A stretch of DNA of 56,855 nucleotides, taken from NCBI GenBank assembly GCA_052390515.1, contig JBQTGV010000035.1, positions 1 to 56,855 on the forward strand. The letters are read 5' to 3'. The stretch is from Candidatus Eiseniibacteriota bacterium. GTDB lineage: Bacteria; ARS69. The notes under the pieces were generated by a model. It saw only the letters and a list, made by a program, of their open reading frames with translations. It did not search any database and was not told where the DNA came from. How positions within the stretch are numbered: the first letter of the stretch is position 1; every line of letters starts with the position of its first letter. The position numbers and the translations under genes were made by a program. Shown here piece after piece: positions 1 through 56,855 of the stretch.

Positions 1-4
1 CTCC

Positions 5-1327
5 GTGCTCGGGCTCTCGGTGAGCCAGTTCCTGTACCTGGAGTTTCCGGACCGGAGCGAGGGCGCGCTCTCCAAGATGAAGTCGCTCCTGGTGAGCCGC
101 AACGTGCTCTCCAGCGTGAGCCGCAACGTGGGTATCGGCGAGTATCTGCTGCTCTCGGGCGAGGAGTCGGACATGGGGGGGCGGGACCGCACCTCCATCC
201 TGGCCGACTCGTTCGAGGGCCTCATCGGAGCCATCTACCTCGACCAGGGCTTCCGGGAGGCGAACCGCTTCGTGCGGCGCTTCCTGCTCTCCGAGATCAA
301 CACGATCCTGAAGGACGAGGAGCACACGAACTACAAGTCGCTGCTGCAGGAGTACGTGCAGTCCAAGAGGCTCTCGCATCCGGTCTACCGCGTGCGCAGG
401 GAAGAGGGGCCCGAGCACGAGAAGGAATTCGCCGTCGATGTGATCGTGCGCGGCGAGACCTGGGGTTCGGGACGCGGCAAGAGCAAGAAGGAGGCGGAGC
501 AGTATGCGGCGCGCGCCGCTCTGGAGCGGCGCAAGGGCAAGGCGGCCACGCGCGAAGCGCGCCCCCGTCCCGAGAACGGACGCCGCGCGAGACCCGAGGC
601 ACGCGAAGGGCGTGCGGAGGTCCGCCGGAGCGAGCGCACCGACCGTGCCGAGCGCACCGACCGTGCCGAGCGCACCGACCGCCCGTCGACCCCGCGTCCG
701 CCGCGAGCCGCCGGCGATCACGGAGTGGCTGCCTCCCGGGAACGGCTGCGTAGCCAGCGCGACGAGGAGCGGGGCGAGCTGCGCCGTTCGCCGCGCGAAG
801 AGCGTCGCCGGTCCTCGCCGCGAGCCGAAGCCGGCGCGGCACCGAGCGCTCCGCCGGCGGGTCGGGAGGCGGTTTCGGCGCCGGCGGGGGCTGAGCCCAC
901 CCGGCGGCCGTCCCGAAGGGGTCGGCGACGCCGCGGTCAGCGGGATGCAGCACCGGGCGAAGTCTCCCGCCCGGTGGCGGAGGGCGACCCGCCACCTCCC
1001 GAGCCCAGGACGCGGGAACCGCGCCCTGCGGAGCCGGTCGCGGAGGCTCCGTCGTCTGCTCACCCCGAGCCTCTGCCGGTCGTCCCGGCCTCGCCGCGCC
1101 CTGTCGCAGCGTTTCCACCCGCGCCTGCCCCGGCTCTCCCGCGGCCGGCGGCCCCGCCCGCGACCGTGCCCGAACCACGCTCGGTCCGCTGGGAGGAACC
1201 TGCGGCCCCCGTGGGAGCGGACCCCGAGCCCGAGCCGGACTCTCCCGAGGCGTCCCCGGGCTCCCCGCCGGGAGACACCTTCACCCGGCGACGGAAGAGG
1301 ACGGTGCGGGGGTTCCGCAAGCGTTGA
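5..1327 (+). CDS. rnc: Ribonuclease III (5'-truncated by window edge) with ~260-aa Arg/Pro-rich low-complexity C-terminal extension
   Basis: RNase III motifs 'EGALSKMKSLLVS' and 'ILADSFEGLIGAIYLDQG'; dsRBD 'NYKSLLQEYVQ...GPEHEKEF...GRGKSKKEAEQYAA'. Confidence 0.95.
   Translation: MLGLSVSQFLYLEFPDRSEGALSKMKSLLVSRNVLSSVSRNVGIGEYLLLSGEESDMGGRDRTSILADSFEGLIGAIYLDQGFREANRFVRRFLLSEINTILKDEEHTNYKSLLQEYVQSKRLSHPVYRVRREEGPEHEKEFAVDVIVRGETWGSGRGKSKKEAEQYAARAALERRKGKAATREARPRPENGRRARPEAREGRAEVRRSERTDRAERTDRAERTDRPSTPRPPRAAGDHGVAASRERLRSQRDEERGELRRSPREERRRSSPRAEAGAAPSAPPAGREAVSAPAGAEPTRRPSRRGRRRRGQRDAAPGEVSRPVAEGDPPPPEPRTREPRPAEPVAEAPSSAHPEPLPVVPASPRPVAAFPPAPAPALPRPAAPPATVPEPRSVRWEEPAAPVGADPEPEPDSPEASPGSPPGDTFTRRRKRTVRGFRKR
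631..682 (+). repeat. 18-bp in-frame tandem repeat x3 (ERTDRA) in the rnc tail
   Basis: cgagcgcaccgaccgtgc occurs about three times in tandem. Confidence 0.9.
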
Positions 1328-1332
1328 CGGTG

Positions 1333-1358
1333 AGGGCTCCCCCGCGACGGGGAGCCCT
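1333..1358 (+). terminator. Hairpin just after the rnc stop (possible terminator)
   Basis: agggctcccc...ggggagccct, 10-bp stem; only a weak U tail. Confidence 0.55.
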
Positions 1359-1381
1359 TCCGCCGGACCCTGCCCGGCGTC

Positions 1382-1433
1382 CAAGATCGAGGCGAAATCG
1401 GCCCCGGCATTCAAGATCGAGGCGAAGTCAGCC
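1382..1433. repeat. 22-bp imperfect direct repeat, 30-bp period
   Basis: caagatcgaggcgaaatcggcc (1382-1403) and caagatcgaggcgaagtcagcc (1412-1433). Confidence 0.8.
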
Positions 1434-1525
1434 GATCTTTGCCGAGATTGGCTCGATTTGTCGGCCCGCGCCCCCGAGCGCGCCCGGGCCGCTCGCGATC
1501 TCATCGTTGCTCGAGCAGGTCGATC

Positions 1526-4500
1526 ATGGATCCGTCCGATCCGACACCGCCGCGCTTCGAGGATGACCTCGCTTACCTCGTGCTCTTCAGCGAGGCGCTG
1601 CTCGACGTCGTTCCGGAAGGAGTGGCCGTTCTCGACGAGCGCCTCCGCGTTCGGGCCGCGAACGGCGCCTTCGCGCGGGCGTTCGGTCAGCCCGGCTCGG
1701 ACCTCGCCGGACGCCCGCTGTTCCAGGCGAAGGTGCCGGAGAGGCAAGGCCGGCTGCTGGGCGACCTGCTCCGGGAGCTGGCTTCGGGAACGGGCGAAGG
1801 GCTCCAGACCCGCGTGGACGCCCCCGGCGAGTGGGGTGGGAAGCGCTGGAGCGTGCGGGCCACGGGATGGGACGCGCAGGACGAGCGCTTCCGGCGCGTC
1901 CTCCTCTGCGTCCGACCGGAAGTCGAGCGGGAGGCTCCCGCCGGAGCGGAAGGGGCTCCCCCGCGCGAGGAAGTGCTCGACCGCCTCTTCCGCCTGACGG
2001 CCCGCCAGGAGGCCCTCCTCCGCAACCTGCCGCTGGGGATCTGCTTCGTCGACGCGGCCCTCCGCGTCCGGGCGGTCAGCCGGCGGCTGGAGGAGATCTT
2101 CGGCCGGCGGTTCCGGCCGGACGGGCCCGGCGACGCCCACCTTTTCGCGGTGTTTCCCGAGCTTCGCGACTCGGATCTCCTCGAACGACTGCAGAAATGC
2201 CGCGATTCGGCCGATTCCATTCGGGGGACCCTGACCGTCACGCGGGCGGACGGGGCCCCGGTCGAAATCGAGGTCGAGGTGCAGCCCGTCGCCGGCCGGA
2301 CGCCGGACGCCGCCGCGCTTCTCCTTCTCTTCCACGAGGTACGAGGCATGTTCCCCTTCTCCACGCCGAAGCCCGAGACGCCCACGGCCATTCCCGCCGG
2401 GCCGTCAGCCATCCTGGCGCCCGAGAATCTCGCGCGGTGGATGATGCCGCCGAACCGGCGCGTCCTCGTCGTCGAGAAGGACGGCTGGTCGCGCATGGTG
2501 CTCGCCGACACGATCCGCGAGGCGGGGGAGAACGACGTCACGCTGGCCGACTCCGCGATCGAGGCGCTCGGCCGCCACGACCCGAACGCGTTCGGGCTGA
2601 TCCTCGTGGGAATCGACACCGACCCGACGGACGCGGCCGGTCTCTGCCGCCGTCTCGCCACGGAGAGTCCGCGCGTCCCGGTGCTGCTCGTCACTCATCG
2701 TTCGCCCATGGAGATCGGCGAGCCGTTCTCCGAGCTCCCGGCGCTCGGCGTGCTCACGCGCCCGACCTCCAGCGACGTCGCGCAGGTCCTGCGTGGCCTG
2801 TTCCGAGAAGTGCCCGGCGCGGTGGAGCCGCCCGCCACGATGCGGCCCGAGCGCCACGAGCCCGAGCAGCGCACCTACGACGTGATCGTGCTCGGGGCAG
2901 GAGAGGCCGACGTGCCCGTCCTGCGCCTGCTCTACCGCGTGCAGCGCGTCCGCGTGCGCATGGTGTTCGATCCGGACCCGAACGCGTTCGGCCTGTCGCT
3001 CGCGCAGAACCTGGGGATCCCGGCCCTCTCGGGCGAGCTCCGGCTCGAGCTGCCGACTCCCCCGGACGCGGTGGTGATCGCGCGCCCCGGGCTCGAGTCG
3101 CACCTCGCCACTCTGGATCTCGGAGCCGTCACCCGCGTCACGCGAGACGAGATCGAGCTCTTCCTCGTCGATCCGGACTCGTTCATCGCCGCGGATCGGC
3201 CCCGGCCGGCCGCGCCTGCGCCCGCGCCCATTCCCGCACCCGCGCCCATTCCGGCACCCGCTCCCGCCCCGCGGCATGAGCCCCCCCGCGACGAGAGCCG
3301 TCCGGAAGGCCCGCCGTCCCTCGGAGCGGAGGTGCTGACCCAGCTGCACGAGCGCGTCGTGGCGGAGCCCGCTCCGCCCCCGGCCCCGCAGCCGGCGGTC
3401 CCGGAGAACAAGATCGCCCGCGACGTGGACGCGTTGCTCGGCGCGCTGGATCTGCTGCTCGACTTCGACCGCTTCGCCGACCGCGTGCTGGAGATGGCGC
3501 TCGCGCTGACCGGTGGGAACGCAGGAAGCCTCATGGTGCTCCGCGAGGATCGCCGGGAACTGCGCATCGCCGCGTCCCGCGGGCTCTCCGACCTCGTCGC
3601 CCAGAAAGCCCGGCAACGGGTGGGCGCCGGTGTCGCCGGACGTGTGGCGGAGAGCGGCGAGCCGCTGCTGCTGACCGGAGCCATCCGCGACGAGAGCCTT
3701 GGCCGGGAATGGGATCGCCCCGACATCCGCTCGTCCATCTGCGTACCCGTGGTCTCCGAGGAGCGTGTGATCGGTGTGATCTGCATGAACTCGGACGCGG
3801 AGCAGGAGCCCTTCGGCCGCGAGGAGCTGCGCAAGGTCACCGAGCTCGGACGGCAGGTCGGGCCGGCGCTGGACCGCTCGCTGCTGCTCCGCCGGATGCG
3901 CGGGCGTTCCTTCGAGCTGGCCGTGCGCGCCGAGATGGAGACGATCGCCACCTCCGGCGAGGACGTGCTCTCGCGCCTGCAGCGTATCGCCGGCCGCCTC
4001 GTCGACATGCTCACCCTGGACACCTGCTCCATCTACCTGTCGAGCAGCAAGAGAACCGACCTGGTCATGCGGGTCTCCGTCGGCGTGTCCGCGCAGACGA
4101 CCGATGCCGTTTCCGTCCCGATCGGCACCGGCGTCGTGGGCTGGGTGGCGAAGAACCTTCGCCCCATCGTCCTGAAGAGCACGATCGACGACCACGAGGC
4201 GGCCGTCGTCATGGCCGCGCTCCCGGTGCGGCATCACACGGACCTGGTCGGCGTCCTGGTGGTGGAATCCACCTCCGACGTGTGCTTCGACGAGGAGCGG
4301 CTGGAGATCCTGGTCTCCGTCGCGGCGGTCATCGGCCGCGAGGTCGGCGGTCTGCGCGCCCACGAGGACTCGGAGCGGCGCCTCACCATGCTGTCCGCGC
4401 TGAGCGAGCTCGGCGTCGCGTTCGGTGCGGTGCCGGAGCGGGAGGGCCTGGCCCGGCTGCTCGCCTTCACCGCGTGCACCGTGCTGGAGTCGGACGTTTC

Positions 4501-4939
4501 CAGCGTGCGCCTGCTCGCGGCGGGCTGCTCGCCGTCCTCGCGGGAGCCCGCGCACTTCGAGCTGCTCTCCGCGCACGGGGCGTCCCTGCCGGGCGGCGGG
4601 GATCCGCTCTCCGACCTCGAGGAGCGCATCGCACGCGAGACGGTCGTCACCCGCCAGCCTTGCCGGGATACCGATCTCTCCGGCGATTGGGTCCAGCCTC
4701 ACCTGGAGCGAGCCAACGTCTCGGCGGCGCTCGGTCTGCCTCTCGCGTCCGGGGACGACCTCTTCGGCGTGCTGGTCGTGTACCGGGTGGCCGACGCGCA
4801 GGGGACCTCGGCCGCGTTCCGGGACGAGGAGGTGGAAGTGGCCACGCGGCTCTCCGGTTACGCCGCCGCGTCCGCGCAGCGGTTCGTTCCCGAAGCCCCG
4901 GCCCCCGACCGGCCCTCCTTCCCGGGGGATGCGCGATGA
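1526..4939 (+). CDS. Multidomain sensor: 2 PAS, degenerate REC, Rossmann-like domain, Pro-rich linker, 3 GAF; no output domain seen
   Basis: PAS 'LLDVVPEGVAVLDERLRVRAAN' and 'LLRNLPLGICFVD'; REC-like 'RVLVVEKDGWSRMVLADTI'; 'VIVLGAGEA...FDPDPNAFGLSLAQNLGIP'; GAF 'VGAGVAGRVAESGEPLLL' and 'IGTGVVGWVAKNLRPI'. Start set at ATG 1526. Confidence 0.8.
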   Translation: MDPSDPTPPRFEDDLAYLVLFSEALLDVVPEGVAVLDERLRVRAANGAFARAFGQPGSDLAGRPLFQAKVPERQGRLLGDLLRELASGTGEGLQTRVDAPGEWGGKRWSVRATGWDAQDERFRRVLLCVRPEVEREAPAGAEGAPPREEVLDRLFRLTARQEALLRNLPLGICFVDAALRVRAVSRRLEEIFGRRFRPDGPGDAHLFAVFPELRDSDLLERLQKCRDSADSIRGTLTVTRADGAPVEIEVEVQPVAGRTPDAAALLLLFHEVRGMFPFSTPKPETPTAIPAGPSAILAPENLARWMMPPNRRVLVVEKDGWSRMVLADTIREAGENDVTLADSAIEALGRHDPNAFGLILVGIDTDPTDAAGLCRRLATESPRVPVLLVTHRSPMEIGEPFSELPALGVLTRPTSSDVAQVLRGLFREVPGAVEPPATMRPERHEPEQRTYDVIVLGAGEADVPVLRLLYRVQRVRVRMVFDPDPNAFGLSLAQNLGIPALSGELRLELPTPPDAVVIARPGLESHLATLDLGAVTRVTRDEIELFLVDPDSFIAADRPRPAAPAPAPIPAPAPIPAPAPAPRHEPPRDESRPEGPPSLGAEVLTQLHERVVAEPAPPPAPQPAVPENKIARDVDALLGALDLLLDFDRFADRVLEMALALTGGNAGSLMVLREDRRELRIAASRGLSDLVAQKARQRVGAGVAGRVAESGEPLLLTGAIRDESLGREWDRPDIRSSICVPVVSEERVIGVICMNSDAEQEPFGREELRKVTELGRQVGPALDRSLLLRRMRGRSFELAVRAEMETIATSGEDVLSRLQRIAGRLVDMLTLDTCSIYLSSSKRTDLVMRVSVGVSAQTTDAVSVPIGTGVVGWVAKNLRPIVLKSTIDDHEAAVVMAALPVRHHTDLVGVLVVESTSDVCFDEERLEILVSVAAVIGREVGGLRAHEDSERRLTMLSALSELGVAFGAVPEREGLARLLAFTACTVLESDVSSVRLLAAGCSPSSREPAHFELLSAHGASLPGGGDPLSDLEERIARETVVTRQPCRDTDLSGDWVQPHLERANVSAALGLPLASGDDLFGVLVVYRVADAQGTSAAFRDEEVEVATRLSGYAAASAQRFVPEAPAPDRPSFPGDAR

Positions 4940-5172
4940 ATCAGGGTCTGGAGGTCGCCGAGGAGGCCGGACGGATCGGGCACGACCTCAACAACTGCCT
5001 CGGCGTGGTGAGCGGCCGTGCCGAGCTGATCCGCATGCATCTGGACCGCGGGAACGCGGACGGCGCCCGGAAGGGCATCGAGGCGATCCTGGGCCAGATG
5101 GAACGCATGAAGGAGCTCTCGGACGCGCTCCGGGAGCTCCGCAGCCGCTTCTCGGGTCCTCCGGGCAGTTGA
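4936..5172 (+). CDS. Stand-alone HisKA/DHp phosphoacceptor-like protein (78 aa)
   Basis: MNQGLEVAEEAGRIGHDLNNCLGVVSGRAELI... H-box (HDLNN) plus second helix; ATGA overlap with the upstream stop. Confidence 0.75.
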   Translation: MNQGLEVAEEAGRIGHDLNNCLGVVSGRAELIRMHLDRGNADGARKGIEAILGQMERMKELSDALRELRSRFSGPPGS

Positions 5173-5198
5173 CCCGTCGCGCGGGGCTCGGCTAGGCT
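5169..5198 (+). promoter_or_regulatory. Putative sigma70 promoter of the gap operon
   Basis: TTGACC-N18-TAGGCT. Confidence 0.5.
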
Positions 5199-5270
5199 CT
5201 CCGCCCCGGCGGTTCGAAATCGCGATACCGCCTCCCGCACCGCGCTGTCTCCTTCGGCGGAGGTTTCGCC

Positions 5271-6281
<1,011 letters not shown>

Positions 6282-6283
6282 TC

Positions 6284-7495
6284 ATGGCCCTGGTGCGCAC
6301 CCGCAAGCTCTCCGTCGAGGATCTCGACGCGCGCGGCCGGCGCGTGCTGGTCCGCTGCGACTTCAACGTGCCGCTCGCGTCCGGCGAGGTGGCCGACGCC
6401 ACGCGGATCCTGGCCAGCCTTCCGACCATCCGTCACCTGCGCGCCCAAGGCGCGCGCGTCATCTTGATGTCGCACCTCGGTCGGCCCAAGGGCAAGCCCG
6501 ACCCCGCCCAGAGCCTCGCCCCGGTGGCGAAGGTGCTGGCCCGCGAGCTCGGCGTGGCGGTGAAGGCCGCGCCGGATTGCGTCGGGCCGGAGGTGGAGAA
6601 GATGGCGCTCGGACTCGGGGACGGCGAGGTGCTGCTGCTCGAGAACCTCCGCTTCCACGCCGAGGAGGAGGCGAACGACGCGAACTTCGCCCGCCGCCTC
6701 GCCGCGCTCGGGGAGCTGTACGTGAACGACGCGTTCGGCACGGCGCACCGCGCGCACGCCTCGACCGCGGGAGTGACTGCGCACGTGCGCGCCGCCGCCA
6801 CGGGCTTCCTCATGCAGAAGGAGCTCGAGTACCTCGGTGCTGCTACTGCTTCGCCGGAGCGCCCGTACGTCGCCGTGCTCGGCGGGGCGAAGATCAGCGG
6901 CAAGATCGACGTGCTGGAGAACCTCTTCGGGAAGGTGGACGCGCTGCTCGTCGGCGGCGCCATGGCGTGCACGTTCTTCCGTGCGCGGGGCCTGGAGACG
7001 GGGACGAGCCTCGTCGAGGAGGATCGGGTGGCCATGGCGAAGGCGCTGCTGGAGCGTGCCGCCCGCGATCGCATCGACCTCGTCCTGCCGTCGGATTGCG
7101 TCGTGGCCCAGGAGGCGAAGGACGACGCCGTCGCCGAGGTGGTTCCGGCCGAGCGCATTCCGGCCGACCGCGCCATGCTCGACATCGGGCCGGAGACGGT
7201 GAAGGGTTTCGCCCGGCGGATCGCCTCGGCGAAGACCGTGCTGTGGAACGGGCCGATGGGCGTCTTCGAGCGGGCCCCCTTCGCCGCGGGAACGATGGGC
7301 GTGGCGCGGGCCATGGCGCGCGCGACCACCGGCGGGACCGTGACGATCGTCGGGGGAGGGGACTCGGCCGCGGCCGTGGCGAAGGCGAATCTCGCCGGGT
7401 CGGTGAGCCACGTCTCCACCGGCGGGGGTGCGTCGCTCGAGTTCCTGGAGGGGAAGGTGCTGCCCGGCGTGGCGGCCCTGACGGAGGCGGCGTGA
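6284..7495 (+). CDS. pgk: Phosphoglycerate kinase
   Basis: RCDFNVP, SHLGRP, LENLRF, DAFGTAHRAHAS, STGGGASLE. Confidence 0.98.
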   Translation: MALVRTRKLSVEDLDARGRRVLVRCDFNVPLASGEVADATRILASLPTIRHLRAQGARVILMSHLGRPKGKPDPAQSLAPVAKVLARELGVAVKAAPDCVGPEVEKMALGLGDGEVLLLENLRFHAEEEANDANFARRLAALGELYVNDAFGTAHRAHASTAGVTAHVRAAATGFLMQKELEYLGAATASPERPYVAVLGGAKISGKIDVLENLFGKVDALLVGGAMACTFFRARGLETGTSLVEEDRVAMAKALLERAARDRIDLVLPSDCVVAQEAKDDAVAEVVPAERIPADRAMLDIGPETVKGFARRIASAKTVLWNGPMGVFERAPFAAGTMGVARAMARATTGGTVTIVGGGDSAAAVAKANLAGSVSHVSTGGGASLEFLEGKVLPGVAALTEAA

Positions 7496-8259
7496 GAACG
7501 CCTCTGGTGTGCGGCAACTGGAAGATGTTCAAGACGCCGACGGAGGCGCGCAAGCTCGCCCGGGAGATCCGCAACGGCCGGCGCGGGACGGGGATCGGCG
7601 TCGAGGTGTGCGTCTGCCCCGCGTTCCCGGCCATCTTCGCCGTGGCCGAGGCGCTTCAGGGCTCGGACGTGTCCTGGGGCGCTCAGAACTGCTCTCCGAA
7701 GCCGGAAGGCGCCTTGACGGGAGAGGTCTCGGCGCCCATGTTGGTTGACCTCGGTTGTCGTTTCGTGATACTCGGCCACTCCGAACGGCGGCAGCACTTC
7801 GGCGAAACCGATCGGATGGTCCGGGAGAAGCTGGAAGCAGCGCTCGGAGCCGGGCTCGTGCCGATCGTGTGCGTCGGCGAGACGCTGGCCGAGCGGGAGG
7901 CCAGCCGGACCGAGGAGGTCGTCGACGCTCAGGTCGGCGGGGCGCTCGACGGGTTGCCCGGACCGGAGGTGGCTAGCCTGGTGCTGGCCTACGAGCCGGT
8001 CTGGGCGATCGGCACGGGCCGGACCGCCACCCCGCAGCAGGCGGAGGCCGTGCACCGCAGGATCCGGGTCGGGTTGTCGGAACGGTTCGGTGAACCGGTT
8101 GCGGTCGCCGCCCGGATTCTCTACGGGGGAAGCGTGAAACCGGACAATGCGGCGGAGCTCTTCCGGGAGCCGAACATCGACGGCGGCCTGATCGGGGGCG
8201 CGTCCCTCTCCGCCGCCGGATTCCTCGAGATCGTGGAGGCGGGATGCTCTACGCGATAA
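7492..8259 (+). CDS. tpiA: Triosephosphate isomerase
   Basis: GTG start overlapping the pgk stop; GNWKM, GHSERR, AYEPVWAIGTG, YGGSV, GGASL. Confidence 0.97.
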   Translation: MRTPLVCGNWKMFKTPTEARKLAREIRNGRRGTGIGVEVCVCPAFPAIFAVAEALQGSDVSWGAQNCSPKPEGALTGEVSAPMLVDLGCRFVILGHSERRQHFGETDRMVREKLEAALGAGLVPIVCVGETLAEREASRTEEVVDAQVGGALDGLPGPEVASLVLAYEPVWAIGTGRTATPQQAEAVHRRIRVGLSERFGEPVAVAARILYGGSVKPDNAAELFREPNIDGGLIGGASLSAAGFLEIVEAGCSTR

Positions 8260-8681
8260 TCCTCGGCGTGCACGTGGTGGTCTGCGTGCTGCTGATCCTC
8301 GTGGTTCTCTTGCAGTCCTCGAAGGGTGGCGGCTTGGCCGGCGGAAGCGCCTTCGGCGGAGGTGCCGAGCTCACCATGTTCGGTGCGCGCGGCGCCGCGA
8401 CGGTGCTTTCCAAGGCGACGACTCTCTTCGGATCGCTCTTCATGATCACGTCACTCACGCTCACGCTGCTGGGCGCGGGCCGGACGTCGCAGCCGTCGAG
8501 CGTCGTGGCGGAGGAAGCGGCGCGCGCGCCCGTCGGGGTTCCGGTCACGGAGACCGCTCCGCCGATGCCGGCCGCGGATCCCGGGAGCGAAGCGGCTCCA
8601 CCGGCGCTTCCCGCTCCTCCGGCCGAGGGTGGGACGAGCGAGGGCGAGACGGCGGTTCCGCAGGGAAGCACGGGGCCCTAG
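8244..8681 (+). CDS. secG: Preprotein translocase subunit SecG
   Basis: TM 'LLILVVLLQSSKGGGL...FGG...LSKAT'; usual tpiA-secG-tRNA-Leu synteny. Confidence 0.93.
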   Translation: MLYAIILGVHVVVCVLLILVVLLQSSKGGGLAGGSAFGGGAELTMFGARGAATVLSKATTLFGSLFMITSLTLTLLGAGRTSQPSSVVAEEAARAPVGVPVTETAPPMPAADPGSEAAPPALPAPPAEGGTSEGETAVPQGSTGP

Positions 8682-8692
8682 GGAAGAGAAAC

Positions 8693-8777
8693 GCCCGGGT
8701 GGTGAAATTGGTAAACACGCACGGTTGAGGGCCGTGTGGGGCAACCCTTGCGGGTTCGAATCCCGCCTCGGGCACCA
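8693..8777 (+). tRNA. tRNA-Leu (anticodon GAG)
   Basis: GCCCGGG acceptor pairs with CTCGGGC-ACCA; anticodon arm cacgg-TTGAGGG-ccgtg; long variable arm; T loop GGTTCGAATCC; encoded CCA. Confidence 0.97.
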
Positions 8778-8781
8778 CTCA

Positions 8782-8822
8782 CGAAAGAGCCCCGCGCGCG
8801 GCGCGCGCGGGGCTCGCTTTCG
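8782..8822. terminator. Bidirectional intrinsic terminator
   Basis: cgaaagagccccgcgcgc...gcgcgcggggctcgctttcg hairpin between convergent units. Confidence 0.8.
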
Positions 8823-8843
8823 TACGGGAGCGGGTGCCAGCCG

Positions 8844-9530
8844 TTACTTGTGGTACCCAGCCTTGATCTGGCCCCAGGTCGATTCATCCACCGACACCGG
8901 GCAGCTCGAGTTCGCAGCACCCGGCGTGTCCACCACGCACTCGGGGGTGAACTGTCCGATGATCCAGCCGCTGCCCGCGCAGAAGTAGATGTGGCCCGGC
9001 GCGAAGGCGCCGTCCGGACCCACCACGTTCGGGCTGTAGGTCAGCTCGGAGGTCGCCGAGACGAACAGAGCGACGCTGTCCACCAGCTGGCTCCACGGCG
9101 TGACGTCGAGAGTGCCGTCGTCGTTCGTGTCCAGGTCCTGGCCGTTCGCGCCGGTGAAGCCGAACACTAGCATGTGCGTCACGTTGTCCGAGTTCTCGAA
9201 GTTCAGGGCCTGGTTCACGGCGTCGTAGCCGCCGCACTGGCCCGTCGTGGACGAGTCGTCGTCGTGATACGCGAAGAGGCCGTCCGCCTGGAGCGAGAAC
9301 GCGGCGAGGCTCGTCACCTGCTCGATGACGCCGGATCCGCCGGTGCCATCGCCGAGGACGATGTAGTGGTAACCGGCGAGCGAGGCGCCGGCCGTCCCCT
9401 TCAGCTCGAAGTACTCGTCGTTGTCCGTGCCGAGATCGTCGGTGCGGATCTCGTTGATGCTGACCTGCGCCGACGCGCCGAGTGCAAAGACCAGCACGGC
9501 GGCGACGCCGAGAAGTAGCGCTCTCTTCAT
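8844..9530 (-). CDS. Secreted lamin-tail-domain-like protein with C-terminal PVSV..TWGQIKAGY tail
   Basis: Signal peptide MKRALLLG...ASA; 'VSINEI...DEYFELKG...SLAGY' LTD-like start. Confidence 0.75.
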   Translation of the reverse strand: MKRALLLGVAAVLVFALGASAQVSINEIRTDDLGTDNDEYFELKGTAGASLAGYHYIVLGDGTGGSGVIEQVTSLAAFSLQADGLFAYHDDDSSTTGQCGGYDAVNQALNFENSDNVTHMLVFGFTGANGQDLDTNDDGTLDVTPWSQLVDSVALFVSATSELTYSPNVVGPDGAFAPGHIYFCAGSGWIIGQFTPECVVDTPGAANSSCPVSVDESTWGQIKAGYHK

Positions 9531-9667
9531 TGAGGGGTCCTCCTGGGCAGACGCGCCCGGGGTTTTCGTGACTGCCGGCGGGACCGCGGTGACCCGCCGA
9601 CCGGAGGGGGCCGGTCTTGCCCGAGGGGGCCGGACCGAGCCAGCTGCACGGGTTCGCGCAGCCCTTC

Positions 9668-9697
9668 AATATAAACGTTCGCCCCGGGAGAGTTCAA
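9668..9697 (-). promoter_or_regulatory. Putative sigma70 promoter
   Basis: TTGAAC-N18-TATATT on the minus strand, in an AT-rich patch. Confidence 0.5.
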
Positions 9698-9820
9698 TGC
9701 AGGTCGGGTGAAGATCTGCCAAGGGAAGCCAAGAATCCCGATCCCCGGCGAGGAATCGGCGCGGCCGCGTCCGCCGCCAGGGTCCCACGCTCCACGGCGA
9801 ACTTCCCGCTCGCCGTTCGC

Positions 9821-11149
9821 TCAGGCGGCCCGCTCCAGGAGACTGCGGACCCTCGAGAGACCCTCGTGGATCTCGGCGAGGCTCACGGCTCCGACCGAGG
9901 CTCGCACCCAACCGTCGTCCCCGGGGAGGCCGAACGCCTCGAACGGCACGATCGCGAAGCCGGCCTCCCGGAGCAGGACCTGGCGAAGGTCCTCGTTGGT
10001 GACGATGGTCCTCCCGGAGAACGTCCGCCCGCGGAGGGCGAAGCGGACCGAGAGGTAGATCGCCCCCTGGGGCTCGATGTGCTCCACCGGTAGGCCGGCG
10101 GCACGCATCTCGTCGAAGCCGCGGTGCAGCGCATCGAGGCGGATGTGGAGCTCCTCGCAGATGTGGCGGCGATAGGCGGCCAGCGCCGCCTCGTCGCGCA
10201 GGAAGCGCGCCGTGGCGATCTGCTCCGCGCGGGGCGCCCACGCGCCGAAGTGCCCGGCCATCGCCGCCATCTTCTCGATGAGCGCGGGCGGTCCGACCGC
10301 CCAGCCCACGCGCAGCCCGGTTCCGGCGAGTCCCTTGCTGACCGCGTCGACCAGCACGGTGTACGGCGCCAGCTCCGGCACGAGCCCCACGGGCGTCCAG
10401 TGACGCACGTCCCCGAACGTCAGCGAGTGGTACACTTGGTCGTACACGAGGAACAGCGCCCGCTCGCCGGCCTTCGCCCGACGCTCGTTCTCCGAGGCGA
10501 CGGCTTCGCCGATTCCTTCGAGTGCATCGCGGGAGATGCAGGTGCCCGTCGGATTCAGCGGCGAGTTCAGGACGAGAAGCCGCGCGGTCGCGAGGTGAGG
10601 CTGGATGTCGCTGCGGTCGAGGTGGAAGTTCTTGGACGCGGTGACCGGAATGGCCACCGGGCGCGCGCCCGAGAGCTGCGCGTAGTGATGGTTGTTCCAC
10701 GACGGAACCGGGAAGACCACCGCGTCGCCGGGATCCACGATCGCCATGAAGCTCGAGTAGAGCAGCGGGCGTGCGCCGCCGCCGATGAAGATCCCCTCCA
10801 CCGGGTAATCCAGGCCGAAGTCCTCGCGCAGGCGCTCGCGGACCGACTCGCGGAGCTCCTTGACGCCGGAGACCGGAGGGTAGTTCGTCTGCCCGTCGCG
10901 GAGCGCGTCGACGATCAGGTCGCGGAGCGCTTCGGGGATGGGGAACTGGTCCGGCCGGAAGTCGCCGACGGTGAGGTCCAGCACGCGGTCGCCGCGCGCC
11001 ATCGACTCGCGGATCTCCCCGGCGATCTGCAGGATGGCGGAGTGACGGATCGCCTCCGCGTAGATCGAAGGCGAAGCCGGCGCGCTCGCGGAGAGCACGG
11101 CACCCACGTTCACCACGTCCCGGACCCCGGTCGCGCCGCGATCACCCAT
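9821..11149 (-). CDS. PLP-dependent aminotransferase class I/II (aspartate aminotransferase-like)
   Basis: 'LNSPLNPTG', 'YDQVY', PLP-Lys 'AVSKGLAGTGLRVGW', 'PQGAIY'. Confidence 0.9.
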   Translation of the reverse strand: MGDRGATGVRDVVNVGAVLSASAPASPSIYAEAIRHSAILQIAGEIRESMARGDRVLDLTVGDFRPDQFPIPEALRDLIVDALRDGQTNYPPVSGVKELRESVRERLREDFGLDYPVEGIFIGGGARPLLYSSFMAIVDPGDAVVFPVPSWNNHHYAQLSGARPVAIPVTASKNFHLDRSDIQPHLATARLLVLNSPLNPTGTCISRDALEGIGEAVASENERRAKAGERALFLVYDQVYHSLTFGDVRHWTPVGLVPELAPYTVLVDAVSKGLAGTGLRVGWAVGPPALIEKMAAMAGHFGAWAPRAEQIATARFLRDEAALAAYRRHICEELHIRLDALHRGFDEMRAAGLPVEHIEPQGAIYLSVRFALRGRTFSGRTIVTNEDLRQVLLREAGFAIVPFEAFGLPGDDGWVRASVGAVSLAEIHEGLSRVRSLLERAA

Positions 11150-11765
11150 GATCCGCTCCTCGCTCCGGCGGACGCCCGAGCTTCTCGATGCGCACCCTGC
11201 CGTCCTGCAAACGGTAGACGTCACCGGTCCTCGCGCACCTCGCGAGCCCTGCGTCGTCGAAGTCGAGCCGCTCGCCGTAGCGCCCGACCCAACCGATGGG
11301 CTTCGCCGGGCTGCCCACCACGAGCGCGAAGTCGGGCACGTCGCGGGTGACGACGGCTCCCGCGCCCACCATGGCGTGGCGGCCGATGCTCACGCCGCAC
11401 ACGATCGTCGCGTTGGCGCCGATGGAAGATCCCTCGCGGAGCAGGGTGGGCAGGAACTCGGTCGCCGGATCCTTCTTGAACGCGGCGCGCGGCAGGAAAT
11501 CGTTCGTCAGGGCGACGTCGGGTCCGAGGAACACGTAGTCCTCGCAGACCACCTTGTCCCACACGGCGACCCCGTTCTTCACGGTGCAGTGGTTGCCCAG
11601 GACGGCACCGCTCTCCACGAACGACCCCTCGCCGATGTTGCAGTCCCGGCCCACCCGCGCCCCGCGCATCACGTGGGCATGGGCCCAGATGCGCGTCCCG
11701 GGACCGACGGTCTCGGACTCGCACAGCCCCCGTTCGTGGACGAAGACGCCGTCGGGCTTCGCCAA
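11142..11765 (-). CDS. Hexapeptide-repeat N-acetyltransferase (WbpD/WxcM-like)
   Basis: 'VGPGTRIWAHAHV...VGRDCNIG', 'VFLGPDVALTND', 'SIGANATIVCG', 'VGAGAVVTRDVP'; TTG start. Confidence 0.88.
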   Translation of the reverse strand: MAKPDGVFVHERGLCESETVGPGTRIWAHAHVMRGARVGRDCNIGEGSFVESGAVLGNHCTVKNGVAVWDKVVCEDYVFLGPDVALTNDFLPRAAFKKDPATEFLPTLLREGSSIGANATIVCGVSIGRHAMVGAGAVVTRDVPDFALVVGSPAKPIGWVGRYGERLDFDDAGLARCARTGDVYRLQDGRVRIEKLGRPPERGADHG

Positions 11766-11976
11766 AATCCCCCCTCGACACGCGGCGTTCCAGCATACGG
11801 CGGGGGTCCCGAGGGAGGCAATGATCCAAGAGACGCCGACGGCCGTCGGGCGTCATCCGGGGCGTCATCCGGCCCCCGCCCCATTGGCCGGGGCGTGCCC
11901 GGTCTGATACCTTCCCACGCTCGGCTCGAATCCTCCCCTGGCCGATAACTGACTGACCGATTCCGAGGGGTATCCG

Positions 11977-13194
11977 ATGGCCACGCAGACGACGCACCGC
12001 TTCATCGAGCTCGCCGAGAAGCACTCGGCGCACAACTACCATCCGTTGCCCGTGGTGCTCGAGCGGGGGCGCGGCGTCTGGGTGTGGGACCCCGAAGGAC
12101 GGAAGTACCTGGACCTGCTCGCGGCCTACTCCGCGGTGAACCAGGGGCACTGCCACCCCCGGATCGTCGCGGCGCTCAAGGAGCAGGCGGACCGCATCAC
12201 GCTCACCTCCCGCGCCTTCCACAACGACCAGTTCGGCCCGCTCTGCGAGCTGCTCACGAGCCTTTCGGGTTACGACAAGGCGCTGCTCATGAACACCGGA
12301 GCGGAGGCCGTGGAGACCGCGGTCAAGGTCGCGAGGAAGTGGGGGTACACGGTCAAGCGGGTCCCTGCGGACCGCGCCGAGATCGTGGTGTGTGCCGGCA
12401 ACTTCCACGGGAGGACCACGACGATCGTGGGGTTCTCCTCCGAGCCGCAATACCGCGAGGGATTCGGCCCCTTCACGCCCGGATTCCGCATGATCCCCTA
12501 CGGGGACGCGGACGCGCTGGAGGAGGCCATGAGCCCGAACACCGTCGCGTTCCTGGTGGAGCCCATCCAGGGCGAGGCCGGGATCGTCGTGCCGCCGGCC
12601 GGCTTCCTGGCGAAGGCCCAGTCCCTTTGCCGCAAACACGGCGCGCTCTTGATCGCGGACGAGATCCAGAGCGGGCTCGGGCGCACCGGGAGGCTCTTCG
12701 CCTACGAGTGGGAGGGCGTACGGCCGGATGCGCTGATCGTGGGCAAGGCGCTGGCCGGCGGGCTCTATCCGGTATCCGCGTTCCTGGCGAACGACGACGT
12801 GATGGGTGTGCTGAGGCCGGGCGACCACGGCTCGACGTTCGGCGGGAACCCGCTGGGATGTGCGGTGGCGCGCGCCGCGCTGGAAGTCATCCGCGACGAG
12901 CGGCTCGCCGAGCGCTCGCACGAGATGGGACTGTACTTCGACGAGAAGCTGCGCGCGTTGCCGCAGGACACGGTCCGCGAGATCCGCGGCCGCGGTCTGT
13001 GGATCGGCATCGAGATCCGGAAGGAGTGCGGCCCGGCGCGTCCCTACTGCGAGGCGCTGATGGAGCGCGGCATTCTCGCCAAGGAGACGCACGAGCAGGT
13101 CGTCCGCATCGCGCCGCCGCTCGTCATCTCGCGGGACGACATCGACTGGGCCGTGCCGCGCATCGGCGAGGTGCTGGCCGAGCGGCGGGGGTAG
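11977..13194 (+). CDS. rocD: Ornithine--oxo-acid aminotransferase
   Basis: [54 protein letters not shown]. Confidence 0.95.
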
Positions 13195-13246
13195 TGGCGG
13201 CTACGAGCGAGCGGAACGGCTTTTCAGCAGCCTCCTAGGGAGCCGG

Positions 13247-13411
13247 CTAGTGTTTCCGTCTCGAAAGACATGATCAGATGGCCGAGCGTCGTAGCCGCCG
13301 TGTCCGGAGCCACGGACGGCGGAGGCCGGCGGCCACGAAGCGAGCGAGGCACGGATGCCGAGCGAGCGTAAGCGAGGCCATCTGATTATTTCTTTCGAGA
13401 CGGAACACTAG
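13247..13411. mobile_element. 165-bp MITE-like element with ~36-bp terminal inverted repeats, bounded by CTAG (copy 1)
   Basis: Left end ctagtgtttccgtctcgaaagacatgatcagatggcc; reverse complement of right end ctagtgttccgtctcgaaagaaataatcagatggcc; second copy at 56751. Confidence 0.88.
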
Positions 13412-13465
13412 CGTCCACTCTCCGGACCGAGAGCGAGGAAGCCTCGCGTCGCAGCCGCCGAAGCG

Positions 13466-14935
13466 TCAGACACGCACCGGGTCTGGCTCCGCCTTCGCCT
13501 CCAGCTCCCGCTCGGCCTTCGCCAGGGCGTCGAGCACGCCCGGTGCCCCGGGCTGCATGCGGTTCCAGGCATCGAGCGCCGCGACCTTGTACGCCTCCGC
13601 CAGCGTCGGATAGTTGAAGACGTTCTCGACGAAGTAGTCGAGCGTCCCTCCCAGCGCCAGCGCCGCCTGCCCGATGTGGATCAGCTCGGTCGACTGCTCG
13701 CCGAGGATGTGCACGCCGAGCACGCGCCGCGTCTCCAGCGAGAAGATCATCTTGAGCACGCCGAAGTCGATCCCCAGGATCTGGCCGCGCGCGGTCTCGC
13801 GGAGTCTGGCCGTCCCGACCTCGTACGGCACACCGTCCTTGAACAGCTCCTGTTCGGTCTTCCCCACCATGCTCATCTCCGGGACGGCATAGATCCCGAA
13901 CGGGAAGTGCTCCGGGAACGTGTGCGTCTGACGTCCGAAGGCGTGGCAAGCAGCGAGCCGCCCTTGCTCCATGGACGTCGAGGCGAGACTCGGAAACCCG
14001 ATGACGTCGCCGGCAGCGTAGATGTGCGGCACGGTTGTGCGGAAGTGCTCGTCCACCTCCAGAAGTCCGCGCGCGGCGGCGGACAGCCCTGCCGCCGCGA
14101 GCCCCAAACCCTCGGTGCATCCCACGCGGCCCGCGGCGAAGAGCACGACGTCGGAGCGTAGCCGCTTCCCGCTCTTGAGCCGGGTCACGACCTTGCCGGT
14201 CCCGTCCTCCTCCACCGAGTCGGGCTCCTCGCCCAGGCGCAGCACGACGCCGCGGTCCCGCAGGTGGTACTGCAGATCACTGACGATCTCGTGATCCAGG
14301 AAGCCGAGCATCTGCGGGCGGCCGTCGACGAGCGCCACCTTGATGTCCAGCGCGGCGAAGATCGTGGCGTACTCGACGCCGATCACGCCGGCGCCGATGA
14401 CCGTCAGCGTCCGCGGCAGCCGGCCGAGCCCGAGCAACCCGTCGCTGTCGATGATCTTGCGCTCGTCGAACGCGATATCCGGCTGCCTCCACGGCCGCGT
14501 CCCCGTCGCCAGCAGGATCTTCGCCGCCTCGATCTCGCGGGCCTCTCCGTTCGTGCGCTCGACGCGCATGCGGTGCGGCGCGATGAACGAGGCATGACCA
14601 TCGACCACGCCGACGCCGTTGCGCACGAGCTGGTCGCGGATGACCTCGGTCTCGTGGCGGATGGTGATGTGCAGCCGCTCGATGAGGTCCTCGAAGGTCA
14701 CGTCGTTCTTGAGGCGGTAGCCCTGTCCGTAGAAGGACCGCTGCCTCCAGCCGGTCAGGTAGAGCACGGCCTCGCGCAGCGTCTTGCTGGGGATCGTGCC
14801 GGTGTGCAGCGTCACGCCCCCGACCGGCGTGCGGCGCTCCACGAGGAAGACCTTCTTGCCGAGCTTCGCCGCCTGGATGGCGGCCTTCTGGCCGGCGGGA
14901 CCGCTCCCGACGACGAGGAAATCGACCTGCTCCAA
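13466..14935 (-). CDS. sthA: Soluble pyridine nucleotide transhydrogenase
   Basis: GSGPAGQKAAIQAAKLGK, GTIPSKTLREA, GDVIGFPSLASTSMEQGR, FNYPTLAEAYKVAALD; TTG start with SD GGAGGT. Confidence 0.93.
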   Translation of the reverse strand: MEQVDFLVVGSGPAGQKAAIQAAKLGKKVFLVERRTPVGGVTLHTGTIPSKTLREAVLYLTGWRQRSFYGQGYRLKNDVTFEDLIERLHITIRHETEVIRDQLVRNGVGVVDGHASFIAPHRMRVERTNGEAREIEAAKILLATGTRPWRQPDIAFDERKIIDSDGLLGLGRLPRTLTVIGAGVIGVEYATIFAALDIKVALVDGRPQMLGFLDHEIVSDLQYHLRDRGVVLRLGEEPDSVEEDGTGKVVTRLKSGKRLRSDVVLFAAGRVGCTEGLGLAAAGLSAAARGLLEVDEHFRTTVPHIYAAGDVIGFPSLASTSMEQGRLAACHAFGRQTHTFPEHFPFGIYAVPEMSMVGKTEQELFKDGVPYEVGTARLRETARGQILGIDFGVLKMIFSLETRRVLGVHILGEQSTELIHIGQAALALGGTLDYFVENVFNYPTLAEAYKVAALDAWNRMQPGAPGVLDALAKAERELEAKAEPDPVRV

Positions 14936-15090
14936 GGACCACCTCCCGGACCCTTCACACGTCGGCACACGAGACCGGGCTCCTGAACCGGCGCCCGAGA
15001 TCCGGCCGGCCAGCCGCCGCGCGCCAGAACTGCTCAAGAAAGGCGATTGGTTGGCCGATGCGGGGGAACCTCGAACACCGGGAGAGGGCC

Positions 15091-15663
15091 GTGCACCGCA
15101 ACCTCGCGTGGATCACCGTGGCCGCGGGTGCAGTGGCCGCGCAGGGCTGCGGCGCCCACATGGACCAGTTGTCGATGAGCCACCGCCACGCCCCGGACGG
15201 CGAAGCTCGCATCGTGGTCATGCCCATCGAGCTGGTGAAGGGAGCCGCTTCGACTCCCGAGGCCGGCGAGACCCTGGGCAGCCTCTACGCGACGGAGCTG
15301 CTGAAGTCCTACGAGATCCTGGACTTCCGCCGGTTCCGGAAGCTGATGGAGGCGAAGAGCCTCGACCTGGAGAAGATCCTGGACTCGGGCGGCGGCGCCG
15401 ACGTGGCGAAGGAGCTCGAGCTCGACGCCGTGCTGATCTCCCGGGTCTACGACTGGAAGCCCGGAGCTCCGGGAATCTGGTTCCTGGCGAAGAAGGGGCG
15501 AATCGGGTTCCAAGCACGTCTCGTCGACCTGCGCACGGGCTCCGTCATCTGGAGCGCGAACCGCGTGCGGGAGACCGAGCCGAGCGACCCGCTGCCTGTC
15601 GGGCTCGCGCATGTCTTCCGGGACTTGGCCGCAGAGATGCCCTCGCAGCTCACCTCGTTCTGA
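15091..15663 (+). CDS. Lipoprotein of the CsgG/PelC/LpoB-like (GNA1162-like) fold
   Basis: Lipobox AQGC; 'LDAVLISRV...ARLVDLRTGSVIWSA'. Start GTG 15091 (GGAG upstream) or ATG 15058. Confidence 0.65.
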   Translation: MHRNLAWITVAAGAVAAQGCGAHMDQLSMSHRHAPDGEARIVVMPIELVKGAASTPEAGETLGSLYATELLKSYEILDFRRFRKLMEAKSLDLEKILDSGGGADVAKELELDAVLISRVYDWKPGAPGIWFLAKKGRIGFQARLVDLRTGSVIWSANRVRETEPSDPLPVGLAHVFRDLAAEMPSQLTSF

Positions 15664-15670
15664 CGGATCG

Positions 15671-15865
15671 ATGCACCGGTCCGACCGCGCACACAGGTCC
15701 CGTCCGTACCTCGGCGTCCGCTTCGAGTGCTGCGGCGCATACACGCGCGTCTACCGCAACCGCGCCGGAACGGCCTACGAGGGGCGTTGCCCGCGCTGCC
15801 TGCGGCCGCTGCGCGTGGAGATCGGGCCCGACGGGACGACGGAGCGGTTCTTCCGGGCCTGGTGA
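15671..15865 (+). CDS. Small Cys-rich (CC...CxxC) hypothetical zinc-ribbon protein
   Basis: RPYLGVRFECCGAYTRVYRN..GTAYEGRCPRC..; 7 bp after the upstream stop. Confidence 0.75.
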   Translation: MHRSDRAHRSRPYLGVRFECCGAYTRVYRNRAGTAYEGRCPRCLRPLRVEIGPDGTTERFFRAW

Positions 15866-15908
15866 GCTCGATCGCCGAGCGTCTGAGGGCGCATCTCGCC
15901 GCGCCTCC

Positions 15909-17231
15909 CTACGGCGTGACGGCAACCTGCCAGGTGTCCGACCACATCTCGAACACCTCGATCGGCAGCAGATGGTCGAGCCCCGCCAGGCGGAGTATCT
16001 CCGGCGCCATCGGGCGGAACAGCAGGCGCGCGGATACGTCGAGCGGCCCGGTCGTACCGGCGGGCACCGGCACCGTGTAGTCCGCCACGCGGGTCTGACC
16101 CACGGCGAGCAGCTGCGACTCGTCGATGGTCGCTGCGCGCCAGGTGAAGAAGGTCCTCGCCCCGCCGGCGTCCCGCATGGTCGAGCCGAACAACTCGAGG
16201 TCGGGATCGAGGGCCGCGGTCACGAGATCGCCGTTCGCTTCGAGCCAGCCGGAGCGCTGGATCGTCGCGCCGGTGCCGTCGGTGACGATCACCTCGATCC
16301 ACATCTCGCGGGAGAAGCTGGTGCCCGAAGGGATCGAGTGACCGGTCTTCACGTCGTTCGCCACGCTGACCGAGAGCGTGAACGAGCCGCCCGCGCCGAC
16401 CGACGCCGGTACTCCGGAGGCCGTGGTGGTGACGGAGTTCTGCAGGAGCGCGCGGATGTCCGCCTTCTGCGCGTCGAGATCGATGCCGCGGAAGCTCCCG
16501 TACGCGTAATCGACGCCGACGAACTTGTGCCGGTGCACGTCCTGGCGGATCGGCCCGCCCTCGGCCGCGCGGCCGGTGTAGGCCGGCATGTGGCACTCCT
16601 GGCACTCCGTGCCGAACCCGGAGTGGAACGAGTCCGACCACTCCTGGTACGTGTTCTCGACGCCGGTCCCATCGTCCAGGTTCACCTGGTGGCACGGCGC
16701 GCAGTTCGAGGACGTCTGGTACGAGCTGTCGAAGAGCGACTCGTGCGCGTCCGTCGGCACGGGATTGCGGATCCCGCCGAGCTTCGGGCCGCGGGGATCG
16801 ACGTCGTCCAGGTAATCGATGTTCCCGACCGGCGGCACGACGGTCACGGAGTGGCACACGTCGCAGTTGATGCCCTCGTCGGTGTAGTCCGGTGCTTGCG
16901 CCGCATCACCGCCCTCCGCCACCCACTTCTCGAGGCGCACCTGGGCGGGGGCGTGGCAGGCCAGGCACTTCTCCCCGATCGTGTCCCCGGTCTCCTGGGC
17001 GGCGACCTCCGCCAGCGCCAGCATCACCGGATCGCTCCCGGCGAATGCGTGCATCGAGGTCTCCCACTCGGCGAGGTGCTGCGGGTGGCAGGTGCCGCAG
17101 GTGGCGGCGGTGGCGTAGAGCGTCCCGGTCTCGGACGGGTTGCCGTCGGGGTCGGCGCCCCGGTCGGTGCAGCCGGACGCGGCGAGGAGCAGGCAGGATG
17201 CGAGAGGCAGGAGGCGGCGCGAAGGCGTCAT
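15909..17231 (-). CDS. Multiheme (5 CxxCH) c-type cytochrome lipoprotein, cytochrome c554-like, with C-terminal beta-rich domain
   Basis: Lipobox ASGC; CGTCH, CLACH, CDVCH, CAPCH, CQECH; 'GHSIPSG...REMWIEV'. Confidence 0.9.
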   Translation of the reverse strand: MTPSRRLLPLASCLLLAASGCTDRGADPDGNPSETGTLYATAATCGTCHPQHLAEWETSMHAFAGSDPVMLALAEVAAQETGDTIGEKCLACHAPAQVRLEKWVAEGGDAAQAPDYTDEGINCDVCHSVTVVPPVGNIDYLDDVDPRGPKLGGIRNPVPTDAHESLFDSSYQTSSNCAPCHQVNLDDGTGVENTYQEWSDSFHSGFGTECQECHMPAYTGRAAEGGPIRQDVHRHKFVGVDYAYGSFRGIDLDAQKADIRALLQNSVTTTASGVPASVGAGGSFTLSVSVANDVKTGHSIPSGTSFSREMWIEVIVTDGTGATIQRSGWLEANGDLVTAALDPDLELFGSTMRDAGGARTFFTWRAATIDESQLLAVGQTRVADYTVPVPAGTTGPLDVSARLLFRPMAPEILRLAGLDHLLPIEVFEMWSDTWQVAVTP

Positions 17232-17276
17232 GCTTCCATGATAAGCCAACTTCGCGGCCTTCGCGCTCCCAGGCAC

Positions 17277-17933
17277 CTAGCCGACGGGCGGCAGGGCCTT
17301 CGCATCGGCCACCCGGCGCCCCGCCCGCATCTCCTCCAGCGCCGGGCGCATGTGCCGGTCGTAGCAGGACGGGCAGATGCCGTGGCTGAACTGCGCATCG
17401 GAGACCTGCTCGAAGTAGCTCTCCAGCTCCGTCCAGTAGTTGCGGTCGTCTCGGATCTTTTTGCAGTAGGAGCAGATCGGCAGCAGGCCGGAGAGCGTCT
17501 TCACCGTGGCCATGGCCTGCTCGAGCTCGGCGACGCGCTCGGACAGCTTCTGGCGAAGCTCCAGCATGCGCACGCCGACGTGCACGCGCGCCTTGAGCTC
17601 GTCCTTGTGGAACGGCTTCGTCACGTAGTCGTCGACGCCGGCCTCGAAGCCGGAGACGATGTCCGCGGGACTGTCCAGCGCGGTGAGCAGGATGAAGTAG
17701 GTGGGCGTGGCGGTACCCTCCTCCAGCGCGCGCTTCCGCCGGACGATCTCCGGCCCTTCCATCTCCGGCATCATCCAGTCGAGGATCGCCATCTTCGGGG
17801 CGTCCGGCTGGCGAATCATCTCCCAGGCTTCCGGCCCCTGGCACGCGACGACCGGCTCGTGGCCCCACTTCGCGAGGAAGGTCTGCAGGAGCTGCCGAGA
17901 GACGGGGTCGTCCTCGGCGATCAGGATGCGCAC
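17277..17933 (-). CDS. Response regulator with C-terminal 'GLLPICxxCKKIR...SHGICPxC' domain
   Basis: VRILIAEDD, ILDWMMP, LLTA, DYVTKPF; GTG start with SD GGAGG. Confidence 0.92.
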   Translation of the reverse strand: MRILIAEDDPVSRQLLQTFLAKWGHEPVVACQGPEAWEMIRQPDAPKMAILDWMMPEMEGPEIVRRKRALEEGTATPTYFILLTALDSPADIVSGFEAGVDDYVTKPFHKDELKARVHVGVRMLELRQKLSERVAELEQAMATVKTLSGLLPICSYCKKIRDDRNYWTELESYFEQVSDAQFSHGICPSCYDRHMRPALEEMRAGRRVADAKALPPVG

Positions 17934-18004
17934 GGATTCGCCTCCGGAACGGTGCTCTCCCTGGATCGGCAGGAGCGAACGGCGCCTGAAGGAACGCGCC
18001 CGGC

Positions 18005-18997
18005 TCAAGCCCACAGGGACGAGAGGACCTTCTTGACCTTGGCGAGGGTGAGCGGCTTGCCGGTTCCGATCAGCGTGTGGAAGAGGCGCGCGGGGAGAAC
18101 GGCGAGCATGTGCAGCACCTCCCGCGCGGAGATGCGACCGGCCGCCTTGCCGATCGGCTCGTAGCCGAGCTCGCGCATGGTGGTGCCGAACACGCGCTCG
18201 CCGAGCCGGATCTCGGTGGCGGTGAGCTCGCTCCTCCATCGGTCGCGCGACGTGGCGACGATGCCCTTCGCCGGCTCGCCGGGGAACGACGTGTTCGTCG
18301 CGTCGACCTCCAGCATCGCCGCCTTGAAGTCGACTCCGAGATGCTCGCAGAAGCGGCGAACGTGCCGTTCCGGATCGGAGACGAGATCCTCATAGCGGAT
18401 GACGAGGACGGCGACGCGCCGCTCGCCGGAAGCGAGACGCAGCAGCGCCCGCATGTAGCTCTTCCACAGAAGAGCGTTGGCCAGAGGCTGGTAGCGCTCG
18501 CGATAGCTGGCCACCCCGCGACGCCAGTAGTTCTTGTAGGACGCGAGGAACCCGCGCGGATCGCGCACGATCCCGATGATCCGCGCCTCCGGGAACCACG
18601 CGAGGATCTGCTCCGCGTAGAGCACGTCCTGCGGGCTGGAGTCGCCCCAGCGGGTCGCCCCGTGCAGCTCGGCGCCGGCTTTCATGAGCGCGGCCATCAG
18701 TCCGCGGTACCCGCCGCCCTCGGCAGCGAGCCGGCGGGCGAACTCGACGTCATCGAGTACGCCGGCCACCGCCTGGTCGCGGCCCCACTCCCGGACGACG
18801 GCGCGGAGACGGGCGAAGGCCCTGCCCCGCGAGTCCGGATCGGTCAGGTCGCCGATCTCGCGGCGCTCGTCCCAGATCCGCTCGAAGAAGTGCACCTCGT
18901 CGAAGAGGTGGATCTCCGGGTGGCGGTTGAGGATCTCCATCAGGAGCGTCGTCCCCGTGCGAGGGGCACCGACGACGAAGATGGGCCGGTCGGTCAT
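18005..18997 (-). CDS. PAPS-dependent sulfotransferase family protein
   Basis: 'IFVVGAPRTGTTLL', 'IVRDPR', 'IRYEDLVSDP', 'RDRWRSEL'. Confidence 0.9.
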   Translation of the reverse strand: MTDRPIFVVGAPRTGTTLLMEILNRHPEIHLFDEVHFFERIWDERREIGDLTDPDSRGRAFARLRAVVREWGRDQAVAGVLDDVEFARRLAAEGGGYRGLMAALMKAGAELHGATRWGDSSPQDVLYAEQILAWFPEARIIGIVRDPRGFLASYKNYWRRGVASYRERYQPLANALLWKSYMRALLRLASGERRVAVLVIRYEDLVSDPERHVRRFCEHLGVDFKAAMLEVDATNTSFPGEPAKGIVATSRDRWRSELTATEIRLGERVFGTTMRELGYEPIGKAAGRISAREVLHMLAVLPARLFHTLIGTGKPLTLAKVKKVLSSLWA

Positions 18998-19173
18998 TTT
19001 GCTGGTTCCTGTCCGCTGGAAAGAGCGCGGCGCTCGGTTCTCCGCCATGGTATCACGATCGTCTCGAACCCCCGACGGCTGGGGGCGGCGGCCCAGACCG
19101 GAAGCGACCTCGGGAGCCGGGATCCGGTCCGCCCACGGGGGGTTCGAGTGGTCGTCGCCAAGGGAGGCGCAGG

Positions 19174-19941
19174 ATGGTGCGAAGGCTCTGGATCGCGTGG
19201 CTCGCGATGCTCGCCGGGGCGGCCGCGGCGAAGGACTACGACCCGTCGGCGCAGGTCGACCACTCGGCGTTCGACACGCTGCTCGCGAAGTACGTGGACG
19301 GCGACGGGGTCCGGTACACCGAGTGGCACGGCAGTGCGCCGGACCGCGCGAGGCTCGACGAGTACCTGGCCGTGCTCGCCGCGGCCGCGCCCTCGAAGCT
19401 CACGCGCTACCAGCGCCTCGCGTTCTGGATCAACGCCTACAACGCGCTGACCCTCGACCTCGTGCTGGACCACTATCCGGTGAAGAGCATCCAGGACATC
19501 GACTCGCCGTGGAAGCGGAGGCTCGTGACCATCGAAGGCCGGGACCTTTCCCTCGACGAGATCGAGAACGAGATCATCCGCCCGGGCTGGAGAGAGCCCC
19601 TCATCCACTTCGCCCTCTGCTGCGCCGCGGTGAGCTGCCCTCCGCTCCGGGCCAGCGCCTTCGACGCGGCCTCCGAGGAAGGCGGCGATCTCCACGCGCA
19701 GCTCGAGCAGCAGGCGAGTTCGTTCCTCGCCGACACCACCACGAACTTCGTCGACGCGAAGGGCAAGCTGCACCTGTCGAAGATCTTCGACTGGTACCGG
19801 AAGGACTTCGAGGGGCGAAAGCCGAGTCTGGTCGACTGGCTGCGACCGTACCTGCCGGCGCTCGAGGGCCGCGCGGCGAAGGACGTGAAGATCGACTTCG
19901 CCGACTACGACTGGGCGCTGAACGAGGCGAAGCGAGAGTAG
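19174..19941 (+). CDS. Secreted DUF547-domain protein
   Basis: Signal peptide; 'LAFWINAYNA', 'IHFALCCAAVSCPPL', 'LSKIFDWY', 'YDWALN'. Confidence 0.9.
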   Translation: MVRRLWIAWLAMLAGAAAAKDYDPSAQVDHSAFDTLLAKYVDGDGVRYTEWHGSAPDRARLDEYLAVLAAAAPSKLTRYQRLAFWINAYNALTLDLVLDHYPVKSIQDIDSPWKRRLVTIEGRDLSLDEIENEIIRPGWREPLIHFALCCAAVSCPPLRASAFDAASEEGGDLHAQLEQQASSFLADTTTNFVDAKGKLHLSKIFDWYRKDFEGRKPSLVDWLRPYLPALEGRAAKDVKIDFADYDWALNEAKRE

Positions 19942-20007
19942 CCGGCGGCCGGTCCGGCTCGCGGCTCCCGGATGAGGGGAGTCGGAGCCGGCCGCCTGCC
20001 GCGCTTC

Positions 20008-21324
20008 CTAGTACCGGTAGAACTCAGGCTTGAACGGACCGTGGACCGGCACGCCGAGGTACTCGGCCTGCGCCTGCGTCAGCTTGGTCAGCTTCACGCC
20101 GAGCTTGTCGAGATGCAGCCGGGCGACCTCCTCGTCGAGGTGCTTCGGCAGCATGTACACGCCGATCGGGTACTCGCGGTGCTTCCGCCACAGCTCCATC
20201 TGAGCGATCACCTGGTTCGTGAACGACGTCGACATCACGAACGACGGATGGCCGGTCCCGCAGCCGAGGTTGACCAGCCGCCCCTCGGCCAGCACCAGGA
20301 TGTGCCGCCCGTTGGACAGCTTCCAGCGGTCCACCTGCGGCTTGATCTCCGTCTTGGTGGCGCCGTTCGCCGGGTTCTTCAGCCAGGCGACCTGGATCTC
20401 CGAGTCGAAGTGCCCGATGTTGCAGACGATCGCGTCGTTCTTCATCTGCATCAGGTGCACGCCGGTGATGACGTCGCAGCAACCCGTGGCGCTGACGAAG
20501 ATGTCCCCGAGCGGCGCCGCGTCTTCCATGGTGACGACCTGGTACCCTTCCATGGCCGCCTGCAGCGCGATGATGGGATCGACCTCGGTGATCATCACGC
20601 GCGCGCCGAGGCTCCTCATGGCCTGCGCGCAGCCCTTGCCCACGTCGCCGTAGCCGGCGATCACCACGACCTTGCCGGCGACCATGATGTCGGTGGCGCG
20701 CTTGATGCCGTCCGCCAGGGACTCGCGGCAGCCGTAGAGGTTGTCGAACTTGGACTTGGTGACCGAGTCGTTCACGTTGATGGCCGGGCACTTGAGCTCG
20801 CCGCGCTCGTGCATCTGGTAGAGGCGGTGCACGCCGGTGGTCGTCTCCTCGGTGATGCCGCGGATGTGGGCGAAGTGCTCCGCGTACTTGTCGTGCACCA
20901 TGCGGGTGAGGTCCCCGCCGTCGTCCAGGATCATGTTGAGCGGCTCGCCGTCGGCGAACACGATGGTCTGTTCGATGCACCAGTCGTACTCGGCTTCCGT
21001 CTCACCCTTCCACGCGTAGACCGGCACGCCGGTCGCGGCGATGGCGGCCGCCGCATGATCCTGCGTGGAGAAGATGTTGCAGCTCGACCACTGCACCTCG
21101 GCTCCGAGCTCGCGGAGCGTCTCGATGAGCACGGCGGTCTGGATGGTCATGTGGAGGCAGCCGGCGATGCGCGCGCCCTGGAGCGGCTTCTCGGCGCTGT
21201 ACTTCCGGCGCAGCGCCATGAGCCCAGGCATCTCGTTCTCCGCGAGCTGGATCTCCTTGCGCCCCCACTCCGCGAGCGCCATGTCCTTGACCTTGTAGAG
21301 GGGCTTTTGCGTCGTCGTGCTCAC
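20008..21324 (-). CDS. ahcY: Adenosylhomocysteinase
   Basis: [60 protein letters not shown]. Confidence 0.98.
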
Positions 21325-22289
21325 CCGTGCTTCCTCCTGTTACGGGAATGGGGATTTCGTACGTCGTTTCGTCGCGCTTCCATCAGGAACACTGTCGGCC
21401 GGCCGCCGTTCGCGCCGTGCTTCTCGGTGCGCACCGCGGAGAAGCCGGCCGCTTCGAGCCACCCACCGAGATCCGCGGGACGGAACCCCGGCCAGCGAGC
21501 GCCGAGACTCCTCCAGAACGCCTCGTCGGCGTGCTCGCCGAGCTCGGCGATGATCAGCCGGCCGTCGGGGGCGAGACCGCGGCGGATCTCGCGCAGGACC
21601 GCGGGCGGATCCGCTACGTGATGCAGCACGAGGTTCGCCACCATCGTGTCCGCCTCGCCGTCGGAGAGCGGCAGATGCTCGAGCGCTCCGAGGCGAAGGT
21701 CCGCGTTCTCGAGCCCGCCCTCGTCCGCTCTCCGCCGCGCCTCGTCCAGCATCTCGGGCGACGCGTCCACACCGATCACGCGCCGCGACGACTTCGCCAG
21801 GCGGGGCAGCAGGACGCCGGTCCCGGTGCCGAGGTCCACGACCGTACCCGGCGTTCCCGCCAGATGCACGAGGCGGTCGAGGTGGGCGGGCGGCCCCAGC
21901 ACCTCGTCGCGGACGCGGTCCCAGCGTCCCGCAGTCTTGCGGAAGAACTCCGAAGTGGTGCTCCGCCGGCGGGTGAGCACGCGCTCGACGGCCGCCGCGT
22001 CCGCACCGCCGCCGTTCCCCGCGGCGCTCCCGATCAGGGCCAGCAGCTCGGCGTCGAACCCGGAGGCCCCGTCTCCCGGCAACGAGCAGAAAGACCAGGT
22101 CCCGGCGCGCCGCACCGCCACGAGCCCGGCGTCGGCCAGGACGCGCAGGTGCTTGGACACGGTCGACTGCCCGATCCCCAGGATCTCGGTCAGCTCGGCC
22201 ACGCTGAACGTCCCCCGGGAGAGGACCGCGAGGATCCGGAGGCGGCTCGCGTCGGCCACGGCCTTCAGGGGACGGAGGACTGCGTCCAT
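21321..22289 (-). CDS. sahR: ArsR-family HTH plus SAM-binding methyltransferase domain regulator (SahR-like)
   Basis: '[13 protein letters not shown]...[11 protein letters not shown]' plus 'DLGTGTG...LVLHH'; overlaps the ahcY start. Confidence 0.82.
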
Positions 22290-22304
22290 GGTGACTCCGA
22301 AGGA

Positions 22305-22324
22305 ATATCGCCAAATGGCGATAT
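22305..22324. promoter_or_regulatory. 20-bp palindromic operator (SahR-type)
   Basis: ATATCGCCA-AA-TGGCGATAT, perfect 9-bp arms, between the -10 and the start codon. Confidence 0.85.
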
Positions 22325-22327
22325 AGG

Positions 22328-22357
22328 AATCTAAGGTCGCGGAGCGGTCGCTGTCAA
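22328..22357 (-). promoter_or_regulatory. sigma70 promoter of sahR-ahcY
   Basis: TTGACA-N18-TAGATT. Confidence 0.7.
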
Positions 22358-22410
22358 TACCCGATCATCCCGCGGCTGCCAACCGCCCGCCCATCTGCTA
22401 TGGAGGAAGC

Positions 22411-24282
22411 GTGGGATCCCGGACCTTCCTTGCGGCGCTGGGCACGATCCTCGGTCTGCAGACGCTCCGGGCCTTCTTCCCCCTGCTCGTCTACGTCTTG
22501 AAGGACCGCCAGGGGCTGTCGTCGCCGGCTCTCGGTGGGGTGGCCTTCGGGATATTCGCCCTGGCCTTCTTCCTGCCCGCCGCGGCGGCGCGGCTCGGCT
22601 CCGGCGCCTTGCCGAGGCTGGCGCTGGCGCTCGCGGTCATTCGCGCCGCGCTCCAGACATGGGAAGGCGACCCTGCGTTCTCTCTCGCGCTGGCGGCGCT
22701 CGGGACGGTCGCGTTCCTGGGGTTCTTGGGCGCGCTCTCACGGGGTGACGCCGGGGCGAATCCGCGGGTCACGGGGTTCCTGACCGGACTCCTGGCCGAC
22801 GCCGCCCTGCACGCGTTGTTCGGGACGCGGGATCTTCATTGGGGCGGCCCTTGGGCGAATCCCGCCGCCGGCCTTCTCGTCGGACTGACCCTGGCGACCG
22901 CGTGGGCGCTCCGCAACTCCGAGCCCGTCCCGGACGGGAACCGCAACCCGCCGCCGGTGTCGCTCGCGGCGTGGGGTCCCTTCCTCTGCCTGCACCTCGA
23001 GCTGCTCGGCAACGTCGCGCGGTTGTCCGCGCGCCTGGACCGCCCGAGCGGGGAGTCCGGGGCGTTGCTCTGCGCCGGGCTGGCCGCGGCGCTCCTGGTC
23101 GGGCGAAACGTCCCGCGGGGGTTCGGGGCCGGCGCCGTGCTCGTCGCCATGATCGCTCTGGCGTGCGGAGTTCTCGCCGCCGACGCCACCGGAGCGGCGG
23201 CCGTGGCGACGCTCCTGCTGACGCAGGTCGGAGCGGCAGCCCTGCTCGCGCGCGCCCTGGCCGCGGTGGACCAGGACGAGCGCCCCGTCGGCCGGAGCGC
23301 CTCGGCGTTCGGATTCGGGTTCCTGCTCTTCCTCGCGTTCCTCTTCGCCCACTACGCGGGATACGACCTCGGGCTGCCGCTCTCCCGCATCCAGATCTTC
23401 TTCGCTGCCGGTGCGGCGCTGGCGCTCGTCTCGTCCGGGGCGCGGAACCCGCAGGCGCTGGGGCGGCCGCCCGGGACCGGCGCGCTGCTCATGATCGCGA
23501 TTCCGCTCGTGTGCCTGCCGCTCGCCCGGCCCCGCCTCTTCCCGACGGCGGCCCCCGGCGAGGACCCGAGCGCGGATCGCCTGCGCGCGGTCTCGTTCAA
23601 CCTCCACGCGGGATTCGACGAGCGGGGCGGCTGGTCCTTCGACCGGGAGATGGACGCGCTGGTAGGTGCGAATCCCGACGTCGTCGCACTGCAGGAGGTC
23701 AGCCGGGGGTGGGTGATCAACGGATGTGCGGACCTGTTCGAGCTGGCCCGGGAGAGGCTCGGGATGCCCGGCGTCGCGGCACCGTCGGTTCGTTCCGACT
23801 GGGGGAACGCCATCTTCGTGCGCCATGAGGCCGCCACTTTCGAGAACCTCGCGCTGCCACCGCCCGGCCTGCCGATCCCGCGCGCCGTCGGAGTGGCCAC
23901 CGTTCCCCTGGGCGGGGAGCACACGCTCCGAGTGCTCGCCACACACTTCCATCACCCGGACGCGGACGACTCGGTCCGGGTACAGCAGGCCGGGTTCGTG
24001 GCCGGCCTCTCCGATCCACGGCACGTGGACGCGGCGCTGCTGCTCGGCGACTTCAATGCGCTGCCCGACTCGGAGTGCCTGGAGGTGCTGCGCGTGGGCG
24101 GCTGGCGGGACGTGGGCCGATCCGAGGGCGATGCTGCCGGCGCCACGTTCCCCTCGGCGGCTCCGGAGCGGCGCATCGACACGATCCTCTACCGCGGATC
24201 GCTGCGGCTGGAGGGCACCGACGTGGCGCCGCCCTGGGGCTCCGACCACCGGGCGGTGATCGCGGATTTCGCGTTCCGCTGA
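22411..24282 (+). CDS. Polytopic membrane protein with C-terminal endonuclease/exonuclease/phosphatase domain (Cwh43-like architecture)
   Basis: Many hydrophobic helices, then 'VSFNLHAGFD', 'DVVALQEV', 'LLGDFNA', 'RIDTI', 'SDHRAV'. Confidence 0.85.
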   Translation: MGSRTFLAALGTILGLQTLRAFFPLLVYVLKDRQGLSSPALGGVAFGIFALAFFLPAAAARLGSGALPRLALALAVIRAALQTWEGDPAFSLALAALGTVAFLGFLGALSRGDAGANPRVTGFLTGLLADAALHALFGTRDLHWGGPWANPAAGLLVGLTLATAWALRNSEPVPDGNRNPPPVSLAAWGPFLCLHLELLGNVARLSARLDRPSGESGALLCAGLAAALLVGRNVPRGFGAGAVLVAMIALACGVLAADATGAAAVATLLLTQVGAAALLARALAAVDQDERPVGRSASAFGFGFLLFLAFLFAHYAGYDLGLPLSRIQIFFAAGAALALVSSGARNPQALGRPPGTGALLMIAIPLVCLPLARPRLFPTAAPGEDPSADRLRAVSFNLHAGFDERGGWSFDREMDALVGANPDVVALQEVSRGWVINGCADLFELARERLGMPGVAAPSVRSDWGNAIFVRHEAATFENLALPPPGLPIPRAVGVATVPLGGEHTLRVLATHFHHPDADDSVRVQQAGFVAGLSDPRHVDAALLLGDFNALPDSECLEVLRVGGWRDVGRSEGDAAGATFPSAAPERRIDTILYRGSLRLEGTDVAPPWGSDHRAVIADFAFR

Positions 24283-24357
24283 CCGGGTCACGACGGCCGC
24301 AGCGGAGTAGCTTGAGGGGTGCAGCCGGGGCCCACCCCCGGCGACGAGGAGGCCGCC

Positions 24358-24855
24358 ATGACCGCCGAGGTCCGCGCTCCGGCAAATCGCACCGCGAAGG
24401 ACGTGATGACGCGCGGCGTGCTGTCCGTGCAGCCCGACTGGCCCGTCGAGCAGCTCAACGAGTTCCTCGTCCGCCACCGGATCCACGGCGCGCCGGTCGT
24501 CTCGGCCGCCGGCGAGCTGCTCGGCGTCGTCTCCCTCACCGACATCGCGCGCGCGGCGACGCTCACCGAGTGCGACCTCTCCGCCCGCGACCGGCACGAC
24601 TACTACTCGCGCCTGTTCGAGGAGCCCTGGCAGGCCGGCGATCCGCCCGGCGCGCGGAGCGAGGCGCACGCCGAGCTGCTCGTGCACGAGATCATGACGC
24701 CGGTGGCCATCGTGATCGACGAGAACGCCGACATCCGGGAGATCGCCCGCCGGATGCTGGGCGACCGCGTGCACCGGCTCTTCGTCACGCGCGAGGGTCG
24801 CGTCGTCGGCGTCGTCACCGCGCACGACCTGCTGCAGGTGATCCGGGATCTCTAG
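24358..24855 (+). CDS. CBS domain pair protein
   Basis: 'TAKDVMTR...IHGAPVV...GVVSLTDI' and 'VHEIMT...VHRLFV...GVVTAHDLL'; SD GAGGAGG. Confidence 0.9.
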   Translation: MTAEVRAPANRTAKDVMTRGVLSVQPDWPVEQLNEFLVRHRIHGAPVVSAAGELLGVVSLTDIARAATLTECDLSARDRHDYYSRLFEEPWQAGDPPGARSEAHAELLVHEIMTPVAIVIDENADIREIARRMLGDRVHRLFVTREGRVVGVVTAHDLLQVIRDL

Positions 24856-24861
24856 TTCGGT

Positions 24862-25401
24862 CTACCGGACGACGATGACCTTCCGGCTCGTTGAGGAGCC
24901 GTCCCTGGGCCGCACGAAGTAGACCCCCGACGGTACGAGCTGGCCGCTGCCGTGGCGCTCGTCCCACTCCGGGTCCCAGCGGTCCGAGGGGGTCGCCCAC
25001 GCTGCCCACGTGGCCACGCGACGGCCGGCCACGTCGTAGACGTCCACCGTCGTGCGCTGCGCGCCGCCGGCGCCTACCGATGCGGACACCCGCCCGGATG
25101 ACGATTCGGCCCCCGGATGTGGAATCCGCCGAACGGTCCCGCCCGCCACGAAGGACTCGAGCACATCCCAGTTCGGGCTGAGGGCTTCGCCAACCGTCAC
25201 GCGGACGCCGTACCAGTCTTCGGTCCCGGCCGGTGCGTCGGCCGCTCCCTCACGCTCTGCCGGGGCGGCCGAGACCGCCAGCGTTCCCCTCACCCGGAGT
25301 TCCACGCGGCCAGAACCCGTGCCGACCTCTCTCGAGACGTCACCTCCCGCGACAATCGTCACCAGCGCGACCAACAAGAGGGCGATGCTTGTTCGGAGCA
25401 T
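24862..25401 (-). CDS. Small secreted protein with FlgD-Ig/T9SS-like C-terminal domain
   Basis: Signal peptide MLRTSIALLL; 'VDVYDVAGRRV...WD...VPSGVYFVR...RKVIVVR'. Confidence 0.7.
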   Translation of the reverse strand: MLRTSIALLLVALVTIVAGGDVSREVGTGSGRVELRVRGTLAVSAAPAEREGAADAPAGTEDWYGVRVTVGEALSPNWDVLESFVAGGTVRRIPHPGAESSSGRVSASVGAGGAQRTTVDVYDVAGRRVATWAAWATPSDRWDPEWDERHGSGQLVPSGVYFVRPRDGSSTSRKVIVVR

Positions 25402-25438
25402 GGCGTCTCCCGAGTCGAGGGGATGTGCGCGGGAGCGC

Positions 25439-26029
25439 TCAGCGCGTCCGCCTCGTCGTCCCCTGAGCGTTCGGTCCATGGCCCACCTGACGATACGAGA
25501 TCCGCAGCGTGCCGCCCGTCACGTCCAGCCCGGCGGCGCGGTCCAGGGCCATCCCCTCCCCGGCAAACGACGGAACGCTGAGCAGGAAACCGTCGGCGAA
25601 GACTCCGTCCTCCAGGACGTCCTTCATCATGCCGGTGACGTCGATGGTCGCAGTCCCGGGTGTACTGAAGTCGACCGCCGCGCGGCTCCCGAGGTTCTCC
25701 TCGACGTCCCCGCCCGCCGCGCTCCATCCGGTGCTCCAGTCAGCGCCGCTCGTGGTCCACGTCGTGGTCACCGGGTAGACGATCAGCTCCTGCGTCTTGG
25801 CCGAGGCCACCGCGGAGTACGGGAACTCCAGGACGGCGCGAGAGAGGACGGCGTTCGTCGGCAGCGACAGCGTCTCGTGCCGGAACAGGGCGCGGGCCTC
25901 TCCCTTGCCGTTGTCGATCATGGTGTAGTCGATGAGCCCCACCTTCACCTCGCCGCCGACCGCGATGGACTGTATGCCGACACACGCGACTACGGTGAGC
26001 AGCGGAAGCCTGCCATGCTTGCGTCTCAT
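25439..26029 (-). CDS. Secreted DNRLRE-like domain protein
   Basis: Signal peptide; 'RALFRH..LSLPTNAVLSRAVL...YPVTTTW...WSAAGGD...IDVT'; ATGA-coupled to the upstream gene. Confidence 0.6.
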   Translation of the reverse strand: MRRKHGRLPLLTVVACVGIQSIAVGGEVKVGLIDYTMIDNGKGEARALFRHETLSLPTNAVLSRAVLEFPYSAVASAKTQELIVYPVTTTWTTSGADWSTGWSAAGGDVEENLGSRAAVDFSTPGTATIDVTGMMKDVLEDGVFADGFLLSVPSFAGEGMALDRAAGLDVTGGTLRISYRQVGHGPNAQGTTRRTR

Positions 26030-27378
26030 CGGTAACCCTCCTTGATGGCTCCCCAGGACAACGGCCTGAGCGAGACGGGTCCGCAGCCCTCGCCGAACGC
26101 GCCGATCTGGCCGCAGCCGAGCGAGTGCGCGGGGAGGCACGGCGAGTCTCTGGACACCGTCAGATTATCGTTGTCCGGATCGCAGTAGAGCGGATCGATA
26201 ACGCGATCTGAACTCGAGAGCGAGAAGCCCGTGACGTCTCCTGATGCGTTGTCCCAGAAGACGTTGCAAGTGGACACGACCGCCCCCCCGAACGCTTCCA
26301 CGACCGGGGATCCAAGAGATTCCGTGAACACGTTGTTCCGGAGCGTCGTAGTCAGGAGAGTGGCAATGGCCATCGCCGCTCCCGCCGATCCATCGCTATC
26401 GCTCACACTGCACTGATGGAACGTGTTCCTCTCGACGAGACTGAGACCGTCGAGCAGCAGAACTGCACCCCCGACTGAGCCAGAGGGTCCATTCCCTTGA
26501 CACCGGACGAATGTGTTGTCAGTGACCGTCACAGTCGTGAAATGGTCTGGATTCAGCGCAATCGCACCGCCGCCGAACATCGACTGGCTATCCTCGAACC
26601 GGCACCCGTCGATCGTCACGGAGGAGTAGCCACTTCCAACCACCTGGATGCTTCCTGCGCTGTTCGTCGAGGTATTCCCCTTAAACGTGCAGTCTTGAAT
26701 CGCAACCGTGTACACTGGGGTGCTCGACTGTGTGGAAACGAAGAAAGGACCCTCACACCCTTGCACGATCCCGCCGATCACCGTGACGCTCGAGTTCGTG
26801 GACGCGATCGCACCGCCTCCAACGGCGTCGCAGTCATAGAACTCGCAGTTCAGAACGGTGATGGTGCACCTATATGGAGACAAGGCAGCGTCTGTCCCCT
26901 GGAAGACGCAGCTCTTGACCGTCATCTGCTGACACGTGCTGAGATCCATCCCCCTTCCCTGGGCGGTGGCGGGCGGCGTCCCCGTCAACGTGAACCCGTC
27001 CACCGTCACGGGTTGCGTGAGCTGCGCTCCCACGACCACGATGCCAGCGCCCACGATGACGTCCTGACTTAGGTCCAGGATCGTCACTCGCGGGCCCGCT
27101 TCGCTCACCAGCGCCACACCGTCGACCAGGAAGGCAAGTGAAGTGATCTCGAAGGGTGGCGTCCCGCGCGTCTCAGCCACGGTGTAGGTGCCCGGCGCCA
27201 CCAGGACCGTGTCACCCGCTGACGACGCATCCAGCGCCGCATTGATCGTCGGGTACAGCGCCGGTACCTGGCGTACGATGGCCGCCGCGATCGTCGGGAC
27301 ACAGATCCCAAGCCCGGCGAGCAGGCTGGCCACCGTATGACAGCAGTGGAACCACTTTCCCTGCTCTCGCGTCCTCAT
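26026..27378 (-). CDS. Secreted right-handed beta-helix protein with C-terminal PVSL..SWGAIKEGY tail
   Basis: 'VPALYPTINAALDASSAGDTVLVAPGTY', repeated GGAI/C.F..N turns, 'DPLYCD...SPC...IGAFGEGC'. Confidence 0.8.
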   Translation of the reverse strand: MRTREQGKWFHCCHTVASLLAGLGICVPTIAAAIVRQVPALYPTINAALDASSAGDTVLVAPGTYTVAETRGTPPFEITSLAFLVDGVALVSEAGPRVTILDLSQDVIVGAGIVVVGAQLTQPVTVDGFTLTGTPPATAQGRGMDLSTCQQMTVKSCVFQGTDAALSPYRCTITVLNCEFYDCDAVGGGAIASTNSSVTVIGGIVQGCEGPFFVSTQSSTPVYTVAIQDCTFKGNTSTNSAGSIQVVGSGYSSVTIDGCRFEDSQSMFGGGAIALNPDHFTTVTVTDNTFVRCQGNGPSGSVGGAVLLLDGLSLVERNTFHQCSVSDSDGSAGAAMAIATLLTTTLRNNVFTESLGSPVVEAFGGAVVSTCNVFWDNASGDVTGFSLSSSDRVIDPLYCDPDNDNLTVSRDSPCLPAHSLGCGQIGAFGEGCGPVSLRPLSWGAIKEGYR

Positions 27379-30300
27379 CGCGCCAACCTCACGAGCTTCG
27401 TGACTCGAGTGATGTTACCCGCGCGCAGTCGAACGAAGTACGCTCCCGAGCCTACGGACAGCCCAGAGCCGTTCCGCCCGTTCCAGGGGAGGACGTACAC
27501 GCCACCCGTCATGTACTCATCGGCGAGCTGCGCCACACGCTGCCCGAGAATGTTGAACACTTCCAGTGTGACGTGAGCGCCCGGGGACTCCACTCCGAAG
27601 CGCAGCTCGACGCGATCCAGGAACGGCGTCGGAGCCCCCGGGAAGAGCTCCGTCCGCGCTGCCTCACTACTCAGCCGAGTCGCGTCGGCGCCGTCGCCCG
27701 CCGCGGCGTCGGGCGGCGCCGACTGCCTTCCAGACACACTTCCTCCACCGCACGCCCCATTGGTAGTAAGCGGGGGATCCACAGCGACTCCGCCCGGAGC
27801 CGTGGTGCTCATCCGCGCAGTGATGGCCGGCACGTTGGTCACGATAGTCGACACCAGCCCGGACTTCTCGGCCCACGTGTTGTTGATCGCCGCCAGGTCC
27901 ATCGCGTTTACGGCATCGAGTTCCTCCACGAACTTCGAGTCGTCCAGCGGCACGACCGCCACTTCCAGGAAGTTGTCGCGCTTGAGGGTGATCGCGGCAA
28001 CACCACCCCCCGCGCTCTGCCCGTTGTGCTCGACATGGATGATGGGGTGCGGATCGGTCCATGTCGTTGCATTGAACCGGTTCTCAATCAGGTCCACGAC
28101 GCTTCCCGGTGTAGTTCCGTTGCTGCGGAACCAGACCGCCTGACGACAGGAGTCGACGGCGTTGCACTCGAATCGTATACCGGCAGACTGGTCCGCGGAG
28201 AACGCAGGTCCGCTCAACAGCTTGAAGTCGTTTCCAGCAACGAGAACCTGCCGGCTTCCTGGCCGGCAGGAGTTGAGGAACGTGAAGCCAGCGCGCTCGA
28301 TTGGGCTCGCTTCCCCCAGACCGCGCACCACGTTGTTCTCGATGTACAGCGTCTCGGTCCCATCGGGTGGCAGGAACGTGCACCAGTTCAGGTTGTCCCG
28401 TATGACGACTGCGGCGCCGTCCCGTGGCGTGCCATCCACCGTCAGCGTGTCTCGTTGAATACGGCCCGCCACGCACTTCTCGATGAACACCCCGTCATCG
28501 CCAAGGAGGGGATTCAGGAACGTCGCCATGGGACGGTCGATCGTGCAGTCCACGACAGTAGCCCCAGTCCCGTAGCCCTCGAGCATCCATACGCCGATGT
28601 CGGCCCAGGCCGTGATCCGCGAGTTCTTGAGCGTCGGTCCGTTGGGGTAGTAGAAGAAGATGGAGTTGGCCGCGTCGCTGATCCTCGCCCAGTCGATCAC
28701 GCTGGCACCGCTGGACCAGTCCATGTACACGCCGCCCCAGTCGTTTCCACTCTTCGTCCTCGTCTCCGAGTAGATGCGGACTCGGTTGCCGGACGTGCCG
28801 CTCGTGTTGAGCGTGCCCTGAACGATGAGATCGACTTTGCCGGGGTCGCCAATGGCAACACCGCCCACGTTGTACTCCGACAAAGACAGGTTCGCCGCGA
28901 CGACGTACGTGGCAGCGTTCAGCGACCACGTCTTCTCGAACGGCACCACGACGTCCGTGCTGTCGAGGTAAATGTGAATCGGGTTTGCCGGATTCGCACC
29001 GAGACTCAGGAAGTTCACGTCTTTGATCTGCGGCGCTGCCAGGCGCTCGAGGGATATGGCCTTGTCGGCACCCTCCATCTCCAGGTTCTCGAGGGAACTC
29101 GTCGCCACGGGCACCTGCTTGAAGAAGAAGCCGTACCCGGCGCCGACGGTCGTGTAGTCCTCGACGTGTCGGATGCCGTACCACAGCGAGTTCACGGGGT
29201 CCCCGGGAGCATGGTTCGAAGTGATCGCTCCACGCGCCCCCGCCGGATCCCCGGCGTCGAGCGTCCCCTTGACGATGAGTTCGCAGTCCGTCGACGTGCC
29301 CAGGTTGGCGGCGTCGCTGTCCTTCGTGAATCCGAGCCGCCAGCCTCCGGGAAGCACCAGTGTTTCACCCACCCCAATCTCGAGGTCGCGGTCGAGACAG
29401 ACGTCGCTCTGATTGCTCTGGAATGCCACCTTGCCCGAGAACTGGTTGAAGTAGGTCGAGGTGGGATTGTTCGCCAGACTGCTCGCCGCAGCGCCTTCTA
29501 GCGACAGTGCCCCACCCGCGTTGCGGATAGTCCCGCCGCTGGACAACGTCAGCACCTTGCTGAGGTTCGTTGTCCGCACCCCGTACCAGACGCCGCGCGG
29601 GTCTGTCGGGTCATCCGACCGCAGTACGCCGTCCAGATCCAGGTTGCCTCCGGCGATGTTCAGCTCACCACGGTTGGGATCCTTACCTCCATTGGTCGCA
29701 CCTGTCACGTCACGCATGGCGGTGAAGCCCACCACCTGCCCGGCGGGAATGGTCAGAGTACTGCCCGGGCCCACCGTGTAGTCACGATCCGTGGTGAGAT
29801 TGCACACGTTGTTCGAAAGCGTGACACCGGTCAGGCTCGCCAACGGAAAGCCGCTGGCCTCGTGGGCAATGGCGCCACGCGCGTGCGAGATCGTGCCACC
29901 CGTCGAAGTGAACATGGTGATGCTTGGCAGACGTACGCCGTACCAGTCTCCCGGGGAGGCCGTCCCGTTCGCCGATCGAAGGATGCTGCCCGACTCGAGG
30001 TGCAGGGTGCCGCCGGGCCGAATGACTACCTCTATACGGGAGGGGTCGATTCCGTCGAGGTCGGCTGCATCAAGGTTCGCCATGAACCCGACCGACGTGT
30101 TTGCCGGAACAACTCGATTCGTCGTCACCTCGACATCGCGATCGAACGTCACGTCGACGACGTTGTGCTGGAAAGTGATCCCTGGGATCCCGGCCTGTCC
30201 GCCGAGGTCGGGGAACACGGACTGGGAGAAGTTCAGGGCTCCGGATGCGTAGCGGAAGATGGTCCCGGTAACCGTGACAGCCCCTGCCGGTCCGACCTTG

Positions 30301-32251
30301 GCACCGTACCAGTCTCCCCCATTCGCTGCCGCCTCTTCACCAGCTTCGTCCGGCGAGCCGAGTGCACCGATATTGTGGGGGATCTCGTCATCACGAGACG
30401 ACGTGAAGAGCGCAGTAGCGGCGGGCCCCTCCGGGTAGCCGTTCAGCTCCAGTGCTCCATCGATCTGGAGCTCCACGAGATCAGGGAGCACTCCCGTGTG
30501 GAAGACATCCTGAAGTGCGGCGCACACGACTTGAGTCCCGGGGTCGAAGCGGAGGAGACTCCCGAACGGAATGACGATGTCCGACATGAGGGCGACCTTC
30601 CCTCTCCATATCATGCCGTCGGGGACGTGATATCCCTCGGGCGGGAGCGAGGGGCCGTCGTACCGAATCGTCACCGAGATCTCGCCGAGCCCGCTACCCG
30701 GATTCGTGACCCAGTGAATGTCGTGGAATGTCAGTCCGCTGTATACGCTCTGCTCCTGGCGCTTCGCGCAGTTCGCCGGATCGTTGTACGTCGTGGAGTT
30801 GTACCAGTACAGGTTCGTGTTCGGGTTCGTGTACGTCGACATGATCTCGACACCGCGCTCGCGGCGGAACTGATCGTCGTTGGAGGAGAAGAAGTGGAAC
30901 GTCTGCTCGTTGTACGAGAGTCTGTCGAAGCCCGCGACGGGGTCCGGAGCATGGGACGTCGTGTCCCACATCGCTCCGGCGAGCTCCGGCTCGACGAGGG
31001 GCGGGTAGCAACTCGACGCACCGGCCGAGGTCGTCCACGATCCACTGTACGTGCAGGCTGTCGTACAGTCGTCAAGTACCCGGAGCTTCTTGGCCACGTG
31101 GTAGATCATCAAGCCGCTGTTCTCGGGGTTGTCCAGGCAGTCGACGTTGCTCGCGAACATCGAGCCGGTGCTGTCGACACATTCCAGGATGAAGTATTGG
31201 TCCGGGTCGGCCGTCCGGACGACGGCAAAGCCGGCGTCACCATCCGTGTATACGTCGTTCAAGGTGATGGTCGTCTGCCCCCCGGGTGTCAGCGGCCCCG
31301 TGCCCGAACTTAGATCGTGGCCAGCTGTGGGTGTGATCCACCCGAACTCGTGCCGAAGGAAGGTAGACCAGCGGGGCGGGCCCATCTTGAGAGCCGTGAA
31401 TCCGTTCATCATGTCGTAGCGGTCCATGGCTCGGTTGTGCACCGGGTACTCCGGCACCGCGGCCGTGAGGTAGTGCCCGTACTCGTGTGCCAGGACCTCG
31501 ATTGCCGTCCAGTATCCGCGGCGTGGCGACGTCGGGTTGCAGCGGCAGGCGGGATCGACCGTGAGCGCCCCTCCGTCCACCTGCTTTCCGCTGAACGGCC
31601 ACTTCATCCCACCGTCCGTCGACACGAGCCAGTTGCTTGAGGTGTTCTGGAGCTGGCGGAACAACACGAAGACGAAGTCGACAACTCCATCGCCGGTCTC
31701 GTCCTGGTTCACCGCATCCCAAACGTCGAAGGGTGCGAAGCTGAATCCTGGATCAGCGTCGACAACGTCAATGACGTCGTTCATCGCTTGCGTCATGCCG
31801 CCGGAGTTCAGGTAGCCGGCGATGGTGGTGAGGTAGACGACCTTGGGGTAGACGGAACCCTCCAGCAGATGCGCGGGCTGCTGGCTGGGCGAGCCCCGCG
31901 ACATCAGCGCGAAGTAATCCGTCAGGCTCGAGTCGATCGAGGTGGTCCAAGTCGACTCGAGCAGTTCGCTTGCCCATGAGGGCACAGGTGTTCCGGGACC
32001 CGACGAGGCTGGCCACGGGTCCGACGTGCAAGCGGACGCGACGGGGTTCTGATCACTGAATTCCGCGAGGATGAGCAGCGCCTTGATGTGAGCGTCCGGT
32101 GGAAGGCTGGTTATCGGAGGTGCTGACGTTCCGCAGATTCCGTCGCCCGGCGCGGCCGTGCTCTCGACCGGTAGCATGGCCACGACAACGAGCAGAGCAA
32201 GTTGGAAGGAAGGAAGGAAGGAAGGAAGGAAGGAAGCGAGAGCCGAGCCAT
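27375..32251 (-). CDS. Large secreted M6 (immune inhibitor A)-like metalloprotease with internal repeats, beta-helix and FlgD-Ig tail; likely start separated from the ORF body by an SSR frameshift
   Basis: 'ALLILAEFSD', 'SLTDYF..MS.G', 'DFVFVLF', HEYGH (31473-31487), 'YDMM.G...P..S...R.EFGW', 'QYFILE'. ATG 32251 has an SD but is out of frame; the in-frame GTG 32291 has no SD. Confidence 0.8.
32204..32236. repeat. Tetranucleotide microsatellite (GGAA)8G, i.e. C(TTCC)8 on the coding strand
   Basis: 33-nt perfect tract counted directly. Confidence 0.97.
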
Positions 32252-32434
32252 CGTAGTTTCCCCCTCTCGAGTTCAGACACCCACGCCGCACCGTGAACGG
32301 TGCCAGCGCCTGCGCTGCTCAACCTCGCGACAGGCTCCGAGGGGGGATCGCCACGGTGGGTCCCGGGGGGGATTCCGGGAGCGGTGCTCTCGAAGCGGAG
32401 AAGGCTCTCCCCTGTCGCTCTGCTGACGGGTTCA

Positions 32435-32464
32435 ACGCTACCCCATCGATGATCGTCGTTTCAA
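32435..32464 (-). promoter_or_regulatory. Putative sigma70 promoter of the protease cluster
   Basis: TTGAAA-N18-TAGCGT. Confidence 0.45.
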
Positions 32465-32482
32465 GGGGCTTGGACGGGGCCA

Positions 32483-33697
32483 TCATTCACCTCCGCCTGG
32501 GCCATGCTCGCCTCGATCCACCCAGCGCACTTTGCCGAAGGCGGCGCGCCCGCCCTCCGGGGTCCGATACGGACTCAGGAGCTCCCAGACGATCTCCCCG
32601 CGCGGGGTGATCTCGACGGCCCGCCCCGCATCCGACTCCGCGAGCAGCGTATTGCCGTTTGGCAGGCGCTGAACCGATCCCTTGCTCGCGGAGTAGAAAC
32701 CCGGCGGCGGCTCGGCTCTCCACTCCCAGGTGACGGCCGGCACTGCCGGGTTCACTTCGACCGCCCGTGACCAACCCCGAACCAAGCCGTTGTCGAAGAG
32801 CAGAACGCGCCCACTGGCGAGCAACTGGGCATCGTGAGCGCCGTCGAGGATGTCCCGCCCCCAGGCCCACACCACCTCGCGACGGTCGACGTCGAAGAGC
32901 GCAATCCGGTCCTGGTGGCGGAACGTGACGAAGGCGAAGCGCGACGGCGGCCGATTGACCAGCCCGAAGCTCGCTGCACTCTCGAGCCACTCGATCGAGT
33001 TGGCGTGAAACAGATCCACCCACTTCTCGCCACCCAGGTCGTTGATGTTGCCGAGCTGCGGCGGGAAGATGTCCTCGTGTCCGGCCACCGCATCGAGGAA
33101 GCCCCAGGACTCGAGCAACTCGCCCGTGCCGGCATCCAGGATGGCGATCCCGTCGTCCCGCGTGTCGATATCCGGATGGATCCCGGGAATCCGGCGCCGC
33201 TCGAAGGTGAGCACCGCAACTCTCTCTTCGGGGAGCAACGCGGCGTCGTGATGCGCGTTCATCTTCCGCTTCCAGCGAGGACTGCTGTCTCGATCGATCC
33301 GCGCCACGTAGCGCGTGCTGTCCGGGATCCGAGGCACACCGCCCACCTCGCCACTGCCCGAAGGTGTTGCGCCGATCACGAGGAGGTCACCGTCGTCGAT
33401 CAGCTCCGCGTGCTCCCAGATGGCGCTGGGTGCGTGCGTCCACATGTGGATGACGGCGCCGGATGCGTCGATCAGCTCTGCCCGGCTCAGGGTCGGGACA
33501 ACGTAGAAGCGGTAGCCCGGGCAGGTGAGGTCCTGAGCGTGGCGGACCACTCCGGAGCGCGGATCGCGGTCCTCCGTCATAGAAGTGTACGGGAGCGATC
33601 GCAAGGCATCCCGCTGGCGATCGGTATCAGGGCTTCGCTCGCCGCTGCACGCCGCCATCCATGCGGCGACGACCAGGCACGCGCTTGCTGCCCTCAT
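32483..33697 (-). CDS. Arylsulfotransferase (ASST)-family lipoprotein
   Basis: Lipobox MAAC; 'LRSLPY', 'AHHDA', 'DLFHANSI', 'HDAQLL..G.VLLFDNG', 'GSVQRLPNGNTL'. Confidence 0.8.
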   Translation of the reverse strand: MRAASACLVVAAWMAACSGERSPDTDRQRDALRSLPYTSMTEDRDPRSGVVRHAQDLTCPGYRFYVVPTLSRAELIDASGAVIHMWTHAPSAIWEHAELIDDGDLLVIGATPSGSGEVGGVPRIPDSTRYVARIDRDSSPRWKRKMNAHHDAALLPEERVAVLTFERRRIPGIHPDIDTRDDGIAILDAGTGELLESWGFLDAVAGHEDIFPPQLGNINDLGGEKWVDLFHANSIEWLESAASFGLVNRPPSRFAFVTFRHQDRIALFDVDRREVVWAWGRDILDGAHDAQLLASGRVLLFDNGLVRGWSRAVEVNPAVPAVTWEWRAEPPPGFYSASKGSVQRLPNGNTLLAESDAGRAVEITPRGEIVWELLSPYRTPEGGRAAFGKVRWVDRGEHGPGGGE

Positions 33698-34353
33698 CCG
33701 TCTTGAACCGACAGATCGTCCGGCAGCTCATCCCGATCCCCCGGCTGGCGCGGGAAGAATGCCGCGAGCTTCTCTCCGGCCGCCTCCACCGCCAGCACGA
33801 CGCCGTCCGCGAAGCGCCCCTCGGCGAACGCAGCGCTCATCCGCGCGCGCACGTCGTTCCAGAATCCATCGGGAACGACCTCGTCGATCCCGCGGTCGCC
33901 GAGGATGGCGAAGGCGTGATCGTCGACCGAGAGCCAGATCAGCACGCCGTTCCGCGCCGACGTCGTCGTCATGCCGATGGCCTCGAACGCGCGCCGCGCC
34001 GTGTCCATCGGCGTGCCGCCGGAGCTTCTCGCGAGATGCACGCGGATCTCGCCCGAGGTGCGCGCCTCGGCCGCGGCGATCGCCTCGCGGATCCTCCTCC
34101 GCTCGTCCTCGTCGAAGAAGGTCGCCGGCGCGGCGCGGCCACGCGCGCGAAGGGCGGCGGCGAACGCAACCAGCGCAGCCACGGCGAAGAGCACCGCGAG
34201 AAGGCCGACCGGCGTGCCGATCGCGCGGATCCCGCGCGGAGCCCAGCTCGCTTCGCCCGGACCCGCGCCCATCTCCGGATGACCCGCGCGTACGAGCAGC
34301 GCCGCCGCCGCGGCGGCGAGCAGCACCCCGAGCACCGGCAGCCACTTCACCAT
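33694..34353 (-). CDS. TPM-domain protein (short) with N-terminal TM helices
   Basis: 'IAAAEARTSGEIRVH', 'RNGVLIW', 'AILGDRGI', 'DELPD'. Confidence 0.9.
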   Translation of the reverse strand: MVKWLPVLGVLLAAAAAALLVRAGHPEMGAGPGEASWAPRGIRAIGTPVGLLAVLFAVAALVAFAAALRARGRAAPATFFDEDERRRIREAIAAAEARTSGEIRVHLARSSGGTPMDTARRAFEAIGMTTTSARNGVLIWLSVDDHAFAILGDRGIDEVVPDGFWNDVRARMSAAFAEGRFADGVVLAVEAAGEKLAAFFPRQPGDRDELPDDLSVQDG

Positions 34354-34357
34354 CGCC

Positions 34358-35146
34358 TCACCATCGCCCCGACGCCCCCCCGCCGCCGAAGCCGCCGCCT
34401 CCTCCGCGGAAGCCGCCTCGGAACCCGCCCGACCGGCCGCCGCCGAGACCGCCGAAGCCCCCGCCTCCGAGCATCCAGCCGCCGTGCCCCCGCGACATTC
34501 GCCCCGGCATCCCGCCGCCGAGCCACACTCCGCGCCGACTCATGAGCCACGCACGCAGCACCAGCACGGCCAGCACGACGATCACGATCACCATGCTGCT
34601 CGGAGCATCGTCCGCCGAGCGCGGCGGCGCTTGGTACTCACCGCGGATCGTCGCGATCACGGCCTCAACCGCCTGCTCCACGCCGCCGTCGAAGTCGCCG
34701 GCTCGAAACCGCGGCGCCAGCTCGCCGCGCAGGATGCGGTCGGCCATGGCATCGGTGAGGCGTCCCTCGAGCCCGTAGCCGACCTCGAGCCGCGTTCGCC
34801 GCTCCTCGGTGAACACGAGCAGGATGACACCGTTGTCGTGCTCCTTCGAGCCGATCTGCCACGCCTCGGCCAGCCGGATGGAGAAGTCCTCCAGGCTTTC
34901 GCCCTCGAGAGACCGGAACGCGGCCACGGCGATCTGATCCGACGACTCCGCCTCGTGCGCGGCGATCTTCGCCTCGATGCGCCGCTCCGCGCCCGGCGAG
35001 ATCAGCTCGGCGTAATCCGACACCCGGCCTTGTGGCCGGGGCGGCACCTCCAAGGCGAAGGCCGCCGACGGGAACGCGGCGCCGGCGAGCACCGGCACGC
35101 ATGCCGCCGAGACGAACGCCGCGCCGGCGACGGCCGGCACCCACAC
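34358..35146 (-). CDS. TPM-domain (YgcG-like) protein with Gly-rich C-terminus; start uncertain
   Basis: 'RVSDYA', 'SLEGESLEDFS', 'DNGVILLV', 'LEVGYGLEG.LTD', 'GGGGFGGGGASGRW'. Confidence 0.9.
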   Translation of the reverse strand: MWVPAVAGAAFVSAACVPVLAGAAFPSAAFALEVPPRPQGRVSDYAELISPGAERRIEAKIAAHEAESSDQIAVAAFRSLEGESLEDFSIRLAEAWQIGSKEHDNGVILLVFTEERRTRLEVGYGLEGRLTDAMADRILRGELAPRFRAGDFDGGVEQAVEAVIATIRGEYQAPPRSADDAPSSMVIVIVVLAVLVLRAWLMSRRGVWLGGGMPGRMSRGHGGWMLGGGGFGGLGGGRSGGFRGGFRGGGGGFGGGGASGRW

Positions 35147-35174
35147 CGCCGACGTGAACGCGGCGCCGGCGAGC
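35062..35174. repeat. 42-bp imperfect tandem repeat x3 in the signal region of the TPM gene
   Basis: Encodes LAGAAFTSA / VAGAAFVSA / LAGAAFPSA with 14-aa period. Confidence 0.8.
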
Positions 35175-35199
35175 TCCGCCGCAAGCGCCGCCGTGCGGA

Positions 35200-35790
35200 T
35201 CAGAAGCGGACCTGCGGCGCTTCCTTCGCCGCCTCCGCCGCCTCGAAGTAGGGCTTCGCCTCGAAGTCACCGAACCCGGCGATGAGCGAATTCGGGATGA
35301 CCTTGATGTAGGCGTTGAAATCCCGGGCCACCTCGTTGAAGCGGCCACGCTCTACGGCGATGCGGTTCTCGGTGCCCTCGAGCTGGCTCTGCAGCTCCAG
35401 GAAGTTCTGGTTCGCCTTGAGCTCGGGGTAGCGCTCGACGGCCACGAGCAGACGGGACAGCGCGCCGGATAGCTCACCCTGGACGGCCTGGAACTTCTCG
35501 AAGCTCGCCGGATCGTTGATCGTCTCCGGACCGATCGTCACCTGACCGGCCTTCGAGCGCGCCTCTGCCACGGCCGTGTACGTCTCCTGCTCGAAGTTCG
35601 CCACTCCCTTGACGGTCTCGACGAGGTTGGGGATGAGATCGAGCCGCCTCTGGTACACGTTCTCCACCTGCGACCACGCGGCGGCCACGCCCTCCTGCTT
35701 CTTCACCATGTTGTTGTAGATGCCGACGCCCCACTGGAACACGACGAGCAGGAGGACGACGACGGCGAGCACCGGAACGAGCTTCTTCAT
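35200..35790 (-). CDS. lemA: LemA family protein
   Basis: 'YN...AWSQVENVYQRRLDLIPNLV', 'YPELKANQNFLELQ.QLEGTENRI'. Confidence 0.96.
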   Translation of the reverse strand: MKKLVPVLAVVVLLLVVFQWGVGIYNNMVKKQEGVAAAWSQVENVYQRRLDLIPNLVETVKGVANFEQETYTAVAEARSKAGQVTIGPETINDPASFEKFQAVQGELSGALSRLLVAVERYPELKANQNFLELQSQLEGTENRIAVERGRFNEVARDFNAYIKVIPNSLIAGFGDFEAKPYFEAAEAAKEAPQVRF

Positions 35791-35953
35791 GGACGGATCC
35801 TTTCGCAGGTCGAGCCGACGCGCAGTTCAGGCGGCCGCCGCCGGGTGTGCCGCACCCCGGAGCACTGCTCGGGGGCCGAGGAGGTGTAGCACCGACCGGC
35901 GCCGCCGAGTAGCCCCGAGGACCCAGAGGACGCTCATGGTAGACTCCGCGGCC

Positions 35954-37501
35954 ATGCCGAACGCGCGCCGGAGCGGCATCCTCCTCCATCCCACGTCGCT
36001 CCCGGGACCGGGCGGGATCGGATCCCTGGGGCCCGAGGCGCACCTCTTCCTGGAGCGGCTCCAGGGCGCCGGCCAAAGCATCTGGCAGGTGCTGCCGCTC
36101 GGACCCACGGGATTCGGGGATTCGCCGTACCAGTCTTTCTCGGCGTTCGCGGGGAATCCCCTGCTCGTCTCCCCGGCGCGGCTGGTCGACGAGAGCCTGG
36201 CCACGGCGGACGATGCCGCACGCCTCCCCGACGGCGCGCCCGACCGCGTGGACTTCGGCGCGGTGATCCCGGCCAAGCGCGAACTGCTCGCCGCCGCGCA
36301 CACCGCGTTCCGCCGCGGCGCCGCGCCGGCCGAGCTCGGCGCGGCGTTCGACGAGTTCCGAGCAGCCGAGGCCTCCTGGCTCGACGACTACGCGCTCTTC
36401 GCCGCCGTCCACGACGAGCAGGCGCGCGCCTGGATCGACTGGCCGGATCCCCTGGCCGGGCGTGAGGAGAGCGCGCTGCGCGCTGCGCGGGAGCGGCTCC
36501 GGGAAGAGATCGGTCGCGCGGAGTTCGCCCAGTTCCTGTTCGCCCGGCACTGGGGCGAAGTGCGGGCGAAGGCCGCTGCGCTCGGGATCGAGATCCTCGG
36601 CGACGTGCCGCTCTTCGTCGCGCACGACAGTTGCGACGTCTGGACCCGCCGCGAGATGTTCGACCTCGACGAAGCCGGCCGCCCGCGCGTCCTGGCCGGT
36701 GCGCCCCCCGATGACTTCACCGAGGACGGCCAGCTCTGGGGCAATCCGCTCTACGACTGGGACGGGGCGGGCAAGCGCCTCTTCCGCTGGTGGGTCGAGC
36801 GGATGCGCGCCGCGCTCTCCCGCTTCGACCGGGTGCGTCTCGACCACTTCCGCGGCTTCGTCGGCTGCTGGGCCACGCCCGCCGGTGAGACCACGGCGCG
36901 CAACGGCCGGTGGGTGCCGGTTCCCGGGGCGAAGCTCTTCCGCGCGCTTCGCCGCGAGCTCGGTGAGCTGCGCTGCGTCGCCGAGGACCTCGGCGACATC
37001 ACGCCGGAGGTGCAAGCGCTGCGCGAACGCTTCGGCTTCCCGGGCATGAAAGTCCTCCAGTTCGGCTTCGGCGGCGACGCGCGCACGAACGAGTACGCGC
37101 CGCACAACTTGCCGCGGAACTGCGTGGTCTATCCCGGCACGCACGACAACGAGACGATGCAGGGCTGGTGGCTGAATGGGACCTTCGCCCGCGGCCGGCC
37201 GCCCGCGGAAGTGGCGGAAGAGCGGGCGCGAATCCTGGCGCTCACCGGATCGGGCGGCGAAGCGATCCACTGGGACTTCGTCCGGCTGGCGCTCGCGTCG
37301 GTGGCGGACGATGCCCTCGTGTCCATGCAGGACGTCCTCGGCCTCGGGAACGAGGCGCGGATGAACTCGCCGGGCGATCCGGAGAGCAACTGGCAGTGGC
37401 GCCTGCGGGAGGAGGACTGGACCGAGGAGATCGCGCGGCGGCTGGAGCGGCTCGTTCGGGCCACGGGACGCTGGCCGGCGGCGGCGTCCGGGCCGGCTTG
37501 A
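35954..37501 (+). CDS. malQ: 4-alpha-glucanotransferase (GH77)
   Basis: [52 protein letters not shown]...NWQWR. Confidence 0.96.
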
Positions 37502-37527
37502 CCCCGGCCGCGGCCGGACTCTATCCT
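37498..37527 (+). promoter_or_regulatory. Putative sigma70 promoter of the cold-shock gene
   Basis: TTGACC-N18-TATCCT. Confidence 0.55.
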
Positions 37528-37605
37528 CGCGCCGTTCGTGCTTCGACGCGCGGACTCCCTCGCGCGGTCGGGCACCGCACGCCAAGCGCCACGGGGGTTC
37601 GAAAC

Positions 37606-37809
37606 ATGCCGCAAGGCACCGTGAAGTGGTTCAACGACTCGAAGGGGTTCGGCTTCATCGCCAGAGGGACGGGTGAGGGGGACGTTTTCGTGCACCACAC
37701 CGCGATTCACATGGAAGGATTCCGCACGCTCCGGGAGGGCGATCAGGTCGAGTTCGAAGTCGTGCAGGGACCCAAAGGACCGCAGGCCAGCAACGTGACC
37801 AAGGTCTGA
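37606..37809 (+). CDS. Cold-shock protein (CspA family)
   Basis: [18 protein letters not shown]...DVFVHH...[10 protein letters not shown]. Confidence 0.97.
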
Positions 37810-37838
37810 CGGCCCGGCGAGGACTTTCGAGCCGTGAA

Positions 37839-39197
37839 TCAGGGGCCCCCCGGTGCGCCGGGGGGCCTTTCGTTTCGCGTCACCTCGATCATCCGCTCGA
37901 GCGCCCGCCGCGCGTGGCGAACGACGTCGGCGCGCTCGTTGTCGGAGAGCCGGTCACGACTGCCGGTCGTCTCGTTGACGACGTCGCCCGGGAGAACGCG
38001 GTTCAGGTCGGGCGCCTTTCCCTGCCGCAGCAGATCCAGGATGGCGACGAGGTGCGGCGGATCGTTCCGCGACATCGTGGCGCAGCCGCATCCCCGGGAT
38101 GCTAGCGCCGGGTCGGGCAGGTCGGCCAGGTTGACGACTTCGACGCCGCGGAGGGCGGCCTGCTCGCGGGCGTTGCGGCAGAAGTGGCCTTCGGTGCCGA
38201 TGGCGAGCTTCGAGCCGGGAGCCGCCTCCATGACGGCGTTCCACAGGTACTTGGTCGAGCCGGCGCCGTCGGCCACGTCGACCACCGGCTTCGGACACTC
38301 CGGGTGTACCAGCACGCGGTAGCCGCGTTCCCGCCACCAGCTCACGTGCTCCGGTCGGAAGACCGTGTGCACGCCGCAGAAGCTGCCCCACAGGATCATC
38401 CGCGCGGCGTCCAGACGGCGAAGGTCCGCCGCACTCATCGACGTGACGCCGGTTCGCCCGCCCTCCGCGCCGGCGCCCCAGAACCAGAGGTCGCCCGCGG
38501 TCAGGCCGGCGGCGGCCGCCACGTTCTCCCCCAGATGCCGGTCCGGAACGAAGAACACCTTCTTGCCACGGGCCAGCGCCCAGCGAACCACGGCCTTCGC
38601 GTTGGAGCTGGTGCACACGGATCCATCGGTGCGCCCAGCCAGCGCCTTCACGCGGCCGGATGTGTTCATGTAGGCGACGACGGTTAGGTCATCGCCGTAG
38701 CGGCCGACCAGCTCGTCGAACGCCGGCTCGACCATCCAGTCCTTGGCCAGCATCTCCAGCGTGCACCCCGACTTGGGGTTCGTGATCCAGACCTGCTGGT
38801 CCTCGGCGGCGAGAATGGCGATGGACTCCGCCATGAAGTGCACCGCGGACTCTACGAAGATCTTCACGTCGGGCCGCTCCACGGTCTGCAGAGCGAGCTC
38901 GTACGAGTCCGCGATCCGACCGCCGTAACGCTCCACGAGCTTCACGATCTCGCCGCCCATGTAGTAGTGAGCGAGCAGCAGCAGGCGCGGGCCGAAGTGG
39001 TCCCGAGCGGGACGGATGTAGCCGTCCATCCAGGGCAGCACCGTGCGCGGGGTCCGGTCGGGCAGCGCCAAGTACTCCGCCGCGTAGGGCTTGAACTCGT
39101 CCTGGTACCAATCCAGGGGAAGGTCCTGCTGGCAGATGGGCATGTCCGGGACGAGGCGAAGGCCCGAGGGTGCCGCGGCTCCGGTGACGTGGGACAT
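37839..39197 (-). CDS. nadA: Quinolinate synthase
   Basis: LAHYY, DSYEL, VHFMAE, GCTL, YMNTS, CTSSNA, PDRHLG, FCGVH, HPEC, GST, GTE, CATM. Confidence 0.93.
   Translation of the reverse strand: MSHVTGAAAPSGLRLVPDMPICQQDLPLDWYQDEFKPYAAEYLALPDRTPRTVLPWMDGYIRPARDHFGPRLLLLAHYYMGGEIVKLVERYGGRIADSYELALQTVERPDVKIFVESAVHFMAESIAILAAEDQQVWITNPKSGCTLEMLAKDWMVEPAFDELVGRYGDDLTVVAYMNTSGRVKALAGRTDGSVCTSSNAKAVVRWALARGKKVFFVPDRHLGENVAAAAGLTAGDLWFWGAGAEGGRTGVTSMSAADLRRLDAARMILWGSFCGVHTVFRPEHVSWWRERGYRVLVHPECPKPVVDVADGAGSTKYLWNAVMEAAPGSKLAIGTEGHFCRNAREQAALRGVEVVNLADLPDPALASRGCGCATMSRNDPPHLVAILDLLRQGKAPDLNRVLPGDVVNETTGSRDRLSDNERADVVRHARRALERMIEVTRNERPPGAPGGP
37841..37871 (+). terminator. Intrinsic terminator for the csp gene, overlapping the nadA 3' end
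   Basis: ggccccccgg-tgcg-ccggggggcc followed by tttcgttt. Confidence 0.8.
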
Positions 39198-39308
39198 TGC
39201 TCGCTCCTTCAGGACCCCAGGGTACCCGCTTTCCCGGGGGCAAGCCACGGAGGGGCCGTGCCGGAGTCACGGACGGCGGAGGCCGGCGGCCGCGAGGCGA
39301 GCGACGTA

Positions 39309-40142
39309 CTACGCCTTGGCCTTCTGGCTCCGCACGGCGAAGGCGTCCTCGAGCAGCTGCTTGGTCACGTGGAAGCGGCCCTCCCCGCGGGGCGCCCCGA
39401 GCACCACGGAGATCAGGCGGGTCCGGTCCCGCTCGGCGGTCGCGCAGAAGCACGCCCCAGCCCGCGGCGTCCACCCGGTCTTGAGCCCGTCGACGCCCTG
39501 CACGCGTCCGAGCAGATGGTTCGTGGTTTCCAGCCAGAACTCCCCGTCTCGGAAGGGTGCGCGGCGCGTCGAGGCCAGTTCCAGCGCGAGCGGGTGGCGG
39601 ACCAGCGCCTTGGCGATCAGCGCGAGGTCGCGCGCCGTGGTCGTGGCGTGTGGCTGACCCCGGAGGTCGAGGCCGTGCGCATTGGTGAAGCGGGTGGCCT
39701 TGCAGCCGAGCTCCCTCGCCCGCCGGTTCATGCGCTCGACGAAGGCGGACTCGCTCCCGGCCACGTGCTCGGCCAGGGCGACCGCGGCGTCGTTGGCCGA
39801 GGCGATGGCAGCGGCGGCCAGCAGCGCCCGCACCGTCTGCGTCTCGCCCTCCCGGAGGTAGACCTGGGTCCCGCCCATGGTGGCCGCGTGGGTGGAGGCT
39901 CGCACGCGCTCGTTCAACGAGATCCGCTTGGCCGCGACCTCCTCGAGCACCAGGAGCTCGACCATCATCTTCACGAGCGAGGCCGGCCCGCGCACCGCGT
40001 CCGCGTTCTGCTCGTGCAGGATGGTGCCGTTCTTGGCATCCAGGAGGATGACGGAAGCGCAGGGTACGGGTCGGATCGAAGCCGGGACCGCGGATCCGGA
40101 CGCGGGAAAGAGCAGAATGCCGGCCAGCACGGAGACGATCAC
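39309..40142 (-). CDS. D-alanyl-D-alanine carboxypeptidase (peptidase S11)
   Basis: SxxK 'ASLVKMM', SxN 'SANDA', 'GLKTGWT'. Confidence 0.93.
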   Translation of the reverse strand: MIVSVLAGILLFPASGSAVPASIRPVPCASVILLDAKNGTILHEQNADAVRGPASLVKMMVELLVLEEVAAKRISLNERVRASTHAATMGGTQVYLREGETQTVRALLAAAAIASANDAAVALAEHVAGSESAFVERMNRRARELGCKATRFTNAHGLDLRGQPHATTTARDLALIAKALVRHPLALELASTRRAPFRDGEFWLETTNHLLGRVQGVDGLKTGWTPRAGACFCATAERDRTRLISVVLGAPRGEGRFHVTKQLLEDAFAVRSQKAKA

Positions 40143-40278
40143 CGCCGGAGCCCTCCGGAAGGGTGGTGTGCGAAGCCCCGCACCCTACCCCATTCGGCGC
40201 GAATCCGGCGACACTGAATACGTGCCGGCCGCGGGCCGCCGGGATCGAAACCCGGGGCCCACGACCGACGCACTCGAG

Positions 40279-43200
40279 CTACCGCAGCATCACGACCTTC
40301 TCGCGCAGGACGCTGCCTCCCGCCTCCAGCGCGTAGAAGTAGACGCCCGATCCGACGCGCAGGCCCGCGCCGTCACGGCCGTCCCAGATCACCGTCCGGA
40401 AGCCGGCCTCCTCCGGGCGATCGACGAGCGTGCGGACCACCCGGCCCGCCACGTCGTACACCACCAGGCGGACGTGCTCCGGCCTCGGCAGGTCGAAGCG
40501 GATCATCGTGCCCTGACTCGTCGGGTTCGGCCGCGGCGCGTGCAGCGCGAAGGACGACGGCAGAGCCACCGCCGGCGGCGGCGCGTCCGTCGCGTCGACC
40601 GCGTTGAGCGTGACGGGGATCGTGGTCAGGCCGCCCGTCGCGTTGTGGGAGACGTTCAACTGACCGTTGACGACGCCGACCGTCGCTCCGGCCGAGGCCT
40701 GGATGTCCACGACCACGTTGCCGAGAGGCGGAACGCTGCCGGACGCCGGCGAGAGCAGCGCGGCCGAGGCGATCACGCTGACCTCCACCGCCTGGGACGC
40801 CCTCTGGGTTCCGATCCCGTTGATGTTGACGCTGGCCGGCGGCGGGAATTGGTTTCCGCCGCCGCGGAAGCGCACGGTCCCGAACGACACCGGCGTGGGC
40901 AGCCCGGGTGATCCCGCGTCGTCGAAGGACACGAGCGCGCCCTGCCAGCCGCACCCGATGAAGTAGAACGTCCCGGCGGCGAGCGGCACGCTGATCGGCC
41001 CGGAGGTCTGGAAGCCGAGACCCGTGCCGGACGTGACCGTCGTGCTGAAGATCTTCGTGTAGCTGCCGGTCCCGGTGGGGCTGGAGTACACGAAGAACTC
41101 GAGAGACGTCGGGGCCGCGCTGTTGAGCAAGTGATCGATCTTGGTCAGGGTGACGTCGGTCGTCACCTCGTAGGCGTTGCCGCGGAAGGCCGTGGCGTGG
41201 GACGTCGAGTTGGCCTGGCTGGCGAACTCCTCGCGGCCGCCGCCGCCGAGACCCACCAGCGCGAGCGAGTAGTTGAGGAACCCGTACCCGGGATTGGACA
41301 CCGTGATGCTCGCGTTCTGCGTCCCGGAGAGAGGCACGTTGACGCTCAGCGGCGAAGGCGCGACGGCGATCTCCGGCGGACCCCCGACGAAGCAGCCCGC
41401 GGTCGTGTTCTGCCCGCTCTCGTGCACCGTGGACTCGTTGTCGATCGCCGAGACCGCGTACGTGTAGGTGAACCCGAACGGCGGGAAGTCCGTGTACGTG
41501 TCGGGAGCGCCCGCGTCTCCCGGAACCCGGGGCAACTCCACCAGGAACGATGCGTTCCTGTACACGCGCACGCCGGCGAAGTCGTCGAGCGTCGTGCCAT
41601 CCGTCTGGGTGGACGGGTTCGTCCAGCTCAGCGTCGCGGAAGTGGTGTCGGCCAGGCAGCTCAGCCCGGTCGGCGCAGCCGGAGTCGGTGATCCGCCGGC
41701 GAAGACCGTCACGTTGACCGCGGCGCTCAAGCTGTCGGACACGTCGTCCCGGGTGCGCAGCGTGTACTGGTATTGCTGCCCGTCCACCAGCCCGCCGTCG
41801 GCGAACGTCTCGATCCCCTGATCCACGTTGGTGATGAGCACGTTGTCGCGGAGGACATCGACGGAGAAGTCTACGAGCGGCGCGCCGCCCACGAACGTGG
41901 TCGCGTCGGTCCAGTCCACGTCCACGCTGGTCGGGGTCGTGTAGTCGCTGAACGCGGTGACGCCGGTCGGCGGGTTCGGATCCAGCGGCTCGGCCAGCAG
42001 GATCGGCGAAACGTAGGTCAGGTAGTTGCCGGTGCGGTTGTCGCAGAACGCCGGATAGGCGTGACCGTCCTGCACGGCGAGACCGATGTAGTCGCCGGAG
42101 TACCCGAACGCGAGACCGGAGATCGGTACGGGCGTGTGCGCCACGTCGGAGACGGCGAAATCCTCCCAGGTGGCTCCACCGTCGACGGAAGTGGCCATGT
42201 AGACCCGAGCCTGCGTGTTCGACAGGTCGTCGCGGCGGTCGTAGAACGTGATGGCGAGATTGCCGGTGGCCTGATCGCAGACGAGCCACGGGAACCACTG
42301 CGAGTTCGTGCCGGCGTCCTGGTTCACGCGCACCGCGGTGCCGAACGAGGCTCCCCCATTCGTGGACTTGACCACGTAGATGTCGGGATCACCGACGTTG
42401 ATGCCGGGCACGCCCTGGTTCGTCCACGCCACGTAGATGGCGCCGTGGTTCGGCCCGCCGCTGCGGTCCACGGCCATCGTCGGGAACGAGTTGCGCCGGA
42501 TGCTGGTGTTGGGCAGATTCGTGTTGCGGTGCCCGAAGATGTTCTGGATGGCGCGGAACTCGCCCTGCCACGACACGCCGCCGTTGGTGGAGACGTTGAG
42601 CCCGTGCGCGATCTCCTCGCAGGGCCAGCAGTCGTAGATCGCCCAGAGGGCGTAGACCTCGCCGTTCGGTCCGATCTGGATGTTGACGCCCTGGTCGTGG
42701 GATCCGGAGGCGACGCCGGCGGAGATGTTCGCGGCGGGGCTCCAGCTCACGCCACCGTTCGTCGAGCGGACGATCTCGATCTTGTTCACGTTCACGGTGC
42801 CGAACGCGGTCCACGCCGAGTAGATGTTCCCGTTGTGCGGGCTGGACGGTTCGTTGTCCACCATGAGGTGGTTCTTGTCCAGCGTGCCGCCCGGGAAGAT
42901 GCTCACGTGCTGCCAGTTCGCGCCCTGGTCGTCGCTGTAGCTGAACCCCTGTCCGAAGCCGTTGTTGATGTAGCCGACGCCCCAGCGGCCGTCGCTCTGG
43001 CGGATGATGGCCGCGGGATCGCCCGAGTTACCTACTCCTCCGGGCCCGAAGTCGCTCCCCGCCCAGGACGCGCCACCGTTCGTGGTCCAGTAGGTTCCCG
43101 TCCCGTAGAAGTTGATGACCGTCGTGCCGTTCCAGTCCGACGTGTTGGTGGAGACGAGCAGCACGTCGGAGTCGTTGGGATCCACGAAGGCCGAGACCTC

Positions 43201-43476
43201 GGACTGAGTCACGACCGCCGAAGGCTTGACGCCGACGTCCGGCGAATCCTGCGGCGGCAGCCCCGGCGACTGCACGAGACTTCCGTACGGGCGTGGCTGC
43301 CGCACCGGCTCCGCGCCGATCGCGGCCGGATCCACCGTGTAGATCCGACTCCACCGCTTGTCGGGAACGGTGCTCTCCCCGGGGGTGGGGGCTGCGGCCG
43401 CATCGGCGAAGAGCGCCGCGGCGGCGATGGAGGTGGAGAGCGTGCGAAGCAGGGCAGGCGGTAGGCTCATTCCCAT
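40279..43476 (-). CDS. Secreted sialidase-like BNR beta-propeller, 2 FN3-like domains and FlgD-Ig tail
   Basis: Signal peptide; Asp-boxes 'SDDQGANW', 'STNGGVSW', 'SVDGGATW'; 'GDYIGL'; 'PRPNPT...YDVAGRVV...WDGRD...SGVYFY'. Confidence 0.8.
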   Translation of the reverse strand: MGMSLPPALLRTLSTSIAAAALFADAAAAPTPGESTVPDKRWSRIYTVDPAAIGAEPVRQPRPYGSLVQSPGLPPQDSPDVGVKPSAVVTQSEVSAFVDPNDSDVLLVSTNTSDWNGTTVINFYGTGTYWTTNGGASWAGSDFGPGGVGNSGDPAAIIRQSDGRWGVGYINNGFGQGFSYSDDQGANWQHVSIFPGGTLDKNHLMVDNEPSSPHNGNIYSAWTAFGTVNVNKIEIVRSTNGGVSWSPAANISAGVASGSHDQGVNIQIGPNGEVYALWAIYDCWPCEEIAHGLNVSTNGGVSWQGEFRAIQNIFGHRNTNLPNTSIRRNSFPTMAVDRSGGPNHGAIYVAWTNQGVPGINVGDPDIYVVKSTNGGASFGTAVRVNQDAGTNSQWFPWLVCDQATGNLAITFYDRRDDLSNTQARVYMATSVDGGATWEDFAVSDVAHTPVPISGLAFGYSGDYIGLAVQDGHAYPAFCDNRTGNYLTYVSPILLAEPLDPNPPTGVTAFSDYTTPTSVDVDWTDATTFVGGAPLVDFSVDVLRDNVLITNVDQGIETFADGGLVDGQQYQYTLRTRDDVSDSLSAAVNVTVFAGGSPTPAAPTGLSCLADTTSATLSWTNPSTQTDGTTLDDFAGVRVYRNASFLVELPRVPGDAGAPDTYTDFPPFGFTYTYAVSAIDNESTVHESGQNTTAGCFVGGPPEIAVAPSPLSVNVPLSGTQNASITVSNPGYGFLNYSLALVGLGGGGREEFASQANSTSHATAFRGNAYEVTTDVTLTKIDHLLNSAAPTSLEFFVYSSPTGTGSYTKIFSTTVTSGTGLGFQTSGPISVPLAAGTFYFIGCGWQGALVSFDDAGSPGLPTPVSFGTVRFRGGGNQFPPPASVNINGIGTQRASQAVEVSVIASAALLSPASGSVPPLGNVVVDIQASAGATVGVVNGQLNVSHNATGGLTTIPVTLNAVDATDAPPPAVALPSSFALHAPRPNPTSQGTMIRFDLPRPEHVRLVVYDVAGRVVRTLVDRPEEAGFRTVIWDGRDGAGLRVGSGVYFYALEAGGSVLREKVVMLR

Positions 43477-43597
43477 GAAGCGCCTCCGGGGGTAGAAAGG
43501 ACGGACGTTTCCGGACCGCGAAGGCGATCCTACCAGAGCGGCCGATCCAGATCGAATGGTGCGTTCCAGCGGCCCCGCGAGGGCGGTTCGCCCAAGC

Positions 43598-43632
43598 GAA
43601 AGGGCCCCGGACCGATCGGCCCGGAGCCCCCG
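43598..43632 (-). terminator. Hairpin/terminator between two secreted-protein genes
   Basis: Minus strand ggggctccgggccgatcggtccggggccc followed by tttc. Confidence 0.55.
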
Positions 43633-43658
43633 CTGTTCGTCCGGTTCGCCCCGGGAAG

Positions 43659-46211
43659 CTAGCGCAGCACGGTGATCTTCCGGGACTTCCGCTCCTCGCC
43701 GACCTGCAGGACGGCGAAGTACACCCCTGCGGAAACGTCGTCCGTGAACCATGGAGTGGTCCGGATGATGCCGTCCGCCGGCCCGCCGTCCACGAGATCG
43801 CTGACCAGCCTCCCCTGGACGTCGTAGATCCGCAGGCTCACCTGAGCCCGGGACTTGGCGGCGTAGCGCAGAAGGGTGCGGTCGGCCACCGGGTTGGGCT
43901 GCGGTTCGTCCAGCATCAGGTTGCGGGACGCTTCCACGGCCACCTCGGCGCTCGTCGCGCCTGGCGGGATGTCCACCTCCCACGCACCGCGGCCGTGAGT
44001 TCCGGCCACCAGCTTGCGGTCGGCATCCCGGATCTCGAGGTCCGCGACGACCACGTTGGGGAAGCCGGTCTCGAACGGGACCCAGTTCGCCCCGCCGTTC
44101 CCGGAAGCCCACACGCCGACGTCGGTGCCGATGTACCAGTGCGTCGGGTTGCTGGGATCCACGGCGATGGCGTTGACCGGCTGGCCGGTGAAGTCACCCG
44201 TCACGTCCACCCAGGTGGCGCCGAGATCCGTGGTCCTCACGATATGCGACAGCGAGTTGTAGCCCGAGAAGGTCACGAACGCCCCGTTGACGTCCGCGGG
44301 GTCGGCCAGGACCCTGGTCGAGCCTCCGGCCACCGAGATTCCCGAGCTGGCGAACGTGCTCGTCATCGTCCAGGTGGTTCCGTTGTCCGTCGTGTAGAAC
44401 GGCGTCGCCCCGACGGTCCACGCGTAGTTGCCGTCGACCGGGCTGTAGTCGATCCAGACCGCGGTGTGCGAGGCGACGTTCGTCCAGTTCGCCCCTTGGT
44501 CGACGGTCCGGAAGATGCCGCTTCCGGTCGACGTCAGCAGGTTGCTCGCGTTCGCCGGATCCAGCGCCACCGGAGTCACCCACGCGCCCGTCCCGAAGAT
44601 CCCGTTGTTGATCGACGTGAACGTCGACCCGGAGTTCACGCTCTTGCGATGATCCCCGAACTGGATCTCCCCGTAGACGATGTTGTTGGACGAAGGCGAG
44701 ATGTTGCAGACCATCCCGTCCGCGCCGATGCCGTTCGCCCAGGTGGTCGTGCCCGACCACTTGTCGGTTCCGTTGTCCTGCGTGCCGCCCATGATGTAGT
44801 ACGTGGGTCCGTTGCTCACGCAGATGTCGTAGAACTGGTAGGTCACGAGACCGGTGTTCTTGCCCGTCCACGCGAGAGATCCGCCGTCGGCGGTGTTGCG
44901 GTACATACCACCGTCGTTCCCGACCCACAGGTTGGTGTTCGAGCCGGGCTCGTACTTGATGCAGTGCTGGTCGACGTGAATGCCGCCGAGCACGGAGGTG
45001 AACGTCGCGCCGGCGTCGCCCGAGCGGGCGATATCGACCGCGCCGCAAATCACCCGGTCCGCGTTGTTGGGATCCGCCGCGCAGAGCAGGTTGTACCAGC
45101 TCTGCCCGCTGGGCAGGCCGGGCGACATCCCGAGGTCGGTCCAGTTCGCGCCGTCATCGGTGGACCTGATGATCCCGTAGATGCCCCCGCCCGTGCCGGC
45201 GAAGCCGATGTAGCAGTAGATCGTGGTCCCGCTGACACCGAGCTTGCTCTTCCCGAAGTTGAAGGACGGCGGCTGTCCCACGCCGACCTTCGCCCAGGTG
45301 ACGCCGTCATCGGTGGAGACTTTCACGCTGTTGCCGCCGGAGGCGTTCCCGCGGACGTTGTAGACACGGTTGGGGTCGCCGGGCTTCCAGACGATGTCGT
45401 AGTAGTCTCCGCCCGGGACCGCGGCGGGAATGAGGTTCCAGGTCGCTCCGTCGTCGGACGAACGGTACAGCCCGTCGGTCGCGCCAGCCAGGAACGTGCC
45501 GTTCGGGCCCGCCTCGACGTGATGGAATCCGTGCCCGCTGTTCACGGCGTAGCTCAGGCTGGTGGTGATCCAGGTGGCACCGGCGTCGGTGGAGCGGAGA
45601 ATGCCCACGCCGCCCACGCGGTCGATGTTCTGCGTCGGCTCGCCGGTCCCGATCACCACGATGTTCGTGTTCGTCTTGCTCACGGCGATCCCGCCCACGG
45701 CGATGCTGGGAAGCTCGTCGCTGATGGGGGTCCAGGAGTTGCCGTTGTCCGTCGACTTCCACACGCCGCCGTCCGCGCCGCCCACGTACACGACGTTGGC
45801 GTTGGTCGGGTCGAAGTCGATGGAGAGCATCCGGCCGCCGAAGTTGGTCGGGCCGAGGTTGAACCAGGTGTTGCGTGCCGGCGGCATCCGCGACTCGATG
45901 TCCTTCTTGCGGAGCCACGCCTCCCAGCGCGCGCCCGCCTCGGGAAGCTGCCCGTTCACCATCCGCTGCTCGATGAACCACTTCCTGCGGTTGTACGGCT
46001 TCCACCCGCTGCCGGGCGTCGTCTTGAGCTCGGGGTGCGCGTCGAAATACGTGCCCAGGTCGTTCAGCCACGTCCGGGTCTCTTCCGACGCGGTCTCCGT
46101 CGGTACCGGGGCGGCCGATGCCTCAGGCCAGGGCACGAAAGCCACCAGGACGCCGAGAAGGGCGCACACGAGCGCGCCGGACCGGGATCCGGTGGACGGG
46201 TTGTGAGTCAT
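43659..46211 (-). CDS. Secreted VPS10/BNR-repeat double-propeller protein with T9SS-like tail
   Basis: Signal peptide; 'LGPTNFGGR', many S-x-D-x-G-x-x-W boxes, 'HVDQH', 'GGTQDNG', 'THGRGAW'. Confidence 0.85.
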   Translation of the reverse strand: MTHNPSTGSRSGALVCALLGVLVAFVPWPEASAAPVPTETASEETRTWLNDLGTYFDAHPELKTTPGSGWKPYNRRKWFIEQRMVNGQLPEAGARWEAWLRKKDIESRMPPARNTWFNLGPTNFGGRMLSIDFDPTNANVVYVGGADGGVWKSTDNGNSWTPISDELPSIAVGGIAVSKTNTNIVVIGTGEPTQNIDRVGGVGILRSTDAGATWITTSLSYAVNSGHGFHHVEAGPNGTFLAGATDGLYRSSDDGATWNLIPAAVPGGDYYDIVWKPGDPNRVYNVRGNASGGNSVKVSTDDGVTWAKVGVGQPPSFNFGKSKLGVSGTTIYCYIGFAGTGGGIYGIIRSTDDGANWTDLGMSPGLPSGQSWYNLLCAADPNNADRVICGAVDIARSGDAGATFTSVLGGIHVDQHCIKYEPGSNTNLWVGNDGGMYRNTADGGSLAWTGKNTGLVTYQFYDICVSNGPTYYIMGGTQDNGTDKWSGTTTWANGIGADGMVCNISPSSNNIVYGEIQFGDHRKSVNSGSTFTSINNGIFGTGAWVTPVALDPANASNLLTSTGSGIFRTVDQGANWTNVASHTAVWIDYSPVDGNYAWTVGATPFYTTDNGTTWTMTSTFASSGISVAGGSTRVLADPADVNGAFVTFSGYNSLSHIVRTTDLGATWVDVTGDFTGQPVNAIAVDPSNPTHWYIGTDVGVWASGNGGANWVPFETGFPNVVVADLEIRDADRKLVAGTHGRGAWEVDIPPGATSAEVAVEASRNLMLDEPQPNPVADRTLLRYAAKSRAQVSLRIYDVQGRLVSDLVDGGPADGIIRTTPWFTDDVSAGVYFAVLQVGEERKSRKITVLR

Positions 46212-46351
46212 TGGATGGATTACCTCCCGAGGAACCTGCCGTCCGAGCGGAAGGGGGGATTCCACCCTGCTGGCGGCATCTGGTGAACCGGACGGGGCGC
46301 AGTATATCACGCGGTCCCGGCCGGATCCCAGGGAGGGGCCAGGCCCGGCTG

Positions 46352-48475
46352 TCAGTCGCGGGAGACGGCGGTTTCCGGCTGCCCGGCTTCGCCGACCGGC
46401 CGCCAGATCTCGATCCGGGCGATGCGGTACTCGCCCGAGTCGAGCTCGACCCGGTCCTCCGGGCGCTTGCCCAGGATGCGGCGGGCGAACTCCGACTGGT
46501 TCGAGTAGATCCCGTCCTCCGGGCTCGATTCCCAGGGGCCGAGGATCGTCGCGTGAAAGGGCTCGCCGGCGCCGAGGGGAGACAGCTCCACCCGGGTCCC
46601 GATCGAGACAACGGTAGGATCCACCGTCCCCGGATCGATGAGCCGGCTCCGACGCAGCTCCGACTGCAGCCGCGCCGCCCTCGAGCTCAGGAACTCGTGC
46701 TTCTGGCGGGCGGCGTGGTACTCGAAGTTCTCACTCAGGTCTCCGTACTCCCTCGCGATCCGGATGGCCTCGGTGGCCTCGGGCAGCTCGGTGCGGACCA
46801 GCTTCTCGAACTCCTGCCGCTTCGTTTCGGCAGCCTCGGAGGTCGCCCAGAGGACCTCGCCGTCGTCCTCGACCGACTTCCGGATCCGCGGGTACTTGCG
46901 GAAGATCGCGCGGCGGATGGCCGTCTTGCGATGCTCCTCCAGGGCGGCGGAGTCGATCAGCGTCAGCAGGTTCTCGGCGCCGTCCAGGTCGCAGCGCTCG
47001 AACACGGCGAAGGCGATGCCGCCCTCCTCGAAGTGCTCGCGCAGATGAGCCTTCATGTCGCGGAACTCGGCGGAATCCAGCGCCTCGGCGATCTTGGACA
47101 GCAGCGCGTGGTTCGCGCGCGCCGCCAGCTCCTCGCGCACCAGGACGTTCTTGGCGACCCACACGAACGCGGCCGGCATCTTCCGCGGCGTGGACACGGT
47201 CTGCGCGATCAGCCGCTCTGCGGCACCCTCCGGACCATCGGCACGCAGCGCCTCGTAGATCCCGGAGAGGAGGCGAAGGTCGGTCTCCAGCAGGAACGCC
47301 TCCTGGAAAACCGCCGCCCAGTCCGAAGCACGGATCTCCCGGACGCGCGCGTACACCCGCTCCCGGTAGCGGCGATCGGGAACGAGCACGATGATCTTCG
47401 CCGCGTCGGCGCGGCGCAGTACCTCGTCGACGGAGAGCAGGTCGGGATCGTGCCCGCCGCCCAGCTCCTCGAGCAGGAACACGAGCTCGAGCGCGAGAGC
47501 CGGGCTCGACGCCGCCACCTGACTCAGATCCCCGCGCAACCCTTCCACCACGGTTCGGCTCACCTCACCGTCCCGCTTGCCGAACCTGCGGGCCAGCTCC
47601 ACGCGCTTCTCGAGCGACGCGCTCCCGAACTCCTCCACGATCCGCGTGGCCGCCTCTTGCGACGTACCCGTCCAGGTGAACGCGCCCTTCTTCTCCTTGC
47701 TGGGGAGCACCTGCGGGTGAGCGCGCGCCTTGGACCACCACGCGCTCCAGGAGGCGCCCTCGATCACGCCGGTCATGCACTCCTTGATCTCCGCGGCGGC
47801 CAGCGGGCGACCGAAGCGCTCCAGCAGCATGCGCAGCATCTCTCCAGGCTCGGCGCGCGCCGCGCGGCGCACACCCTCCGGATCCGACAGCCGGCGCATC
47901 ATGAAGTGGTCCTGCGGAATCCAGGTGAGCAGCTTCCGCGCCTCGTCCCGCCGCACCACCAGCGGCGCGGACTTCTCGAAGCGCAGCTTGATCTTCTGCA
48001 GCGCGAGGTTCGTCTCCACCACCTTGCCGAGACCGCGCCCGAAGAGCCAGAAGCCCTCGCCCTCGTCGAAGCGCAGCCAATCGCGGAGCTCGTCGAACGC
48101 GCGCACCGGGTCGTCGGCGGTCTCCAGTGCGAAGAAGGCGATCTCCTCGGCCAGCGAGGCGCGGGCGGCGTAGCGCGTTCGTACGCACTCCAGCGCCTTG
48201 TCGCGCAGCTCCTTGTTCCGCGGCGCGAGCACCAGGGACTCGCGGATCACGTCGAACGCCGCTTCCCAGGCGTCGGAGGCGCCGAGCGCGTCGACCAGGC
48301 CGGTCAGCAGCTCGGTCATCTGGGACAGCGCCTTCGCGCCGCGCAGCTCCTTCGCGACCTCCAGGAACCACCCCAGCTCACGCGGGGCGGAATCGATGCG
48401 CGCGTTCCAGGCCGATTCGACCTCGCCGACACGCTTCTTCTTGATGTGCTGCAGCAGTTCCGGTTCGATCGCCAA
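46352..48475 (-). CDS. greA: Long-form GreA transcription elongation factor (~707 aa, large N-terminal extension)
   Basis: C-terminal 'IAREYGDLSENFEYHAAR', 'VSIGTRV', 'TILGPWES...S..S..AR.ILGK'; TTG start. Confidence 0.85.
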   Translation of the reverse strand: MAIEPELLQHIKKKRVGEVESAWNARIDSAPRELGWFLEVAKELRGAKALSQMTELLTGLVDALGASDAWEAAFDVIRESLVLAPRNKELRDKALECVRTRYAARASLAEEIAFFALETADDPVRAFDELRDWLRFDEGEGFWLFGRGLGKVVETNLALQKIKLRFEKSAPLVVRRDEARKLLTWIPQDHFMMRRLSDPEGVRRAARAEPGEMLRMLLERFGRPLAAAEIKECMTGVIEGASWSAWWSKARAHPQVLPSKEKKGAFTWTGTSQEAATRIVEEFGSASLEKRVELARRFGKRDGEVSRTVVEGLRGDLSQVAASSPALALELVFLLEELGGGHDPDLLSVDEVLRRADAAKIIVLVPDRRYRERVYARVREIRASDWAAVFQEAFLLETDLRLLSGIYEALRADGPEGAAERLIAQTVSTPRKMPAAFVWVAKNVLVREELAARANHALLSKIAEALDSAEFRDMKAHLREHFEEGGIAFAVFERCDLDGAENLLTLIDSAALEEHRKTAIRRAIFRKYPRIRKSVEDDGEVLWATSEAAETKRQEFEKLVRTELPEATEAIRIAREYGDLSENFEYHAARQKHEFLSSRAARLQSELRRSRLIDPGTVDPTVVSIGTRVELSPLGAGEPFHATILGPWESSPEDGIYSNQSEFARRILGKRPEDRVELDSGEYRIARIEIWRPVGEAGQPETAVSRD

Positions 48476-48492
48476 GGTAGCCTCTCGTCTTC

Positions 48493-50325
48493 TTACCCGG
48501 TGGGCGCGGTCGCGGTCCCGTGTCTCGCGATGTGCTCCTCGAGCTGTTCGAGGAGCGATTCGAAGAGATCCAGCGTGTCGTCGACCGGTCCCGGGGAGGT
48601 CAGGTCGACGCCGGCGCGGCGCAGGATCTCGATGGGGTAGTCGGAGTCGCCGGCCCTCAGGAACCCCAGGTACTCCTCCCGCTCCCGGTCCCCGCCGCCC
48701 AGCACCCTGCGGGACAGCGCGATCGCGGCCGCGTACCCGGTCGCGTACTGGTACACGTAGTACCCGGAATAGAAGTGCGGGATCCGTGCCCATCCCAGCG
48801 CGGAGCGGTCGTCGAACTCCAGGGCAGGCCCCAGGGTCGCTGTGAACACGTCGCGGTAGAGGCCGCTCAGGATGTCGGCGGTCAGCGGCTCGCCGCGCTC
48901 GATCATCTCGTGGATGCGGTACTCGAAGTCGGCGAACATCACCTGCGTGATCACCGTGCCGCGGATCTGGTCGATGTACTGGTTGAGCAGTGCGAGCTTC
49001 CGATCAGGGTCCTCGGTTACCTCCAGCAGGTGATCCATGAGCAGCGCCTCGTTCGTCGTCGACGCCACCTCGGCCAGGAAGATCGGGTAGTGCGAGTCGT
49101 GGTAGGGCTGCTCCTTCACCGTGTACCACGAGTGCATGGCGTGACCCATCTCGTGGGCCAGCGTGAACAGGTGATCCAGCGTGCCCTGATAGTTCATGAG
49201 GACGTACGGGTGCGTCCCGTACGCGCCCCAGGAGTACGCGCCCGACCGCTTGCCCCGCGACTCGTACACGTCCACCCAGCCGCCGCCGTCCAGCCCTTCG
49301 CCCATCACCGACAGGTACTGCTCTCCCAGCGGGGCGAGACCTTGGCGCAGCAGGCGGCGCGCCTCCTCGTACGTGAACTTGGGCGGCTCCGCGGTCGAGA
49401 GCGGAACGTAGAGGTCGTAGACCTTGAGCTGATCGAGCTGGAGGATCCGCTTGCGCGTCTCCATGTAGCGGTGGATCGCGCCGCGGCGCTTCGCCACCGT
49501 GTCCAGCAGCGTGTGGAAGACCTCCACGGGAATGCGGTTCGGGAAGAGCGCCGCGTCCAGCGCGCTCCCGTAGCCGCGCGCCCGCGCGTAGAAGTGGTCC
49601 CGCTGGACCGAGCCCTGCAGCAGGGAGGCGAGCGTGTTCCGGTGCAGCTCGTAACCCTCGGTGAGGGACGACCAGGCGTCGCGGCGGACCCGACGGTCGA
49701 GCGATTCCATGAACGCGGAATAGCGCCCCTTGGTCAGCTCCACCTCCCGCCCGCTCTCGTCGCGGATGGGGCGGAAGGTGAGGTCCGCGTCGTTGAGCAT
49801 GCCGAATGCCGTCCGCGGGACGCGGGTCACGTCGCCGGCCATGGCCAGGAGCTCCTCCTCCCGCGGGGAGAGGGTGTGCTCCTTCATCCGGATCAGGTTG
49901 CCGAGGTAGTGCCGCCACGGCGCGACGGCGGGATGCGCCCGGAACTCCTCCAGCCTCTCCTTGGGGACGGCCAGGATCTCGGGCTCGAGGAAGGACGTGG
50001 CCTCGGCGGACCGGGTGGACAGCCGCGAAGCCCGCTCCGCCCGGGCCTGCGAATCCGGCTCGCGCGTGTCCTGGTCCCGGAGCAGGTGCGCCCAGACGTA
50101 GCAGCGGTCCAGCCGCTCGCCGAGCTCGCCGTGCAGTCGAAGGGCCCCGGCCATCGCCTCGGGGCCCTGTGCGAGCGTCCCGGCGCGGGCCGCTATGGCC
50201 CCGATCAGGGCCTCGACCCGGACAACCTCCTCTTCCCAGGCGGTCGCGGTGTCGAAGATGTGATCGAGGCGCCAGCGAAAGGCGGGGGCTATGTCCTGCC
50301 GTGCAGGGACGGAGGCTTGGTCCAT
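48493..50325 (-). CDS. pepF: Oligoendopeptidase F (M3B)
   Basis: 'GKRSGAYS', 'HPYVLMNY', HEMGH, 'AEVAST', 'WARIPHFY..YYVYQYATG'. Confidence 0.95.
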   Translation of the reverse strand: MDQASVPARQDIAPAFRWRLDHIFDTATAWEEEVVRVEALIGAIAARAGTLAQGPEAMAGALRLHGELGERLDRCYVWAHLLRDQDTREPDSQARAERASRLSTRSAEATSFLEPEILAVPKERLEEFRAHPAVAPWRHYLGNLIRMKEHTLSPREEELLAMAGDVTRVPRTAFGMLNDADLTFRPIRDESGREVELTKGRYSAFMESLDRRVRRDAWSSLTEGYELHRNTLASLLQGSVQRDHFYARARGYGSALDAALFPNRIPVEVFHTLLDTVAKRRGAIHRYMETRKRILQLDQLKVYDLYVPLSTAEPPKFTYEEARRLLRQGLAPLGEQYLSVMGEGLDGGGWVDVYESRGKRSGAYSWGAYGTHPYVLMNYQGTLDHLFTLAHEMGHAMHSWYTVKEQPYHDSHYPIFLAEVASTTNEALLMDHLLEVTEDPDRKLALLNQYIDQIRGTVITQVMFADFEYRIHEMIERGEPLTADILSGLYRDVFTATLGPALEFDDRSALGWARIPHFYSGYYVYQYATGYAAAIALSRRVLGGGDREREEYLGFLRAGDSDYPIEILRRAGVDLTSPGPVDDTLDLFESLLEQLEEHIARHGTATAPTG

Positions 50326-50509
50326 CGGTCGGGTGGAGCTCCTTCTCTCCGGCCTGGCCGGAGCGGTCGCCCATTGTCCCCCTGCCCCCGGTCCCGAGGC
50401 AAGGCCGGACTCGCCTTGCCTTTCCACGGCGTCGGGGCAGGTGTACTTTTCGCCCGTCCTCCGCAGGCTCTGGAACACAGACCCCGAACCCGTTGACGAG
50501 GTACCTACG

Positions 50510-51127
50510 ATGAGCAGATTCCGTGCGCGGGCGCTGATCGGATTCGCCACGCTGATGCTGGCGGTCCCGGTCCTGCCCGGCTGCGGCGGCAAGACCGTGA
50601 CCCGCATCGAGTCCGACACCACCGTGGACCTGTCCGGCCGCTGGAACGACACGGACTCGCGGCAGGTCTCCACCACCATGATCCAGGACTGCCTGAACAA
50701 CGCCTGGCTCCGCAACCACCAGCGCGACAGCTCCAAGTCCCCGGTCGTCATCGTCGGCGCCATCCGCAACAAGTCCATGGAGCACATCCCCATCGACACG
50801 TTCATCAAGGACATCGAGCGGGCCTTCATCAACTCGGGCACCGTCACCGTCGTGGCCGACGCCGGGGAGCGCATCGACCTGCGGGCCGAGCGCGAGGCGA
50901 TGCAGGGCAATGCGACGGCCCAGACGCTGAAGCACTTCGGCGAGGAAGTCGGGGCGGACTACGTACTGACCGGGACGATCAACCAGATCGTGGATGAGGA
51001 GGAGGGCGAGAAGGTCTCGTACTACCAGACCGATCTCGAGCTCATCGACGTCGAGTCCAACGTGAAGGTGTGGATCGGCACCGAGAAGATCAAGAAGTTC
51101 ATCGCCAAGGGCAAGTACTCAGGCTAG
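50510..51127 (+). CDS. LpoB-family lipoprotein
   Basis: Lipobox LPGC; 'DLSGRWNDTDS', 'IRNKSMEHI', 'GADYVLTGTI', 'YYQTDLELID..SN.KVW'. Confidence 0.85.
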   Translation: MSRFRARALIGFATLMLAVPVLPGCGGKTVTRIESDTTVDLSGRWNDTDSRQVSTTMIQDCLNNAWLRNHQRDSSKSPVVIVGAIRNKSMEHIPIDTFIKDIERAFINSGTVTVVADAGERIDLRAEREAMQGNATAQTLKHFGEEVGADYVLTGTINQIVDEEEGEKVSYYQTDLELIDVESNVKVWIGTEKIKKFIAKGKYSG

Positions 51128-51130
51128 GCC

Positions 51131-52531
51131 GTGACCTTTGCCGCCCGCATCCGGCGGCCCGGGAGGCGGGGAGCGGCAGCGCTCCTCGTCGCCCTCGCCT
51201 GCTCCGGTTGCGCTTCGTACACACAGACCGCGCTCGAGGTGCGGGGGCCGCTGGCCGCCGGCGACCTGGAGCGCGCGCAGGCCTTTTTGGAAGAGAAGAA
51301 GCCCGGCGGCGACGGGCTTCCGTATCTGATGGAGCTGGGCTTGGTGCTCCGTTACCGCGGCGAGTTCGCCCGCTCCAACGCCGCGTTCGCGGAGGCCGAG
51401 CGGCTCATCGACGAACTGTACACCGAGTCCCTGTCGAAGAAACTATTCGCGCTGGCCACCAGCGACGAGGCCATCCCCTACGACGGCGAAGCGTGGGAGC
51501 GCGTTCTCATCAACTACTACAGCGCGCTGAACTACGTGGACCTCGGGCAGTTCGACGAAGCTCTGGTCGAGTGCCGCAAGATCAATCACAAGCTCAAGGT
51601 GTACGCGGACTCGGAGGAGAGCCCGCCGACGTATCGCTCGGACGCCTTCGCGCAGTACCTCACCGGCATCCTCTACCAGGCGAACGGCGACGTGAACGAC
51701 GCCTGGGTGTCGCTCCGGCTGGCGGACGAGGAGTACGAGCGATACCGGACGGAGTACGGCGTGCCCGTGCCCCAGTCCCTGGCGTCGGACCTGATGCGGC
51801 TGGCGGCCGACCAGGGCTACGCCGACGACCTCGAGCGGCTCGAGGAGCGCTTCCCCGACGCGTCCGTGGCGTCGACCGGCGATCTGCTGGCGAAGGGCGA
51901 GATCGTCGTCTTCTACGAGGAGGGCTTCATCCCGGCGAAGAAGCAGGCGGACCTGACGCTGCCGATTCTCAAGCACGAGTGGGACGACGATCAGGTCACA
52001 TACGCGCGCACACTATCGGGGCGAAGACACGTGCACCGGCAGTACAAGAAGACCGAGCTCGAGTACCTGCTGCGCGTGGCCATTCCGGAGTTCGCGCCCA
52101 AGACCGCGGCGGAGAGCCCGGGACACGCCGTCGTCACCGTGGGCGAAGTGGCGGCGAAGTCGCAGCTCGCCGAGGACCTGGACGCCATCGCGCGGCGCGG
52201 ACTGGACGACCGCATGGACGGCATCGTCTTCAAGACCGTGCTACGCGGCCTCGCCAAGTACGCGCTCACCCGCGGTGTCGAGGCCAAGAAGGGCGACGTG
52301 GCCGGAACGCTGGTGAACCTGTTCACGGCGGTCACCGAGAAGGCGGACACGCGCGGCTGGATCACGCTGCCGCGGACCATCCAGGTGGCGCGGCTCGTCG
52401 TTCCGCCGGGGACGCACGCGGTGGACGTGACGTGCTACGGGCCGAGCGGGAACGTGGTGGAGAGCGTGACATTCCAGGACGTGCAGGTCGGCCCCGGCGA
52501 GGTGCGGATCCTCAGCCACCGATCGTTCTAG
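51131..52531 (+). CDS. COG3014-like TPR lipoprotein
   Basis: Lipobox CSGC; 'PYDGEAWERVLINYYSALNY', 'ALVECRK', 'EKADTRGWITLP'; adjacent to the lpoB-like gene. Confidence 0.8.
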   Translation: MTFAARIRRPGRRGAAALLVALACSGCASYTQTALEVRGPLAAGDLERAQAFLEEKKPGGDGLPYLMELGLVLRYRGEFARSNAAFAEAERLIDELYTESLSKKLFALATSDEAIPYDGEAWERVLINYYSALNYVDLGQFDEALVECRKINHKLKVYADSEESPPTYRSDAFAQYLTGILYQANGDVNDAWVSLRLADEEYERYRTEYGVPVPQSLASDLMRLAADQGYADDLERLEERFPDASVASTGDLLAKGEIVVFYEEGFIPAKKQADLTLPILKHEWDDDQVTYARTLSGRRHVHRQYKKTELEYLLRVAIPEFAPKTAAESPGHAVVTVGEVAAKSQLAEDLDAIARRGLDDRMDGIVFKTVLRGLAKYALTRGVEAKKGDVAGTLVNLFTAVTEKADTRGWITLPRTIQVARLVVPPGTHAVDVTCYGPSGNVVESVTFQDVQVGPGEVRILSHRSF

Positions 52532-52587
52532 CCACGGGGTCGGCCGATGCTCCAGTCCCGCCGCGGAGAATCACCGCGTCCTCGCGC

Positions 52588-53373
52588 TCACTCCGCCTCG
52601 AAGTCGCTCCGCTCCACCCACCAGCGGCGCCCGCACCGCGGGCAGAAGACCTCGACGCCCCCTTCGCCCCGGAACAGTTCCTCGGGGTCCTTCGCGAACA
52701 TCCCGCGTATGACTTCCAGGATCTTCTGCGGGCTGCACCCGCACTGGAAGCGGTAGGTGCGTTCGTCCAGCAGCGGAAGTCCATCGTCGCAGAGGCCGAG
52801 CGCCTCCTCGCGGCCGAGCCCGCGCAGCCACGCCGACCTCGTGTCCGGCAAGCCCAAGAGCATCACGAACTCCGTGTCCGTGGCCTCGAAGAAGCGTGCC
52901 GGCGTCTGCTCCGACATGTCGTAGTACCTCTCGAACATGTGCAGCAGGTCGTGCCCCTGCACGTCGATCGTGCTCACGACCGGCGTACCGCCGGCGCGGC
53001 TCGTCTGCACGTACATGCGGCTGCTCTCCGCCGGGCGCACGTTCTCGGTGAAGATGCGCCCGGTCACGGTGCGTTCCCCGGAGTCTCCGGTGAGGAACAC
53101 GTTGGTCGGGGGCCGGTGCAGATTGATCGTCCAGGCCACGTTCTCGCCCGCCGGTCGGCAGGCGAGATGCAGCGCCGCCGCGCCCAGACCCTGGCGCATC
53201 AGGATCTGGGACAGCCCGTCCGGCTCCGATTCCCAGCGCTGAACGTGGTCCAGATAGGCCGCGTGCAGCGGGGCGAAGTCGGCGACCAGCACGATCAGAT
53301 CGTGCTCGCGGTCCAGATGCCTGCGCACGGACGCTTCGCCGACCTTGGCCGCTTCGGGAGCCGGTCGCGTCAC
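52588..53373 (-). CDS. hslO: Hsp33-family redox chaperone
   Basis: C-terminal Zn motif 'FQCGCS...EVFCPRCG'; GTG start overlapping the NRDE stop. Confidence 0.75.
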   Translation of the reverse strand: MTRPAPEAAKVGEASVRRHLDREHDLIVLVADFAPLHAAYLDHVQRWESEPDGLSQILMRQGLGAAALHLACRPAGENVAWTINLHRPPTNVFLTGDSGERTVTGRIFTENVRPAESSRMYVQTSRAGGTPVVSTIDVQGHDLLHMFERYYDMSEQTPARFFEATDTEFVMLLGLPDTRSAWLRGLGREEALGLCDDGLPLLDERTYRFQCGCSPQKILEVIRGMFAKDPEELFRGEGGVEVFCPRCGRRWWVERSDFEAE

Positions 53374-54119
53374 GCCGCGCACGCCTTCCGGCGCGGTAGG
53401 GTCGCGGCGACGTCCGGCGCCGGCTCGCAGGGCGGGCCACCGTGATACGCAAGCTCCACCTCGTCCCGGCCGACGCGGACGTGGGTGAAGCTCCGGGTGG
53501 CCGCGTCCTCCCGATGCATGCACACCGAGAACGCACTCGGACCGTTCTCGTGGCTCTTGTGGTACGCGAGCAGCCGCTCGCGCGTCGGCACTCCGCCCAC
53601 GATCCGCCGGTACTCTGCGCGCCGGTGCGCGCCTACTTCGCCCTCCTCGAACGAGCTGGATACGAGCGGCACGCGCTTCTCCGCGTCGCCGTCCACCGCG
53701 AGACGCCGCCGGTCCCACTCCGCGACGAGCGCCGTCCTGCGCTCCCCCAGCGCGAGCAGGCGGAACGACCGGTACGCGTCCAGGTCCGTCCCGCGGATCT
53801 GCTGCTCGATCTCGCCCGTCGTCCGGCAACCGGCGAGGTCGATCACCAGCAGTCCTCGGCTTCGCCAGTCGGTCCGCACGCCGTAGTCCGCCGAACGGAA
53901 GCCGTTCAGCACGGCGAGGGAGACGCCTGAGTCGTTCACGGCGATCCAGGTCCCGCCGAAATCCGGATCCTCCGGCGCGAGGAAGCTGACCGCGGTACCG
54001 TCAGGCCGGACCGCCTCTCGAGCGCGCGGCGGCCGCGCCTCGCCGCGCGCCCGGAGCTCGTCGCGGTTGAAGAAGAGCTCGTAACCGGAATCCGTCCGGA
54101 GCCAGGTCGCGGTGCACAT
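53370..54119 (-). CDS. NRDE/TANGO2 family protein
   Basis: 'MCT...FNRDE..R', 'GGTWIAVN', 'SRGLLV'. Confidence 0.93.
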   Translation of the reverse strand: MCTATWLRTDSGYELFFNRDELRARGEARPPRAREAVRPDGTAVSFLAPEDPDFGGTWIAVNDSGVSLAVLNGFRSADYGVRTDWRSRGLLVIDLAGCRTTGEIEQQIRGTDLDAYRSFRLLALGERRTALVAEWDRRRLAVDGDAEKRVPLVSSSFEEGEVGAHRRAEYRRIVGGVPTRERLLAYHKSHENGPSAFSVCMHREDAATRSFTHVRVGRDEVELAYHGGPPCEPAPDVAATLPRRKACAA

Positions 54120-54153
54120 CGCGGCGAGCATAAGCCCCGACACCGGCCGGCGC

Positions 54154-54162
54154 TGCTATAAT
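54154..54162 (+). promoter_or_regulatory. Extended -10 promoter
   Basis: TGCTATAAT, about 32 nt upstream of ATG 54195; SD AAGGAG. Confidence 0.65.
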
Positions 54163-54194
54163 CAGGACGAACCGGCTGCAGAAGGAGCATCGGG

Positions 54195-56747
54195 ATGACG
54201 ATCCCCGCAGCATTTCGCGCCGTAGGACTCGCCTTCGGGATGGCCGTCGCCGCCTTGCTGGCTTGGCAGCTTCGCCCTGCTCCCGAGGCGCCCAAGCAGC
54301 CCAACGACTGGTTCCTCGCGCAGCGCGCCTGGCCGGGGCACGAGGTTCCTGCCGGCGCGCACGCGAACGCGCTGGCGCAGGCGCGCGCGCTGGCGGAAGC
54401 TCCGTTCCGATCCTCGGCCACGCCGTGGACCGCCACCGGCCCGACGAACGTCGGCGGTCGCATCACCGCCATCGCCGTCGATCCCTCCAACTCCTCCCGC
54501 GTTTGGATCGGCGGAGCCGACGGGGGCGTCTTCCGCAGCACGGACGGCGGCCTCGCCTGGACGCCGCAGCTCGACGAGTTCGGCGGGCTGTCCATCGGAG
54601 CGCTCGCCCATCACCCGACGCAGGCCGGCGTCCTGGTCGCCGGTACGGGGGAGGCCAACGGCAGCGGCGACTCCTACGACGGACTCGGCATCCTGCTCAC
54701 CACCGACAGCGGCGACACGTGGAGCGTCGCCGGGCTGCCCGCATCCCAGCGCATCGGCCGCATCGCCTGGAACGCGACCGACCCCTCGGTGATTCACGTC
54801 GCCGTCTCCGGCGGCCTCTTCTCCAAGGGGCCGGACCGCGGAATGTACCGCTCGACCGACGGCGGCGCCTCCTGGCACCAGACGCTCTTCGTCAGCGATT
54901 CGACTTCCGCCATCGACGTCGTGCTGGATCCGTCGAACCCGCAGAACGTCTTCGCCGCGTTCTGGGAGCGGCTGCGCGCGCCGAGCAACCGCAGCGTGGC
55001 CGGACCGACCAGCGGCGTGTGGAAGTCCACGGACGGCGGCGACACCTGGACGAAGCTCACCAGCGGCCTGCCGTCGGGTTCGACCGTCGGCCGCATCGGC
55101 CTCGCGCTGGCGGCCACGAGCCCGCAGACCGTCTTCGCCATCTACGCCGACACGCCGGGCAACTTCACCGGCGTGTACCGCACCACGAACGGCGGAACGA
55201 GCTGGTCCCGCCGGGACGACGGCATCGACCTGTCCAGCCTGTACTCGAACTTCGGCTGGTACTTCGGCAACATCCGGGTCGATCCCACGAACGCGAACGT
55301 GCTCTACGCGCTCGGCGTCTCGTTCTACAAGTCGACCGACGGCGGCGTGAACTGGTTCAGCGCGCTGGGAATCCAGCACGTCGACCAGCACGACCTGTGG
55401 ATCAACCCGTCGACGTCCTCGCAGCTCTACTCCGGAAACGACGGCGGCTTCTACGTGAGCACGAACACGGCGGCCAGCTGGACGCATCGGAACACGCTCC
55501 CCATCACGCAGTTCTACGCCATCACCGTGGACCCGCAGCTCCCCTGGCGCATCTACGGCGGGACGCAGGACAACAGCACGCCGCGCACGCTCACGGGTGC
55601 CCTGGACGACTGGGACGTGCTGATCGGCGGCGACGGCTTCACCGTGCTCGTCGATCCGACGAACTCCAACGTCATCTACGGCGAGTACCAGTACGGCGGA
55701 TTCGTGAAGTCGACCGACGGCTTCAACTTCAGTTCGGCGAAGAGCGGCATCTCCGGATCGGACCGCACGAACTGGCACGCGCCCTTCGTCATGGATCCGA
55801 ACGACAACCTGAAGCTGTACTTCGGCACGTACCGCGTGTACCGGACGACGAACGGCGCAGCGAGCTGGTCCGCCATCTCCACCGATCTCACCGACGGACC
55901 CGGCGGCGGCAGCCTCACGTTCGGTACGCTCACCACGCTGGCCGTCTCTCCCACCGCGCCGAACACGATCTACGCGGGAGCGGACGACGGCAACGTGCAC
56001 GTCACGACGAACGGAGGTGGGAGCTGGACGGAGATCGACGCGGGGCTGCCGGTACGCTGGGTGACGCGCGTCGCGGTGGATCCGGCCGACGACGCCACGG
56101 CCTACGTGACCTTCTCCGGCTACAAGTCGGACGTCTTCCTGCCGCACGTGTTCCGCACCACGAATCACGGCACGTCGTGGACGGACATCTCCGGCAACCT
56201 CCCCGAAGCCCCCGTCAACGACATCATCCCCGATCCGGACGATCCGAACCGGCTCTTCGTGGCCACGGACGTGGGCGTGTACGTGTCCGCCGATCTCGGC
56301 GGCACCTGGGAGAAGCTGGGCACGGGGCTCCCGCTCTCCGTCGTCGTGGACATCGAGCTGCACGATCCGACGCGCTGGCTGGTGGCCGGAACCCACGGCC
56401 GCTCGTCGTATGCGCTGGATCTCGCATCGGTGGTCGACGCGCCGCTCGTCGCGGGAGAGGCGGCCACGTCAGGAATCCGCCTCGCCGCGCCGGCGCCGAA
56501 TCCGTCGGACGGGGCGGTGCGGCTCGCGTTCACACTGCCCCGCGCGGGCGAGGTGCGGCTCACGTTGCACGACGTGGCCGGCCGTCGGATCCGGGAGCTG
56601 TGGTCGGGGAACGCCGCCGCCGGCTCCAACGAGCTGACGTGGGACGGCCGGGACGCGGCCGGACACCCGGTACCCGCAGGCGTCCTCTTCGCGCGGCTGG
56701 AAGCGGCGGGCGAGGTGCGCACGGCGAAGGTCCTCCGCCTGCGCTGA
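54195..56747 (+). CDS. Secreted VPS10/BNR-repeat double-propeller protein with FlgD-Ig tail (paralog of 43659-46211)
   Basis: 'GPTNVGGRI', Asp-boxes, 'HVDQH', 'GGTQDN', 'THGRS', 'PAPNPS...HDVAGRRI...WDGRD'. Confidence 0.87.
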   Translation: MTIPAAFRAVGLAFGMAVAALLAWQLRPAPEAPKQPNDWFLAQRAWPGHEVPAGAHANALAQARALAEAPFRSSATPWTATGPTNVGGRITAIAVDPSNSSRVWIGGADGGVFRSTDGGLAWTPQLDEFGGLSIGALAHHPTQAGVLVAGTGEANGSGDSYDGLGILLTTDSGDTWSVAGLPASQRIGRIAWNATDPSVIHVAVSGGLFSKGPDRGMYRSTDGGASWHQTLFVSDSTSAIDVVLDPSNPQNVFAAFWERLRAPSNRSVAGPTSGVWKSTDGGDTWTKLTSGLPSGSTVGRIGLALAATSPQTVFAIYADTPGNFTGVYRTTNGGTSWSRRDDGIDLSSLYSNFGWYFGNIRVDPTNANVLYALGVSFYKSTDGGVNWFSALGIQHVDQHDLWINPSTSSQLYSGNDGGFYVSTNTAASWTHRNTLPITQFYAITVDPQLPWRIYGGTQDNSTPRTLTGALDDWDVLIGGDGFTVLVDPTNSNVIYGEYQYGGFVKSTDGFNFSSAKSGISGSDRTNWHAPFVMDPNDNLKLYFGTYRVYRTTNGAASWSAISTDLTDGPGGGSLTFGTLTTLAVSPTAPNTIYAGADDGNVHVTTNGGGSWTEIDAGLPVRWVTRVAVDPADDATAYVTFSGYKSDVFLPHVFRTTNHGTSWTDISGNLPEAPVNDIIPDPDDPNRLFVATDVGVYVSADLGGTWEKLGTGLPLSVVVDIELHDPTRWLVAGTHGRSSYALDLASVVDAPLVAGEAATSGIRLAAPAPNPSDGAVRLAFTLPRAGEVRLTLHDVAGRRIRELWSGNAAAGSNELTWDGRDAAGHPVPAGVLFARLEAAGEVRTAKVLRLR

Positions 56748-56750
56748 CGA

Positions 56751-56855
56751 CTAGTGTTCCGTCTCGAAAGAAATGATCAGATGGCCGAGCGTCGTAGCCG
56801 CCGTGTCCGGAGCCACGGACGGCGGAGGCCGGCGGCCACGAAGCGAGCGAGGCAC
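56751..56855. mobile_element. Second MITE copy, truncated by the window end
   Basis: Matches the first ~106 nt of copy 1 except one indel and one substitution; begins 3 bp after a stop codon. Confidence 0.9.

Follow-up and report, generated by a model that had tools for sequence, protein, structure and literature searches.

A probable slipped-strand repeat switch in the signal-peptide-coding region of a T9SS-type, M6-like metalloprotease gene from an uncultured bacterium

The window, i.e. the whole stretch of 56,855 nucleotides that was analysed, carries on its minus strand a gene for a giant protease in which a perfect tetranucleotide repeat lies between a well-formed start and the core of the signal peptide, and the question raised by this locus is whether the repeat, assembled with 8 units, switches the gene on and off. 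The elements around the start are the following.

32289..32291, minus strand: GTG in the protease frame, lacking a Shine-Dalgarno (SD) sequence; it might serve as a second, weak start (leaky expression)
32260..32268, minus strand: SD sequence GAGAGGGGG, read from the sequence, 8 nt upstream of ATG 32251
Between the SD and the ATG, minus strand: spacer AAACTACG, read from the sequence
32249..32251, minus strand: ATG, the start codon typical of the family, which with 8 units is not in the protease frame
Between ATG 32251 and the tract, minus strand: GCTCGGCTCTCG, 12 nt, read from the sequence
32204..32236, minus strand: perfect C(TTCC)8, 33 nt, the proposed slipped-strand switch (sequence and Tandem Repeats Finder)
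32111..32251, minus strand: 46-codon dead-end frame that the ATG opens when the tract has its assembled 8 units (ORF list)
32154..32203, minus strand: remaining signal-peptide-coding region in the protease frame, with the core QLALLVVVAML followed by PVESTA

The layout described in the original prediction, consisting of an SD, ATG 32251 and C(TTCC)8, is seen in the sequence and in the output of Tandem Repeats Finder, which reports 32204-32236 as a repeat of period 4 with 8.2 copies and 100% matches. The frame opened by the ATG ends after about 46 codons, as had been claimed (the ORF 32111..32251 is 46 aa long), and the protease ORF 27375..32291 comprises 1638 codons with a GTG start and is open throughout. 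At 8 units the protease is in frame +2 relative to ATG 32251, so that the ATG is re-phased once 4 nt are added or 8 nt removed, and the in-frame lengths are 9, 6 or 3 units, the same as those predicted. The GTG at 32291 is indeed devoid of an SD, with no GGAGG-like run in the 20 nt preceding it. The signal-peptide core reaches a start only via the tract, when 9, 6 or 3 units put it in phase with the ATG, or by way of GTG 32291, and a candidate cleavage site with small residues at -3 and -1, judged by eye, is located after PVESTA. The tract has two properties of a phase-variable locus, being a non-triplet perfect repeat shortly after a start codon in which the gain or loss of units shifts the ATG into or out of the frame of an otherwise intact gene. 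The public gene call of the protease begins at M39, which falls inside the hydrophobic core, and therefore has no signal peptide; genes of this kind get wrong starts from gene callers.

The product and its surroundings include the following features.

27375..32153, minus strand: mature protease with an M6/InhA-like catalytic domain, a beta-helix region and a type IX secretion system (T9SS) C-terminal sorting domain
31473..31487, minus strand: HEYGH zinc-binding motif at residues 269-273, whose H, E and H do not vary among 11 family sequences
27390..27584, minus strand: T9SS type A sorting domain (Por_Secre_tail), by profile match
26026..27378, minus strand: gene for a beta-helix protein of 450 aa, downstream of the protease
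32336..32347, minus strand: leader motif TCCCCCCTCGGA, complementary to the SD, in a predicted hairpin sequestering the SD

TIGR04183 matches residues 1570-1634 with 25.8 bits, above the cut-off of 23, and the genome contains 143 sorting-domain matches over the cut-off as well as a SprA homologue (521 bits summed). Judging by the sorting domain and the presence of a T9SS in the genome, the protease would fit a cargo of this system. With regard to the catalytic domain, TIGR03296 scores 29.6 bits (E 6e-7), far under its curated cut-off of 110.8 bits, and Pfam Peptidase_M6 has no match in this protease and matches three of the 11 family members (best E 1.9e-6). The best PDB profile match is 4yu5 (E 6.6e-6). 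The AF2 model (pLDDT 71.4, pTM 0.79) has 4yu6_A as its best Foldseek match (E 1e-6, probability 1.0, TMq 0.48), the top four matches all being InhA2 with E values from 1e-6 to 1.9e-5. The protein is thereby predicted to combine an HExxH zinc site with an InhA-like catalytic fold, although the cut-off of the curated M6 model is not reached. It shares the HExxH catalytic domain with InhA of peptidase family M6, from which it differs in being 14-16% identical and in carrying fused beta-helix repeats together with a T9SS sorting domain. The description of the gene as coding for a giant secreted metalloprotease holds.

The ATG of the beta-helix gene overlaps the protease stop codon (ATGA), and for this reason the two genes are probably co-expressed and co-switched. 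The leader folds gave z-scores from -0.96 to -1.84, overall not significant; a scan of 32100-32700 for sigma-70 promoters and terminators found none, and a search of 32100-32600 with Rfam returned a chance miRNA-type match alone (E 0.23).

The scan for perfect simple sequence repeats (SSRs) covered the whole genome of 4,266,055 bases with 70% GC. It contains three tetranucleotide tracts with at least 7 units, namely (TTCC)8 of the window (C35) and two (CTCA) tracts, none with 5 or 6 units and 8 rows with 4 units; the chance of an 8-unit tract at 70% GC is estimated by us at about 1e-6 per genome. A (CT)33 tract is the sole long dinucleotide repeat. Beside the tract in the window, the positions are:

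C152, 17585-17624: (CTCA)10 tract
C5, 19596-19623: (CTCA)7 tract
C207, 22084-22149: (CT)33 tract

Both tblastn and the genome search placed paralogs of the protease on exactly the tract-bearing contigs. In all four M6-like, T9SS-sorted protease paralogs a non-triplet SSR separates the SD-ATG from the signal-peptide core, and their tracts are four of the five longest non-triplet SSRs in 4.27 Mb, an excess over composition concentrated in particular genes of the kind that characterises contingency loci. The three different repeat units indicate independent origin or turnover. The family ORFs are open for 1310-1647 codons, which argues that the genes are not decaying, and the presence of MutS1 and MutL in the genome suggests localised hypermutability instead of a general mutator state. 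The C152 gene is split by a multi-copy IS, with C143 carrying its 3′ part. A TGA that overlaps the ATG of C207 prevents the protease frame from extending upstream and leaves the signal peptide of this paralog without an alternative start; the (CT)33 tract is located 40 nt from a contig end, where a miscount is possible.

C152 and C5 have a common 5′ cassette spanning -160 to +190; most of its 50-nt windows are 92-98% identical, compared with 34-68% in the flanks. The two cassettes differ in the tract, with 10 units in one and 7 in the other. As the difference is exactly three units, the frame is kept, and selection for the present frame would look alike. All four paralogs are out of frame, each exactly one unit short of being in frame; the probability of such a common class is 1/81 if the phases are random and 1/16 if all the genes are off, so this may point to an artefact or to another mechanism.

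The set of relatives consisted of 11 family genes from four related genomes. Records of relatives label the lineage Gemmatimonadota; the GTDB phylum of the host is represented by only 12 species genomes in the collection. A G-rich SD at 5-8 nt followed by an ATG opens the signal peptide in all 11 genes, and in seven of them G/C runs 8-11 nt long occur in the corresponding 5′ region. Four of these runs leave the gene in frame (C9 in G001 C2, G001 C3 and G007 C3, and G8 in G007 C1) and three out of frame (G11 in G007 C20, G9 in G007 C31 and C8 in G008 C73). The last gene is near-identical to G001 C3, and the two, which come from different species, differ in the run (C8 versus C9). Family 5′ ends account for three of the 13 G/C runs of at least 9 in G007 and for two of 21 in G001. 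The signal peptide of a further gene (L008 of G004) is frameshifted without a long SSR, and across five genomes 8 of the 15 family genes are out of frame.

A DNA search of 11 other family genomes for orthologues of two 5′ cassettes found none, giving two short weak matches. Of the comparison with related genomes proposed in the original prediction, the part concerning an orthologous cassette therefore came out empty in these 11 genomes, and the part that stood is the occurrence of G/C runs at the same place in family genes. When metagenome contigs were searched with the protease protein, 36 stretches and no relatives were obtained; with the family alignment, metagenome contigs gave at least 598 stretches with one weak relative among the matches listed, and genome contigs at least 603 stretches with eight relatives among the matches listed. 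A homologous-protein search with residues 1-430 returned two proteins, of which one is the gene call of the window itself and the other a relative.

It is quite reasonable to suggest that (TTCC)8 is a slipped-strand SSR contingency locus in the signal-peptide-coding 5′ end of the gene for a T9SS-secreted, M6-like metalloprotease, and we consider this explanation likely. The same reading in the original prediction gains strong independent support from the non-triplet SSRs of three different units at one position in all four paralogs, from the 10 versus 7 units in near-identical cassettes of two of them, and from the relatives' G/C runs, among which both in-frame and out-of-frame states are present. 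Translation would begin at the SD-preceded ATG 32251, and at 3, 6, 9 or 12 units it would continue across the tract, decoded as (LPSF)n within the signal peptide, and on into the protease; in-frame length changes would be costless, as the repeat peptide would be cleaved off together with the signal peptide. At 8 units the ribosome would halt after 46 codons, the protease would not be made, the coupled beta-helix gene (26026-27378) would probably be silent too, and the SD-less GTG 32291 would yield a trace at most. Some product may still come from the 8-unit allele, since this in-frame GTG gives an N-terminus with the same hydrophobic core. Gains and losses of whole units during replication would flip the state reversibly, and with four switches, one per paralog, a population could hold mixed on/off combinations of secreted or surface enzymes. 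We infer that ATG 32251 is the start codon in use, that the tract length varies in the population and that there is a selective reason for switching.

One could also suppose that the gene is constitutively on from GTG 32291, with the tract being an in-frame low-complexity n-region (ASFLPSFLPSF) of a length fixed by selection and the SD-ATG irrelevant. The frame is open from this GTG across the tract to the hydrophobic core, and C152 and C5 likewise have an in-frame GTG at -76, the frame of which is kept by the 3-unit difference. Despite that, neither GTG 32291 nor the two GTGs at -76 are preceded by an SD, and yet each of the three tetranucleotide paralogs has a strong one 8 nt upstream of its out-of-frame ATG. 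The SD and ATG start of all 11 relatives' genes speaks against this supposition as well, the stop codon overlapping the ATG in C207 rules out an upstream in-frame start there, and three different perfect SSRs at one spot in four paralogs would be left unexplained. The GC3 of the 13 codons from GTG 32291 to the ATG (0.69 compared to a mean of 0.80, sd 0.125) does not discriminate. Constitutive expression is thus considered unlikely. Very improbable is a decay of the family, in which the frameshifts would be early pseudogenisation of redundant protease paralogs, as might be suspected from the IS interrupting the C152 paralog, from the G004 gene broken outside any long SSR and from the share of out-of-frame family genes; seven of the eight frame breaks, however, fall exactly within a perfect 5′ SSR, the remaining 1310-1647 codons are stop-free with the catalytic H, E and H invariant, and perfect repeats of 7-33 units would vanish without selection or ongoing turnover.

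It is equally improbable as constitutive expression that the SSR locus is real with its out-of-frame state being a miscount of assembly or sequencing and the dominant allele being in frame, e.g. with 9 units. Four public runs were compared as Logan contigs, with 32195-32245 left out: X1, possibly the source sample, contains a share of 0.97 of the words, X2 0.17, and X3 and X4 next to none. The word depth behind the one assembly is low, about 5.5-5.9, and the two k=31 contigs of X1 each stop within the tract after running about 30 nt (k-1) into pure repeat, as expected if the repeat exceeds the word size or if its length is mixed; the one-unit shortage at all four loci and the position of the (CT)33 tract at a contig end would also fit a miscount. 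On the other hand, there are four breaks in the X1 contigs within 4.5 kb, three of them away from the tract, and (GGAA)n from elsewhere in the sample might equally break the graph at the tract, so the break there is unremarkable and is not evidence. In addition, normal reads are much longer than the tracts of 28, 33 and 40 nt, which, by reasoning, follow no single rule of k-mer collapse. X2, labelled a sediment metagenome, has pieces 85-95% alike and is therefore regarded as a relative; one of its contigs ends near 32238. A k-mer collapse artefact was considered separately and rejected by reasoning, with tracts of 28, 33, 40 and 66 nt fitting no single word size.

The common one-unit shortage has also led us to consider a programmed slippage by one unit during expression, by RNA polymerase or the ribosome, which would set a low level of the product without a change in DNA. 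All four loci need one more unit, the tetranucleotide (frame +2) and the dinucleotide (frame +1) tracts alike, a pattern fitting a unit-wise slip and not a fixed -1/+1 ribosomal frameshift. No case is known to us in which transcription or translation slips efficiently by an entire tetranucleotide unit, the relatives' homopolymers belong to both out-of-frame classes (G007 C20 needs -1 and G008 C73 needs +1), and DNA slippage biased towards contraction, or selection disfavouring the on state, is a simpler explanation, so this mechanism is held to be highly unlikely. Scarcely more probable is a small "phasome" on T9SS-secreted proteases, in which all four genes would be one unit short not by chance, owing either to a programmed slip in transcription or translation or to the population keeping costly public-good enzymes a single step away from activation, with labour divided between producers and non-producers; each paralog would then carry an exchangeable 5′ module composed of the SD-sequestering hairpin leader, the SD-ATG, the SSR and the signal peptide.

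The slipped-strand switch preferred here has several known counterparts. The contingency genes of Haemophilus influenzae include lic1, lic2, lgtC, the hgp genes and mod, with units such as CAAT, CCAA and AGTC. In the tetranucleotide-repeat loci of this species, as far as an excerpt of PMC2651432 goes, a perfect tetranucleotide tract just inside the 5′ coding region sets the frame as it does here, several loci including paralogous sets occur per genome in both organisms, and the tetranucleotide SSRs of H. influenzae undergo about 1e-4 unit changes per generation. In contrast to H. influenzae, the host here is an uncultured, T9SS-rich environmental bacterium with 70% GC and both MutS and MutL, the genes code for secreted proteases of about 1300-1650 aa and not for LPS or adhesin functions, the tetranucleotide units are TTCC and CTCA, and the switching is a prediction from sequence. 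The opa genes of Neisseria, a host-restricted pathogen, code for small outer-membrane adhesins and contain (CTCTT)n in the signal-peptide-coding region. The loci described here are similar in that the repeat lies in the signal-peptide sequence of a multi-copy family and would be absent from the mature protein, and in that paralogs have a common conserved 5′ part that can be exchanged; they differ from the opa pentamer in having three different units in four paralogs. In Helicobacter pylori, which is not known to have MutS1 and MutL, the genes oipA, sabA, sabB and hopZ possess (CT)n in the 5′ signal-sequence region. The (CT)33 of C207 likewise lies between the ATG and the AQA cleavage-site region, although it is much longer and at a contig end, and the host has both MutS1 and MutL. 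Another H. pylori repeat, that of the sabA promoter, is the subject of PMC4081817, according to an excerpt of that paper.

The locus would be a switch of known type in a lineage from which none has been described. SSR phase variation has been documented almost wholly in host-adapted pathogens. A search of the literature on phase variation in Gemmatimonadota or environmental bacteria found no such case, and soil and ocean bacteria are named as a knowledge gap in phase variation in an excerpt of a 2025 review (PMC11868660). The host is an uncultured bacterium of a sediment type. Its genome offers a countable example of four repeat switches on one family of large proteases that are secreted and have coupled beta-helix partners, and homopolymer versions of the switch occur in sister genera, so that the question of switching is open to a test by counting repeat units in metagenomic reads. 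The arrangement suggests that secreted enzymes or surface-exposed proteins are subject to bet-hedging outside any host, in which the cost of the enzymes, cheaters, phages or predators may play a part.

The 5′ region of the protease gene in the window contains the following features:

32268-32260, minus strand: SD GAGAGGGGG, with an 8-nt spacer before the ATG
32251-32249, minus strand: ATG start, 12 nt before the repeat tract
32236-32204, minus strand: perfect C(TTCC)8 tract, 33 nt (sequence and Tandem Repeats Finder)
32111..32251, minus strand: short ORF from ATG 32251, closing after 46 codons
27375..32291, minus strand: long protease ORF, 1638 codons, GTG 32291 start
32336-32347, minus strand: SD-complementary leader motif TCCCCCCTCGGA, predicted to pair with 32260-32268

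The tract has a period of 4, 8.2 copies and 100% matches in Tandem Repeats Finder, and the SD, ATG 32251, repeat and 46-codon frame of the original prediction were all recovered from the sequence, the ORF list and this program. The protease ORF lies in frame +2 relative to ATG 32251, so the two are joined at 9, 6 or 3 units, the very lengths that had been proposed. GTG 32291 is the sole canonical in-frame start upstream in the protease ORF and, as also anticipated, nothing SD-like is found within the 20 nt preceding it. The public gene call (1600 aa) begins at M39, which falls inside the hydrophobic core, leaving the product without a signal peptide. The upstream neighbour encodes an arylsulfotransferase-like (ASST) protein (32483-33697, minus strand), and a consensus scan of the 231-nt gap between this gene and ATG 32251 found no sigma-70-type promoter.

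The product had been described as a giant secreted metalloprotease, and large secreted M6-like metalloprotease is a fair label for it. The HEYGH motif, whose H, E and H are invariant across 11 family sequences, occupies residues 269-273 within the ~385-residue N-terminal part following the signal region. This part matches the M6 domain model TIGR03296 weakly (E 6e-7, 29.6 bits), below the curated cut-off for M6 membership (110.8), while the family profile matches immune inhibitor A (4yu5, E 6.6e-6) and Pfam Peptidase_M6 is detected in three of 11 family members. With the AlphaFold model (pLDDT 71.4, pTM 0.79), the best four Foldseek matches are all InhA2 (E 1e-6 to 1.9e-5, TMq 0.46-0.48). In the remainder there are beta-helix repeats together with a type A T9SS sorting domain that scores above cut-off, one of 143 in the genome to do so; a SprA homologue is encoded as well.

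The ATG of a ~450-aa beta-helix gene overlaps the protease stop codon (ATGA), and this gene has homologues 3′ of the other three protease paralogs of the genome. They also lie 3′ of several other T9SS cargo genes, forming a recurring cargo-plus-partner module. The partner genes are:

Window 26026-27378, minus strand
C207:16918-18204
C5:13935-15260
C143:9898-11139
C126:11629-12894
C177, C189, C26 and C58, contig only

The cargo on contig C126 (1150 aa, beta-helix and FlgD_ig tail, with its own beta-helix partner) has a C11 run (C126:7931-7941, locus L040) ~150 nt upstream of its SD-ATG, between TTGACG and TAGATT hexamers with a 19-nt spacer, which may be a switch of the promoter-spacer type. 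Further G11 runs are located at C98:11400-11410 (minus strand) and C121:31250-31260, the former just upstream of a GAGGGGGGAAC SD and ATG, within an inverted repeat that might pair with that SD.

The assembly comprises 223 contigs and 4,266,055 bases (70% GC, 95% complete, 2.5% contaminated), the window being the whole of contig C35. A perfect-SSR scan revealed only three tetranucleotide tracts of at least 7 units, namely (TTCC)8 in the window, (CTCA)10 on C152 and (CTCA)7 on C5. It also detected a single long dinucleotide tract, which is (CT)33 on C207, as well as a heptamer repeat on C221. The last, (CCGGCTC) in ~6.7 copies (C221:853-899, locus L045), lies ~20 nt past the end of a subtilase ORF (Peptidase_S8, E 9e-48). 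According to tblastn with the catalytic domain and whole-genome searches, protease paralogs besides that of the window are found on C5, C152, C207 and C143. The end of C152 and the beginning of C143 are the two inverted ends (GTGTCCTGTTTGGTTAGTT-type, CTAG flanks) of one insertion sequence (IS), and each has 100% identical copies at other contig ends (C190, C112 and C69 for the end on C152; C163, C156, C72 and C52 for the end on C143), so the element is multi-copy and breaks the assembly. Since both contigs terminate in this recurrent IS, they carry a single split gene, the (CTCA)10 paralog cut just after HEYGHHL (C152:17582-18570 and C143:15287-15411), giving four paralogs. In all four, the SSR is located between a G-rich SD-ATG and the signal-peptide core, and the protease is not in frame with this ATG; one additional unit would restore the frame. 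Four of the genome's five longest non-triplet SSRs, built from three different repeat units, thus fall in the paralog 5′ ends, which together offer no more than some hundreds of bases.

The C152 and C5 paralogs share a cassette (roughly -160 to +190 relative to the ATG) that is 92-98% identical in most 50-nt segments and 76% in the one holding the tract itself (10 vs 7 units), compared with 34-68% outside it. The leader of the (TTCC)8 gene has no close similarity to these two, although the SD and its spacing are common to all three. The motif TCCCCCCTCGGA, present in all three ~85 nt upstream, closes a predicted hairpin of ~85 nt over the SD in every fold; the fold z-scores (-0.96 to -1.84) are not significant, and the putative SD-sequestering hairpin may add a level of translational control to the proposed repeat switch.

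Among 12 genomes of the same GTDB phylum, all of one family and including the present one, the protease family was found in four of the 11 others, with 11 genes in total. In all 11, the signal peptide opens with an ATG that follows a GGAGG- or GGGGG-type SD at a distance of 5-8 nt, and in seven the 5′ coding region includes a run of 8-11 Gs or Cs:

G001 C2: C9, in frame
G001 C3: C9, in frame
G007 C3: C9, in frame
G007 C1: G8, in frame
G007 C20: G11, out of frame
G007 C31: G9, out of frame
G008 C73: C8, out of frame, near-identical to the G001 C3 gene

A G004 gene (L008) has a frameshift and no long SSR, and no SSR was found in the coding 5′ ends of the other three. One of these three, the closest homologue (L002, G007:C1, 43% identity), in frame with a normal signal peptide, has (GCACC)5 ~160 nt upstream of its start, which may be a promoter-region SSR. 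Distinct G/C runs of at least 9 number 13 in G007, three of them in family-gene 5′ ends, and 21 in G001, two of them in such ends. In the five genomes pooled, a 5′ SSR is present in 11 of 15 family genes, and eight of the 15 are out of frame, seven of these breaks being at the SSR.

The occurrence of a 5′ non-triplet SSR in every paralog, and of G/C runs in relatives in both in-frame and out-of-frame states, supports the phase-variable switch originally suggested, and judging from sequence the (TTCC)8 locus is likely to be an SSR contingency locus. Slipped-strand mispairing would alter the unit number; translation would start at the SD-ATG, in-frame lengths placing the repeat peptide within the cleaved signal peptide and out-of-frame lengths aborting translation after 46 codons and probably silencing the beta-helix gene as well via the ATGA overlap. 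Instability would be confined to the tracts, as MutS1 and MutL are present. According to PMC2651432, H. influenzae tetranucleotide SSRs undergo ~1e-4 unit changes per generation.

Initiation at GTG 32291 could make the 8-unit state leaky, or even the normal expressed state. This codon is in frame and would still yield a hydrophobic N-terminus, and an in-frame GTG likewise lies at -76 in the C152 and C5 paralogs, whose tract lengths are three units apart, a difference that preserves the frame. In the C207 paralog, a TGA overlapping the ATG shuts the protease frame upstream and the first canonical in-frame start 3′ of the tract falls past the AQA cleavage motif, so no alternative start supplies a signal peptide there. 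Decay of the family is unlikely since its ORFs remain open for 1310-1647 codons.

That each of the four loci lacks just one unit to be "on" would not be expected if phases were random (1/81). Slippage is known from Haemophilus to be biased towards contraction, and such a bias combined with selection against the "on" state could account for the pattern. It could also reflect miscounted repeats, the unit number being taken from the assembly and sequence depth being low at the locus in the window; programmed one-unit slippage during expression is the least likely explanation.

Repeats within signal-peptide coding regions of multi-copy families are known from Neisseria opa and, as CT repeats, from Helicobacter, an arrangement shared by the proteases described here. 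The locus also matches the layout of H. influenzae contingency loci, with tetranucleotide tracts after the start codon, as outlined in PMC2651432. In a 2025 review (PMC11868660), knowledge of phase variation is described as centred on pathogens, with gaps anticipated for ocean and soil bacteria, and a search of titles and abstracts turned up no report of phase variation for this lineage or for proteases of this kind. The layout itself is of the classical contingency-locus type; what is new is its setting, a high-GC, uncultured, T9SS-rich lineage, and its target, one giant secreted protease family with coupled beta-helix partners, in which the SSR type differs among genera.
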